A DNA stretch of 64,000 nt, taken from positions 186,001-250,000 of the forward strand of contig JAHDYR010000069.1 of NCBI GenBank assembly GCA_019828565.1, given 5' to 3'. The notes beneath the pieces are model-generated. The model was not told where the DNA came from. It saw only the letters and a program-made list of their open reading frames with translations, and did not search any database. The stretch comes from Carpediemonas membranifera BICM. Lineage: Eukaryota; Protista; Fornicata. A program made the position numbers and the translations under genes. Below, piece after piece: positions 1-64,000 of this stretch (positions are counted from its first letter, which is position 1; the number at the start of each line of letters is the position of its first letter).

Positions 1-367
1 GCCGACCAAGGAGCAGACGAAGCTGCTCAACCCTCTGTTTTCCAAGAAAATGAAGGGATCAGATGAGGCGGTCGAGTTCGATCCGACCTTGAAACAGGCC
101 CTCGCCAAGCTCAAGACAACCACCGCCAAGCTTTCCCGCACAAGAGATCAGCTCGCCAGGCTCTCGGGCTCTGTCACTGAGCGGGAAAGCCTGAAGACGG
201 TCGCCCTGGGGACCTCGAGGCTCAACTACCTCGACCCCCGCATCACAGTGGCGTGGTGCCGCAGAGAGGGGTTCCCCATCACCAAGGTCTTCAACAAGAC
301 GCTGCTGACCAAGTTCCCCTGGGCCCTGGATGTGCCCGCGGAGTGGGTGTTCAGGCCGGAGGAGTGA
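1..367 (+). CDS. TOP1: DNA topoisomerase IB, C-terminal part (runs off window start)
   Basis: VALGTSRLNYLDPRITVAWC motif with the catalytic Tyr, and the KFPWA end. The frame is open back to base 2. Confidence 0.95.
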   Translation, partial: PTKEQTKLLNPLFSKKMKGSDEAVEFDPTLKQALAKLKTTTAKLSRTRDQLARLSGSVTERESLKTVALGTSRLNYLDPRITVAWCRREGFPITKVFNKTLLTKFPWALDVPAEWVFRPEE

Positions 368-489
368 GTGTTACGTAAAGGCGTGGGTTATAGTAAATGG
401 CTGGTTTATGGTACATGTAACAGGCAATTCATCGCATTTGACGCCTTCATCCAGCACAGTCGTCGATTCATCATGACTGACGCCTCAAA

Positions 490-1440
490 TCACCGGCCTA
501 CTGCCATCAGAACTTCGGCAGCAGACCTGGGCTTGGCCACCTTGAAGCCTGATACCGTCGCTCCCATTCGAATGGTGTCCTCGAGCGGAACGGCGACAGG
601 ACCTTCGGGCGAGCGCTCGGGCGAGAGTAAAAGAGCGTAAGGGTCTTCATCGTCGCCCTTGGAAGCTGTTTGGTGCCTACGCGGGAAAGAGTAGAAAGGC
701 CGCAAGCGCTCCGCCCGCTGTCGTTCGCGGACGTCCTGTTCGAGACTAGACACGCCTTGACGTGTGCGTTGTATCGATCTAATGCTGGGTCTACCCGAAT
801 ATGCGGGAGAAATGTCAGCGTCCTCTGGCTTTCTTGCTCCAACGCTCCTCTCTACCGCTGAACGTCTGCTGCCGATGGTTCGACTCCCGCCAAAGGACAC
901 TGAGCCAGTGCTAGGTCTACGGCCGTTGTTCTGAGCCGTTTCGTCAGTTATAGGTGTAGCTAGCGGAGGCATGAGAGGATGGGGGGTAATGTCGTTCGAC
1001 AGCGGGCTTTTCACAACAGCGCTGCCGGTAAGGGAGGCGAGGCTTGTCTCCAGTGCCCTTATACTCCGCTGCTGATCGTCGATTACTCGTTCGTATGTTC
1101 GGACGCTGGAGCGGCACGCGGTGATGACATCCTGGGCAGCTTCGACCTCTGTTATGCGATCAGCGCGAAGAGAGGCTTCCATATCGCCAACATGCTTCTT
1201 AGAATGGCGCAAGGAACGTTGTGTCTTCTTCAACTCGGCCTCTAGGGCTGTATTTTGGGTCTCTAGTTCTCGAATTCGGGCGTGGAGCTTCATCTGTTGC
1301 CTCTTGAGGTCAAGGATGATCAGTCTGTCGTCTTCAAGAATACGTTTGATCTGATCTTTGTTGTTTAACTCGCGATCTTTCATTGTCGCACTGCTGTCTC
1401 CTGAGAACAAAACTGCGAAAACCCAATTACTGGGCGACAT
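490..1440 (-). CDS. Hypothetical coiled-coil protein (probable ATG at 1383)
   Basis: 316-aa ORF with a heptad-rich N-terminal half and a Ser/Arg/Pro-rich tail. No recognisable family. Confidence 0.7.
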   Translation of the reverse strand: MSPSNWVFAVLFSGDSSATMKDRELNNKDQIKRILEDDRLIILDLKRQQMKLHARIRELETQNTALEAELKKTQRSLRHSKKHVGDMEASLRADRITEVEAAQDVITACRSSVRTYERVIDDQQRSIRALETSLASLTGSAVVKSPLSNDITPHPLMPPLATPITDETAQNNGRRPSTGSVSFGGSRTIGSRRSAVERSVGARKPEDADISPAYSGRPSIRSIQRTRQGVSSLEQDVRERQRAERLRPFYSFPRRHQTASKGDDEDPYALLLSPERSPEGPVAVPLEDTIRMGATVSGFKVAKPRSAAEVLMAVGR

Positions 1441-1880
1441 CCGTCATCTCTTTCGGGTAGACTCAAGAGAAACCGATGACGACACGGCCGATGGCACCGA
1501 CGATAACACGGCTGAATGGAGTGGGTCAGTCACGGAGGTTCGACTCCCAGCAGTTCCGAACCTTCGCAAGGGAACTCTGTTTGACAGCTACGACCCCATA
1601 TCACCACGAGGACAACGGCATCGTAGAGACCCTCAAGTCTTTGTCTAAACGCCACAATGGGCGATATCCGTCACGATGAGTTGTAGCAGTAGATCGTGAA
1701 GGACAGAATAACGTGTGTACCTCGGAGCATGAGCTTGTCTTAGAGTGGAAGCAACTCAGACGTGCAGCTCGGAATCATAGCTTATCGCCAGCCTCGACAT
1801 TGTCACATGGTCATCCGACCGCCATCGACCTCCATCATATCCTTTATAAAAAATACCATGAGAATTGACCTCAAATACCA

Positions 1881-4800
1881 TCAAATCGCGTCCCCGCCGA
1901 CCAACGGCTCAAACGCCTCACCATCGTCATCCACGCCAAGGAACTCGATCCAATCAGCCACCTTACGAACCCGGTTGCCCACATCGTGGAAGCCGCCAAT
2001 CTCCCCCTGCTTGAACTGATGCGCTGAACCAGGGCCCAGTGCCATGTTTCTGTCTTCAAAGTTCCAGCCGCCGTAGGGTACAACGGAGATCCCATCGCCA
2101 GCGACAAGCTGAACCTCAGAGGGGGCCAGCATCTCGTCGGGCTTGAAGTCAGACTTGTATGCGGCAACAGCCTTACTGGCGTTAAAGTCGCATGACTCGG
2201 CAAAGTCGAGGCCTGACTGGGGTACGTGCCGGCCACACACGCTGATCGAGCCTTGCGACTGCTCGCAGACAATGACCTCGGAACCGCGCCAGGCAGCGCG
2301 AGTGTCCTCGAACCTGTGGCGGAAGTCGCCGTGGTGCGCCACGACGGCGGCCTCAAACTCCTCGTCCGAAATGTTAGGCATCGTCACCATCCATCCGACA
2401 CAAACTCGACCGTTGAGTGCAGCGGGGGCGTGGTCAGAATCGTACGCGATACCATTGATTGCGACGGTCAGGATGTGGCCAGTCGAATATTGCGGGGGCA
2501 TCACAAGGGTGTCGATGTTGAATGTCTTGACGCCCTCGTCAAGAGAAGGCACCTCGCGTCCGAAGATAAAGCCGCAAATAGACGTGTAGATATCGCCAGC
2601 ACGCACGAATGATCTGACAAGAGATTCGGAGATAATCAAACGATGCTCAGGCTCGTCCGACAAGAACTCTGGCACAAGGGCCTCAGCGCGAAGCTTGAGG
2701 CTCTCATTCGCCAAGACACGGGGCTGCCAGTCGGATTGTGACACGAACTGCGGCCCTGTATGGGCGCTAGTCTTGAGCGTGACAATGGACCTGCCCAGTC
2801 GGTCAGTGGTACGAACAACAGTGGCCGTAGACGCAGCCGCGGCCTGTTCTGCTTCGTGCAAGACTGCCTCAGCGGCCTGTTGCCTCTCGAGGGACGGGGC
2901 TTCGACCTCGTCGCCAAGGATGATGCCGCGCTGCTCCTGGGGGGTGAGCGCCTCCTTGGTGATGTTGTTTCGGACAGCGTAGTCTGTGAGGATGAGATCC
3001 AGGAGAGCTGCCTCCACGTCCTGCCAAGCCTCGGTGCTGTGGGAAGGCCACATGTGGCCCTGCTTGACGGGGACGGATACATCTGGACGGAGGATGGCGT
3101 GGGCCTGCTCAGCGTTGAGGTGCATGGCGCGTAGGATGAGCATGAGACGATAGAACGCCGTGCTCGTCTGTATCGCGTCCTTGTCGTTGCCGTCGGCGTC
3201 ATTCTCGGCTGTCCAATCGTCGTAGAGGTGGTACATCAGCGTGACAGGCTTAGCGGCGCTGTTAATGGCCGCATTGACGGTGTCTAGAGTGCACACGACA
3301 GCAACAGGCAGGGCAAGCTCGGTGCCGCGGATGACGGCGTTCGGATGCTCGGTCTGCACTGTTCTGAGCATGGGCTCAAGGGTGCCTTCCCTCATGACGA
3401 CGAGCTCCGTCGGGCTGATGTCCGCGGATAGATCGCGCATCATGGCTGCAACGTCCTCGGCAGCCTTGTTCTTGGCGACGATACCGACCTTGGAGAGTCC
3501 GGCGAAGGCCTCGGGGGTGACTACGCGGAGCCTGGCGATGCCAGAGCCTGGCTCGAAGCATAGAGTGGCTCCATTCATGTTGCGGCGGACGACGTTGCCT
3601 TGTGCGGTGGTTTGGAAGGAAACGCGGTTGACATGAGTGTCGTCGACGAGCCAGGCCTTGGCATCAGCGAACAGCGTGGTAACGTTGGACGATGAGAGCT
3701 TTGGCACGTTGGTGTTGTCGAGGCTGAGCTGCAGGCCGGCCTTGACCCTCTCCCGGAGAGTCAGCAGTGCGCAGTCCTCCTTCATCAGCCTGTCCATGGC
3801 TTCGGTTAGGAACGGCTTGAGGTTTGGAATCCAGTTGCCATACGCACTGTACGTGTTGTAGCATAAGTCGATGACTACGGTGACACCAGTGGCGCTGGGG
3901 TAGGCGTTGGGGTCCGTGTTTCTCTGGGTGTTGTCCCTGTGCTTTCGACCGGCGAAGAGCTGCGTGTTGTGCTGGTCGAAATCGCCCCAACGGAGCACTA
4001 CTTCGAGCCAGAAAGAGTTGACCATGCTTCGCGTGGCCGTGGCGTAGTTGATGAAGACGTCGTTGCCAGTTGGAGCAGAGATGGGGGTCATGCTGCCGGT
4101 CACCTGGAAACCACCGCCTTGGGGCTTCAGCACGATGTCGGCCTTGCCCTTCGTCAGATCGCTCGCCTTGCGCTTGTCGTTGGCATCCATCCAATTGACG
4201 ACCTCGCCGATTCCCATGGGGTTTCCCCCAGATTCGGACTTGGTCTGGTCAAGGAAAGTCATCAGATTCACCACGATCGAATCGTGGATCTTCTTCCAGA
4301 TGTTGCCGGAGAAGGTCTGGACGAGGCTGGTCTTGAGCGTGGGGATCTTGCCGTGCATGACAATACCGGTCAACTCAATCTGAACGGCGTATCCGATATA
4401 CACATCAGATCTATTAATCGTGGGCGACCACCAGAGTGTAAATCTGCGATTCGGGATCTGCGACAACCCCTGGCGCTGGGCGTTAGTGAGCTTCTTATAC
4501 TTGAGCCTCTCCTCATTAGCCGAGCTCTTCGACCAAAAGAGTCGAGTCCAGTCGGTAAACCCGGTTGCTCTGAACACAGTGTGTTCCAGAATACACTCGA
4601 TCCCGCCCAGTGCTTGGACGACGTCCGTGCGGTAGGCGTCTAGGTTGTAGAGCCGGCCGTCGTGGCGGTAGTTCGTCCAGTACATGCTGTAGTACTTCGT
4701 GGTCGTGTAGGAGCGGAGGAGGGCTCGAATACGCCAGCCGTGGTCAAAGGCGAGCGTCTGGCGGTTCTTGGTGAAGATCGTGTTGATGCGAGGCACACCA

Positions 4801-7800
4801 CGGTCGAAGAGATCTTCTAGTTCTTCGTAGGCCACGCGGCGATTCTCTCGATCGGCGGTGGCTCTGATCACGGCGTACTCGCGCCAGACTGTGGCCGAGT
4901 CATCGACCTCGGCCTCCCATGTAGCGATGTACCGTCCGAGATTAGGCACGGTCGTCTCGTCGGACGTGGTCATACCTGCCCTAAAGTGCGTGGCGTCGCC
5001 CTCTCTTTGGGTAAACCGCAGGTCCGTCTGGGGGATGAGTATGTGGCCCATAGAGAGCATGCCGAGGCCGCCTAGGTCAGTGGGGGCGAAGAACACGACG
5101 GCGGGGAACCTGTTGGGCATCTTGGTGTTGAGTCCCTTCTTGATGCGGGTCTGGATCATCGTCTCGCAACGGACGAGCATGTCGAGCATCTTCGGGCTAT
5201 TGGATATGGCCTCTCGGTAGTACGCTGCGGCTCCGAGGACGGCAGTGTTCCATCTAGAGGCGATCTTGACGAACGTAGTAGCGCCAGAGCCCATGATGAT
5301 CATGCGGATTCGGTTAAAGAAATCCTGGACTCCGTTATCCGAGACGCGGAGCATCGCCTGGCATGTCTCGCGACCTCTGAACACCCACACGCCCGGACGA
5401 TGGTCCAGGCGCTTATTCGGCAGTCGGGACTTGGGCGATAGGTTGACTTCGAAGTTGCCGAGGTCAAACAGCAAGGCAGGGTTCGTGTCAGAGTACACGG
5501 AGGCCCAGGAGCCCTCGGACCACTCTAGGGAGCATATGAGGGGGGAGACCCGGGTCTGGCACTCGGCGAAGACAGCGCGGCCGAGTAGCACGTCTGCAGG
5601 GGTGAGTCGCATCTGGCTGTCCAGGGCCCAGCACGTCTTGTTGCCGTACTGGGTGACGATCTCTGCCCGCTCGAGCTGGGAGCGTGCTAGGCGGGCCACG
5701 AGTACGTCTGCTGCCTGTGGGGGGACTCGCAGGAGTAGATACGCGGTGTCCAAGTGCCGGACGTAGTGTCTGATCTCGTGTGCTGTCTGGACGTCGACGG
5801 GGACCTTTCCATAAGCGTACGGTGCCTCCTTGGGCCCTGCGAGAGCTATGGCGCGGTCCACGCCGAGGAGCATGAGGTCTGCTACGAGGCCGAGGAGCTG
5901 GGTGACGAAGCCCGACATTTGCATGCCGGGTATGATACCCACGCTGTTCTGATAGCTGAGGCCCTTGTACTCTAGCGTTGCGTTGTACCTCGCGACAATG
6001 AATGCTGCTAGACGACGGTCCATGATTCTCTCGAGGATCGAGGTGAGAAGGTTCAGATCAATCCGCTTCCATAGGTCGTGGAGCTTGGCTTTGACAAGGA
6101 CAGTCTTGCCGCTGTCTGCGTCCCATATCCCCTCGAGCGAGCTAAACGCCGCGCAGGTCTTGTGAACTAGCACTGGGACAGGCTCGTCGTCAGAGGGCTT
6201 GACCCAGTGGGGGAAGAGGCCGCGGGCGTGGGCCTCGTGCCATAGATAATGGTCGAGGTAGGCGTCGACGATCTTCTCGGCCGGGTCGACGATGAAGGTC
6301 GGGTGGACAGCCGTAAAGTTGTCGAAAAGATTGATCCCGACTGGCTTGAACGTGCGGCCTTCGGCTAGACGCTTCTTGATACGAATGAGCTCCTCGCGCG
6401 GATTATCGAAGGCCCGCTCGATGAGAGTGAGCTCCTCGCGCTCGACGGCGTTCAGGCTCGCGTTGACGCTGAATGGCTCCTTAAGGTGTTCGAGAGCTAG
6501 CGTCAGCAGCTTCGTATCATTCGTGGAAATCTCAGTTGGCATGGGGATCCGCGTATCTTTGGATATATTGACCGAATCTTGGACCACACCTCTGCTGAAC
6601 GCCCACTGTGACACCATCATGAGGATGGGGCCCGCGTCCTTGCTGATATCAGGCGGATTGGCGCGATGTTCAATCTGCCTCGCGTGTTCCTCCTTGACAT
6701 ACAGCCTGAGGAGCCTGCCTAGGTTCTTCTTCTCGACGGCGTGGTCAACAGCGTTCCCCGCGGCTATAATAGCTCGTGCCTTGTGGGTGGACGAGACGTA
6801 GTTGTCTGCCTTCACTCGAACGAACCTGTGTATGGCCTCCTCCAGGGGCGGGGGCATACCCGGCACAGCCCACGGCCTGTTAGCCTTCCAGCATCGCCAC
6901 GCCTCTTCCGCATGAGCGAGTGTCTTGCTGATAATCCGGTCTCGATCGGGCAGGCCGGTCGGGACGATGGAGTTGAGCTCGACGATGGTCTGCTGACGGA
7001 GGGAGAGGTCGAAGTTCGCCTCAATACGCTGCTTAGTGACACGCTGGCCTGTTTGCGAGTTGTCCCTGCCTTCGAACGTGCGTGCGAGGAGGTTTCCGAG
7101 CCATCGCTCGAGGAGGGGCGTGATCCCGCGGAGGAAGGCCACCCAGACACGCCACATCGGGGCCCAGAAGCCGCACGGGGCGGCCCTGGCGTGCTTAATC
7201 GTTGTCTTCTCGCCGTCCTCGTCTACTCCCACGCTCCTAGTAGCGAGTGTCGGTTCGAACTTGTAGTATACGATGTGCTTCAGCTCTTTGGTCGCCCTAA
7301 TCTGCCGCATCGTCCTATACTTGTGGCGGTAGATGCCAGTGAGCGTGCCGACGTGCGTGAACAGGTATAGAAGGCCGTCCGCGAGCTGGTAGGCGTCAAC
7401 CCCCTCGTTCATACGGTAGCGGACGTGGGTGTCGACCAGGAACTTTGTAAATCTCATGATCTCTCGCATAAGACTGAAGGCGTTACCGAACCGAGCCCGT
7501 TTCCTCTCCTTGGTCGTTAGCGCCTTGATTGGCTTGAGTGAAAAGTTATAATCCAGGTGTAAAAAGGTCAGGTTTCTCTTATGAACCAGGAGGTTGAGTG
7601 CGTTATACCCCTGTCGACAGATCTGGAGCCCGGCCTCGACCCAGTCCAACTCAGTAGACATAAACATGCCGCTGGCCGCGAGGTCTTTGAGCCTTGACCT
7701 GTCAGAGGGTGTCTCGGATTTCGTATGGACGTCGTTAAGGACAGCCTTCTTCAACTGGCGTTGGTAGCTTCGCCTGACCTTCTTTGGGAGCCTCTCCGTC

Positions 7801-8939
7801 TGCTTGGAGAGTGTCCAGTGTGCCGTGAGATTGACGTCGACCGGCCGGACCGTTTTGCCAGATCTGGTGCTGAACGGGGCGGGTGCATGGAGGAGTGTGA
7901 ACCCATCGCCAGTGTGGTCTGGGAACGGGACTGCGGCGAGGGCTGGGGCCACGTCTATCATCTCGTCCTCCCACCCATCGTCCTCAGTGTGGTGGGGTTG
8001 GGGTGACTGCGAGAGTCGGGTGTATCTCCGGGGGAACCCTGCCACCTCATCCTCAGGGGCCCATGGGACAGGCCCTGGGCGCGGTACGTGGTCGATGAGT
8101 CTGGCGCTGTTCGGCATGGGTTTCACCCCCCTGGGCCTGTCGTTGTAAAGGTGCGGTAAATGCACCTGGTACTCGGTACGCAGAGGCCGGCGGAAGAGGA
8201 CCTTCTCTGCGGTTGAGAACTCAGACCAGTCAGCTGTGCCATCGTCCTTGTGAAGCGGTTCAAACTTTGGTCCGCCAGGCACTGCGAGGTTGAGGGCCTT
8301 GGTGTTCTCAAACGTCTGGAGGTTGAATAGGAAGGTCCTGGCGTCCATACTGGGTGCAAACTGGTGGAACGCGGCGGTGTTGAGGTAGAGCTGGAGCATT
8401 ACGTCGACCGGGAGGCGCCACGTCTTGTATGACGGGCCGTTAACAAAGGGGGTGCCTAGGAGAGGCATGGACTCGTAAATAAAGTCGTGCGGGGCGCGTA
8501 TGGGGAGTTCGATGGCGGGGGGCGGTGTGAGGGGCGCGATGATTTCGCCATAGTCGATAGGCGGCTCGTCGTCGTCAAAGACAGGGATGTTCATGCGGAC
8601 GAACGCGGGGTTGCGCTCCTTGTATTCCTTCATGGCCTTCCACGTGGCGGCCCACTGAGCCTCGTAGACGGGATCGATGACTCGGGGAACGTCCGTGAGA
8701 ATGGTGATGGCGCCGGTTTTGTGGTACATGGCGTTCACATAGCGTACTTCTTCCCATGGGAAAGGCATGTTCTCGAAGAGCTTGAGAACTGCGTGCGGGA
8801 GGAAGCGTAGGGCACCAAGATGAAGCTCACGCTCGCTGGCGTACTTCTTGCTGCTCAAATCACCACGCATGCGCATAATCTGGCGTAGATGCTCAGGCGG
8901 CATCCTAATCATCTCATTAGGCTGCTCGCTATCCGCCAT
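1881..8939 (-). CDS. PRP8: Pre-mRNA splicing factor Prp8 (U5 snRNP), divergent
   Basis: MPPEHLRQI, ENMPFPWE, LHLDYNF, KKLTNAQR.GL.QIPNRRFTLWWSPTINR and LRWGDFD motifs. Start placed at MADSEQ (ATG 8939); the extra 83 codons of the ORF overlap the spacer and the next gene. Confidence 0.97.
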   Translation of the reverse strand: MADSEQPNEMIRMPPEHLRQIMRMRGDLSSKKYASERELHLGALRFLPHAVLKLFENMPFPWEEVRYVNAMYHKTGAITILTDVPRVIDPVYEAQWAATWKAMKEYKERNPAFVRMNIPVFDDDEPPIDYGEIIAPLTPPPAIELPIRAPHDFIYESMPLLGTPFVNGPSYKTWRLPVDVMLQLYLNTAAFHQFAPSMDARTFLFNLQTFENTKALNLAVPGGPKFEPLHKDDGTADWSEFSTAEKVLFRRPLRTEYQVHLPHLYNDRPRGVKPMPNSARLIDHVPRPGPVPWAPEDEVAGFPRRYTRLSQSPQPHHTEDDGWEDEMIDVAPALAAVPFPDHTGDGFTLLHAPAPFSTRSGKTVRPVDVNLTAHWTLSKQTERLPKKVRRSYQRQLKKAVLNDVHTKSETPSDRSRLKDLAASGMFMSTELDWVEAGLQICRQGYNALNLLVHKRNLTFLHLDYNFSLKPIKALTTKERKRARFGNAFSLMREIMRFTKFLVDTHVRYRMNEGVDAYQLADGLLYLFTHVGTLTGIYRHKYRTMRQIRATKELKHIVYYKFEPTLATRSVGVDEDGEKTTIKHARAAPCGFWAPMWRVWVAFLRGITPLLERWLGNLLARTFEGRDNSQTGQRVTKQRIEANFDLSLRQQTIVELNSIVPTGLPDRDRIISKTLAHAEEAWRCWKANRPWAVPGMPPPLEEAIHRFVRVKADNYVSSTHKARAIIAAGNAVDHAVEKKNLGRLLRLYVKEEHARQIEHRANPPDISKDAGPILMMVSQWAFSRGVVQDSVNISKDTRIPMPTEISTNDTKLLTLALEHLKEPFSVNASLNAVEREELTLIERAFDNPREELIRIKKRLAEGRTFKPVGINLFDNFTAVHPTFIVDPAEKIVDAYLDHYLWHEAHARGLFPHWVKPSDDEPVPVLVHKTCAAFSSLEGIWDADSGKTVLVKAKLHDLWKRIDLNLLTSILERIMDRRLAAFIVARYNATLEYKGLSYQNSVGIIPGMQMSGFVTQLLGLVADLMLLGVDRAIALAGPKEAPYAYGKVPVDVQTAHEIRHYVRHLDTAYLLLRVPPQAADVLVARLARSQLERAEIVTQYGNKTCWALDSQMRLTPADVLLGRAVFAECQTRVSPLICSLEWSEGSWASVYSDTNPALLFDLGNFEVNLSPKSRLPNKRLDHRPGVWVFRGRETCQAMLRVSDNGVQDFFNRIRMIIMGSGATTFVKIASRWNTAVLGAAAYYREAISNSPKMLDMLVRCETMIQTRIKKGLNTKMPNRFPAVVFFAPTDLGGLGMLSMGHILIPQTDLRFTQREGDATHFRAGMTTSDETTVPNLGRYIATWEAEVDDSATVWREYAVIRATADRENRRVAYEELEDLFDRGVPRINTIFTKNRQTLAFDHGWRIRALLRSYTTTKYYSMYWTNYRHDGRLYNLDAYRTDVVQALGGIECILEHTVFRATGFTDWTRLFWSKSSANEERLKYKKLTNAQRQGLSQIPNRRFTLWWSPTINRSDVYIGYAVQIELTGIVMHGKIPTLKTSLVQTFSGNIWKKIHDSIVVNLMTFLDQTKSESGGNPMGIGEVVNWMDANDKRKASDLTKGKADIVLKPQGGGFQVTGSMTPISAPTGNDVFINYATATRSMVNSFWLEVVLRWGDFDQHNTQLFAGRKHRDNTQRNTDPNAYPSATGVTVVIDLCYNTYSAYGNWIPNLKPFLTEAMDRLMKEDCALLTLRERVKAGLQLSLDNTNVPKLSSSNVTTLFADAKAWLVDDTHVNRVSFQTTAQGNVVRRNMNGATLCFEPGSGIARLRVVTPEAFAGLSKVGIVAKNKAAEDVAAMMRDLSADISPTELVVMREGTLEPMLRTVQTEHPNAVIRGTELALPVAVVCTLDTVNAAINSAAKPVTLMYHLYDDWTAENDADGNDKDAIQTSTAFYRLMLILRAMHLNAEQAHAILRPDVSVPVKQGHMWPSHSTEAWQDVEAALLDLILTDYAVRNNITKEALTPQEQRGIILGDEVEAPSLERQQAAEAVLHEAEQAAAASTATVVRTTDRLGRSIVTLKTSAHTGPQFVSQSDWQPRVLANESLKLRAEALVPEFLSDEPEHRLIISESLVRSFVRAGDIYTSICGFIFGREVPSLDEGVKTFNIDTLVMPPQYSTGHILTVAINGIAYDSDHAPAALNGRVCVGWMVTMPNISDEEFEAAVVAHHGDFRHRFEDTRAAWRGSEVIVCEQSQGSISVCGRHVPQSGLDFAESCDFNASKAVAAYKSDFKPDEMLAPSEVQLVAGDGISVVPYGGWNFEDRNMALGPGSAHQFKQGEIGGFHDVGNRVRKVADWIEFLGVDDDGEAFEPLVGGDAI

Positions 8940-9105
8940 TTGATCAGCACTCGTGGAGTGCGCAAAACTGGCAAAATAAAACACGAGACTAGACTGGACT
9001 TGGGTGGCAACAAGATGAGCGGTGAAGCCACCAATCGTCCTAACGAAGTCCTGACTTGTTGATGAGTGACTGCGCCATCGAGTTGCAAACGCGCTCTGGC
9101 CTGGC

Positions 9106-12100
9106 ATGATTCCAGCGCTTGAGAACGCGAGCCAAGAGCTTGTGCAGAAGTATTCCATTGCCTCTCTTATCGCACATGCTGTTTCCACTGGTCCTCACTT
9201 TGATTCCGCAGCGATTACGACTATTGAGAACATACGGCCCATAGTACACAGTCTTCCGCCCTATGCTCAGAACGCACTTGCTATCATGCTTTCTAAGATC
9301 CCATTCAGTGGCCGTATCGGCTCTTTCCTCCATGATCTGCCCTCTCAGCACGTGCCCATCGAGACGCCCATCGATGCCGAGTACCGGACAGCTTTCGAGC
9401 TCTACGCCGAAGCTTCCTGGCTCCACACCGACCCGTACGTCTTCCTCCTGACCCTCGTTCAGTCCCCACCCCACGCTATGCTCACCTCGCCCACGGAGGC
9501 TCCCGCGACGCTCAAGACGGTGCCCGTTCGCCTCAAGCTGGCAGCAATGTCGCGCATTCTCGACTATGCAGGACCGCCACCTCAGAACATGGAGCACGTG
9601 GTCAAGGCCTCAGTGACTTTTATCTTTGGCCTCCTCCGAGTGACGGCCAAGGCGCGGTCCTGCATTCCCACAGCAACGGACATCCTCTCCAAGCTCTGCT
9701 ACTCACCCCAGGCCAGGCGGAAGATCATAGCTCTTGCTCTAGCCCGGATGTTTCCCCAGGTAGACTCGATCGAACCCAGGCCCGTCGATTTATTACTCGC
9801 AGCGTCTGCCCTTCGAGCTATAGTCACTAGGGACGAGATGCACATGGTGACTGACCATCTACTGGCCCCGTCCGACCACTACTGGATCGACGAGATGAGC
9901 CGCACCGCCCCCAAAATCCTTGCAGAGACGATTGACTGCTTCATTTCTCTGCCGCGACCGCTCTTACCAGGTCAACCCACGACTCAAGCGACTCTGGCCA
10001 CACCCCTCGCACTGGTAGTCCAAGCTCGGTGGGGGCAGACGGCCCCGAGCATCGGCACTGACAACGTGTCAAACCTCTGCCAAGAGATGGCCCTCGCCGT
10101 GGCCCTCGCCGATGCGCTAGGCGGACACACTCAACAGCTCCTTGATTTACTTACGGCCATGTCCAATTTACATGGGTTTCCAGGCCTAGGCGGGTCGGTC
10201 CCGTGCCGGCGGGCCGAGGCAGGACCGGGGGGCCGAGCCAACTGCGTGGGCGCAGTCATCTCATGGGGCGGGGCGGGGCTCGGGGGCAGCGGGGTCATGT
10301 GGAACGTCAGTGCCAGACTCTGTTTTGAATTACTCGCAATGGCTGGGCAATCAAATGATGAGCGCGAGAAGATCCAGCTCGAAGCGGCTGCGAATAACCT
10401 TCTTGTGGCAAAGCCAGACACGGGCGGTAGCCTAGAATCTGACCAAGGGATGGCTATCGCGCTTGAGATCGTATCTATGCATCACGTGCCAGATTTTGTG
10501 GTCAAGACTGTAGTCGACCGAGCGGTCGCTGGTCTTCAGTCAGGACGTGCGAGCCCCGAGCTTTCAGCGTCTCTTGCACGTTTCATTATCCGTGAGCACT
10601 GGAACGCTGTTGAAACAGTCAAAATCCGCCAAGTATTCGGTCTAGAATCGCAGATTCACCCACCCTCCTTCTGGTACAATCCGGACCTGCTCACCCCCCA
10701 CCGTGAGCAGCTCATCGCCTCCCTCTCCCTCCTCCAGCCCATCCAGACCACCACGATGCTCCCCGCTGTCGCGATACTCTGCTCACGCGTCGCGATGGAC
10801 CAAGCCACTGCCTCTGAGAGCGAGGGCGGCCCGACAGACGAGGATAACTCCACTACAGCCGTGTGGAAGCCCCTGGTCGACGTTCTGGCCGACGCCGACT
10901 TCATCCTGCCAGCTGCTGTGGCAGGAGTGCTCCTCGCAGTAGTAGACGTCCCGTTCGTCAACCCTCCTGCGGCACCCAGGGAGGGGCTCGTGCTACAGGC
11001 CATGGGGAGCGTGCATAGGGCTGTGGTCGGGCTACACTGCGCGCTCGCTGGAAACGAGGCTGATCGAATTTGGGCGGCGCATGCAGTGGCGAAGATGGTG
11101 CATAGATCTCTAGAATCCTCTCTTGAGACTTCTCAGACGATCTCTGAATCTTTTTTTGAACCTGTGCCGAATCTACCCCTACCTCTCGTGTCAGATTCAC
11201 CAATTTACCAGGGCTCGGCCCATGATCTTTACCTCAACGTCCTCCTGGCCACCCCAGCTCTTGGAGCGGTCCACTTGCTACATGTAGTGACAGATCCGGA
11301 CGCCGTAGAGGCGCTATACACTGCTGTGGGCTTCCCAGCCGACAGGTTTCTTCGCGACTTGGTTGCTTTATCGTTTGCAATCATGTTTACCGATCAATTC
11401 CAGTATTTGATTACCACTAGTAGTCCGATCCAGTGGACGATCCCGGATCCAACTCCTGACTCCGTAACCACAATGCTTGACAACCTCTGCAATTGGGCGC
11501 GCCCCATCATTTCTGGCGATTGGGCACCGACAACGGTCGCATCTTTGATTCTTCCTGCAACATATAGCCTGGGTGAATCAAAACGTATCTTAGATCTCAG
11601 GGCATGTCTGGTCGATCTCATCCCAGACCCAGGATTCTATATGGTTGGCTACAGCGACCTCTATAAGCTCGCCGCTGACTCCGAATCCGGGCACACCATA
11701 CAAGATATCACTCCAATCTGTCAGATTGTCCCAGATCTTCTCCTCCAAGCGGAGATCCACCTTTCCTCCCTCCCGCCCCGCCATGCGAGTCCTCTCCTCT
11801 GCGCCATTCCCCCCTCACCCAGCGACGACTCTCCCACGCCGACCCTCTTCCGAGCTGGGCGATACATGCGACTTTTATTAACTTTATCTCAGAGTCTACC
11901 CGATGCGGTTACACCATGGCTTAATAAGCTGTTAGGGATCGTTGAGGTCGCGTGTCACCAGCCGCCTCTGGCCCAGCTTGGGCAGACGCTGCATCTCTCG
12001 CTCATTGACTCGCTATCCGGCAAGTTCAAGTCAAATGACTCATTGCCTCTCGAGGAGATGCTCGCCAACCCCGACTACTGTCGCCTTCTCACAGCTCTCG

Positions 12101-15100
12101 GACTGAACCTCGTCCTACCAACCCCAACAAGATCCAACGCCGTCTCCCTCGTCAGGTTCACCCATCCCAAGTACCACGGGCAAATCAACACTGGGAGTGA
12201 TATTGACGCCCACGCCTTCGTACAGCATCTAGTGCGAGAGCTGAGGAGGATGCCCGACCCCCTCAAGCTCGTCACACTGACATGCTTGGCCGAGTTGCTC
12301 GTGACACCCCAGTGGGTCAAGGCGCTGAGTCGCACCACCTCTGCTGCTGCCCGTATGGGCGGTATTCCTGCGTCTCCCGGCGCCATTCTCATGGCACCTG
12401 AGTCGAACGACTGTGTTAGACTGCTCGTAACTGAACTTGGGTCAATATCCGCAGCGGCGCTCAGACCTGTCGCGTCAAAGTGCCTCGCATGTCTTGGCCC
12501 GATCCCGCCAGCCCCGCAGCCCAGGTTTGTCCCTGATTTCGCCCGTACTCGCCTCTCTGACCGCACCGTGGCCCTAGTCGCATATCTCATCGCCAACCCT
12601 CTCACCGACCTTTTCACTGCGGGCAACGACGACCCCGAACTCCGCTTCCTCACCCAGGAGCTCGTCTCTACCTCTCCTTCCGCCTGCCCCGAGATCCTAG
12701 CGCCGTTCAAGGTCTCTCGGTTCGTGGTGACGGACGAGGGGCCTTTACTCGAGTCTGGGCAAAGGGATTTGCTCTCCATGCCGGCCGGTCTATGGGCACT
12801 CGACGTACTCGCTGACAACGGGGTGGGACTCGCCCCCGCAGAGCTCATCACCAGGCCGGCGTTGAGACAGCTCGGTAGCAACGAGGCGATGCTTCCAGTG
12901 ATCCAGCCGATGTTGCTGTGTCAGACCTCGATGATACACACCCTGGGTGAGCGGGCAGAGCACTTCGACTCACTGTTCAAAGACCTCGACGCGGTGTTAG
13001 TCCCACACCATGGTCGACCGTCACACGTGACACAGCTTGCGATCGACACCTTGCTCGCCCTCGAAGAAGTCACCGAGCCCCCACCACCGATCAACAGGAA
13101 CAGGCTCAGGACCCGTAGACGAGCCCCTATAAGCCCAGCCAGACTAGCCGAGGCGTGTTTCGCCAACAACAAGCTCTCAGACGCTTTCCGGCTCCTAGTT
13201 ATGAGCTCGGGCCAGCACTCAAACCTCTTCATCCCCGGACCAGAGCCGGGCGGCCTGGACGACGAGTCTATGCTCGAAGAGGAGACGGAAACTCTCACAC
13301 AGAGTCTGGACACCCACGCCCTGGCTGTGAGGATCAGCGAGGCCCTGGATAGAGTGGATACGCGGCCGTTTATGACGGCGTTGGAGACTTGGGAGCCGCT
13401 CGTGGAGGCGGGGCATACCGCGCCGCTTAGTGGGCCGCTCAGCTTTGTTTCTGACTTGCATAAGGCGCTTTACCCTGATTCACCGGCTAGTGTGTTAGAT
13501 TTTGTCAACATTTCGCAGTCACCACTCGCCCTTTCAGTCCACGAGGAACTAGCCGAGCTCCAGAAAGCCCTAGGCTACAGTAGCTCGGCCAATGACGGCG
13601 GGAGGAGTACCAGCCTGACACTGGCAGAGCTTGAGGACGTCTGGGCAGCACGGGCTGCTATCGTGGGAAGACACTCAGCGGTCAACCACGCGATGCTCGC
13701 CCGGTCCCGCGTTGCAATGGTCAGTAGGATCGTCGACCAGTCTGAATGTCTGAAGAGCGAGCTATTCACCCACATTGTCACAAGTGCCTCGAAAAGTTTG
13801 CATGTGTTGGGGCTCGAACGCGAGGCCTATGACCTTTGCTGCCTTTCAACAGTCCAACAAGACCCTCCTCTATTGTTCCAAATGGCCATGTCCGCGCCCA
13901 TCCAGGACAGGGCCGAGCTTCTGAGTGCTCTGATCGACAACCCCGCGACAGTAACCTCTCTGAAAGCCAAGGCCGCACTTAAGCTGGCCCAACTCAGTAC
14001 GTCCCGCCAGAATTCCTACTCTACCACGAACGCGGACTTCAAGCGGGCCTCCAGTTACTGCGAGGTCGGGGGTGACCCCGCCCAGCTCGGGCTTGTCTGC
14101 TTCTGCCATGCCTGCGCCTGCCAAGACCATCTTCACGAGATTTGCCGCACAATCAAGTCTGAGATCGAGCAAAAGCAGCTATCGAGCCACGAAAAGTGGT
14201 CTGGCCGCCTCCGCTCGCTCCGTGATGACGCCTCGGCCCAATTCTCAACCGCTGTCCAGCAATTTATCAAGGCCGCCACGCTGCATGAGCCCATAGCCCT
14301 CCAGTCAATCTCCCGAATGATTCTGACACTCTCGGAGACCCTGGACATCAAGACGTTCGGCCTGACCAACGAGGCTCTCTGGATCCCCCAGGGAAGGGTA
14401 TCGACCGTCACATCCTCGATCTCGGTCGCCCCACACCTTTTACTGAGGACTATGGCACCTCTTATCGGTCTGCTCGGCAACACGTGCTACAACAGGATGC
14501 TGTGCGACTGTGCATGTCGTCTCATGGCCGAGGTCGGTCTCAAGTTCCCCCAACAGGTGGCTTGGGCGATTCATGGGACCCTCCACTCGAAGGCACCGCC
14601 CGGAGCTCGGTCTGAGATCGCCATACGGCAAGCCACGGCCTGTTCAAACGCCGAAGGGGTGATAAGACGGCTCATTAGTGCTGGCGGGCGCGACTCCGGG
14701 GCTGTGCAGGCTCATATCACCGCAGTTACCGGCCTCATACAGAAGATCACGGGCTTCCAGAGCTCCAGGGCGATGAACAAGAGCTCTAGGCCCCATGTCG
14801 ACCACAGACTCATGCTCCACAACCGAATCCAGCCCGGACAGGTCCCCATTCTCGTCCCGTCGTTCACAGCAATGTATCCTTCTGGGACTGTGCATGAACT
14901 GGTACAGCATGATGACTTGCTGCTATTCCCCTGTGTGTCTAGGCTGAAGTTCAGTGGCGTACAGTCAATGCAGAGTCTACGGGCGCCGATCACACTGCCC
15001 TTTGAGGCGCACGACGGCTCAGTTGTCACTTTCTTGGCAAAGACGAGGGATGATCTCCGTATAGATTCCCGTATCTGCGTACTAATGGATGTAATCAACG

Positions 15101-15978
15101 ACTGTCTCAAGTCGAGCCGACCCCCCTCTCTCGCCGGCCGGCACGTCGTGTTCAACCCCTACTTTGTCTGCCATTTTGGTGACCAGGCGGTTCAGGTTGA
15201 CGCCCACCGTTACGAGAAGGGCGGGCTCATTGAGTTTATGAGAGGCTGTGTCCAGCTTCGAGAGGCTATTGCTGAGGGCTTTGAGTACGCCCCCTATGGG
15301 CCTGGTGGCCTGCGTGTGAAGCAAAACGCGTTTATGGCCCTTTGTAAGAGCAACTTTTTGTCATCGCGGGACGGTCACGCCAAGGAAGAGTCGAAACGAG
15401 TCGCAAACTTCAAGGCCTTGACAACTCCTCCCGGTGAGTGTGCTCCAGCATTCCGTCATTTTTTCCTGCATAATTTCTTGTCCGGCACTTCTTTTGTTGA
15501 GGCAGTTTGGGCTTTCACCCGAACCATCGCAATCTGGTCCGTCCTGGGCTGGATAATGGGCTTGGGCGATCGCCACGTCGAGAACATCCTCCTCAACCGA
15601 GACAGCGGCGCGGCATGGCACATTGACTTCGACTGTTGTTTCAATAGAGCTGTAATGCTCGCCGTGCCGGAAACTGTCCCGTTCAGAATGACGCCGAATA
15701 TCGTTGATGCAATGGGGCCGGGCGGACTCACGCGCGTGTCACGTTCAATGGCTGATTTTGTCAGATTGCTCCAGAAATACAGGGAGAGGGTCGTGAACAT
15801 GCTTCGAACGTTCCAGGACGACCCTGCATGGAGTACCAACCTCAGGGGTGCTGTGGACGCCGCTGTGGACCGTCTGGACTGCAGAGATCCGGACACGCGA
15901 TGCAGGGAGCTAATCAATGTGGCGAGAGATCCGGTGAACCTTACGCTGATGTTCCAAGGGTGGCAGCCTATTTTATGA
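9106..15978 (+). CDS. ATR: PIKK-family kinase, ATR/Mec1-like
   Basis: K.RDDLR.D, GLGDRHVENILL..SG...HIDFDCCF, VPETVPFRMT and the FATC end NLTLMFQGWQPIL. The kinase motif pattern resembles ATR more than TOR or ATM. Confidence 0.8.
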   Translation: MIPALENASQELVQKYSIASLIAHAVSTGPHFDSAAITTIENIRPIVHSLPPYAQNALAIMLSKIPFSGRIGSFLHDLPSQHVPIETPIDAEYRTAFELYAEASWLHTDPYVFLLTLVQSPPHAMLTSPTEAPATLKTVPVRLKLAAMSRILDYAGPPPQNMEHVVKASVTFIFGLLRVTAKARSCIPTATDILSKLCYSPQARRKIIALALARMFPQVDSIEPRPVDLLLAASALRAIVTRDEMHMVTDHLLAPSDHYWIDEMSRTAPKILAETIDCFISLPRPLLPGQPTTQATLATPLALVVQARWGQTAPSIGTDNVSNLCQEMALAVALADALGGHTQQLLDLLTAMSNLHGFPGLGGSVPCRRAEAGPGGRANCVGAVISWGGAGLGGSGVMWNVSARLCFELLAMAGQSNDEREKIQLEAAANNLLVAKPDTGGSLESDQGMAIALEIVSMHHVPDFVVKTVVDRAVAGLQSGRASPELSASLARFIIREHWNAVETVKIRQVFGLESQIHPPSFWYNPDLLTPHREQLIASLSLLQPIQTTTMLPAVAILCSRVAMDQATASESEGGPTDEDNSTTAVWKPLVDVLADADFILPAAVAGVLLAVVDVPFVNPPAAPREGLVLQAMGSVHRAVVGLHCALAGNEADRIWAAHAVAKMVHRSLESSLETSQTISESFFEPVPNLPLPLVSDSPIYQGSAHDLYLNVLLATPALGAVHLLHVVTDPDAVEALYTAVGFPADRFLRDLVALSFAIMFTDQFQYLITTSSPIQWTIPDPTPDSVTTMLDNLCNWARPIISGDWAPTTVASLILPATYSLGESKRILDLRACLVDLIPDPGFYMVGYSDLYKLAADSESGHTIQDITPICQIVPDLLLQAEIHLSSLPPRHASPLLCAIPPSPSDDSPTPTLFRAGRYMRLLLTLSQSLPDAVTPWLNKLLGIVEVACHQPPLAQLGQTLHLSLIDSLSGKFKSNDSLPLEEMLANPDYCRLLTALGLNLVLPTPTRSNAVSLVRFTHPKYHGQINTGSDIDAHAFVQHLVRELRRMPDPLKLVTLTCLAELLVTPQWVKALSRTTSAAARMGGIPASPGAILMAPESNDCVRLLVTELGSISAAALRPVASKCLACLGPIPPAPQPRFVPDFARTRLSDRTVALVAYLIANPLTDLFTAGNDDPELRFLTQELVSTSPSACPEILAPFKVSRFVVTDEGPLLESGQRDLLSMPAGLWALDVLADNGVGLAPAELITRPALRQLGSNEAMLPVIQPMLLCQTSMIHTLGERAEHFDSLFKDLDAVLVPHHGRPSHVTQLAIDTLLALEEVTEPPPPINRNRLRTRRRAPISPARLAEACFANNKLSDAFRLLVMSSGQHSNLFIPGPEPGGLDDESMLEEETETLTQSLDTHALAVRISEALDRVDTRPFMTALETWEPLVEAGHTAPLSGPLSFVSDLHKALYPDSPASVLDFVNISQSPLALSVHEELAELQKALGYSSSANDGGRSTSLTLAELEDVWAARAAIVGRHSAVNHAMLARSRVAMVSRIVDQSECLKSELFTHIVTSASKSLHVLGLEREAYDLCCLSTVQQDPPLLFQMAMSAPIQDRAELLSALIDNPATVTSLKAKAALKLAQLSTSRQNSYSTTNADFKRASSYCEVGGDPAQLGLVCFCHACACQDHLHEICRTIKSEIEQKQLSSHEKWSGRLRSLRDDASAQFSTAVQQFIKAATLHEPIALQSISRMILTLSETLDIKTFGLTNEALWIPQGRVSTVTSSISVAPHLLLRTMAPLIGLLGNTCYNRMLCDCACRLMAEVGLKFPQQVAWAIHGTLHSKAPPGARSEIAIRQATACSNAEGVIRRLISAGGRDSGAVQAHITAVTGLIQKITGFQSSRAMNKSSRPHVDHRLMLHNRIQPGQVPILVPSFTAMYPSGTVHELVQHDDLLLFPCVSRLKFSGVQSMQSLRAPITLPFEAHDGSVVTFLAKTRDDLRIDSRICVLMDVINDCLKSSRPPSLAGRHVVFNPYFVCHFGDQAVQVDAHRYEKGGLIEFMRGCVQLREAIAEGFEYAPYGPGGLRVKQNAFMALCKSNFLSSRDGHAKEESKRVANFKALTTPPGECAPAFRHFFLHNFLSGTSFVEAVWAFTRTIAIWSVLGWIMGLGDRHVENILLNRDSGAAWHIDFDCCFNRAVMLAVPETVPFRMTPNIVDAMGPGGLTRVSRSMADFVRLLQKYRERVVNMLRTFQDDPAWSTNLRGAVDAAVDRLDCRDPDTRCRELINVARDPVNLTLMFQGWQPIL

Positions 15979-16471
15979 TCCTATTACTGTACTCTTATAA
16001 ACCAGCATTTTTTATAGACTGAGAGACGCTTCTTCCGACTTTGCGGTTAGCTGAAATAGTGTCCTCAGTGGAGTGTAAGCGATAAGTGGAAGGCAGGAAG
16101 CACTTTGTCATTTGACGCTGACATGGTATCTTGGATTCGAATACTGCATACGGGCGCTAATGTAGTGTATGCCGTGACCAGGTGCCAGGAGAATCTCAGT
16201 GTGGATGTGGAGACGCGTCTAATGTGGTGATCGCCACGGTGGAAACATGCTGTCTGTTGTGTGGTTGTGCTACAAACGGTGTCGTCTAGCTGTGAAGCGA
16301 TAGTTTTGTGTCTTAAAGTGCGGTGGCCATGGTGGAGACACAGCCGTTGGGGTAGAAGTAGTTCTGCCGTTGAGGTGCTGATTGTAAACATCCGTGTTGA
16401 GTTTGCGATGCTAATCAATTGATTGGGCACTAAACTGCGAATTGACGAGCTGCTCCGAAACACAGCGAAAG

Positions 16472-19044
16472 ATGAGGTTTGTTGCTCAATGAAGAAAATT
16501 TTATTCAGTTTTGGTCAGTTTGGTTCTGGATCGTCTTTTTCGTTTGGCGCAAACACCGCTAAACCTCAAGGCGCCGCAACACCCACTTTTGGCGCTCCTG
16601 CTGGCGGCCTCGGCAGCACACCTGCACCGGGAAATACCGGTTTCGGTGCTCAGCCCTCTTCTGGCGCTACTACTACTGGTTTCGGCGCTCCCGCGAGCAA
16701 CACGCCAACAAACACAGGATTTGGCCAATCCACAGGCTTCGGTGCCCAATCCACCGGGTTCGGTGCCTCTGCCGGCACTGCTGGTACTAGCACCGGCTTT
16801 GGCGGCTTTGGTGCAAGCGCTCAGAAGCCCGCTGGAACCGCAGGCTTCGGCGCGCCAGCCGCCGGCGCTTCCACCACGACGGGCTTCGGTGCGCAGGGTT
16901 CTGGATCCACCGGCTTTGGTGCCAAGCCCACTGGTACAAGCGGGTTTGGCTCCACAGCCACGACCCGGTCTACGACTGCAGGCTTCGGCAGCACCACTGG
17001 ATTCGGCAGCACGGCCACCCAGCCAGGCGCCACCGGCCTTGGTGCAGCCCCCGCCAAGACTGGCTTCGGCCTCTCCTCCTCAACAACGGGCTTCGGCGCC
17101 TCTTCCGCCGGCTTCGGGGCATCATCAGCCAACACTGCCGCCCCAGCCGCTGGGTCCACAGGCTTCGCTAATGCCCAGGTTGTTCAAAAGGAAATGCAGC
17201 AACCCGCGGCGCCGCCGATCATTGCATTCAACGAGCTGCCCGCCCAGGCCCCGATCACCACAACCGTGAAACCAGCCATCCCAGAGGCCAAGGTGACACC
17301 GTCCGGCACCCCCAAGGACACCCTCGTCAGTCTCACTGCCCGACTCGTCTCATCATCGCCCAAGCCTCCGGAAAAGAAGTCTGGTCTCGGCCGGGGCAGG
17401 TCGACCTTTCTCCCACGTAAGTCCGTTCGAACTGCTCTACCTGAAGACAGGCTCGATATTCGCTCACCACTTGTGGTCGGCACACCCAAGCCCCCGATCG
17501 CCCAGCATCCTCTCGAGCCCGACTCGCCCCTAGGCACCCTGCCCATGGAGGACTACGCTCTCACGCCGTCTTTCCTTGACAGCGTGCAGTCGCCCCAAGC
17601 TACTATCAGCACCAAGGACAGCCGCGGGTCGGATTTTGAGCTGGCGGGGAGGTCCAGCTCGATCAAGGCCTCCCCGCGTGACTCGCCCACAGTCGAATTC
17701 GGATTTACTACGGTTCGTAAAGCTGGGTGGATCGACCCAGCGATTTATCAGAGAGGAGAAGGGCTCACACGGATTCTACATAACAGAAGACGGCCGTCTT
17801 TTGCCGGAGACCACTTGGCTATCCCTTTTGTATCGCGTGAAAAGGTTGGAAGTGTCATCACGGTCTGCCCGATCGATATGAGATCATCAAAACTGACTGA
17901 TGAAGACACTGACACCATCCTCCATCAAATCGCAAACCACGCAGGCCAGGCCCAGGCTCTCACCCACCGTTCGGCTGAGGTCATTCTCCAGGAGTCCGAG
18001 CATGCCGTGAGTGACGATTCCTCGTCCAGCGGCGTGCCTCTCCCAGCCCTCCTGAGCCTGCTCTCCCGTCTCTTCGGCCACGGACCCCGGGCAGAGTCGG
18101 TTCGACTCGAGAGAGACGCGACCAAGGCTGCCGAGTCTTTCGAGAAGAGTCTGAAACCCGCTGAACGTCGGGCACGGAAGAGAGCACTGCAGGCTTGGTT
18201 CAAGATGGTGCGACCCGACGTGCCGATGCTCATGCCCTGTGCTGCCGGGGCGGCCCTGAACGGGGTTGACGGGCTCAGAGAGCTCATTGGCAAGCATGTC
18301 TCCCAGCACGAGTTCTCGGCCGCCATGCGTCTGGCAGCACACAGTGCGGACGCCACTACGGCGCGAGACCTGGTCGTTGCTCAAGAAGGTGCCAAGCCAG
18401 ACGACCCAGACGCTGCCTATCTTGCCACACACCTTCCGCCCCTCCTCGAGGGCGAAACTGACATCCTTCAGAACCTGGGCGCGTACATCGCCGCCAGTGG
18501 TCTTGAGTCTGTCGGGTCAGCCCTGGCACTTTATGATCGGGCCGTGGACGAGACGGCCGGCCTGCCCGAGGCTGTGGCCTCACCTGTAGTCCCGTACGGT
18601 CCTGCTGTCTCTGCAGTTTATGCCCTGCTTGCTGCGTACGCGGGCAAGACTGACGGAGCAGAGGTCAGCGCCCTGAGCTTCGCGGATTCCCCCCTTGATG
18701 CCCGCATGCCGTTTATCGCAGACACGCTCCTCCGCACCCTTGGCGTCTACCGCGACGAGCCGGCCTCCCAGCGTGCCTATGCGCTCTTTGCCGCGTGTGA
18801 GACGCCTCATGACTGGGTATGGGCCACCATGGCTACTGCCCTGACCTGTAAGGACGCTGGCGCCAAGTGGGGTGTGATTTTGGAGACGGTCACCAGAGAG
18901 CTCGGCAAGCTCAGTCCTGCGGAAGGCAGCGAGGCTGTGGCGCGACTGGCTGCGCTTGGTGTGCCGCGGGAGCTGGTAGTGCAGGCGGTGCAGACGGAGG
19001 TTGACAGCGCCACCGCCCTGCTGGAACGGCCATTGGTCGTGTAA
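16472..19044 (+). CDS. NUP98: FG nucleoporin, compact Nup98-96-like (exons 16472-16476, 16509-19044)
   Basis: Many (T/G)GFGA/S repeats in the N-terminus. The C-terminal SALSFADSPLDARMPF..LLRTLG..DWVWA resembles Nup96. Removing a 32-nt intron gives an MSFGQFG start. Confidence 0.72.
16477..16508 (+). other. Spliceosomal intron, 32 nt
   Basis: GTTTGT...TTTATTCAG; joins ATG-AG to T-TTT-GGT in frame with the long ORF. Confidence 0.75.
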
Positions 19045-19246
19045 ACTGGGTAAAGACGTAAATAAGAGGATAATGGTGTTTTGCTGATGGCAGTCGGGAC
19101 TCTGTCGGGACTCAGGATCTGGATGCCATGTTCTGACTCGATTCGACTCGAGCGGCTTCAATCACCCTCGAAAACTCACCCCAAGTTTCAGCACTGTATA
19201 TTTATCAATAACGAAAACGAATATAGGACATCAAACACCGTGACCC

Positions 19247-21211
19247 TCACTCCAACAATGTGCCGACCCGCATGGTCGAGTGGGTCTGTCCCACACCAAC
19301 CAGCGCCCGGCCAGTCACTGCAGACATCGGCCTCGCACTCCCGCGGCCATACCTAGCAGCGCGAGAACCCCTGAAATCTGCCCGGGAGCCTGACAAACTT
19401 GACCCAGGCCTGGGGGCCGGAGAGAACTCAGCGGACCCGGGAGACCCGCCCATGGCCCCAGAGTTCGCCATAGGACCCTGGGTGTACGCCTGGATAGTGT
19501 TCGGGCTCAGGCCTGGACTGCCATAGCTCTCGGCGTTCTGTAGTGGAGTACGGTGAACGTCCATCGCCGAGGCCGCCCGAGGTCTGTTGCGGGGCGACCC
19601 AGTCTCGCCTATGAGCTGCTCATACGCCTTAGCTGTGGTCACACCCACCGCCTTGATGTTGCGGTAATCCTGGAGCTGGGTTTCGAGCTCCTGGTTGCGT
19701 TCAATCAGGCGGCCGACGTCGTCGTTCGCCATAGTATTGGCCATGCGAGAGGTCGTGCGGCCGAGGTATGACCCGCTCTGGGCAGACTTGGCGCGGACTT
19801 CCGCGAGTTCTGTTTCAAGGTGGCGTCGTTCGGTCTCGTGGGCTCGATGGACCATAGATGCGCGGTGCTGGCCGGCCAACAGACGCCTGATCTTCGCAGC
19901 CATCTCCTCGACCTCGCGCTCCTTCTCCTTGAGTCTGTTCTTATAAATCTCGACATAAAACGGATTCGACTCTGCCGACTCCTTGACCGACTTCGACCGC
20001 TGGCGTGTCTCGCGTCTGGCGTCGACCTTGCGCTGGCTCTCGACGGCTCTGTAAAGCTTGTCGTACTCCGTCTTCAGGTCTATCATCTTCTTTTGAGCAG
20101 AGTCGGCGTTGAACTTAGCCTGACGCAGTTCCTTTTGCATGACGGTAATCTTGTCGCGCATGCTCGATACCTGCTTGGTGGCCTCCTCCGCCTTCTTCTC
20201 GGCCTCCGCGATCTTCTGCATCCTGACATTTGACCGATAAGATTTGATTTGCTGTTTCAACAGCACGATCTCCTGGTTCGCCCGCTCAAGCTCAGCCTCT
20301 GTCTTCGAGAACTTCTTCACTTCATGCTCGAACTTTTTGAGGGAATTCACGTGACTCGCTTGTACTTTTGCCAGATCAAACTTGTTCTGCATCTTGTTGA
20401 CCACGATCTGTGACTCAAGCTGGGAGACTCGCATGAGCTTGAGGTCCTTCTCGCCGATAATCCTTTCCTTGGACTCGAGCTGCGTGTTGTTCTCTGCCAT
20501 CTCTTGTTCTTTCTCGGCTAGAAGTCTCGAGATCTCTGCGTTGTCAGCTCGGATCGAGGTGAGGACCTCCTGGGAACGGAACATGGCCAGCTCGTGAGCC
20601 TCGCGCTCCTTTGTAAGGGCACGCTCGGCTGCTTCTTGAGCCTCTCTTGCGGCCTGGAGAGCGTCCACGAGCTCTTTGTTTCTGTTTTCGAGCCTTTCCT
20701 TCGCCTGCTCGACCTCATCCTTCCGGCGTGCAAGCTTATCCTTCAGCTCATTCTCGAAATCCTCCTTGAAGATGAGCAGAACACGGAGAGAGGCGCGAAG
20801 CATGTCTAGGACGACCAGTGGACTCTTCTGGCGGAGCTCGAGGCGGTCCTTCTCAATGTCGGTGGTGGTGTCAGGGTTGTCGGTGCTCCGGTCGCGCATC
20901 TCCAGGTAGAGATCGATGATGGCCGACTCAATGCGGTCAACGCGATCAATACGTTCTTGGAGGGCGTTACGGCGCTCGGTTTCGGAAGAAACTGAACGCT
21001 GGAGGCTAGTGATGATCTTGTTCTTCTCATCCTCGATCTCTCGGACCTGGAAGTAGTAAATATCGCGCTCGCGCTCAGCTTCTTTCAGCTTCTGACGCAT
21101 AGCCTCGTACTCGTCCTTCGCTGAAGCACGAATCGCGGCATCTGCGCTTGAACCATCTAACAGCGCCTTCAGGTTCGGCCATGCATCTGTAACTTGCGTG
21201 CCGTCTGCCAT
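19247..21211 (-). CDS. Long coiled-coil protein (possibly centrosomal or flagellar)
   Basis: 654-aa E/K/R-rich heptad ORF with a low-complexity RPxSA-type tail. Confidence 0.8.
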   Translation of the reverse strand: MADGTQVTDAWPNLKALLDGSSADAAIRASAKDEYEAMRQKLKEAERERDIYYFQVREIEDEKNKIITSLQRSVSSETERRNALQERIDRVDRIESAIIDLYLEMRDRSTDNPDTTTDIEKDRLELRQKSPLVVLDMLRASLRVLLIFKEDFENELKDKLARRKDEVEQAKERLENRNKELVDALQAAREAQEAAERALTKEREAHELAMFRSQEVLTSIRADNAEISRLLAEKEQEMAENNTQLESKERIIGEKDLKLMRVSQLESQIVVNKMQNKFDLAKVQASHVNSLKKFEHEVKKFSKTEAELERANQEIVLLKQQIKSYRSNVRMQKIAEAEKKAEEATKQVSSMRDKITVMQKELRQAKFNADSAQKKMIDLKTEYDKLYRAVESQRKVDARRETRQRSKSVKESAESNPFYVEIYKNRLKEKEREVEEMAAKIRRLLAGQHRASMVHRAHETERRHLETELAEVRAKSAQSGSYLGRTTSRMANTMANDDVGRLIERNQELETQLQDYRNIKAVGVTTAKAYEQLIGETGSPRNRPRAASAMDVHRTPLQNAESYGSPGLSPNTIQAYTQGPMANSGAMGGSPGSAEFSPAPRPGSSLSGSRADFRGSRAARYGRGSARPMSAVTGRALVGVGQTHSTMRVGTLLE

Positions 21212-21589
21212 GCTGTGCCGATTCCAAAATTTCGCAGCTTAAGGTATGAAGAAAATTTTTCTCGGTTGTGCCTGAACCATTGAGTATTGCAGCGAGTGAC
21301 GTGCATTGCAACCTGTCAGTGCGCACACGACGACCCTGCTCTTTTCAACCTGATGTCACAGGCCGGCTACAGTGATTCATGCTTTGCCAACGCTCGACCC
21401 AGAAACACAAACGCAGGTACTACCGACCCCTATCGTGTCCGGCGACTCGCTAGGTCTTGCTGCGGTAGAGTTGAGCCGTGTCGTGTCAATTTTGACAATT
21501 TTTCGCTACACTACCAACCTCGGCTCTTTCTCGAAGCCAAGGTCGAAATACTAGAGTTCTTTACGTTACGATATGATCATTGTCTTGAG

Positions 21590-22639
21590 ATGAGTTTCAT
21601 TGACTACTCTAACCGGCATAGATTTCTCTCAACAACCTCACAAGCATCTTTCAAGGTTCCCACCGGCCAGATTTCCTTCCAAGCTCCCAAACGGCCAATA
21701 GGGCCCCTCAGTTCCGATAAGATTATCCCTCTCCTCTCCAAATCATCATACGATCTGAGCATGCATTTCCGTAACACGTTTTCGTTCAGTGAGGAGTTCG
21801 TTGGCCGTCACCTGCGCCGTCTGCTGATGCCAGACACCGCCAGTGTGCGCGAGGGCTACTCCGTCGACGAGATCATCAACGCGCAGGTTTCTGTGATCAT
21901 TGGCGGGATGAGTCGTGACTTCTCCCCATCCTATGAGCCATGGATCCTCTTCGAGCACAGGTCGCCAGACACGAACTTCCCCAACGACCTATGTCTTGCT
22001 GGCGGTTTGGTTAAGGCGTCGGAGATGACTGACCCGCGGTCGGCCATTCTACGGGAAATGGAGGAGGAGGCGGCCTTGATGGTAGACGGCATCCGTATAT
22101 CAGGCGCCCTGCGTAATATTATGCTCAAGAGGGTCGACGAGACCCACAAGGGCCCTCGGCGTAGACTCATTAACGTTATTCCCATCGTCACGTTCAGCCG
22201 CCGTCCGATTGATTCATTCAAGCTTGACCCCCAATACCGGGAGGTCCAGCGCCTCCTTGCCGCCAACTTCCGGTCTCTCTTGATCAACAGCAAGCACTAC
22301 GCCACGCACGAGGACATCCTCTCCGACGGCCCCCTGCTCAGAGACAACCTCCCCGCCCCCCTGGTCAAGCAGTGGGGCAAGCAGGGCGCGGTCACGCTGT
22401 GCACCACCCCCGCAGATTACCCGTACACCAACCCCGTCGCCTTCTCCCAGCCCCGGGCCGACGACCCCGTCGCCGTGCTCGACCCGTACGCCCTTCGTAC
22501 GGTCAGCCTGACTGAGCCGGACAAGCCGCCCGCCGAGCAGGACCTGAGCTATGGGCTGACCGGGGCTATTATCAACAGGATGGTTGAGGTACTGCTGGGG
22601 GGACTGAAGACGATGACGCCCCATAGGAGCAGGAGGTAG
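21590..22639 (+). CDS. Nudix hydrolase (CoA-pyrophosphatase-like)
   Basis: Nudix box LAGGLVKASEMTDPRSAILREMEEEAAL preceded by HRS..TNFPNDLC. The start is uncertain: the ORF is open from 21287 and ATG 21590 was chosen. Confidence 0.75.
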   Translation: MSFIDYSNRHRFLSTTSQASFKVPTGQISFQAPKRPIGPLSSDKIIPLLSKSSYDLSMHFRNTFSFSEEFVGRHLRRLLMPDTASVREGYSVDEIINAQVSVIIGGMSRDFSPSYEPWILFEHRSPDTNFPNDLCLAGGLVKASEMTDPRSAILREMEEEAALMVDGIRISGALRNIMLKRVDETHKGPRRRLINVIPIVTFSRRPIDSFKLDPQYREVQRLLAANFRSLLINSKHYATHEDILSDGPLLRDNLPAPLVKQWGKQGAVTLCTTPADYPYTNPVAFSQPRADDPVAVLDPYALRTVSLTEPDKPPAEQDLSYGLTGAIINRMVEVLLGGLKTMTPHRSRR

Positions 22640-22824
22640 CATTGGTCTGCCCGGCTTGATTGTATACTAGTAAAGCCGGTCTGGATTGGCGGGCAGAGAT
22701 TGTTATGATCGTCGCATGGTTGCAGCTGAGCCTGCATGCTTTCGTCACTGGAGCTGGGCCATCCACAGATTTTTCGCAACTCAGACACGACCCAATCACT
22801 GCATAGACTCACAATAATTTATGC

Positions 22825-23955
22825 TTAGTGCTGGCTGTGCTTCATACGGCCATACGCGTCGGCGGCCTTGATGGCGGCGAAGACGGTCTCGGCGGACACG
22901 TGGAAAGGCATGTTGACGGCAGTGTCAGTGGGCGCAGCAGCGGCGGCAGCAACGCGCATGAGGTCCTCGTCGGAGACGTTACACATGCCGATGTCTCCCA
23001 GAGCAATGGGGAGGCCGACGGAGAGGCAGTAGTTGGCCACAGTCTCGATCTCCTCCATGGGGGCGTTCTCCATAAAGAGGTGAGTCATCACACCGAAGGC
23101 GACCTTCTCGCCGTGGAGGTAGGCGTGGGACTCCTCGAGGACAGTCAGACCGTTGTGGACGGCGTGTGCGGCGCCAAGCCCGCCAGACTCGAAGCCGATG
23201 CCGGAAAGGAGGGTGTTGGCCTCAACGATGGCCTCGAGAGCCTGGGAAGGCACGCCGGCCTCGGCGGAGAGCTTGGCCTTGACAGAGTCGGAGAGGAGGG
23301 TGTCATAACAGAGACGGGCGAGGGCCTGGCCTGTGATGGTGGCGACACCGCCGGCGCACGTCGTGCAGTCCTTCTGCTTGGAGGCGCGGGCCTCGAAGTA
23401 AGTGGCGAGGGCATCGCCCATGCCAGCGACAAGGGTGCGGACAGGGGCCTTGGCGATGACGGCCGTGTCGACGAGCACGAGGTCGGGGTTACGGGGCACT
23501 GGGTAATCCATGGGCTAGGGATACGAACGGAAGAGATACTCCTCAAAGGCGCCGTCGTCCGTGTAGATGACAGAGAGGGCTGAGCAGGGAGCGTCGGAGC
23601 TGGCGATGGTGGGGATGATGACGACGGAGCGCTTGGTGTAGTAGGCTGCGGCCTTGGCGAGATCGTGGGCCTTGCCGCCGCCGAGGGAGCAGACAACGTT
23701 GAAGTTCTCGGCCTTGATGACCTCCGCAAGGCGGTTGATCTCAGTCTTGGAGCATTCGCCGTTGAAAACGTGGTACGTGGGCTTCACATCGCCGTAGCTG
23801 GCGTTGATGGTTGCCTCGAGGCGCTTCTTGGCACCAGCGGAAAGAGCGATGATCACCTTGTCACCGAGCTTGTCGGTGTGCTCCTTGAGGTTAGCAATAA
23901 CGTTGGGGCCCTGAACATAGCGGGCGGGAGCGATAAGAACACGGTTGAGAGACAT
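22825..23955 (-). CDS. gldA: Glycerol dehydrogenase, bacterial type (exons 23955-23529, 23498-22825)
   Basis: ARYVQG, FNGECS, GGGKAHD, PTIASSDAPCSALSVIYT, GMGDALAT.FEA, SGIGFESGGLGAAHAVHNG and HGEKVAFG. The two same-frame ORFs join as EYLF-LPRNP after removing a 30-nt intron that contains the TAG. Confidence 0.93.
23499..23528 (-). other. Spliceosomal intron, 30 nt
   Basis: GTTCGT...ATTACCCAG; removes the in-frame stop and restores GldA spacing. Confidence 0.85.
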
Positions 23956-24438
23956 TGCTGTCGAATAGTTGCAGATTGCGATTGACCCTTACGATTTGCG
24001 TGCAAATCGAATCATACCGGCTTACCGACTAACGAAGAACAGCGCCTACATGCAATCCGGGGTCTATTTTTCGGCGTCCCGAATGACCCTGGCTTCATCA
24101 AGCACACGGACGTACCAAATTTCTGGTTTAGCCTAATCTGGCAAATCACCCTTGGAGACGCCCCCCTACCTTTGCCAGGCCCGCTTGAGCATCACCAGCA
24201 ATCCCGCGTCTCGAATATCACCCTCTTGACATTGTATCCGGATTTAGTGTCTGAATCATTCAAATCTGAATCACTTTGGTCAATCAACTTTACTTTCATG
24301 GATTTTCAGCCCGCAGCAACCTCAAGCAGGACCATGGTTCGCATCAGGCGTTGTGGAGACAACAGGAATAGACCTTGGATCACAATAATTATAACCTTCA
24401 GCTCCACACCGCCTTAGTGGCCGACGTATAGCTGGTGT

Positions 24439-24921
24439 TTAATTCTTGACGGGCTGGGGCGACTTCGTGAACTGGGACGCCTTCTCTACACGCTCCTTGT
24501 CGAGCCTCTCCTTGCGCTCCTTGGCGGCTGCATGCTTTTCTTCGACCTTGGCCTTAGTGGCCTCGAGCTGCTCGGTGCGGCGCTCGGCTGTGGCTTCAAC
24601 GCGGTCAAGAGTGCGTCTGGCAGAGTCGATCTTCTCCTCGAGCTTCTCGTTCTTCCGCATTTCTGCGGCGTGGAGGGCGTCGTCAACTTCAAGCTCGAGA
24701 CGCTGTGCAGATTGCTGCGTTCGCTGGCGGATGATCTCAATCTTCTCCTCTTCGCGCTTGGCCTTGAAAATCTTCTCTCTTTCGACCTCTGCACGCCGTT
24801 CCTCTGCCTCTTCTTGTGTGAGCTTGCGTCCCGAAGGAGAACGAGCCAGCTTTTCGGCAAGCTCGGCGGGCGCAGGGGCCTTGGGTTCATCAATGATGTT
24901 CATTGAATCGTAGTTCTTCAT
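24439..24921 (-). CDS. Charged helical protein with three 47-aa repeats (stathmin-like?)
   Basis: 160 aa; AEERR, AEMRK and AKERK repeats at residues 39, 86 and 133, flanked by SP sites. Confidence 0.7.
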   Translation of the reverse strand: MKNYDSMNIIDEPKAPAPAELAEKLARSPSGRKLTQEEAEERRAEVEREKIFKAKREEEKIEIIRQRTQQSAQRLELEVDDALHAAEMRKNEKLEEKIDSARRTLDRVEATAERRTEQLEATKAKVEEKHAAAKERKERLDKERVEKASQFTKSPQPVKN

Positions 24922-25728
24922 TTTCTGTCGCAATAATGGTTCGTTGTGGTTCTGACTTGGTGCAGTTTATTTTTGGCGGCACCGACACGCCCTGCCTGAC
25001 ATGCCCAAAATAGCCGTGTCACAGTTCAAGATAGTGTCTTCAATACTTGGTACATCAGATGAAAAACTGATTCGAAACTGTTTCGTTTTTGTTGAGATCG
25101 CGGGATGTGGTAGTCTTGTGAGACGAGCAGCATAAGGACGTCCGATGGGCGGTTCATGGTGAGGATGGCGTGAATATCATGCTTCCAACTTTTGACTCGA
25201 CCGACTTCTTGACTTCTTGAGCGGAAGATCCATTAATCTTGTGGATCAGGCAACATTTTGCAGAGTCGATATAAATTGAATTGTTCATGGTAAATGTCAT
25301 CTCGCTGTCTATGACAGATGCTGGGAGACGAAACCTCCACCATCAAGGCTATGAGGACGTGGCTGGCCAAGCCTCGGCTTGTCCTTCCGTCTTCTCTACC
25401 CACTGTCAACTCAAATCATAGGCTCGATGAGCAGCTGGAGCAGGTCAATCCGGTCTAACTGGGACGAAAGAGGGCCTGGCCCTGACGGCGGGTTGACCCA
25501 CAGGCTGTGTGGAAGGCTCGATCTCATCATCAGAAAAGCGTCATTCCACCAACGGCAAAGAGGACCCTAATAAAAAATATTGAAGGGATAGTTTCGGGAT
25601 GCATGACTGTTCAGCTTCGACGGGTACTCGGCTCGTCCATTCGGTTGTTAGTGGGGCCATAGCAGCTCTTCGACCCAACCAACCTGGTCGATCCAATTCA
25701 TAATGTAAGCATTTATGCCAAATCACTA

Positions 25729-27922
25729 TCACCTGATAAAATCCGGCACCTGCACATTTCCGGCATAAACGTCCTCCACGCCGGAATCACGCTGGGACTC
25801 CATGAGTGCGATAAATGTCAAAGGGGCGACACCCACCCCGCTGAATGATTCAAAGCACTCAAACGCCAGACTGTAGAAACGCTGCTCGACCATAATTAGC
25901 AATGATTCTCCAAGATTATGCCGGCAACATTGCTCGACAATTCCGGCAAGCAGCCCGCCGCGCCGAGCAACATCCACCGCATCCGGATGCTGTGCCGCCT
26001 CCAGCCCGACCAGAATACCCTCGAGCGCGCTGTCATGGTCATGCCCTTCAGCCAGCACGGTTTCAAGCAACCACACACACTCGGCTAGCGTGTCCATGTG
26101 GACTCTGGCACCATCCTCGACCGGGGCGACCGACAATGGGCTGACTGGGAGCTCCTCGGTGGCCGCATGGACGGCGGCAGCGTGGCCGAGTGCCCAGACT
26201 ACAGGCCCGAGTGGCTTGGAGGCGAGCTTGCAGACAGTGAGTGCGTCATCAAAGCGGCCTTCTTCGACAAGATAAGCGGTCGCGGAGTCACTCGACTCCA
26301 CGCCGGTCGACCAGACAGTAGCCTGAGTACGGAGCTTCCACTCCCTTGCGGTGCGGGCCTCAGCGGCCGAAGCGAGGGCTCTCTGGCTTATTGCGGCTGT
26401 TTCTGGTACAACGGGGTGTGGTCCGTGTGCTGGCATCGGGCCGACTCCGGCATACCGGAAAGACGCATCTTCTCCGGCAGTGGCTAAGAAAGTTGCTGCT
26501 GCGGCTGCGGCCCGAGCATTTTGTGCCGGATCGTCGGTTGTGATGGCGTGTAGCGCTTGTGCAGCCCCAACCATGTCACCGTGGTGCGCTCTGAACGCCG
26601 CTAGGATGAGAGCGGGCGAGGTGCTCGCGTCATCACAGGGCGCGGAGGCCCTGGTGGCGATTGCTGCGTCTACTGCATCGACCAAGTCACCCCAAGGCAG
26701 TTCGACGACGAGATCAGCTCGCTTAGCATCTAGAAGAGCGCCAGCCACAAGTCTGGCAAGATCCTTGGCGATTTGGGTATCAGCGATAACAGAAACAGCC
26801 ATGAAAGCAGTCCTGAACGCGCGGACGGTCGGCTTGATACAGTGCGTGGCCAACAGAGCCCAGAGTCGGTCTGTATGGCTCGATGTAAAGTGGTGTAGCC
26901 CCAACCCGCAGAATAAGGTCGACTCCATTGCCAGAGTCGACCCGGCCGCACTAAACGACGCCGCCGCGGTGTGTACAAGCTCTAGGAGCATGTCTGCCGT
27001 GGACGTATCCCTAGGAACTGCAGGGAACAGTGTGTGGACCATCTCTGAGGGCTGTTCGAGAGTGTCTAGCACCACCATGGCCGTATGCACACAAGCGGCC
27101 GCCGCGTCGACATCACCGAGCGCTACGAGTGCGCGGTATTGGATCACGTTCCTAGCAATGGTCGATTCAGCATCCTGGTGCCACACCTGGGACTGGCAGA
27201 GGCTTAGGGTCGCTGAGTCCTGCCCGACCTTGAGGAGGAGCAAGGAGACCTGTATGGCAGAGGGCGGGGTGAGCATGAGGTAGGGGGTGACGTCCTCGAT
27301 GTCTGCTGGAATGTATGCGGCGAGGAGGCTTGCGATGGTGGGCGGAGAGTCGGGCTTGGCCCTCTTCCTCCCGACTGAGGCGGCCTCGAGCGTGACGACG
27401 CGGAGGGTGGCTGAGTGGCGAAGCATCACGTGTGCGGCTATCTCTAGGGCACCCATAGCGTCTCCTTTGAGAGGGATGGGGGCTAGATGGGCGCAAAGGG
27501 CAAGAGCCATGCATACTGGGCGAAGGGTTTCGAGTGCAGCCTCAAGGCGGCCAATAGCTGCTTGGCCGCGTGGCTCGTCGGCTTGTGGGGCGTCGGAGAT
27601 GTTGAGGATGACTGCGGTGTCGACGGGGGCAATGGCAGCGCTGTCGAGGATGGTGAGAAGATCATCGAATATGGTGGCGTCGGGCATGGGGAAACGGTTC
27701 ATGAAGAAGGAGTAGACGAACGGGTACTCTTCTGAGCGGCTGATTAGGACAGCAAAGTCTCTGAAAGCCTTCGGAGAGCCGTCAGCCAGCAACATTTCGT
27801 CAAACTGCCAGGCGATGCTCGCTGGGAACTAGATAAGAGCGGAAATGAGATTAAATACGAACATTGTTTGCCAAAAGTGCCGAACTATGCGCTAGTTCTT
27901 CCAATTGCACAGACGAGACCAT
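25729..27922 (-). CDS. NUP160: Nup160-like alpha-solenoid nucleoporin (exons 27922-27863, 27828-25729)
   Basis: LVVELPWGDLVDAVDAAIATRA, AFRAHHGDMVGAA and YLVEEGRFDDALTVCKLASKPLGPV match Nup160 C-terminal motifs as I recall them. A 34-nt intron adds an ATG exon. Confidence 0.65.
27829..27862 (-). other. Spliceosomal intron, 34 nt
   Basis: GTTCGT...CTTATCTAG; joins a 20-codon exon in frame. An alternative donor at 27858 is possible. Confidence 0.6.
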
Positions 27923-28049
27923 CGTCGCACTTCAAGGCAACTCGGTCCGACTTCGGCCATAAGGACCCCGGGATGGCCTGGAATACGGGTATAGAACAGC
28001 ATAGGATACATGATTCCCGCTCCTGGTCCGTTTCCTCCCGTGCGAGGAG

Positions 28050-29210
28050 ATGCCGCAGTTTATAGCAAGGACAAATTCAACACACATGTCTGAGAGAGAA
28101 CAACATATGCCTGTGATGCTTGGTGGAACAAATAGGCCTGCACCGTCCGGAAATACCATGGGACCTCCAAGAATGCCGCGCCCACCGGCTGCTTCCAACT
28201 TGCTTCGCCGTGCCGTCTCCAACAGCAACCCTGGCGGACCACCACTTCCTCCACAAGCTTCATTCAGCCGCAGACCGAAAGATAACTACACTCCCGGCGA
28301 CTGGAAGGATTGCTTCGCCGAATCAATCGACGTCCCCACCTCCGAAGGCACCATCCGCGTCTACACAACCGCCACCGATGCTCCAAACCTCATATGTCTC
28401 CACGGAGCAGGCTGCTCTGCCCTCTCTTTCTGCAAACTCGCCGAAGTTCTTGCTCCCGATCTGAATGTCATCGCCATCGACTGGCCCGGCCACGGGCACA
28501 CGAAGCTTGAGCACGACGACGATCTGAGCGCCACCCGCTTGGTCAAGGTAGTGAACGACGTCATCTCCGTCCACTTGGCTGACAACAAACACGCCATATC
28601 CCTCCTAGGCCACTCGCTCGGCGGGGTCATCGCCATACAAGCCCTCGCCGACCCTACTGTCCTAGAGACCATAGGTGATAGACTCGGCAACCTCGTAGTC
28701 ATCGACGTGTGCGAGGGCGTGGCCGTTCCCTCGCTGAAACACATGCCGCTGGTCCTTCACAGGCGACCGGCCGCGTTCCCTTCGTTGGAAGCCGCGGTGA
28801 AGTGGGCTGTGGATGCAAACGTGGTCAGAGACGCCGAATCAGCCCGCTATTCAATCCCTGACCAACTCAAGCTCGACGAAACCACCGGCAAGTACGTCTG
28901 GGCGGTTGATATGCTTGCTTCAGAAGAGCACTGGCCCTCCTGGTTCAAGGGTACGGCTGACTTATTCAACAGCTCCCTTAAGCTGCCCAGATATCTGATG
29001 GTAGCCAACATGGATCGGTTAGATCAGGCCCACCTGGTAGGGCACATGCAAGGGAAGTACCAAGTCATGTGTGTAGCTGGGTCGGGCCACCACATCCACG
29101 AGGATCGGTGGCGTGAGGCGGCTGGGCATGTGAGGACGTTCATGAGTCGTTATCATTTGATTAAGGAGAATGAGGGTCAGCCTCTCGTGCCGGTTGTGGC
29201 GAAACTGTAA
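28050..29210 (+). CDS. PPME1: Protein phosphatase methylesterase 1 (PME-1), alpha/beta hydrolase
   Basis: LHGAG.SALSF, GHSLGG, VIDVCEG.A, RP..FPS, W.SWF.G, MQGKYQ and GHHIHED. The start may be ATG 28086. Confidence 0.92.
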   Translation: MPQFIARTNSTHMSEREQHMPVMLGGTNRPAPSGNTMGPPRMPRPPAASNLLRRAVSNSNPGGPPLPPQASFSRRPKDNYTPGDWKDCFAESIDVPTSEGTIRVYTTATDAPNLICLHGAGCSALSFCKLAEVLAPDLNVIAIDWPGHGHTKLEHDDDLSATRLVKVVNDVISVHLADNKHAISLLGHSLGGVIAIQALADPTVLETIGDRLGNLVVIDVCEGVAVPSLKHMPLVLHRRPAAFPSLEAAVKWAVDANVVRDAESARYSIPDQLKLDETTGKYVWAVDMLASEEHWPSWFKGTADLFNSSLKLPRYLMVANMDRLDQAHLVGHMQGKYQVMCVAGSGHHIHEDRWREAAGHVRTFMSRYHLIKENEGQPLVPVVAKL

Positions 29211-29466
29211 ACTGCTCATAACCTGATAAATATAGACGTATTTTGAGCTGGGGAGGTGGGCTTGGGTGGGTGGGCTACTCGACTCATAAATTCTGCGATT
29301 CGATTAGATGGCTTTACTTTCAATTGATGGGATCAACGGGGGTAGTGCCATGCGACTGGCACGGCTGTGTAGCGCATATGATAGAAACTGGCAAATCGGG
29401 AACACGACAGCATCAAATCCCGCAGGTTAACCGCAGGCAAAATCGAACGCTTCCTTGAATACGGCC

Positions 29467-31184
29467 ATGAACCATTTCAACAGCTCTTCTGCCACTACAC
29501 CGATCTCCAGAACCCTGAAGCTTAACTTCGGCAACCTGGATTCCTCTATCGGCCATTCCAAAGTTTCTCTTGCAGATCTGGTTGTTGCTCCTCCCAACGT
29601 TGCCCGTAGAACACGCTTGACGAAGATCCTTGCCGTTTGCATCCATCAGTTCTTTCCCTCACACAGACTCTTGGCCCCGAAGTCACTGCCGCGAACGTTC
29701 GCCAACTCTTTGACGAAGGATGCGACCTCTTCAGGATCAACATGTCCCACATGAAGGAGCGTGACGCCCGCGTGACCAACATGGTCAACGTCATCCGCCA
29801 GGTCTCTGAGGAGGTCGGTGTGCACATCGGCATCCTCGTTGACCTTCAGGGCCCCAAGATCCGTTGCGGGTCCTTCGGCAACGGCCCCTACGTGCTCGAG
29901 CGGGAGCAGAGCTTCACCTTCGACATGGAGCTCGACACCCCCGGAGACCGGACCCGCGTGGGCCTGCCCCACCCTGAGATCTTCAAGGCCATCGAGGTCG
30001 GCCACAACATCCTCGTGAACGACGGCGCCATCGCCATGCGGGTCGACGCCGTGGACCGCGAAAACCTCGTCATCGAGACGACGGTCACCCAGGAAGGCGA
30101 GATCAGCAACCGCAAGGGCGTCAACGTCCCCGACACCCTCCTGCCGATGTCCGCGATGACAACGAAGGACCGTCGCGACCTTGCCTTCGCCCTCGAGCAC
30201 TCGCCCGACTGGGTCGCCCTGTCGTTTGTCCAGACGGCCAGCGACGTCCAGGAGTGCCAGGCTATGGTCCAGGGTAGGGCCCGCGTCATGGCAAAGATCG
30301 AGAAGCCCCAGGCGCTTGAGAACCTCGTCGAGATCGTCGAGGTGGCCAACGGCATCATGGTAGCCCGCGGTGACCTTGGCGTCGAGCTCAGTCTGTCCCA
30401 GGTGCCTGCCGCCCAGAAGCGGTGCATCAAGCTCGGCCAGCTGCACGGCAAGCCCGTTGTCGTCGCCACACAGATGCTCGAGTCCATGATCAGCCGGCCC
30501 GTCCCCACCAGGGCCGAGGTCAACGACGTCGCCTGTGCAGTTTATGACGGTGCCGACTGCCTCATGCTGTCCGCCGAGACGGCCATCGGCAAGTTCCCCC
30601 GCAAGGCTGTCCGCACGATGTCCGACTGCATCTGGGAGGTGCAGAAGGACCCCCTCTACCTCAAGTCAATCCATGCAATCCAGCCGGCTCGGGAGCACCT
30701 CGCCACCCCTGACGCTATTGCTGCTGCCACGCGTCTTACCGTGAAGGCTCTCGGCTCCTCCGTTATTGTCGTCTACACCCGCTCCGGCGGTGCGGCTCTC
30801 CGTATCTCCCGCGAGCGGCCATCCGCCCTCATTGTGGCGATGACACCCGTCCGGGAGACCGCCCGTGCCCTCTCGGCAGTCTGGGGCGTCCGCGCGGTCC
30901 ACCTTAAGGAGGACGCCAAGACTTTCCACGGCATGGTCTCCACCGCAAACTCTGTGGTCAACGGCCTCGAGGTCGCCTTCCCCGGCGATTCTGTCGTCGT
31001 CGTCTCCGGGTGGCCGTTCGGCGCTCAGGCGATTAACCTGATGCACGTGCTTTCCGTAACCGAGCCGGAGGTGTCCAACGATGGACATTGGACTTACAGA
31101 GTGCCCGGCACCCAGGCGTCCAGCGAGGATCTCGTGTCGCAGCTGCAGGATACGGTTATCAATGAGGAGAACGACGAGGAATAG
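29467..31184 (+). CDS. pyk: Pyruvate kinase, bacterial-like, with N-terminal extension (exons 29467-29634, 29667-31184)
   Basis: Splicing gives RLTKILA-TLGP. Also FRINMSH, DLQGPKIR, KIEK, MVARGDLG, ATQMLESM and MLSAETA. Confidence 0.95.
29635..29666 (+). other. Spliceosomal intron, 32 nt
   Basis: GTTTGC...CTCACACAG; restores the conserved TKILATLGP motif. Confidence 0.92.
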
Positions 31185-31320
31185 AGTTTTTGGTCGGTTT
31201 TATAAACGGGTTTGTTGATCATTTTCACACTTTCACTTTCAAAGATCGATTAGTTAAACCTCGAGCAACTTGTCCGACGCACTTGATGACACCAGAGATA
31301 TAAGCCAACAAGCCATTTCC

Positions 31321-33000
31321 TCAATGGTCATGAAAAAGCATCCCAGGTGTCATCGGCTCTCCCCTCGGCGTCCCAAAGACCATGGACGCTCCCGGGGTGA
31401 CTTGTCCTGGCTGGCTCGGCTGACTCCCCAGGCTGGTCTGGGTCGGTCCAGGCGTGCCCATGTCTAGTGCCCGCCGAGTTCCAGTACTCCGTCGACCGGG
31501 GGGTAGCACGCGTCTGACACTCATCGGCCCGCTAAGAGAGGAGGGCATGGGCAGAGGGGCGCGTCGGTTGAGTGGCGGGGAGGAAAAAATGTCTGACAGG
31601 AAGGGGCCGGGGGCGTGGGTCGGGGTGGCTGCGATATGCCGGAAATTGCCGGAGCCAAGTGCACTGCGAATCGCCGGAACGGGTCGGCTCGTGATAAATT
31701 TGTCAGAAGCACAGATTGACTCGACAACTTTGGGGTAAAACCGCCAGTACCGCAGGCGGTTGTCATCGGACAGTGTATAAAATGAGTTTGGCATCGTCGG
31801 ATGTAACGTGACAGTCGATGTCTCCTGCGCGGGTTGGCTGAACAACAAGTGTGGCGCGTCAGCATTACTGGTCCCCAACTCCCATAAACTCGGGTCAGAC
31901 CCGGATCTAGCCCTAGATATGAGATCATCAATGTCCCGCCACATGACAATGGAGCCCGTATGGTGGCCGTGGAGCAGCTCGCCGGCCCGAGTCCAGGTCG
32001 GTCGGATGTGGAAGCTGGCGCTCGATGCCATCTCTGGTGGATCATCGATCGATAGCTTGAGCTTCTCAGGGTCTTTCTTACCGAAGTCCTGGGTTCTAAG
32101 TACATAAACTGCGCGTTTGCAGTCTTTGACTGCGAGTTTCGTATAATCATCCGAGAACTGCATGTGAGTCAATGCGCTCCCCCCGAAATCCACTGTATGC
32201 AGCGGCTTACCTGCGTGCTGCCGCCCCTTCCTCAGGTCCCACAGCGACATGGCCGTCCCTCCAACAGTTAATATAGTATACGTGCTCGCCAGTCTCGCCG
32301 GGCACCAGCGGGCTGAGGCGAGCCTGTCGCCGCCGTGGGGTTTCACTCTTCGGGCAGGGATCTCGGCGGCTATGGCGTGTCTGGCGAACGGGAACGAGGG
32401 CTGGCGGAAGTCGTAGACGTAGACTGCGCCCTTGCTGCTCGCCATGACGATCTCTGGGCTCTCGGGTGAGAACGAGACCGTTTGGACCCCCGTAAGGTCA
32501 CGGGACAGCTCCTTCTCTCCGGGCGGGGTGAGCATGACGTCGGTAGCACTGTTCCGCTTGGCTAGAGCTGCCAGCGACCCGTCAGGCCGCAGACGAAAAG
32601 GAGTAACAGTCGATGTGCTCGAATCAGCAAAGACAATCGTGTCATCGCCACTCCAATCGAGGTCCAAGATCGCTCCAGTGCCTACAATACGGTCAGAGAT
32701 CTCGATGAGCTCGCCGGTCTCCTTGCTTACGACGTTGGCGTCGAAGAGCTTGACCGACCAATCGAACCCGCTGATCGCAAACTTGAACTTGTTTCGGTCG
32801 GTACGGCAGAATTTCATCTGTGTTGGTGGTTGCCGGTCGTTGTCGGACAAGAATGAACGCATGGTTAGGCAATCTACTCGTGCATCAGTTACTTTCCCTA
32901 TTTCACGAAGAAAAGCTGGCCATGACAATCGTTGTCGTGGTGGAATACACTCCATGGGGCATGGAATCCTTCCAACCCCGTGGCATTGCGACCACATCAC
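31321..33000 (-). CDS. CDT2: WD40 protein, CDT2/DTL-like CRL4 substrate receptor
   Basis: AILDLDW, VQTVSFSP, VYVYDFR, SASFHIR and TLSDDNRLRYWR follow CDT2 blade motifs, followed by a Pro/Ser-rich tail. The start codon is uncertain. Confidence 0.65.
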   Translation of the reverse strand: MMWSQCHGVGRIPCPMECIPPRQRLSWPAFLREIGKVTDARVDCLTMRSFLSDNDRQPPTQMKFCRTDRNKFKFAISGFDWSVKLFDANVVSKETGELIEISDRIVGTGAILDLDWSGDDTIVFADSSTSTVTPFRLRPDGSLAALAKRNSATDVMLTPPGEKELSRDLTGVQTVSFSPESPEIVMASSKGAVYVYDFRQPSFPFARHAIAAEIPARRVKPHGGDRLASARWCPARLASTYTILTVGGTAMSLWDLRKGRQHAGKPLHTVDFGGSALTHMQFSDDYTKLAVKDCKRAVYVLRTQDFGKKDPEKLKLSIDDPPEMASSASFHIRPTWTRAGELLHGHHTGSIVMWRDIDDLISRARSGSDPSLWELGTSNADAPHLLFSQPAQETSTVTLHPTMPNSFYTLSDDNRLRYWRFYPKVVESICASDKFITSRPVPAIRSALGSGNFRHIAATPTHAPGPFLSDIFSSPPLNRRAPLPMPSSLSGPMSVRRVLPPGRRSTGTRRALDMGTPGPTQTSLGSQPSQPGQVTPGASMVFGTPRGEPMTPGMLFHDH

Positions 33001-33004
33001 TAAT

Positions 33005-33118
33005 TATTGCGCAGTTTAAGATATGTTAAAATGTGCTTTTGAAGGGTCAAACAATGTGTTTATACTGCGCAACACTGCCATGTCTCCCTCCTACTCACGT
33101 CTTAAGTCGGTAGGGAGA
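33005..33118 (+). ncRNA. Putative second (upstream) omegaRNA-like scaffold, or element left end
   Basis: TTGCGCAGT (33007-33015) pairs with ACTGCGCAA (33064-33072) and the stem extends inward. A second hairpin TCTCCC..CTAC/GTAGGGAGA spans 33083-33118. Homologous to the unit after the Fanzor stop. Confidence 0.45.
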
Positions 33119-33277
33119 TCGTCTTCTCCAGGGCTTCCACAAAGCGTCTTCTTCGTGGACGTCAGCACAGCTGCAAAGATCGCTCGCTCACACGTCGTCT
33201 CATTGTCTTCTATTCCACATTAAATTCACTTCTACACTTGTATAGGCTGGTAATGGTGTTCATCGTCGGCTCTATAT

Positions 33278-34574
33278 GTGTGCGTCTGGGCAACTGCAGA
33301 CGGAGTGGAGACGTTGAGTGGCCTCATCAGCCACTTCAACGGGGAGTACTCGATGTCGCTCCGCCAGCCTCGCCTCGTGCCGATCGTGCCCATGGCCCCC
33401 GTCCGACCGGGCTTCATGGCCTACGGTGACACGATGGGCCTACTGAACGAGAACTTCTGTCATCGTGTGGGAATTAATCCCACACTCCCACACGCCACCA
33501 AACCGTTGACAGAAGAGCAGGAGGAACCATACCAGAACAACCCCAGGTCAATGGGCCGTCTGCTCAGCCTGAGCACCGATGGGGTCTGTGTGGCGGTGAC
33601 GATTAAGAGAGGCTTCGGCCACTATCGGCCACAACATGATGCGAGCATGCCTGTTCGAAAGCGAGCGAAATGGCGGGAGAAAGAGCGCCCCCGACTCGGG
33701 ACCAATAATGCCGAGGCTCCGCCCGCGCCGGATCCTGATGCCCACCTCATGGGGTTCGACCCGGGCGCGAGGTCCATCGGAGGGTATTACATCAGGCACC
33801 CCGATGGCACCACCAGCTCCGGCGTCCTTCCAAAGTGCGGATACACTAAGACGCCAAGTTTCGGCTTTGATATGACGGCCGCGTCGTTCAAGAGCACAAG
33901 ACTAGTGAGTATCAACAACTCTATTAGACAACTCTATTTGTGCTGGACAACGCGAACGACATTTTCGAGGCTGGAATGCGTAAGTCTTTCCGCCGAGTGC
34001 GCTTTGCGAACCACATCCTTCGCCAGAAGCACTTCGCCCGCTGCGGCCAACAGTTGGCTCGGGAGTTCGGTTGGCGTGGCCACCATCCCATCGCCACCCC
34101 CATTCGCCTGAAAGTCTTCTACGGGAGCTCGGGATTCACCACGCCTGCTGGTATGTTCATTCCTTGCGCGCCATATCGAAAGTTCGCGAGAGAGATAGTA
34201 CCCCTTCTCAAGGGTATAACATTGTCGTCGATCTTAACATGGTAGACGAGGATCGCACCACCGTCGTCTGCCCTCACAGCCACGCCCCCTACAAGCGAGT
34301 TCGTCCGCGTGATGACCAGCACGTTCACCCACATCGTGTGATGCTCTGCGAAAATCCACAGTGCCGTGGTGCTCAGTGGCGCGCAACAGTTCCTGATGCT
34401 CTGAATGTTGATCATCGGGACAAGAGTGCTGCAGAGAACATCCTGTGGCGTTCTCTTGCCACGGAAGATGAGCTCAGTGGCTCTCCGTTCAGTCGCACAT
34501 CGATCCCACGTCTTCAAACTTCATTCCAGTATCATCAATTGGCTAACCGCCAACATTCGTCTACGGACGGATGA
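33278..34574 (+). pseudogene. Fanzor1-type (TnpB-like) RuvC endonuclease, two frameshifts, apparently 5'-truncated
   Basis: Frame 2 has LSTDGVCVAV and MGFDPGAR (RuvC-I D at 33758). Frame 1 has RRVRFANHILRQKH and VFYGSSGF..P.APYRKF. Frame 3 has VDEDRTTVVCPH (RuvC-II E at 34248), LCENPQC and HRDKSAAENIL (RuvC-III D at 34419). Confidence 0.85.
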
Positions 34575-34710
34575 TGTTGTGCAGTTTGGAACTTTGATCG
34601 TTCCTTTCAGGCCCTGTCTGGGAGGTTCGAAAAAGTTTATACTGCGCAACATAAAAACCTGGGCAATACGGCCATGTATCCCGTCCTCTCTTCTCAAGTC
34701 GGCTGGGTGT
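34574..34710 (+). ncRNA. Putative Fanzor omegaRNA scaffold
   Basis: Begins at the ORF stop. 79-nt hairpin: ATGTTGTGCAGT (34574-85) pairs with ACTGCGCAACAT (34641-52), AACTTT with AAAGTT, and CCTTTCAG (34603-10) with CTGGGAGG (34618-25). A weaker second hairpin spans about 34678-34709. Confidence 0.6.
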
Positions 34711-35459
34711 CTGCTAGACTCAAAAGTAGAATCTACCAACATCGGCAAGATGGCTCAGGGCCAGACCCATGTCGGTATCCCCCCCAGCCCGAAGCTCTGG
34801 ATCCTGTGGTAAACGGCCTGTATGCTGAGTACGATGGTTAGCGAGTGAGTGGTGCTGGTGTGGGATGGCACGCGTTGAGGCTGTTGTTGTTGGATGGCAT
34901 TGGGCAATGAAGAAGGCGACAGTATGCCCAGTTTGGCAGGGCAGATGCTGTCAGATAATCAGCTATTGCGGGAATTGCACGCGTTCACATGGCACTACTG
35001 CGGCTACCAAATGAGTGCAAAAGTGCAGAATAAGGGCACACCATCGATTTTGCAGCGATAGAAGCCCCAAGGCATGAGCGAGAACTTTACATTTGAAATT
35101 CGAATGACTCCAGATGAGTATGAGCAGATGATGCGCATTTTGAATCGCACTAACCCCGAATATGCCGAGAACACCTCGAACGCCGACGACGGGAGGTATT
35201 TGAAGCGCGGAAGTGGAACTCTTAGCCACAGCAGGAATCAATCGAGTCATCAGGACGAGCTTAGCCCTTATCTGAACTCCAGCGTCCCTTACCAAGGCTC
35301 TCCGTCGAGCTTTTCTCGTTAGACACGGCTCACACCACAAAGCCCAAGATCAGCAGCAAGCACGGTCTTTTGACCCACTTTTCTGTACAACAATTCCTTT
35401 ATATTCGCTAAACAGCTTCCTCCTCTGTCCTTGTGTGAGGTTGTTGAGATCTTTTCCTC

Positions 35460-35867
35460 GTCTGGGCGATTTATAAGGCGCAGCTGTCGGCCACGCGCAA
35501 GACTTTTCTTATTGTGAGAAAAGGTCTTTTCCTGCTGTCGAAGATGGTCCTGTTCGACTTCGCCTTGCTGCTGCGTCTCTTCGCCTTCTCGTACAGGCCG
35601 GTCACTGGCAAGCATATGTGGGATCTAGTGTATCCCGCGATCTTTTACACAATCCCAGACACGATGACGATCATTGGTCTCCTCATCAACTTCAAGGACG
35701 CCCCCGGCAAGAGCAGGCGCGGCCGGCCGCCTAAGGCCAGACCGGTCGAGCGCGAGTGGGATAGGAGTCGGCCTCATCGCTCGCCAGCACAGCTGCATGG
35801 CATCGCGGAGGCTGCGTATCCCGAGAGCGAGCTTGAGCTTGACCTCGAACCAGGGCTCTCGGACTGA
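35460..35867 (+). pseudogene. Duplicated 3' fragment of the multi-pass membrane protein gene at 42417-43523
   Basis: Identical C-terminal translation (..RKGLFLLSKM..LEPGLSD); the 5' two thirds are absent. Confidence 0.9.
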
Positions 35868-35995
35868 GCGGTAAAGTAGGGCTGTAGATGCTGGCCATGG
35901 TTTCGCTTCATCTGGTTTGGAGGACGATACATGGCCCGGCATAAACTGTAAATCACGAGCTTGGACAAACAGAACAGAATTTCCCAAAAATCACG

Positions 35996-37267
35996 ATGAC
36001 GAAACAGAAGATCTCCGTTTCGGTGCGCTTTAGACCGCTGCTTCCCACCGAAGCGAAGCATAAGACGGTTGAAGGCGTTCCCGATTCGGAAGATCGCCCA
36101 GCGGACAGCTTCTCGCTCTCCACCGGCAAGAAGCTCTCCGTTGGCCCCTTCGAGAGGGTCTTTACCAGACACGATCGGAACGGCGCCGTGTACCGCGAGA
36201 TCGTGCAGCCCCTTGTCTCTGGCGTCCTCAACCTGCAGATCTCCACCGCAGCCTTCTTCGCCTACGGCCAGACGTCCGCGGGCAAGACGCACACGATGCT
36301 CGGCTACGGCCCAGAGCGCGGCATGTACGATTTTGCAGCCCAAGACGTTCTCACGTTCATTGAGCCGCACCCAGACCTCAGCCTTCAGATCCGGTTCATT
36401 GAACTGTACAACGGAAAGGCCTTCGACCTCAACAACAACCACATGGAGTGCTTCGTTCGGACGAACGCGGAGGGCGAGATCGACATTCGCGCCAACACCG
36501 AAGTTGACCCCGAAACCAAGCAGGTCAAGGTCAATCGACTCAAGACAGTCACCGCGAGGACGATGGAGGACGTGCATGCCATCATGAGGAACGGCATCAA
36601 GCAGCGCGCCGTGGGCTGCTCCACGAGACACAACCAATCGTCCAGATCCCACGCAGTCTTGGAACTTGAGATTGTATCCCAAGATCTGATCGCTCTCCGC
36701 GACGAAATCACGCAGAAGGAAGCCGAGCTCGTCCCGGTGGGCAACAAACGCGACTCGTACGTCATCGACAACGCCTCCAAGCTCTATCGCCAGGACGAGA
36801 TCGGCCGCTGGATCAAGAACGACGACCCTGAGATGGACGCGATCATGGCCGCCAACGACGCCGAGGTGGCCCACTTCCAGGCCCGCGTGGACGCAGCAGT
36901 GGCCGCTGAGAAGGGGTACATGGCGTCCCACGGGCAGGGTCTGCTCGGCCGGCGCATCATCCTCGTGGACCTCGCGGGGGCTGACACGGAGCTGAGGACG
37001 GGCAAGATGGACCCCGCCGAGCAGAAGGAGAGCCGCGAGATCAACAAGTCGCTGCTTGCGCTGAAGGAGTGCTTCAGGGCACTCGCCTCGGGCGCCTCAC
37101 ACGTGCCTTACCGCAACTCCATGTTGACCCACACGCTGAAGCGGTTCCTGGGCGATGACCGCGTCAGGGTGGGCATGCTGGCCAACGCGTCGCCCAGCGC
37201 TGAGCATGCGGCGATGACGGTGAACACCATGCGGTATGCCAACCTCGTGGCGACTTCAGTCAAGTAG
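35996..37267 (+). CDS. Kinesin motor protein (motor-only, kinesin-13-like, large loop insertion)
   Basis: VSVRFRP, FAYGQTSAGKTHTM, FIELYN, NQSSRSHA, LVDLAG, EINKSLLALKEC and HVPYRNS.LT. Confidence 0.93.
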   Translation: MTKQKISVSVRFRPLLPTEAKHKTVEGVPDSEDRPADSFSLSTGKKLSVGPFERVFTRHDRNGAVYREIVQPLVSGVLNLQISTAAFFAYGQTSAGKTHTMLGYGPERGMYDFAAQDVLTFIEPHPDLSLQIRFIELYNGKAFDLNNNHMECFVRTNAEGEIDIRANTEVDPETKQVKVNRLKTVTARTMEDVHAIMRNGIKQRAVGCSTRHNQSSRSHAVLELEIVSQDLIALRDEITQKEAELVPVGNKRDSYVIDNASKLYRQDEIGRWIKNDDPEMDAIMAANDAEVAHFQARVDAAVAAEKGYMASHGQGLLGRRIILVDLAGADTELRTGKMDPAEQKESREINKSLLALKECFRALASGASHVPYRNSMLTHTLKRFLGDDRVRVGMLANASPSAEHAAMTVNTMRYANLVATSVK

Positions 37268-37428
37268 TGCAGTTTAAAGTGCAGCAGTTTGCTTCAACAG
37301 ATCCTAATTGATCAAGATTCGATCAAATCGATCATAAAGATGTCCAACCACAACTTCCTAACGAAAGACTCGCGAAGACCAAGACACCCATGAGGCACAC
37401 GTAGCCTATTATTCTCTACTCCCGCGTC

Positions 37429-38007
37429 CTAGAACCCATCGGCCTCCTGCACGTCGTCCTCCTCTTGCTCGTGGTCGGATCCGCCCTCAGAGCCCTCTGC
37501 TGCGAGCATAGGGACCTTTGAATCATCCCCAGTCACTGTAGGGTATGCTCCAGCCTGTTCTGGGGGCCGCTGGGCTGGGGTGAGAGTGGTTACGAGTGTG
37601 GGGATGAGGTCGGAGAGAGAGGTGATGGTGATGAGGGATATTACTTCAACGAGGAAAGCAGGCAGGATGAGAAAGATGAGATGCTGCCAGAAGGCGTTGT
37701 AATCGAGATTTCTGGTGGGTGATAAGTAGAGATAGGCGACTGCGATGATGTGCAGAATGCTGCAGACGAGGGGGGGTACAGGATGGAAGGAGGTCACCAG
37801 GAACATGGTCAGCAGGAGTTCCAGTATTACTAAGATAAGCGATGTGGAAACGGCTATGATTGAAGACACCTCGTTGGAGGCGTTTGCGATCAAGCGCTCG
37901 AGATTGGCGAAAAGAAGAAGCAAATGAGCGGCAATAGCGACAAATCTCGCACCCATTAGCCGCTTTTGGCGTGTAGAGTTCGGTTCAAGCTTCATTGGCC
38001 ACGCCAT
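37429..38007 (-). CDS. TMEM107: TMEM107-like ciliary transition-zone membrane protein
   Basis: Four hydrophobic helices; ARF.AI.AHL, ILEL..F.V..F, SILH and FW..LIF.ILPA..VE match the TMEM107 pattern. Confidence 0.65.
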   Translation of the reverse strand: MAWPMKLEPNSTRQKRLMGARFVAIAAHLLLLFANLERLIANASNEVSSIIAVSTSLILVILELLLTMFLVTSFHPVPPLVCSILHIIAVAYLYLSPTRNLDYNAFWQHLIFLILPAFLVEVISLITITSLSDLIPTLVTTLTPAQRPPEQAGAYPTVTGDDSKVPMLAAEGSEGGSDHEQEEDDVQEADGF

Positions 38008-38116
38008 ACTGTTTCCTTCAGTCAGAAATCTCCATGTCTTTCCATTTATGACTCATGTAAAGGATGTGTAACTCTAAACTGCACTACCAACGCCGATTCA
38101 TTTACCACTACTGCGC

Positions 38117-40753
38117 TCACACCGTCTGCCCCGGTCTCCGCCCCGCCCTCACCGGGTTTGCCGTCATCACCACCTCCTTCAGGCCCCTGAGCGCGGTCAC
38201 AACATCTCTCATTGAAGGCCTGTCGCTCGCATCCTGCTCCCAGCAGCTCCTAATCAGCGGCCCAATCTCTTGCGGCACTGCATCTAGGGGTGGCCGTTTT
38301 CCAGCGGCGACAAGCTGTAGGATCTGCATCGGGCCGGCGTCTGGGATGTCGTCGAAGGGCTCGCGGCCCGAGAAGCACGCCCACATGGTGACGCCGAACG
38401 AGAAGACGTCGACCTTGTTCGTGTACGTCTTCTGGTGCACCTCGGGCGCGCTGTATCCGGGCGTGCCGACGTTCGAGATGGTTTTGTTCTTCGTGCTAAC
38501 GGCCAGGCCGAGGTCGCCGACCTTGACGACGATGCGCTGCTTGGGCCGGCCGAGGGCGACGTAGTCCTCGACACCCACGAAGAAGTTCGCCGCCTTCACG
38601 TCGCGGTGGATGAAATTCTTCGAATGAATGAAGGCGAGACCCTCCGCTGCTTGAGTGACAAGCTGGACAACCGTTCTCCCGTCAAGACGCTGCTTTCCCT
38701 TCAAACTCGACATATAATCGTCTAAGCTACCAAGAGCACAGTACTCGGTCACGAGGAAGATGTTGGGCAGCTTTAGGGTCGCCCCAACGAACCCGACGAC
38801 GTGCCGATGCCGCAGGTTGACCAAGGACCGCGCCTCCCGGGCGAACTCGTCCATGGCCTTCGGGTCTGACTGGATCAGCTCGTGCATCTTCTTGACCGCA
38901 ACCACCTGGCCCTTGTACACGGCACGCGACACGGACCCGAAACCACCTGACGCGATGAGTGTCGTCTCCTGTATCTGCGAGGGAGGGATATAGAACGAGA
39001 ATATAAGCCGGTAGAGCGGATTGCTCGGCGTGATGTTCAGTTGGGCGAGCTCCGCCTTTGTCGCAGTCCGCTGAGCCCTACCCTGCGCGTACTTGACAAG
39101 TTGGAGCAGGGAATGTACTGTCCCGGCAAGGAAGGTGAGTGCTACGCCGACAGCGATGATGCCGTTCCCAATAGCAAGAATTACATGCCATATAACCCAG
39201 GTCATGGTCAATATCGACCCGACCGCCGATGTCGCAAGGAAGAATCCAGTTAGCATGACTACCAATATCCATTGTATCACGTGTTGAGTGTCTCTACTGT
39301 CGGTCACAGCACCCCACGTAAGACTGCGGAACCGGTAAAAGATCATCTTCAACTCCGGGCGTAAGACAAACTCGGTGCGGGGTGTGAGGTTGACAAGGGT
39401 CACTAGAGAGCTGACATTACCGGTGGAGCGGTCGGGGATCTCTTTGTGTCGCGTGGCAATGAGAATTGAGTCGTTTTGCTTCAGGATGGAGTGTGTAAAG
39501 GAGCCTCTAGCGGTTGTATCATTAAGATATCGAGTATATTTTGGTAGATTCGTCGGTATTTGCTCTAAAACGTATGCTCGCTTCCTATCACCCGAGACAT
39601 CCAATGCGTCGTCATTAAGCACTATTCTATACAGCCACAGCTTCGAGTTGAGCCGAGTCAAGTCTCGACCGGTGATGGTCGAGTCGGCTGCGACTCCTAC
39701 GATATCGTTTGATACGTAAATGTATCGCCCAAAGTACATGGATGCGTCTGGACCATCGGGGTCGACTGCATCGATCCAAGTCACGCTGTAAGTGCTCGCG
39801 CACGCGATGTACACGCGAGATATACCTGCTGATGACCACAAAAGGCAGTCACCGTCTCTCGCGTGTGTGACATCTGATCCAGTCAGTGTAAAGGCGGTTG
39901 ACCTGACCCCCCTATCGTCGTTTTGGGCATTAGCCGGCTCGAACAGCTGAGATTGTCTATATACGATGGTCTTATTGACTAGATCGCCCAGAACGCTGTC
40001 AGGAGCCGTGAAGTTGACTACGGAGCCCTGGAAACTGGATCCGTTGTACAAGGCAGAGACAAACAGGTCTCCGCTCGGTAAAATAGTGGAAGCCCAGCCC
40101 AAATATGCGCTGAATCCGAATGGGGAGACCAATTCGGGCTGCGACAGGGTTATTACGGGGTCGCACTCCACTGTTGAGCCAAGTGGTCTGCAGCTTGAGG
40201 TCGCGACGACGCCGTCCACAGCGGTGGCGTACGGGGCGGCCATGCCCATCGCCATACGCCCCGCCTCATTCGCACAGATGGCTATTGCGGACTGATCGGT
40301 GGAAAGGGGGTAGTTGATAGTGGTTGGGGTGGCATGCCAGGAAGAGGTCGCTTCATTCCAGGCAAAGACGCTCGTGTTGCACAGGCCGGCGATGAAGAGC
40401 AGGTTGCTTGTGGCCTGCATGGATTGGCCGAAGAGGGTGATGCTGCTGTCGCCTGTGAGTGTCTGGGAGGAGGCTTCGGTGAAGATCCCATCATTGTTCT
40501 TTGAGAGAAGAACATCGCGGACACGATTGGACTCTGGTTCTGGTATGAACATATGAACACCATCATTACGCTCCGACAAGGTTGCTCCGTATCCGAAGAG
40601 GTAGGGAGAAACGGAAGGGCGCCAAGTCGCTGTGGCGTCCTCGTCAAAGCGATAGACGGTTACTGGCGATAAAACAAGCCATCCGAAGAATATCATCAAG
40701 AAACCGTACAGCCATTCACATACTACCTCTAGCATGCGTTGACGACTGAACAA
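38117..40753 (-). CDS. Receptor-like TKL protein kinase
   Basis: N-terminal hydrophobic segment, about 460-aa beta-rich ectodomain, a two-helix TM region, then IASGGFGSV, VAVK, HRDVKAAN, DLG, GTPGYSAPE and DVFSFG. First ATG at 40735. Confidence 0.9.
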   Translation of the reverse strand: MFSRQRMLEVVCEWLYGFLMIFFGWLVLSPVTVYRFDEDATATWRPSVSPYLFGYGATLSERNDGVHMFIPEPESNRVRDVLLSKNNDGIFTEASSQTLTGDSSITLFGQSMQATSNLLFIAGLCNTSVFAWNEATSSWHATPTTINYPLSTDQSAIAICANEAGRMAMGMAAPYATAVDGVVATSSCRPLGSTVECDPVITLSQPELVSPFGFSAYLGWASTILPSGDLFVSALYNGSSFQGSVVNFTAPDSVLGDLVNKTIVYRQSQLFEPANAQNDDRGVRSTAFTLTGSDVTHARDGDCLLWSSAGISRVYIACASTYSVTWIDAVDPDGPDASMYFGRYIYVSNDIVGVAADSTITGRDLTRLNSKLWLYRIVLNDDALDVSGDRKRAYVLEQIPTNLPKYTRYLNDTTARGSFTHSILKQNDSILIATRHKEIPDRSTGNVSSLVTLVNLTPRTEFVLRPELKMIFYRFRSLTWGAVTDSRDTQHVIQWILVVMLTGFFLATSAVGSILTMTWVIWHVILAIGNGIIAVGVALTFLAGTVHSLLQLVKYAQGRAQRTATKAELAQLNITPSNPLYRLIFSFYIPPSQIQETTLIASGGFGSVSRAVYKGQVVAVKKMHELIQSDPKAMDEFAREARSLVNLRHRHVVGFVGATLKLPNIFLVTEYCALGSLDDYMSSLKGKQRLDGRTVVQLVTQAAEGLAFIHSKNFIHRDVKAANFFVGVEDYVALGRPKQRIVVKVGDLGLAVSTKNKTISNVGTPGYSAPEVHQKTYTNKVDVFSFGVTMWACFSGREPFDDIPDAGPMQILQLVAAGKRPPLDAVPQEIGPLIRSCWEQDASDRPSMRDVVTALRGLKEVVMTANPVRAGRRPGQTV

Positions 40754-40999
40754 TCTTCGAAATGGTGGAATGATTGGATCATTATGGAGAATCAGGCCCG
40801 CGTTCTGGAGTCAGGCATGGCGGCAAGGACTGCGTCGGTATGCTGGGGGTCGCGGTCGCGTCAGCTACGGCTTCAATCTCTGATTCGGGCGTCTTTCTAT
40901 CATCATTGAGGGAGGAGGATCGTGTCTGCAAGAAACTGGGGCTGGCGAGGCAATGGAATGCGTGTCGTAACATGATTCATCAGACTTAACCCTGGTCGA

Positions 41000-42824
41000 G
41001 CTGCACTTTAAACTGCACTACTTGACTGAAGTCGCCACGAGGTTGGCATACCGCATGGTGTTCACCGTCATCGCCGCATGCTCAGCGCTGGGCGACGCGT
41101 TGGCCAGCATGCCCACCCTGACGCGGTCATCGCCCAGGAACCGCTTCAGCGTGTGGGTCAACATGGAGTTGCGGTAAGGCACGTGTGAGGCGCCCGAGGC
41201 GAGTGCCCTGAAGCACTCCTTCAGCGCAAGCAGCGACTTGTTGATCTCGCGGCTCTCCTTCTGCTCGGCGGGGTCCATCTTGCCCGTCCTCAGCTCCGTG
41301 TCAGCCCCCGCGAGGTCCACGAGGATGATGCGCCGGCCGAGCAGACCCTGCCCGTGGGACGCCATGTACCCCTTCTCAGCGGCCACTGCTGCGTCCACGC
41401 GGGCCTGGAAGTGGGCCACCTCGGCGTCGTTGGCGGCCATGATCGCGTCCATCTCAGGGTCGTCGTTCTTGATCCAGCGGCCGATCTCGTCCTGGCGATA
41501 GAGCTTGGAGGCGTTGTCGATGACGTACGAGTCGCGTTTGTTGCCCACCGGGACGAGCTCGGCTTCCTTCTGCGTGATTTCGTCGCGGAGAGCGATCAGA
41601 TCTTGGGATACAATCTCAAGTTCCAAGACTGCGTGGGATCTGGACGATTGGTTGTGTCTAGTGGAGCAGCCCACGGCGCGCTGCTTGATGCCGTTCCTCA
41701 TGATGGCATGCACGTCCTCCATCGTCCTCGCGGTGACTGTCTTGAGTCGATTGACCTTGACCTGCTTGGTTTCGGGTCAACTTCGGTGTTGGCGCGAATG
41801 TCGATCTCGCCCTCCGCGTTCGTCCGAACGAAGCACTCCATGTGGTTGTTGTTGAGGTCGAAGGCCTTTCCGTTGTACAGTTCAATGAACCGGATCTGAA
41901 GGCTGAGGTCTGGGTGCGGCTCAATGAACGTGAGAACGTCTTGGGCTGCAAAATCGTACATGCCGCGCTCTGGGCCGTAGCCGAGCATCGTGTGCGTCTT
42001 GCCCGCGGACGTCTGGCCGTAGGCGAAGAAGGCTGCGGTGGAGATCTGCAGGTTGAGGACGCCAGAGACAAGGGGCTGCACGATCTCGCGGTACACGGCG
42101 CCGTTCCGATCGTGTCTGGTAAAGACCCTCTCGAAGGGGCCAACGGAGAGCTTCTTGCCGGTGGAGAGCGAGAAGCTGTCCGCTGGGCGATCTTCCGAAT
42201 CGGGAACGCCTTCAACCGTCTTATGCTTCGCTTCGGTGGGAAGCAGCGGTCTAAAGCGCACCGAAACGGAGATCTTCTGCTTCGTCATCGTGATTTTTGG
42301 GAAATTCTGTTCTGTTTGTCCAAGCTCGTGATTTACAGTTTATGCCGGGCCATGTATCGTCCTCCAAACCAGATGAAGCGAAACCATGGCCAGCATCTAC
42401 AGCCCTACTCTACCGCTCAGTCCGAGAGCCCTGGTTCGAGGTCAAGCTCAAGCTCGCTCTCGGGATACGCAGCCTCCGCGATGCCATGCAGCTGTGCTGG
42501 CGAGCGATGAGGCCGACTCCTATCCCACTCGCGCTCGACCGGTCTGGCCTTAGGCGGCCGGCCGCGCCTGCTCTTGCCGGGGGCGTCCTTGAAGTTGATG
42601 AGGAGACCAATGATCGTCATCGTGTCTGGGATTGTGTAAAAGATCGCGGGATACACTAGATCCCACATATGCTTGCCAGTGACCGGCCTGTACGAGAAGG
42701 CGAAGAGACGCAGCAGCAAGGCGAAGTCGAACAGGACCATCTTCGACAGCAGGAAAAGACCTTTTCTCACAATAAGAAAAGTCTTGCGCGTGGCCGACAG
42801 CTGCGCCTTATAAATCGCCCAGAC
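41000..42824 (-). repeat. Inverted segmental duplication, copy B (1825 nt)
   Basis: Near-identical reverse complement of 35460-37285. Confidence 0.97.
41018..42288 (-). pseudogene. Kinesin copy with a 1-nt frameshift (or a homopolymer sequencing error)
   Basis: GACCCCGAA in copy A is GACCCGAA here (41774-41776), splitting the gene into ORFs 41698-42288 and 41018-41722. Confidence 0.7.
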
Positions 42825-43523
42825 AACCCGTAACGAGTACAATCCGCTAAACCAAGTGAAAGCGACACTCATAAAGAACCAATACCCAATCAAAACGAGC
42901 AGGTTAAAGTCGAATACGAGGCTACCCTCGGTAGGCATCATGGGCGATATGATCCAGAAGACGTTGACTACCAGCTGGAGGCCCATAACTACTGCTGTAA
43001 CACCGTACGCGAACAAATGGGCAGCAAATAAGATGAGTTTGCGTCGGGTTGGGTTCAGCGTCCGGATATTGACCTTGATGTACACCGCGATGTTGATACA
43101 GAACGCGGCGAAGAGCAGGAGGACCGACCATCTGTTGAACAGATCTGAGAAGTCCACCACGGAGGGGCGGGGGATAAATAGCTGCAGAAAGGAGAGGTAG
43201 TGGAACCAGATCAGGCGCGTGAGGACTGAGAGGAGGAGGAGCAGGTGGACTAGGAGGCGCTGCTTGAATATGGAGCTCAGCTTGAGTCGCTTGTGGTGGA
43301 CGAGGCTCTCGGCGATAATCCAGAGGATTCGGAGCAGGATGATGAAGAAGATGATATGATATACGATGGAATTCACGGCAACATTCCAAGGACCGACGTC
43401 GTACGTCTTGACGGGGAGTAGGAAGGCTGATCTCTCCGATGCTTCCGTTCCCCATTGCCCATAGATTGTAGGGAGTGTTTCTATCCAGGACTGCAGTCCT
43501 GGTAACCTAGATGAACTATTCAT
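42417..43523 (-). CDS. Seven-TM membrane protein (GPR137/TOM1-like)
   Basis: 368 aa with about 7 hydrophobic helices and a polar tail; IFYTIPD in the last helix. The family call is tentative. Confidence 0.75.
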   Translation of the reverse strand: MNSSSRLPGLQSWIETLPTIYGQWGTEASERSAFLLPVKTYDVGPWNVAVNSIVYHIIFFIILLRILWIIAESLVHHKRLKLSSIFKQRLLVHLLLLLSVLTRLIWFHYLSFLQLFIPRPSVVDFSDLFNRWSVLLLFAAFCINIAVYIKVNIRTLNPTRRKLILFAAHLFAYGVTAVVMGLQLVVNVFWIISPMMPTEGSLVFDFNLLVLIGYWFFMSVAFTWFSGLYSLRVVWAIYKAQLSATRKTFLIVRKGLFLLSKMVLFDFALLLRLFAFSYRPVTGKHMWDLVYPAIFYTIPDTMTIIGLLINFKDAPGKSRRGRPPKARPVEREWDRSRPHRSPAQLHGIAEAAYPESELELDLEPGLSD

Positions 43524-43776
43524 TTGCTAGTGGGCGTGTTTCGATTGGTTTCCAGCACACTTGTTGTGCTCGCTCAAAGTGCCGCGGAAATCCAGGGAAA
43601 GATAGAGAAAGATCGCATCTGATCCCATGACCCATCTCACTGTAGAAGTAGGCACCCATCACCCAGGGCATCATTCAGCTGATAGCAGATTATTCAGGTG
43701 CGCTGGTTGTGGTCCACATTTCTCGTTTTCAGATCCACAAATAAGTTCCGAGCACTCGCCACCACTTTTATTTCAT

Positions 43777-44532
43777 TTAAGCAGTCTGGTAGCCCTGCTG
43801 GGGAAGGTACCCACCCATTCCGGGCTGGACATATGCCGCCTGCTGCATCATCTGGGGGAGCTGAGGGGCATAACCGCCCTGGAACTGGGGCTGGACATAG
43901 CCGCCCTGGGGGTAGTTGGGGCCGGGGGCACCGGGGTTCATCTGTACATAAGACTGGTTGGCGCGGCGGGCAGAGGCGGAGTTGCCGCAGCAGACCTTGA
44001 CAACGACAACAACAAACGTGACGATGCAGACGACCTTGACGGCGATAACGCAGCACATGCAGATGGGGGCACAGAGCATGAACACGAGCCAGAAAAGAAC
44101 GGCAAAGACGGCGCCGACTATGGCCACAGGGTTTGACTCATCGTCGCCAAGGATGTATGTGGAATCAGAGCAACCGTACACATCGTCGCCCACGCCAACG
44201 CACACGTAGTACTCGGCAGAAGAGTCAAACGACGCCAGGTCGGCCACAACGGAGCCGCTCGTGGGAAGAGAACTGGTGTCAGTGCTGTCGATGAAGGCGG
44301 TGATGTCGGTTTTCGTGGAAGTGGATGGAGTAACAGTGTAAAGAGTAATAGGAGGAGTCCAGGCGGTGGGCACGTCGGAAACGCAGCTAGAAGAGACATA
44401 GAAGTAGATGGTACGCTCGTCAGACGACGTGTTATAGCTGCTCACAGCAACAGAAGAAAGGCCCGTCGTGCTGCAGTAATCACACAACACAACCGCAACG
44501 AGGAGAAGAAGAACAGCAAAAGGACGCATCAT
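43777..44532 (-). CDS. Surface membrane protein: signal peptide, Ser/Thr-rich ectodomain, Cys-rich TM region, QGGY/PY tail
   Basis: MMRPFAVLLLLVAVVLC leader, a long hydrophobic Cys-rich stretch, and YPQGGY/FQGGY/MGGY repeats. Confidence 0.8.
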   Translation of the reverse strand: MMRPFAVLLLLVAVVLCDYCSTTGLSSVAVSSYNTSSDERTIYFYVSSSCVSDVPTAWTPPITLYTVTPSTSTKTDITAFIDSTDTSSLPTSGSVVADLASFDSSAEYYVCVGVGDDVYGCSDSTYILGDDESNPVAIVGAVFAVLFWLVFMLCAPICMCCVIAVKVVCIVTFVVVVVKVCCGNSASARRANQSYVQMNPGAPGPNYPQGGYVQPQFQGGYAPQLPQMMQQAAYVQPGMGGYLPQQGYQTA

Positions 44533-44826
44533 TGTGTTGTTTTTGGCTTCGAGATGTAGGGTTAAATCTCAAAGATCTCCCGATCCGGCCGGGACGCCAA
44601 CTCTGAGAGAAGACACGCTGGCCCTCACGCCAGCCTGTCCTGGCCTTCTTCCACCTCAAATCACTTGGGCCGCGGGACGGGAGATGGATCTAACCCAGCG
44701 GTCCAGGTTAACCCTGTGATTTCTCCTCAACCTCGGCACCAACATTTCAGTAGAAAACAGCCGACGTGATAAATTTACTCGGCGCGAGGCTAAACACCGC
44801 AATCAGACCATCCAACGCCACTGGAC

Positions 44827-45833
44827 TCACAGGACACCGTATCGGTCGAGCACCCGCCTCGCATCCTTCGGCACCGTACACGCCCGCCGAACCAGGGTCA
44901 GCTTCTGGTCGCAGTTACGGCGGAGGAAGGGCATAGGACCGAAGAAGCCCTGCTGGGCAGACCAGAAGAGGGTTGGGTCGAACTCGATGCCCAGGGGCCG
45001 GGGCTGGGGCCGCTGGCGAAGCGGGAGGAGTTTGAATGACTCAGCAGCCTCGGTAGCGTCCTCAAGAAGTGCCCGGTGTGTCTTTGGCAGCGGTGCGTCG
45101 AGCACATCGGCGGGGAGCTTCTCGTCGAGACCCGACCCGGATCCAGCCTCAGCCAGGGAACTGTCAGGATGGTAGTTGGTAGGTGCTGAGTCGTGTGACT
45201 CGTAGCTCTTCACCATACGTGCGAACCTCGCTGCTGGTTTCATCGTGTACGTGTTCGTCGCGCCCAACGTCTTCGGCATGGGTATTTCCTCAGGGTTGGG
45301 GAACATGCTGATCTGCTTGAACAGCCTTGTATGCGACCTTACAGTCATGTACGTTGTGAGCAGAGGGAACGGGGGGAGAAAGGGAGGGACCGAGGCGGGG
45401 AGGTCCTCAAACAGGCCTGTGGTGTGTGCCGCGCTGGGCATGCGGATGGGCGGGCCTGGTGTGCGGAGAGGCTTGATGAGCTGCGGCAGGAAGCTCTCGG
45501 TCTCTATGGAGGCGGCATAGAGCTTGAGTTTTAGGAGGTTGATGTGGCGGACACGGAAGAAGGCACGGACATCGAATAAAGTGCCTTTGGATCTCCCAGC
45601 ATTCTGTGCTATCGCACTGATGTCTTTAGCAGCCTCTCGAATGCCTGCGTGAGCGAATAAATCGAAAACGAACGATTCTCGAGCAAGTCCACGAGCATGT
45701 CCATGCATCGCTTTTCAGACTCCTTGTATTTGTGTGTAGACATCAATAAGCTGACGACTTCTGAGCTGCCTATCATCGTTTGCTGCAGAGAGCGATACTG
45801 ACTGTCGTCTTCGCTGGCTTTAAACTGCGGCAT
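44827..45833 (-). CDS. TAF8: TAF8-like bromodomain-associated histone-fold protein (exons 45833-45674, 45644-44827)
   Basis: After splicing, CMDMLVDLLENRIREAAK..AQNAGRS..TLFDV forms a histone fold; VPPFLPPFP..TTY is the TAF8_C motif. Confidence 0.78.
45645..45673 (-). other. Spliceosomal intron, 29 nt
   Basis: GTTCGT...CTCACGCAG; joins ORFs 45609-45833 and 44827-45708 in frame. Confidence 0.88.
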
Positions 45834-45975
45834 GTAGATCGAGGGCTAGTTCCGCCTCTTGAGCTGATATAGTACCATGACACTGACCATTGTAGCCTGA
45901 CAGGGCACATATTATCTGCGTGTCGCGAATGTGTGACTCCGGCTCGAGTCGTGGCGGCACTTGAAGCGCGCGGAA

Positions 45976-47712
45976 ATGAACCTGACGAAAGGAATCATTA
46001 GCGAGCTCGAAATGATCAGAGATTCGGGAAGACCCGTTCAACAACCTTATCCCTTCGTTTTGGAGGTCCGCGGCATCTCTCCGATGGGCGCCGACATGAA
46101 GAACTCTATACTCGATGTTTCAGATGGCGAACGCAAGACATCCATGCAGGCATCGTCAGCAATCGTTGGGAACGTACAACCGGGCTGCGTTATCAAGGGC
46201 TCCGCCTATCCTATGAGCGGTATGCTCATCGTGGCTGAATGCCAAGTGGTCAACGCCGGCCGCTCCGGCTACAACGCTCCCCAACAGCAACGCCAGCCTG
46301 CCCGCCAAGTGCAGATCGCCGCCCCGCCCGGCTGGCCCGCCCTCCTCGACATATCTGACCTGAACCCCTTTGTTGGAGCCAACAACTGGACTATAGTCGG
46401 CCGTGTGTCGTACAAAGGCCCCGTCCGCACGTTCAGCAGCAACGGCAGGGAGGGTAAGGTGTTCAACTTCAACTTGAAGGACGCCAAGGGCTCTGAGATC
46501 AGAATCTCGGGCTTTACCGAGATTGTGGACAGATTCGAGTCCACTATTGAGAAGGGCAAGGCGTACTTCGTCAAGGGCGGGTCGATCAAGAAGGCGAACC
46601 CCCGCTACAACCGCACGAACACCCAGGTCGAGGTCACTCTTAGTCGAGACGCCGACATCCGCGAGGCCACTGCTTTCGCAGACGCCATCCCACTCGAGTC
46701 CTTCTCATTCGTCGACAGCCTCCAGAGTGTGGCAGCAGAGACCACAGCGAAGGGCAGCACTCTCGACGTCTGCGGTGTGGTTCTCAGCCCCGGCGAGGCT
46801 GGTACCATCCGGTCCAAGTCCTCGGGCCGGGAGTTCACCAAGCGTGACGTCCTCATCGGCGACGAGAGCATGATGAAGATCAACGTCACCATCTGGGGAG
46901 AGGCAGCGGACCGTTTCCCCGACCGCCTCGTGGGCCGCCCCGTGGCCTTTAGCGGCTGCCAGGTAGGCGAGTTCGGAGGCAAGCGCCAGCTCTCGATGAG
47001 CAGGGACGGCAGCTTCACTGACACCCCCAAGGCCGCCTCCCAGCGCTGGGCCGCACTGCTCCAGTGGACCCCCACCGCCCCCAGAGACGAGGCAGCCTTC
47101 CAATGGGTGCCAGACCCCTTTGGTGATGGCATCATCTCCGAAGACAGGTCCGTTGATAAGTTCAGACAGCGCCTCACGGTCCAGCAGCTCCGGTCGATTG
47201 CTACACACGAGGTCGAGGCCCAGCCAAAGACGGTATTCACTAAGGGTTTCATCGTAGAGGTCAAGTACGTCAAGGATAGGCCGTTCTACTACCCCTCGTG
47301 TAAGACGCCCGACTGCAAGAAGAAGGTGACCAGGGATGACACCGGCAGGTGGACTTGCACCAAGTGCGAGGCCTCTTTCGACCAGCCGAACTATAGATAT
47401 ATCGCGCGTGCCGTGATCAGTGACCACACTGGCGAGTGTCAAGTGCAAATGTTCGATGAGACCGCTGAGAAGGTCTTTGGAATCAACGCCAACGATTTTT
47501 ACCGCAAGACTGAGGTTGAGAACGCCGAAGGTGACGAGCTTCTCGAGCCATGCACGCTCAACCAGCTTGTCTTCCGTATTCGCGCCAGAGCTGACCATTA
47601 TAACGAGACGGCCCGGGTCAGATACGAGGTGCAGGGGGTCTACCCAGTCAGGCCTGTGGAGGAGGCGCGCGGGCTCGCTGATGTGCTTATGGAGCATATC
47701 GCGAGCATGTGA
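45976..47712 (+). CDS. RPA1: Replication protein A 70-kDa subunit
   Basis: ISDLNPF..NWTI.GRV..K, EGKVFNF.L.D, C4 zinc ribbon YPSC..CKKKV..CTKC, YRYI and ISDHTG. Confidence 0.95.
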   Translation: MNLTKGIISELEMIRDSGRPVQQPYPFVLEVRGISPMGADMKNSILDVSDGERKTSMQASSAIVGNVQPGCVIKGSAYPMSGMLIVAECQVVNAGRSGYNAPQQQRQPARQVQIAAPPGWPALLDISDLNPFVGANNWTIVGRVSYKGPVRTFSSNGREGKVFNFNLKDAKGSEIRISGFTEIVDRFESTIEKGKAYFVKGGSIKKANPRYNRTNTQVEVTLSRDADIREATAFADAIPLESFSFVDSLQSVAAETTAKGSTLDVCGVVLSPGEAGTIRSKSSGREFTKRDVLIGDESMMKINVTIWGEAADRFPDRLVGRPVAFSGCQVGEFGGKRQLSMSRDGSFTDTPKAASQRWAALLQWTPTAPRDEAAFQWVPDPFGDGIISEDRSVDKFRQRLTVQQLRSIATHEVEAQPKTVFTKGFIVEVKYVKDRPFYYPSCKTPDCKKKVTRDDTGRWTCTKCEASFDQPNYRYIARAVISDHTGECQVQMFDETAEKVFGINANDFYRKTEVENAEGDELLEPCTLNQLVFRIRARADHYNETARVRYEVQGVYPVRPVEEARGLADVLMEHIASM

Positions 47713-47934
47713 GAGATGTAAATGGTTTTCTTGCAGTACGGCGGTGGGGTTGGTTGAATGTAGTCGTGTTGATGCCCGGTACAGTGAGTTGCGGGTCTGG
47801 GGCGGCTCGTGGGCTGGCTGAGGGCCGGCTATGGGCTTTATCGCCCGGTTGGTCTCTTCAAGATTACCGAGATTCGCCTATTTTAGCCAGTTTTTTTTCT
47901 CGCAAAGACAACAACAGAAGAGAAGAAGCCAACA

Positions 47935-49764
47935 ATGGATACTCAACGATCTAAGCTAGAGCACGCCGTGGCGCACGCCACTCATTTAACGAAACACCTA
48001 CCCGGAGACATCCCCGCGCTCCTCCAAAACGCCTGCAAGGTCGAATCTCATGAATGGGGCTTCGTTATGGAGCTTGTGAGCACCGCCATCGAGCGCATAT
48101 CCAATCTCAAGGTTCACAGCGGCCATGGCGGTGCAGACCTACTCGTAGAGGCGCATATGTCCCTTATCAGGGCCCACAACCTCCTGCAGGATGCTCTCGA
48201 CATCGAGGTCGAAGTAACCGACACAAGCGACACTGATAAGGTCGACCTTGACGCTGAGATGACTGTAGCAGACCTAGCCGATGACCTGGACAACATAACC
48301 CTGTCTGATCCGTACGCTTCCCGTCTCATCGCCAAGGCTTGCGCCATTATCACTGAAGGGCCGGAGCTGAGCATGAATATCCACCTTGAAGACGGCGAGG
48401 AGCTTCCCGAGAGACTCCACACGCTGCTCCAGGGCACTGTCTGGGCGACCCTGATGCAAGCCGGGGCTGACCCAGACCTCGAGGACAAGGAGGACGAGGA
48501 AGCCGACGACGAGACGTTTTTCAAGAACTACGAGAACGAGGACGACGAGATCACTGGGAAAGACGCCAAGTGCATGTGGTTCCTGTGCCGGAAGTTCTGG
48601 TTCTCCCACCACGTGGCCGAGAACGACGGTGAAACGAAGTTTGAACGCACCGCAATCAACCTGGCCAGCGCGGACGTGTGGCAGATCCCCCACGTCTACT
48701 ACAGGCACTACGCGGGCCGCCTCTTCACTCGCGGTGAGAATACGGACAACGAGACCGGCGTCATGAGTGACGCTCCAGTGATCCCGGCATACAGCCGCGT
48801 ACGCGTCCCCCCGGTCCTCCGCCTATTCTCCGCAGGCAACGTCGCCATTGTCACCACTCCCATGGGCATGTTCGGCTGGGGCAAGAACTTCCCGCGATGC
48901 CTCGGCTTGGGCGATATCAATCGAGAGCCACCCACACGGATCACATTCCCTGACGCGCCCATGGTCGCCGAGTACGAACGATCCCTCCCCTGCTGGCGCA
49001 AAAACGAGCTTGTTCTCGACATCTTCAGCGGCTATGGCGAGACAATGATTGTCACTGCAGCAGGCATCGTAGCTGCCGGAGACAACCAGCTCTGCCGACT
49101 CGGCGTCGACTCTGACGAAGAGGCACTACTCTTCTTCACCCCCGTCCCTGTCCCCCGGAAATTCAGACCGTACGCAGCTTTCTTTGGCGATTATCACTCT
49201 GCCTTGCAGATGAACAAGCGTCTGCTAGTAGTGGGCCGGAACGGCCACGGTCGGCTGGGTCTGGGGCATACTGAACATGTTCGGGTGTTTACTGAAGTCC
49301 CGTTTGACGTGGACAACGTGTGGTGGTTAGTCAATGCAACTGTGTTCGTCAGCGGTAGTAAGCTTATATACGCGGGCAGGGTGACAGACGTGAGCCAGAA
49401 GTACCTCCCCAACGTCCGCTCTGGTGACCTTTGCCTCAGCCCGACGCCGCTCAGGCTCTCGGCACCGGTCAAGGCGGCAGCGCTTAACAAGCTCATGTGG
49501 TGCTTCGTCAAGGCAGACGGCACCGGGTGCTTCGGGGTCGGCCCAAGCGGGGATGAGTGGGAGCTGGATATGGAGATCATATCGGTCAAGACGCTCGGCT
49601 GGTGCTTCTGGTTCGAGACTTCTGAAGGCTGGTACGGGCTTGGCAATAACAGTTTCCAGATGATTGGTGTTGACGGTCCAGACGATATTATCAGTCCGGT
49701 GATGATTGAATGGGAGACAAAGGAGTTCGGAGATGCCGAACCCGTACAGATCTCGGCATGTTGA
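47935..49764 (+). CDS. RCC1/BLIP-II repeat protein with acidic N-terminal region
   Basis: Repeats FGWGKN..CLGLG, AAGDNQ.CRLGV, VVGRNGHGRLGLG and YGLGNNSF.MIG. Confidence 0.82.
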   Translation: MDTQRSKLEHAVAHATHLTKHLPGDIPALLQNACKVESHEWGFVMELVSTAIERISNLKVHSGHGGADLLVEAHMSLIRAHNLLQDALDIEVEVTDTSDTDKVDLDAEMTVADLADDLDNITLSDPYASRLIAKACAIITEGPELSMNIHLEDGEELPERLHTLLQGTVWATLMQAGADPDLEDKEDEEADDETFFKNYENEDDEITGKDAKCMWFLCRKFWFSHHVAENDGETKFERTAINLASADVWQIPHVYYRHYAGRLFTRGENTDNETGVMSDAPVIPAYSRVRVPPVLRLFSAGNVAIVTTPMGMFGWGKNFPRCLGLGDINREPPTRITFPDAPMVAEYERSLPCWRKNELVLDIFSGYGETMIVTAAGIVAAGDNQLCRLGVDSDEEALLFFTPVPVPRKFRPYAAFFGDYHSALQMNKRLLVVGRNGHGRLGLGHTEHVRVFTEVPFDVDNVWWLVNATVFVSGSKLIYAGRVTDVSQKYLPNVRSGDLCLSPTPLRLSAPVKAAALNKLMWCFVKADGTGCFGVGPSGDEWELDMEIISVKTLGWCFWFETSEGWYGLGNNSFQMIGVDGPDDIISPVMIEWETKEFGDAEPVQISAC

Positions 49765-50609
49765 GGTGGAGAGGGTTAGTTGGGTGTTGATAAAGTTTGA
49801 TTTTTATAATGGGGGTTTGGCGCATTGCAGGGAGGTCCCTCAATTCAGCAGCTTCTGCGACGCGAGTCCTCTCCATGGAGGCCGATAAAGGTGTCAGCCT
49901 TGTTTGCAGGACAGCACAGCTCCTGCTCGCATATGACACCAGGACCCACCATGAACGAGACCGGCCAGTGTAGTCGGCTAACTCTGTCCATCTGCACGAG
50001 TCGACTCGAGCAGTTATCGGTGAAATGTGCATCAAGTAAAGGTGTGGTTTGAGTGTTGTCTATTTCTTTTACTACTCAGTCCCGGCGTCTATGTTGACTT
50101 GGGCGTTCACCCGGGGCTTCAGGGCCGCTGCACGCTCAACCATTTCAGGCACACCATCTGACACCGTCGACACCATGAACCACTGGCCGGTGGAGTCGTA
50201 GAATGAGTCAGCGCAGGAACGGCCTCTCGCGAATCGGATCGCAAGGGCTTTCGCCTCAAATGACCTGTGTCGAGAGTGCGTTTATATGGGAACCTCTCGG
50301 GGAAGCGGAGCGGGACTGAGGCACTTGTCGTGCATGCGGTATCCAGGCAGCTGGCGACCACTGAGGAAGACGTTGAAGGAGCTGTCTGCGATGATTCGGT
50401 CGACCCAGAAGGGCAGCTCCATAAATCCATGCATCGCCTCTCGTTCGATCTCATTCTGATGCCCGAGCCCCAGCGCTCGCCAGCGATCTCAATTCTTATC
50501 TCGTCTCGCGTCTTTTATATACATAAGCCATTGTAGTGACTATAAACGGCCAGCAGAGACTAGCCATTCCTCCGGGAGGATCTCGCACAGGAGAGTTTAT
50601 CTATATGCT

Positions 50610-52075
50610 CTAAAAATCGTCCGAGTCCTCGCCGCTCATCGGCGGGAGCTTGCTGTCCGCCCGCCCCCTATGCTTGCGGGACCCCATCGTAAAAGCCTTC
50701 TGCATCATCGCCACGCTCTCCTTTCGCCGCTGCAGGATGAGCTTCAACCCCTTCTGCCCGTTCGCGGCGTAGTGCGTCGTGTCGATGAGGTCGGACGGGA
50801 TGTTTTCGAGCACATCATTGAAGAACGAATGGAAGTCAAGGACGTCGCCGCTGTTGCGACGGAACTCCGCAATGAACCGGTTGTCCGTGATCCGGAAGAC
50901 CTGCACGCTGATCTGTAGGATCCCGTTCATCGTCGGCGCCGACACCCTCATCTTGAACGTTGGCTCGTGTATCTGGCAGTTCGCCTTCAGTCTTTGGAGC
51001 ACAGGCAGCAGCGCCTCGAGGATCTGGAGCGGTGCATAGTGCGATACGAAGCACGTGGCCCTGAATATCCCCAGGCCCTTCTCCTCCACGTCCCGGTTGA
51101 GCATCGGCGTGAGGTTAAGGGCCCCGCTGAGGCCAATGACGTCAAACGCCGTGATGTCGGGCGGGGCATGCACCTTCTCACCCTCTGCCTCCGTGTACGT
51201 CTTGCTCACCTGCTTCGGCTTGGTGGGCGAGGGGCAGCGGCTCTCGCTGTCGACCAGCATCCATGGGTGGGCCAGGATGTCGGGGATCGTGATCCGCTGG
51301 GCAACGTCGGGGTTGATCATCTTGGAAATGAGGTCTCTGGCGTCCTCGCTGAACCATGAGGGGCAGTTGTACCGTGCTTCTACGATGTTTCTGATGAGTG
51401 TCTGCTGCGAGGGGTCTTCAAACGGCATGAACCCCGCGAGCATGACGTACAGAATCACTCCGACAGACCATATGTCCGCACGCTTGCCGTCGTACGGCTG
51501 GGAGCGAAGGATCTCGGGGGCGATGTAGTTTGGGGTACCGCAGACCGTCTTAAGCATACGGGCGGCGTCCTCGGAGGCAAGACCAAAGTCGGAGATCTTC
51601 AGGTCGCCGTCTGCGTTGAGTAGCAGGTTCTCAGGCTTGAGGTCGCGGTGGGCGATGCCCTTCTTGTGCATGTAGTCGAGCCCACTGACGAGCTGATGGA
51701 GGAACATGCGGCCGGTGCTCTCCGAGAACTTGCCGCTGGTAGCAAGGCGCTCGAACAGCTCTCCACCAGTGATTAGCTCCATGACTAGGAAGATTTTGGT
51801 CTTGGACGTGAGTACGTCGTGAAGACGGACGATGGAATCGTGATTCAGCGCTTTGAGAACACGGATCTCCTTCTTGATCTGTGCAGACATGTTAGCCCTC
51901 GATAGCCGTTGCCTGTCAAGGATTTTGATGGCAACCGCCTCCCCAGTCACGGTATTGACGCCGTATTTGACCCTGTGTTAGCGAACAAGCGCAAGACACA
52001 CTTCCCGAATGCGCCACTCCCAATTGTACGGCCCACTTCATATTTGTCGATTCGCTTGCGAATCTCCTGGCTCAT
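50610..52075 (-). CDS. SNF1-related CIPK-like Ser/Thr kinase with NAF-like domain (exons 52075-52002, 51972-50610)
   Basis: Splicing restores YEVGRTIGSGAFGKVKYG. Also HRDLKPEN, DFG, TVCGTPNYIAPE, YDGKRADIWS, and C-terminal ITAFDVIGLSGALNL and EFRRNSGDVLDFH. Confidence 0.9.
51973..52001 (-). other. Spliceosomal intron, 29 nt
   Basis: GTGTGT...GCTAACACAG; restores the kinase Gly-loop. Confidence 0.92.
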
Positions 52076-52317
52076 TGAGCGACTGCGAGGAGATTGGTTG
52101 TTCTGCTCCTGCCGATACATGATTTACGACGACCAATATAACTCGAAGAATAGTCGATTCAGACGTCACCAAGACTGTTAATGAGCACATTACACGCTCA
52201 GGGTGGGATGTGACTGACATCCGAGAAAACCATGCCAGTTCAAAGCATGGTTGGGGCTTTATCAGCCATTCATCAGCACTCCCTCTATTTATCCACCTAT
52301 CGCTCACATATCATACC

Positions 52318-53166
52318 CTACAGCACATCATCCGCCTCCGCCTGGACGAACAGCTTCCTACTAAGCTGGAAGCACTCAGCATCCACGACCTTGAGGATAT
52401 GCATGTCCCTGGCCTGCTCGAGCAGCTCGGGGTCCTTCGTCTGGAAGGCCATCAGCAGCTTATCGATGACCTGGCCCTCGTCGTTGCCAATATACTGGGC
52501 ATGCTCGGCGACCACGGAGTTGGCTGAGTCGAGGTCGCCCCGCTTGAGGTGGATGAGGACGAGGGCAAGGACGGACTTGGAGATGTTGTGGTTCTGTCTG
52601 ATTTGGCCGTAGACCTCGATGGCCTCGTTGAACGTCTCGATCGCCTGGTCGTACTCGCCGTGCTTCATGAAGAGCAGCGCCGCCTTCTTGAGGAACTGGA
52701 TGCCGGACTTCAGCCTGTCCTCGACCTTCATGATCTCGAAGGCGTCGAGGAGGATGCCCGTGGCGGCGTCGAGGTTGGACGGGGCGATATGCTCGGCCAC
52801 ACGGGAATAAACGTCCGCGGCGGCATCGTGGCGGCCGTCAGACCTGTAGCAGTCGACAGCACGCTCGCCCATGGACTTCAGCTGGGGCACCATGGTGGCA
52901 ATGGCGTCGGGGGTGGCACGGACCTTGGCCTCAATGGCGTTCGACACCGCTGAGCCGGCCATGAAGAGCTGGTCTTCGCCCTCGTAGCAGTCAGCAAGCA
53001 TGGAGTAGCACACAGCGAGAGATGCGAAGTCCTTCGCGCGTTTGAACTCGATTTCAGCCTTTTTGAGGTCCTGGATGGCACCTGGATAGTCCCGCTTGCC
53101 TAGGATTGGGAGACCCTTCTTCATTTTCTTCTGGGCAGATTTTAAGAGCTTATCAGCGTTGGCCAT
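52318..53166 (-). CDS. NAPG: Gamma-SNAP-like NSF attachment protein
   Basis: A.K.MKKG....K.DY..A...KKA...FK, TPR-like helices, LVLIHLKRGD..SA and LLMAF..KDPE. Confidence 0.8.
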   Translation of the reverse strand: MANADKLLKSAQKKMKKGLPILGKRDYPGAIQDLKKAEIEFKRAKDFASLAVCYSMLADCYEGEDQLFMAGSAVSNAIEAKVRATPDAIATMVPQLKSMGERAVDCYRSDGRHDAAADVYSRVAEHIAPSNLDAATGILLDAFEIMKVEDRLKSGIQFLKKAALLFMKHGEYDQAIETFNEAIEVYGQIRQNHNISKSVLALVLIHLKRGDLDSANSVVAEHAQYIGNDEGQVIDKLLMAFQTKDPELLEQARDMHILKVVDAECFQLSRKLFVQAEADDVL

Positions 53167-53562
53167 TGAGTTATGAGAATGTGCTGCGCAGGATTAGAAT
53201 TGTTGAGTCTAAACCTCATGTCCGCTACCCTTCTGGTGTACGACAGGTGGGCCGTCAGACTGAACCTGTTCAGTCCTCTGGAGTTCATCCCGGGGGGTCG
53301 ACAGCCTAAGTCACCTTTACATGAATCCTCCACATAAACCCTCTAAATACCACAGAGAGCGTACTGTTAAAATGCACCGTATCATGCTGAAGTCTGCTAT
53401 AGATGATTGAGAGTTACTTTACTGCTTGCACTGTGCACTCTATGATACTTCACATGCCCACACTCAGCTCCGCTTGTATCCCGCTGCAACCCCTCCCCCA
53501 CAGACATCATCACCGATCGCTCTCACCAGTTCCCTAGTATGCTCCATTTACAGCCCCAACGG

Positions 53563-55419
53563 CTACTCCTCCGGGAAGTAGTTCCACACGCATATCTCGC
53601 CGTCCTGCCCCACGGAGACCAACTGTCTGCCGTCTGCCGTCCATCTTACATCGTTACACTTCGTAACATGGGCACTAAACGCGCCATCAATAAACGCCCG
53701 GCGCTTCAAGTCATAGAAGAAGATAGCAGGGCCATCGGTGGCCAAGGCAAGCACAGACCCAGCGCCATCAGTTGCAGCAGCGGCCACAGGCGTGTTCTGC
53801 AGTGGAATCTGGAACACATCAGTGGGCTCGGGCAGGTCGAAGTCTTGAATCACCACACGGCCCGCAGCAGTGCATGTTACGAGCTCCCTCTCACCGCTAG
53901 GAAGCTGCAGCAGGGTGTTCGTGTGCTGTGAGACCGAGGGGAAGTGCTTAATCCGCTTGTTGGCACGGACATCGATGACGACAACACCGGTACCAGAAGC
54001 CGTGTGGAGGATATGCGGGACAACCACGTCACACGCGAGACCGGTGACCGGCCCCTGGTGTACCGCGTGTTGTGTCGTAAACTGCAGTGTGCGAAGTGTC
54101 CATAGTCTGACAACGCTGTCGGCACCGCCAGTAGCCACCATGAGGTCGTTGACAGCAATGCTCGTGATGCCGCCCCTGTGAGTGTTCGGCACATGCTGGA
54201 GCCGAGTGAGCGTCCGGCCATCGATGGCGTGGGTGAAGAGAGAGCCGTCAGCCCAGCCGCTATAGAGGACCCCGGCGTGGGCGAAGACGGCTGTTCCGGC
54301 GGCATCGACGAGTTTGATGCGTTGGAGGAGGGTGTAATCAACGAGCGACCACACGAAGATCTCGCCGGCCGAGGTGAGTGTGTAGACAGTCTCGCTGTCG
54401 TCACCAGCGCAGAGGGCAGTGACAGAAGCGGTCGAGTGGTTAGCTAAGACCGTGATTGTGCCAGATGTCAGCTCGACAGCAGACATCGTCCCGTCAGCAC
54501 CCGCAATAAGTAGCTTGTCTCCATGAAGGGCAGAGGAGTAGATGGAGGGGCCCTTGCACACCGGGTTGACTCGCCACGTCTGGTCAGAGCCGATCAGTCG
54601 GGTGACTTGACCGTCAATACCGACAGAGATGACATCATCCTCTGCCTCGCGTGCATACACACCTTGGACGGGAGATCCGACCGATTCATAAGCACGGAAT
54701 ACTCTTTCTCGGATGTTTGCGATCGCGACTTCTCCGGCATGGGTTCCGGCAAGTAAAAAAGTGCCGGAAGGATCGACCACGCCGCACGTGTAAGTACGGA
54801 CCAGACCCGTGCTGGGCATGGCCATGGCCTCTGTCTGCAGTGTGTAGGCGAGGGCACCTCTGTCGTAAGTCATCGTGTGCGCGCATAAAGTGCGATTTTG
54901 AGCAGACACGAGGTAGTATGTGGGTCTACGACGGCGGGAGACGGGGGCCCATGCGACAAAGGAGTGGGCACCGGGCACGGTATCGACATGTCTTCCGGTC
55001 TCCAGTGACCAGACCGAGAGCTTGGTCTGGGACCCGCATGTGGCAATAAACTCTTCGTCGGAGGAGAACTGGGCGTCGGAGACACCGTCGGGGTGGCATT
55101 CGATCTTGAAGAGGATCTCGCGTGTGTCTGTTTCCCAGACAATAACGTAGCAGCGGTTGTAATCGTCGGAAAGCTGGCCGGTGACGAAAAGCTGGCCGGA
55201 GGGGGAGGTTCTGATCACAGAGATGGGCGCAGTGTGGCCTGTGAGGAGGACCTGATCGTGGGCGTCGTTCAGTTGAGAGATGACGACCTTTTTGCCCACA
55301 GAATGGACGACCTCATCGGGTTTAGCAGGATTCACTGCCATCAGGCGCGTGTTGGTGCAGCCACTGAGCCCGATGATGTGCTCGAGCTCAATGGGAAGTA
55401 GATCCTTTTCCGTTGACAT
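53563..55419 (-). CDS. CFAP52: WD40 flagellar protein, CFAP52/WDR16-like
   Basis: IELEHIIG.SG start, QVLLTGH, double WD propeller of 618 aa, ending LVSVGQDGEICVW. Confidence 0.7.
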   Translation of the reverse strand: MSTEKDLLPIELEHIIGLSGCTNTRLMAVNPAKPDEVVHSVGKKVVISQLNDAHDQVLLTGHTAPISVIRTSPSGQLFVTGQLSDDYNRCYVIVWETDTREILFKIECHPDGVSDAQFSSDEEFIATCGSQTKLSVWSLETGRHVDTVPGAHSFVAWAPVSRRRRPTYYLVSAQNRTLCAHTMTYDRGALAYTLQTEAMAMPSTGLVRTYTCGVVDPSGTFLLAGTHAGEVAIANIRERVFRAYESVGSPVQGVYAREAEDDVISVGIDGQVTRLIGSDQTWRVNPVCKGPSIYSSALHGDKLLIAGADGTMSAVELTSGTITVLANHSTASVTALCAGDDSETVYTLTSAGEIFVWSLVDYTLLQRIKLVDAAGTAVFAHAGVLYSGWADGSLFTHAIDGRTLTRLQHVPNTHRGGITSIAVNDLMVATGGADSVVRLWTLRTLQFTTQHAVHQGPVTGLACDVVVPHILHTASGTGVVVIDVRANKRIKHFPSVSQHTNTLLQLPSGERELVTCTAAGRVVIQDFDLPEPTDVFQIPLQNTPVAAAATDGAGSVLALATDGPAIFFYDLKRRAFIDGAFSAHVTKCNDVRWTADGRQLVSVGQDGEICVWNYFPEE

Positions 55420-55656
55420 TTGCTCGTGTGAGTTTCGAGATTTCTGGATTTTGATGAAGGGTTAAAGTGCACTTTGTCGAACAGAGCAGTACTCAACCAG
55501 AGCATGCGGCGCTTAGACAGAAGCAGCGCTATTAGCTCATTTCTCAGCCTTGCCATCCGAACGAAAATGTTGAATGCGAGCCAGACCTACTCTCTCTCCA
55601 AGTCTCCAAGAAGGGTCTATTCTTTATACAGTCATACATGGCTACTACGGAGCTGC

Positions 55657-55968
55657 CTACCCCAGATAGTGGAAGCAAACACCGATCAGGACGACAGCAG
55701 CGAAGACAAACTCGAGGAACGGCTTCCGGGGGATGCCCTTGTCCATGTGTGCAGCGGATTGGAGTCTGAGGTTGATGAGAAGCGTAGCCATGCCTACAGA
55801 CGCAAAGACAGCGGCGAGGAAAGAGTAATACGGGTACTTGCCAACGAGGAAGACATATCCGAAGAGAATACAAAGATTCAGCATGCATGCGGCGATAAAA
55901 CAGTCAATACCCTTCAAATAGGCGCTAGTGTGCCCATAGTCTACGACAAGTTCCTTGATTATTCCCAT
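55657..55968 (-). CDS. DAD1: Oligosaccharyltransferase subunit DAD1/OST2
   Basis: LKGIDCF, LVGKYPYYSFLA, VG...L.INLRLQ, FLEFVFA and HYLG end. Confidence 0.9.
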   Translation of the reverse strand: MGIIKELVVDYGHTSAYLKGIDCFIAACMLNLCILFGYVFLVGKYPYYSFLAAVFASVGMATLLINLRLQSAAHMDKGIPRKPFLEFVFAAVVLIGVCFHYLG

Positions 55969-56527
55969 AGCAGGCTTAAGTGACGAGACACGGCGGCGAC
56001 AAGACTAAACCTGCACCTCCTGAATGAGAGGAAGAGAAGGCCCGCTCAAGCACAACTACGCCATCACAGAGCCTTACAAGGCTGGTCCAGCTCATTTGTA
56101 CCGCTGTCTTGGCCATCCTCCTGACAGGCGGGCCGTCGTCTCGACATGATATGCTGCAAGGAGACCAGTGGAGCTGGAACAGTAGAACTGGTCATTATCA
56201 CTACACAACGACGAGCGCGACGAGGGACTGGGCCAGGTGGGTGGCTGAATTTCGCTCCAAGATGACCTTCGAGGGATTGGGCGGAAGCGAGGTTTCGCTG
56301 GGAAATGGTCGCAATTGAACGCATACGCGCTCCTAGACATCGCACACGGTCTTCCGCTCGTCGTTTACAGTTGATTCATTGACATTTGCTCACATTGATG
56401 TGGGCGGACAAGAGAAATTCGGCGCTGGCACTCGATCTAGGCCTCTCTAAGGCCTTGAAGAGCTTCTGATGCAGTAAATGAACACCGTTAGTGTATTGGC
56501 ACGAACAACAGGGCAATTTATCACGGA

Positions 56528-56797
56528 TTATCCAGACTTGAAGAGGAGGATGGCGGTCTGGCCAAGATAGAAGTAGATGAAGCGCTTGCTCTCGTGAGTG
56601 ACATAGGAACCGAAGTTCTTGCCACAGATGCAGTGCCAGGTGGGGTTGTACTTCTTATCGAACTCCTTCTTGATGTAGGCGGCGATGTCCTTCTCAATGT
56701 TGAACTTCTCCATGGCCTGGAGAGCGCAATCGATAGCATCCTGCTGCATGTCCTCAGACATATCAGAGTTCTTGATGGTAGCCTTTCTATCAGCCAT
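56528..56797 (-). CDS. DYNLL1: Dynein light chain LC8
   Basis: Near-canonical 89-aa LC8: [53 protein letters not shown]. Confidence 0.98.
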
Positions 56798-57695
56798 TTT
56801 CAGCCTCTTTCGGGTCTAAGCAAATTTGTGATGACTCGAAGCTGAAGTCAGAAATTCTCGTTAACGCGCGCGCAAAAATCTCACGGCGAATTGGGCAAAA
56901 AGTGCCTGTATGAGGCTGCCCAGGATGCTCTGTCAGCTTATATTAAATCACCTCATCATCCCATGTTCATTTGTGTCCAGATACATTTGCAATGATCTGT
57001 GAGAAATCATCAATAAGTCGACCCAGCGGATGAGATTAAGATGCAGAGAGTCGTTACAAAGAGTCAATGTTTAAAGCACTCACCCGCAAACCAGTTGCTG
57101 CAAATAACATGGTCGCAAGCAACGTGAGTCCTCAGGTTCGGGTTGTCAACCAAATTGCGGGCGGGTTAGCGTTGGAGTAGCAGTTGCAGAGTTGTAGTGA
57201 AATGCATTATCATATCAGTCAGGGAGCATTTGGCCTCACGTCACTCAGTCTGGGACTCAAGACTCGAACTCGCCGAGGACTTCGGGGATGAGGGAGGCAG
57301 AGGCGCTGACGCATCGGTTCTTGAGCAATAGCTCGGGTTCGACGCGGCTCCATCGGTGTGGAAAAGCACGGGCTAATGCAGAGTATGGGACACGGAAAGA
57401 ATGCAATGGTACACACGGTCTTGACGCCCATATTCAACTAATCTTGCCTAGATATGCAAAAAGATGCAAATTCATGGAGATAGGTTCACGGAACAAGACA
57501 ATCAGCTCATGGCATGCTCTCTGCAAGAAAAAATTATCACGCCTCTCTCTGACAACCCCGGACGAAATTTAACAACTTCTCGACACAGGATTCACGGAAT
57601 AGGAGGCAATTGAGCGCGTGTTGACCACATCGCAGTGGTCAATTGAAGTCAACGTGCTGTCGCGGGCTGCGTGAAAAAAGCTAGAGCTTGAACTG

Positions 57696-58503
57696 ATGCC
57701 CTTCCACATCAAGGCTAACCCCGAGGATATTGCCCCTATCGTCTTCCTTCCCGGTGATCCGGACAGAGCCAAGTACATCGCCGAGAACTTCTTTGAGGAT
57801 GCTGTTTGTCTACTTTTTGTCATTTCGCCTCACACAGAAGTGCTACAACACTTACCGCCACCTCTACGGCTACACTGGCATGTACAAGGGCCACCGCGTC
57901 AGCATCCAGACCACTGGCATGGGCTGCCCCTCTGCTTCCATCGTCGTGAACGAGCTCATCCAGCTCGGCGCCAAGGTCCTCATCCGCATCGGCACCGCCG
58001 GTATCGTCTCCCGCGACGTCCTCCCCGGTGACCTCATCATCGCCACCGGTTCCTGCCCCAACGAGGGCACCAGCACCCAGATGCTCCAGGGCGCCGCCTT
58101 CGCCCCCGTCGCCTCGTTCAACGTCGTCCAGGCCTGCAACGAGGTTGCCGTGAAGAGCCCCTTCAGCCGCACCAACATGGACGGCTCCACCGAGGAGGCT
58201 AAGGTCCACGTCGGCCTCATCCAGTCGGAGGACGCCTTCTACGCCACCAACAAGGGCCACGTCGCCGGCCTCGACAAGCTCGGCGTCCTTGCTGTTGAGA
58301 TGGAGGCCTCCGCCCTCTTCCTCCTCGGCAACCTCCACCGCGTCCAGAAGGGCTGCATCGTCGTTGCTTCCAACTATATCGAGGACGCCGCGGTCGTCCC
58401 CGACTTCCTGATGAAGCAGGCCGTAGACCACATGGCCACCGTGTCCCTCGACGCCGCCGTGCTTATGTACGAGCGCGGGCAAGACAAGCTTAAGACTTGC
58501 TAA
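57696..58503 (+). CDS. deoD: Purine nucleoside phosphorylase, hexameric bacterial DeoD type (exons 57696-57803, 57838-58503)
   Basis: [27 protein letters not shown]...TGMG.PSA.I...[15 protein letters not shown] and VEMEASA. Confidence 0.93.
57804..57837 (+). other. Spliceosomal intron, 34 nt
   Basis: GTTTGT...CTCACACAG; joins FFEDA to KCYNTYR. Confidence 0.92.
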
Positions 58504-58685
58504 TCGTTTATAAAGGCCGAGTCGCGCAATGGGGCATGTTGTTACCATTCGTCTGTTTCAATGCCACATCAGTTTACTCCAAGTCGACCCAGGCCCAGGT
58601 GACGAATGCCACTCAACAGTTTCAAGTGACAAACCCCGCCCGACGCCTTTACTCGCCTTTCATGTTAATATTATACACACAGCAC

Positions 58686-60284
58686 TCACCCGACCACGCC
58701 AAGCTTATAAACCTTGGCCTCACTCTCCGACCTGTGCTCCACCACGCCCATGCTCGGCGGGAGCTGGTCGGGCGGGGTGTCGTCGGGCATCGACGTCAGC
58801 ACCTCGCTCAGCCGACTCGCAATGGTGTTCAGCAGTGGCCGGTTAGTAACCTTGCTCGTCATGCTCTGGATGTGACGCACCACGGCGTTACGGTCGGGCA
58901 GGAGATACACGAAACAAAGTATATCGATCGCTGCCGCCCGGGCATCCGGGTCTGTTGAGGTCAGCAGCTGGGTCACGAAGGGATCGAGGACCTTCACACT
59001 CACGCTGTTGTTGGCGCCGTCGAGGGAAAGGGTGACGTCCTTGATCAGCTCGTAGACCAGGACGGCATGGTTGCCCCAAGCCTTTTGATTCTTCGTCTTC
59101 TTCAGATTTGATACGATTGGGAAAATATTGTGGACTCCGATGACTCCGGATAGGACCACAAGGATCAGCTCCATTGTGTCGCGTGCAATCTTCTGACGGT
59201 CGGCAAGGCGAGACGCGCACACTTCCACGACCGGCCGGAGTGTGCCAAGGTCAATCTCGTGCTCGATCAGGAGATCCAACACTGCGGTGAATGCCTCGTT
59301 GCTCTTGGTGACAATCTTGGCGTTGCTGTCCTTGAGCAGTCGTGCGAAGAGATACGACGTCGCTCTGGCACACTCTTCTGGGCGATCGACCACCCTGAGC
59401 TCGAACGCCTCGACGATCTGGGCGACCAGACCAAGCCTGTGCTTGGCCGACAGCAGACGCCGCACGAAGTCCTCGCCGAAGAAACCCTGCATAAACATGA
59501 CATCCTCTTTGTTCGACTCACGCGTGGGGATGGGTGGCGGCGCCTCGTCCTCCTCCTCCGCCTGGGGCTCGTCCTCGGCGTATTCTGCGATGGGTGGCCC
59601 CGACCCGCCTCCCACGGGCATGTCGTCGTGGGCGAGGCCGGTTGTGCCGGTAGGTGGGCCGTATATGGAGGCTGGGTTCGTCTTCGGCATGATCGGGGTA
59701 TCTTCTGTGATCCGCTTTGAGGCAAGGGGGTCAGACACTGCCGGGGCAGGCTGGGCTACTGGCTTGACTGGGGCTGGCGTGGGGCCGCGGGAAGGCACCT
59801 TGGGAGTCGGCTCCCGTACTGCCTCGTATACAGGCTCGGGCTCGTATGTCTCCCTCGCTTGGCTGGGCTGGGTCTGTCTGTCGTCCAACACCGGCGGGGG
59901 CGGGGTGGGGGTCCGGGCGGCAGGCTGCTGGACTGGCTCGGGTTCATCGACAACGGGGGTGGTCTGCACCTTGCTGAGGGAGACCAGCAGCTCCTCGTTG
60001 GGGCGAGAGAAGTAGTCAGAAATTTCTCGGGATGCAAGGTTCATCTCTTGGGCCGAATCGTAGTCCTCGTTGATGGTAGCAGCAACTTTCATCTCATGGA
60101 GACGCAAGAGGTTCTCTCCAAGTTCCTCCATCTTGATCAGCGCCCGTTTGCAGCGGTCTGCTGCAACGTAGTCCTCAATCTGCACACTTTCGACCTTCTT
60201 TGCTGTAAGCCAGTCTTTCAATTCTGCTATACGGTTCTTGTATCGCTCTTCTTGGGCTCGAAACTGCCCTGTAATCGAGACCAT
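58686..60284 (-). CDS. CEP104: CEP104-like protein (UVR-like coiled coil, Pro-rich linker, TOG/HEAT domain)
   Basis: K...V..EDY.AA..CK and L.EMK.AA...EDYD.A repeats, then HEAT repeats (LLKDSNAKIV, RLADRQKIARD, TDPDARAAA). Confidence 0.6.
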   Translation of the reverse strand: MVSITGQFRAQEERYKNRIAELKDWLTAKKVESVQIEDYVAADRCKRALIKMEELGENLLRLHEMKVAATINEDYDSAQEMNLASREISDYFSRPNEELLVSLSKVQTTPVVDEPEPVQQPAARTPTPPPPVLDDRQTQPSQARETYEPEPVYEAVREPTPKVPSRGPTPAPVKPVAQPAPAVSDPLASKRITEDTPIMPKTNPASIYGPPTGTTGLAHDDMPVGGGSGPPIAEYAEDEPQAEEEDEAPPPIPTRESNKEDVMFMQGFFGEDFVRRLLSAKHRLGLVAQIVEAFELRVVDRPEECARATSYLFARLLKDSNAKIVTKSNEAFTAVLDLLIEHEIDLGTLRPVVEVCASRLADRQKIARDTMELILVVLSGVIGVHNIFPIVSNLKKTKNQKAWGNHAVLVYELIKDVTLSLDGANNSVSVKVLDPFVTQLLTSTDPDARAAAIDILCFVYLLPDRNAVVRHIQSMTSKVTNRPLLNTIASRLSEVLTSMPDDTPPDQLPPSMGVVEHRSESEAKVYKLGVVG

Positions 60285-60476
60285 CGCGGTTCGTCCTCTT
60301 TCGCGCAGTTTACGGAAAACTCATTTACGTTCAAGTAAATGGCTGTTACCGTGAGAAACAGCATTGGCTTGATCGCGCATCAATGTTGTGTAACAAATCT
60401 CTGTACTTTAACGTCTAGCCGGCCATCAAGACCGACAGCGCCAGACTTGACCAGCTGCACTTCATACTCATTTGCT

Positions 60477-62964
60477 TCATTTATTCTGGGCATTCACGGT
60501 GTACCACCCCGGCGCGCTCAGTGAATTCGTGCGGTACGTCGCTGTGATCGTATTCATCGCGACGAGAGCAGCCTCCCTTTCCTGCTCGCTAAGAGTCGCC
60601 CATCCTGGCGCTGCGGGGAGAGTGTATCTAATCGTCCCGATCGATGACTGGGGGTCTGCAAGCGTCGTCAGGCCGGGCGCGCTGGCGTTCGCGAACGTGC
60701 CGATCTCGAGGTTGTGAACGGCGCTCTCCGTGTACATCTCGGTCGAGACGCTATCGGGCAGCGCAGTAACAACCTCCGCGAAGGTGGGGCGGTCGCGCGG
60801 GTCAGGCGCCACGCAGCGGCGGATCAGCTCGCCCACGGCCGCCGGCCCGCGGTGATCGTCGGCCTGTAGCCAGCCCGCACGTGCGCACGGATGGCGATGT
60901 CGAGCCCGAGGCGCTCCTGGCGGTACGGGATGTCGCGCGCGGCGATCTCCCAGAGCGTGATGCCGAAGGCGTAGACGTCGGCCTTCTCGCCGCCCACGCC
61001 GTCGAAGCGCTCGGGCGCCATCCACGGCCACGAGCCCTCGACATCCGCCACGCACTGATCAAGTCGCGCGGTCAGCCCGAAGTCGCTGATCTTGGCGCTG
61101 CCCTTTACGACGAGCACGTTGAGCGACTTGAGGTCCCTGTGCTCGTAGCCCTCGCCGACGATGAACGCCATGGCCGCCGCGATGTCGCGTGCGAACTTCA
61201 GCCGCATGTCCCAGGGCAGGTCGGCCTTCGAGAGCAGCAGCGCCGAGAGCGACCCCGACGCGAGCTCGAGCGCGAGCCTGATCTCGCGGTCACCTTGCTC
61301 AAGGGCATACAACGCGATGACGTGCCTGTGTCGCAGCTGCTTGTGGACGAAGATCTCGTTCTGGAGTCGGTCGGCCTGCATCGCGTTCAGGTCGGCCCGC
61401 GCGACGACCTTGACGGCACACTCAGCGCCGCCGTACGTGCCGCGGAAGACAGATGCCATGCCACCTTCGCCAATGCGGTCGGCCTGGCTGAACGCGATGT
61501 TGCCCGCCGGCTTCGTGATGTCCGCGCTGAGATCGGGCTGCACGAGCGGCTCGGGCTCCTCTCCAGCGCCTCCTTGACGCGGCCTCTGAGCGCGGGCATC
61601 GGGTCTTTGGCGAGCGACTTCATCGGCTGGAGGCGGGCGAGGTCGGCTTTCAGCGCAAGTACACCCTCATGTGACCCCGCGGGAGACCCCGTCTTCCTCA
61701 TCTGCGACTCGACCTGGACAACAATACTCTTTGGCATGACCCCTGAGCGTCTCGAAGCACTCACCGCTGCCGATGCTCCAGAGCTTGATTGTGTCGTCGT
61801 CAGACCCAGAGGCGAGGGTCCTGCCGTCGGGAGAAAAAGCAACTGCGAGAACACTTCCATTGTGGTCTAGGAAGTGCGCAGCGCACTCCCAGGTCCTGGT
61901 GCCCCAGAGTCTGATTGTGTTGTCCCTCGACCCAGAGGCCAGCAGAGTGCCGTCTGGGGAGAAAGTGACGCTGAATACAAAATCCTCATGCCCGCGCAGG
62001 CTTGGTCTGGGTCGGCCTGACACAAGCACCAGAACCTCCTTGTCCGCCGTGCCAACGACAACAGTTCTCCCGTCGTGAGAGATTGTGACAGATAAAGATT
62101 CAGTCGCGCGTTTGGCCAGGTGCGGTGGCATGCTGATGCATTTGCCACTGGCCACGTCCCATTGTCTTGAGATTCGCCCACGGGAGACCGAGAAGAGGGT
62201 GCGGCCCTCAGCGGGGAAGGCGAAGCTGTTCACTTCATCATTGTCCCCATTCAACGTCTTCATCAGCCTGCCAGAGGCCACGTCCCACAGTATGATAAAT
62301 GCGTCAGTCCCGCCCTAGGCGATGGTCGACCCGTCCGGGGAGACGGCGATGCAGAAAACATCATCTCCATGGTCCATTCTCATGATGCACCGTCCCATCG
62401 TATTCCACAGCCTGATGCTGTTGTCGAAAGAAGCAGTGACCATGGTGCCGTCAGAGAGGAATGCCGCGCCTGCAACCCGGCTACTATGCCCTTCAAGGGT
62501 CTGGATACATCCACCGTCTATCTTCGCATTCCATGTAGCAAGTGCTCGGTCAAGTCGGCTTGGTTTGTCAGCAACAAGAACGCCTTGGGTCATCGTGACA
62601 GTGAGGTCGGGGTCGGTCAGCCTCATGCTGAACTCGCCGGGGAACGCCAGTGCATCCAGTGTTTCGAGGTGGTCGAGGACGCGGCTGAGGTCTGTTGCAG
62701 TGAGAGGCGAAGCGCCACTGGGCTTGAGGTGGAGCTTGTGCTCTGGGGAGAAGGCGTGTTTCGTGACATCTAGCAGCATGTTGTCTACTGCTATACAGTC
62801 ACTGCTATATGAGATTTTTGGGGAGGACGCACCATTGCTGAGAAGCACTGTGTGAGCGACAAAAACAGTGTAGGCATCATCACTGCTCTACAACAACGAG
62901 GGAACGAACCATCTAGGTAATAGTAACAACGGGGAACGTACTTTCTTCACCGTCGAGCCTTCAT
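60477..62964 (-). pseudogene. WD40 + TKL kinase gene disrupted by nonsense codons and frameshifts
   Basis: TAG at 62315-17 in TIA*GGTD where Ser is expected, a likely TGA at 62947-49, and frame changes near 61725, 61560 and 60845. The kinase motifs IGEGGMASV, HRDLKSLN, DFG and WMAPE remain. Confidence 0.85.
62848..62909 (-). other. Probable spliceosomal intron, 62 nt
   Basis: GTTCGT...CTCACACAG matches the local consensus; joins an ATG exon (62964-62910) in frame. Confidence 0.65.
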
Positions 62965-63223
62965 CTGTCAATCACCTTTCTCACTCGCAGCGCGTCCAAA
63001 CCTGCTCGACTCAACCACAGTCGCTGGCACCAGAGTCACGATGTCCGCCCACCCATGCCTGGCGACTGATGAGCGCCCCTATTCAGCGGCCCCGAGTTTA
63101 CCCTGGTCGGTTGGCTGGATCTGAGACCCACCCTTGAGCTACCCAACCTTTCTCTCACAATTCTTTACCCTGCAAACGACCTCACAGCCTTTATATACAC
63201 CCCAACCGTAACACCCAACCCGC

Positions 63224-64000
63224 TTACATGTCAAAGTGGAAATATTTGTACCACACCGCGTACTTGAGCCGAGTGATAAGGGAGTTCATCGCAACAGTCG
63301 CCTTGCCGCTCTTACTATACTCCACAAACAACGTCTTCTTCCCCAAGTAAATGAGGTGAGGGTATGTATCAACACCCACGTCCGCGTACTCCTTCCCCCG
63401 CTCCATCTGGGGGAACCGGCCCCTGTGTGCCAGAGTCTCTTGACCTCGACTAGGCTCCTTCATCACCTGCTTTCGTACCACTGCCATGTTTCGTGCCGCG
63501 AGCTTGGCTTGAGCATCCATGTAGTGAACGAAGTTGCAGTCGGACTTGTCGTCTATGCGGGCACATGAACCAACTGCCCAGACGAACGGGACGGGCTTGT
63601 CGCCCACTAGAACGTTCAGGTGAGTGTCTACGTCCACAGTGCGGCCCATGGGCTGGTCTTCCACCTCTGGTGCCATACTGACAGTGATGTCTGGGGCAGT
63701 AAAGGTCCCAGCGGCCCAGACCACGACGTCCGCGTCAATAGTCTTCTCTTCTGGTACTGCGCCCTCCTCCTCGGCGGGCACCATATATGTGAGGCCGCCT
63801 TCTTTTGGCTGGATGTTGGTGACGTTAGGGTGCACGTCAACGCCGAGCTTGGAGACGGCAGTGTCTACCTGCTTGCGGGTCTTCTTGGGAAGCTTCTCTG
63901 CTGCAAGGACCTCGCTGCTTCTGCTGAGAATGCTGACCTTCGCCTCGGGGCACTGCTTGGCGATGTACGTGGCGTACTCGATGCCTGTCGCACCCGAGCC
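63224..64000 (-). CDS. FAD/NAD(P)H oxidoreductase, AIFM2/FSP1- or NDH-2-like, 3' part (runs off window end)
   Basis: The frame is open to 64000: GSGATGIEYATYI..CPEAKVSIL, IDADVVVWAAG, VDVDTHL.V, VWAVGSCA and AQAKLAARN. Confidence 0.82.
   Translation of the reverse strand, partial: GSGATGIEYATYIAKQCPEAKVSILSRSSEVLAAEKLPKKTRKQVDTAVSKLGVDVHPNVTNIQPKEGGLTYMVPAEEEGAVPEEKTIDADVVVWAAGTFTAPDITVSMAPEVEDQPMGRTVDVDTHLNVLVGDKPVPFVWAVGSCARIDDKSDCNFVHYMDAQAKLAARNMAVVRKQVMKEPSRGQETLAHRGRFPQMERGKEYADVGVDTYPHLIYLGKKTLFVEYSKSGKATVAMNSLITRLKYAVWYKYFHFDM

Follow-up and report, generated by a model that had tools for sequence, protein, structure and literature searches.

Non-autonomous LTR retroelements of the TRIM and LARD type and the Ty3/gypsy chromoviruses form one class of mobile DNA with which the locus described here can be compared; the TnpB/Cas12k CAST systems, taken by their textbook features, form another, and the catalytic triad of CAST effectors is not intact. 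Fanzor1 nucleases such as SpuFz1 and GtFz1 (PMC3627910, PMC10432273, PMC10711439) are carried, in all described cases, by DNA transposons (PMC3627910, PMC13565253), and a 2026 review found no evidence of retrotransposons encoding Fanzor (PMC13565253). In fission yeast, insertion of the retrotransposon Tf1 near promoters is guided by Sap1, and a Sap1 site is also present in the LTR (PMC7175516). For the comparison with CAST, see 10.1101/2025.08.27.672191.

The locus lies in a 64,000-nucleotide stretch of Carpediemonas membranifera DNA (the window). A DNA search against the organism's own genome showed window positions 33032-34651 to be a single copy of an element present many times: 40 long matches had identities of 92-100%, and the terminal 24-mer occurs 236 times. 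Full-length sister copies are about 2.28 kb long, and each has one Fanzor ORF. The original prediction had described the window copy as 5'-truncated. In fact it keeps both element ends, 33032 and 34651, and a 5-bp duplication, TAAAA; what it lacks, compared with full-length copies, is an internal 667 bp after 33279, and the TAA at 33251 that had been read as a sign of truncation is out of the frame used there by full-length copies. The window copy is dead. The main point, which that prediction missed, is the carrier element: we consider it likely that the dead Fanzor gene, probably a Fanzor1, is the antisense cargo of a non-autonomous LTR-retroelement shell. The argument draws on the following features.

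33011-33021, plus strand: host target motif, consensus GCAGKWTAAGG; the distance from the start of its GCA to the element is exactly 21 bp.
33027-33031, plus strand: left copy of the 5-bp target-site duplication TAAAA.
33032-33074, minus strand: 43-bp terminal unit TGT...ACA, resembling a miniature 3' LTR with its own U3-like start and a U5-like end.
33075-33094, minus strand: purine-rich, polypurine-tract-like stretch directly before the 43-bp unit (16/20 purines, 17/20 in most copies), ending AG|TGT.
33279-33280, plus strand: junction of the 667-bp deletion, by which the Fanzor ORF has lost its N-terminal third; the deletion is common to a mobile 1.6-kb subfamily.
33281-34574, plus strand: remnant Fanzor coding region in three frames, with RuvC D at 33758, E at 34248 and D at 34419, and a C-to-S change in the first pair of the zinc finger.
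33928-33935, plus strand: local 8-bp duplication, the first frameshift.
34210-34214, plus strand: 1-bp loss within a G run, the second frameshift, possibly an assembly error.
34539-34651, plus strand: predicted omegaRNA scaffold of two short hairpins and one long; the closing stem pairs 34575-34585 with 34641-34651 and ends on the element's last base.
34635-34651, minus strand: right terminal repeat; its 17 bp recur without mismatch in the inner portion of the left unit, and they form the U3-like beginning of the retro strand.
34652-34671, plus strand: right duplication TAAAA and flank, the expected guide position, which differs in every insertion.
53180-53354, minus strand: solo terminal unit of 175 bp belonging to Fanzor family C; it is flanked by a SNAP gene and a WD40 gene, the motif precedes it by 21 bp, and its duplication matches at 4/5 positions.

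The three plus-strand frames that had been joined into one protein, and every motif named in them, the catalytic residues included, are present in the window copy, and the stop codon of the remnant ORF is at 34572-34574. The frames are decay lesions of one dead copy, located against the majority reading of the copies. The 8-bp duplication is unique to the window copy among aligned copies; the loss in the G run (at about 34211) has one counterpart, in copy L012, and could be an assembly error, the assembly having been made from MinION R9.4 and Illumina reads. Four other copies (L002, L005, L007 and L008) read 420-435 codons unbroken across this region. Programmed frameshifting and tiny introns were considered and rejected because the breaks vary between copies and the deletion ends are not GT-AG. 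As predicted, the first CxxC reads CPHSH, a C-to-S change found in 2/28 copies of a family that otherwise reads CPHCH. VDEDRT is likewise present in the window copy, although most copies have VNEDRT. The suggestion that annotation had missed the gene holds only in part: NCBI has pieces of it as hypothetical proteins, and some are named "Transposase" in UniRef. In public records two members of the Fanzor families, P0014 and P0035, bear the wrong names "cytosine deaminase" and "Chromosome partition protein Smc". Contigs from public runs span the element and the WD40 gene beside it, with gaps at 32972-33032 and 34700-35035; this pattern fits RNA, the run type being a guess and the depth not rankable.

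On its sequence, the protein is well supported as a Fanzor of the TnpB family, and here the original prediction was right. The genome holds three Fanzor families, 45-58% identical to one another. Family A, that of the window copy, has about 80 matches at 85% identity or more, a lower bound in which some matches are two pieces of one copy, and the other two have about 50 matches at 53-63%, again a lower bound. DPG, a shifted Glu, a C4 finger and RD are kept across all three, as in Fanzor1. The RuvC-I DPG is invariant in 11 aligned proteins from the three families, with its Asp in 27/27 copies. The catalytic Glu lies 160 aa after that Asp and is separated by six residues from the first zinc-finger Cys (E-DRTTVV-C); our criterion for a Fanzor was a Glu 120-160 aa after DPG and six residues before the finger. 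Finger and RD follow the family pattern CPxC...CxNPxC...HRD, of which the window copy has lost one Cys; the second Cys pair, CxxxxC, differs from that of Fanzor1, and the family-A finger spacing exceeds the published pattern. The conserved motif set matches the Fanzor fingerprint of Yoon et al. (PMC10711439) and likewise the Bao-Jurka motif (PMC3627910).

Protein searches used the window pieces and the natural open frames of sister copies as queries. Sequence searches of 1.84 billion representatives, and of metagenome and viral contigs, found homologues in no other species, which sets these proteins apart from SpuFz1 and GtFz1. By ESM Atlas language-model features, the protein scored 0.97-0.98 against PF07282/PF26935 clusters whose members, 625-707 aa long, come from giant viruses and algae. 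Pfam returned PF07282 alone, below threshold, for the longer copies and no match for the window's three ORF pieces, and a PDB sequence search gave weak matches. AlphaFold models from two runs were of low confidence (pLDDT 36-38); the top three Foldseek matches to them were SpuFz1, at a non-significant E of 0.06-0.15. Membership of Fanzor1 is likely, judging by size and carrier: it is favoured by protein length, by the lack of an IS607 recombinase and by the length of the nearest clusters. An ORF of 636-663 aa, depending on the start, in a multicopy element of about 2.3 kb is also what Fanzor1 elements have. None of the full-length family-A copies examined has a wholly intact ORF; the sole breaks in L012 and L020 are changes of one base within homopolymers, possibly introduced by the assembly.

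The right end of the element encodes a predicted omegaRNA-like structure. On the Fanzor strand the predicted folding of the final 110-130 nt is much more stable than that of shuffled sequences (z -7.3, against -3.3 antisense, in the window copy), and z values for this strand-biased fold range from -5 to -7. Because the final stem closes on the element's last base, the guide would consist of the duplication and the right flank, in keeping with the structured right-end RNA and variable flank of Fanzor1. No compensatory changes were found among the copies, which are too similar for covariation, and one common variant disrupts a pair of the closing stem. Across 23 empty sites that were rebuilt, positions -10 to -1, next to the guide, show no conservation; the conserved positions are at -21 to -11. 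The usual adjacent TAM is therefore missing, in contrast to Fanzor1, and the variable 5-bp duplication is another difference. Both suggest that the rules of targeting are unusual or relaxed, which is of interest for tool building.

These data bear on whether the Fanzor does anything for its element. It might be a passive passenger, captured once by the retro shell, functionless now and hitch-hiking. Most copies are broken, no TAM was found, singleton changes among copies are neutral, and the 2026 review holds that an element that does not excise gains nothing from a Fanzor (PMC13565253), all of which would fit. Conversely, the catalytic residues are nearly unchanged among 29 copies, shared variants show a mild synonymous excess (34/94, against 26% expected), and the predicted scaffold has the element's present end built into it exactly. 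The triad and zinc finger are also kept in families that are only 45-58% identical, which needs long purifying selection. We regard a passive passenger as rather unlikely. This reading concerns function, and can be combined with the retro shell.

The shortened form of the element has itself been mobile. The 667-bp deletion is common to at least five other insertions with differing flanks, implying that copies of this form moved although they had no complete Fanzor gene in cis; deletion derivatives without the Fanzor N-terminus have thus spread to new sites. An exact 5-bp duplication is found in 18 of 29 copies, and besides these in L010 and L013, which have extended left ends. Six others (L005, L015, L016, L023, L025 and L029) have both ends and unmatched duplications, and may be products of inter-copy recombination or assembly chimeras. 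The right flank of the window copy, 34652-34707, is about 75-80% similar to the element's own first 60 bases (repeats D4 and D5), perhaps a trace of an older, decayed copy at the same site.

What, then, is the carrier? Its ends are TGT...ACA, bordered by 5-bp duplications, and it has no terminal inverted repeats beyond 3-5 bp, TGT/ACA alone being inverted; the absence of such repeats is a further difference from Fanzor1 elements. The 43-bp unit also occurs solo, with 5-bp duplications of its own, and its outer 14 bases also end an autonomous LTR family (13/14 match in the window copy). In families A and C the terminal unit adjoins a purine tract, less pure than those of the resident gypsies, whose LTRs are TGT...ACA following purine tracts that end in AG. 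The left unit ranges in length from 34 to 175 bp, family C having the same plan with a 175-bp terminal unit. TG...CA ends, a 5-bp duplication, a purine tract, solo units and a terminus in common with an autonomous family are all features of TRIM/LARD elements and chromoviruses.

The locus also departs from that class in several respects. The cargo is an antisense nuclease gene, and the repeats are identical only in part, the U5-like portion being at one end. In place of two identical LTRs there are terminal repeats that are alike over 17 bp in the window copy and 24-32 bp in others. At positions 18-23, inherited variants are confined to one of the two sides; L011 is the single copy with the same change in both repeats. 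Non-identical repeats with one-sided variants do not fit canonical LTR copying. By eye, no tRNA-type TGG primer-site start follows the 5' repeat; directly after the repeat, on the minus strand, is the 8-bp palindrome GTTCGAAC. One family-A derivative (L049:2158-2552) holds the 3' coding end and UTR of the host Vps4 gene in retro-sense. The source of this piece has no intron, and the capture fits an RNA origin, without proving one. A second stretch 100% identical to the captured piece lies at C7:287832-288226.

The family sharing the outer terminus was mapped by the coordinates of pattern matches, its match to family A being read over 14 bp. The left 14-mer forms ten same-strand pairs 4551-4555 bp apart, and within 6/10 of these lies an LTR-type RNase H (PF17917), on the other strand and at a distance of 1810 bp from the outer end. 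This position would leave downstream room for an integrase, as in the gypsy order. No purine tract precedes the 14-mer in this helper family, so that the 14-mer is the helper's U5 end, and the U3-like 10-mer of family A is absent from the helper repeats. An autonomous LTR family of 4.6 kb, with copies at, for example, C1:1513863-1518510 and C3:174120-178770, is thus the partner that shares a 14-bp U5 terminus with the element. With the shared 14-mer as the U5 end, the retro direction is fixed, and the Fanzor gene is antisense to it.

As all described carriers of Fanzor1 are DNA transposons, the obvious alternative is a non-autonomous cut-and-paste transposon, mobilized by an undetected DDE transposase or by a retro-integrase acting on excised DNA, with the solo units and deletions arising from abortive gap repair and single-strand annealing. 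The unequal ends would suit such an element, as would the deletion junctions, which mostly show 0-1 bp of microhomology or filler. Against it, inverted repeats are confined to 3-5 bp, the left end matches U5 of the LTR family with RNase H, the purine tract adjoins the terminal unit in two divergent families, and the length of the left unit is free. The genome search proposed with the original prediction did recover paralogues, many copies in three families, but neither a wholly intact family-A ORF nor an end-matched transposase: none was found with the element's ends among the end matches inspected, about half of them, and the one long end pair examined (L031) has no transposase-like ORF. We accordingly judge a DNA transposon unlikely. 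L031 had been a candidate autonomous element and was rejected, being really two left-end fragments flanking host-like DNA.

Insertion sites are marked by a host motif. At 23/23 clean sites, meaning those with an intact duplication, the left end is preceded by GCA at a distance of exactly 21 bp. Genome-wide, the left-end sequence has 152 exact matches, about two dozen or more of them helper LTRs, and the same spacing is found at 83 of the 152. The motif is 6- to 14-fold more frequent than reversed controls across the genome, and in the window it is near 7 of 25 long-ORF starts, against 4.5% expected (p 9e-5). In Carpediemonas it may serve as a core promoter or as a general regulatory site. Further motifs resembling GCAGKWTAAGG are found at window positions 16428-16440, 21232-21244 and 35023-35035. 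Among helper 3' ends the motif was seen at -21 just once (C65), and in the L053 gypsy family the count is 0/7. Families A and C carry the same motif at their own U3-like start, which makes a host factor bridging end and target the preferred explanation; this could account for targeting by A and C, but mostly not by the helper. The arrangement recalls Tf1 and Sap1 in that insertion occurs by a host factor's site near promoters and the site is also in the LTR. It differs in its strict, one-sided 21-bp spacing, in being found in the non-autonomous Fanzor carriers more than in the helper, and in that the factor here is a candidate.

Could the Fanzor itself choose the site, in the manner of CAST, its complex binding the GCA...TAAG motif and recruiting the integrase or cutting the site open? 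Families A and C share the spacing, and the helper and the L053 gypsies mostly do not. Counted from the G of GCA, moreover, the staggered cut falls after bases 16 and 21, and SpuFz1 cuts after 16-17 and 20-21 (PMC10432273). The motif is nevertheless a common host element, with a spaced, protein-like pattern, enriched across the genome and placed at ORF starts. TG...CA ends, a 5-bp duplication, a fixed distance from a motif and a TnpB-family protein aboard are likenesses to CAST, but they go no further than resemblance: the triad of the nuclease site is intact, unlike that of CAST effectors, the partner is a retro-integrase, and the 3' end of the predicted omegaRNA showed no matching fixed guide. 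An integrase cut is also suggested by the precise TG...CA joints and their 5-bp duplications. We hold Fanzor-directed insertion to be very improbable; if true, it would be a eukaryotic, retroelement-based counterpart of CAST.

Returning to an antisense Fanzor in a non-autonomous retro shell, we propose the following course of events. Minus-strand RNA starting from the right repeat would be copied and integrated in trans by the reverse transcriptase and integrase of the 4.6-kb family. The first stretch of DNA may be borrowed from co-packaged helper RNA, leaving the element's own U3-like sequence at both ends and helper U5 at one; such borrowing would account both for the asymmetry of the ends and for a family-C remnant that begins with a helper-type end. 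A host DNA-binding factor at the motif would steer insertion, as Sap1 does for Tf1. Plus-strand RNA would supply the Fanzor mRNA and the omegaRNA, with duplication and right flank as guide, and an intact protein would cut the element-free allele, leading to copying by homologous recombination. Homing is the most likely job of an intact copy, and it is the weakest step in the proposal, because no TAM was found. Non-homologous end joining is absent in metamonads (PMC8516963), and in a host without classical end joining repair of a cut allele would favour copying by homologous recombination.

No paper linking Fanzor with Carpediemonas was found in the literature searched, and these proteins extend Fanzor diversity to Metamonada. 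Three old Fanzor families, two of them riding LTR-type shells, would contradict the review, which saw no evidence of a Fanzor encoded by a retrotransposon. They also make it testable whether restoring excised copies is the sole job of such nucleases.

Some further observations concern the resident retroelements and the neighbourhood of the locus. The L053 gypsy family was considered as the helper and rejected, having a different LTR and no target motif. L059 has a gypsy integrase followed by a tail that is chromodomain-like by eye, and a ~96-bp LTR with the host motif reversed. Left ends of families A and C are found head-to-head with helper U5 ends, 4-7 bp away, at C11:577549/577555, C15:129046/129053, C13:393623/393631, C26:899082/899087 and C3:178766/178774. 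This suggests insertion beside existing LTR ends, for which the motif is no explanation. Family-C left ends occur in tandem at C8:930999, 933080 and 935159, with a period of 2080 bp. Finally, within the window, an inverted duplication of 1826 bp spans a kinesin gene (35460-37285 against 41000-42824, 99.8% identity), either a recent duplication or an assembly effect.
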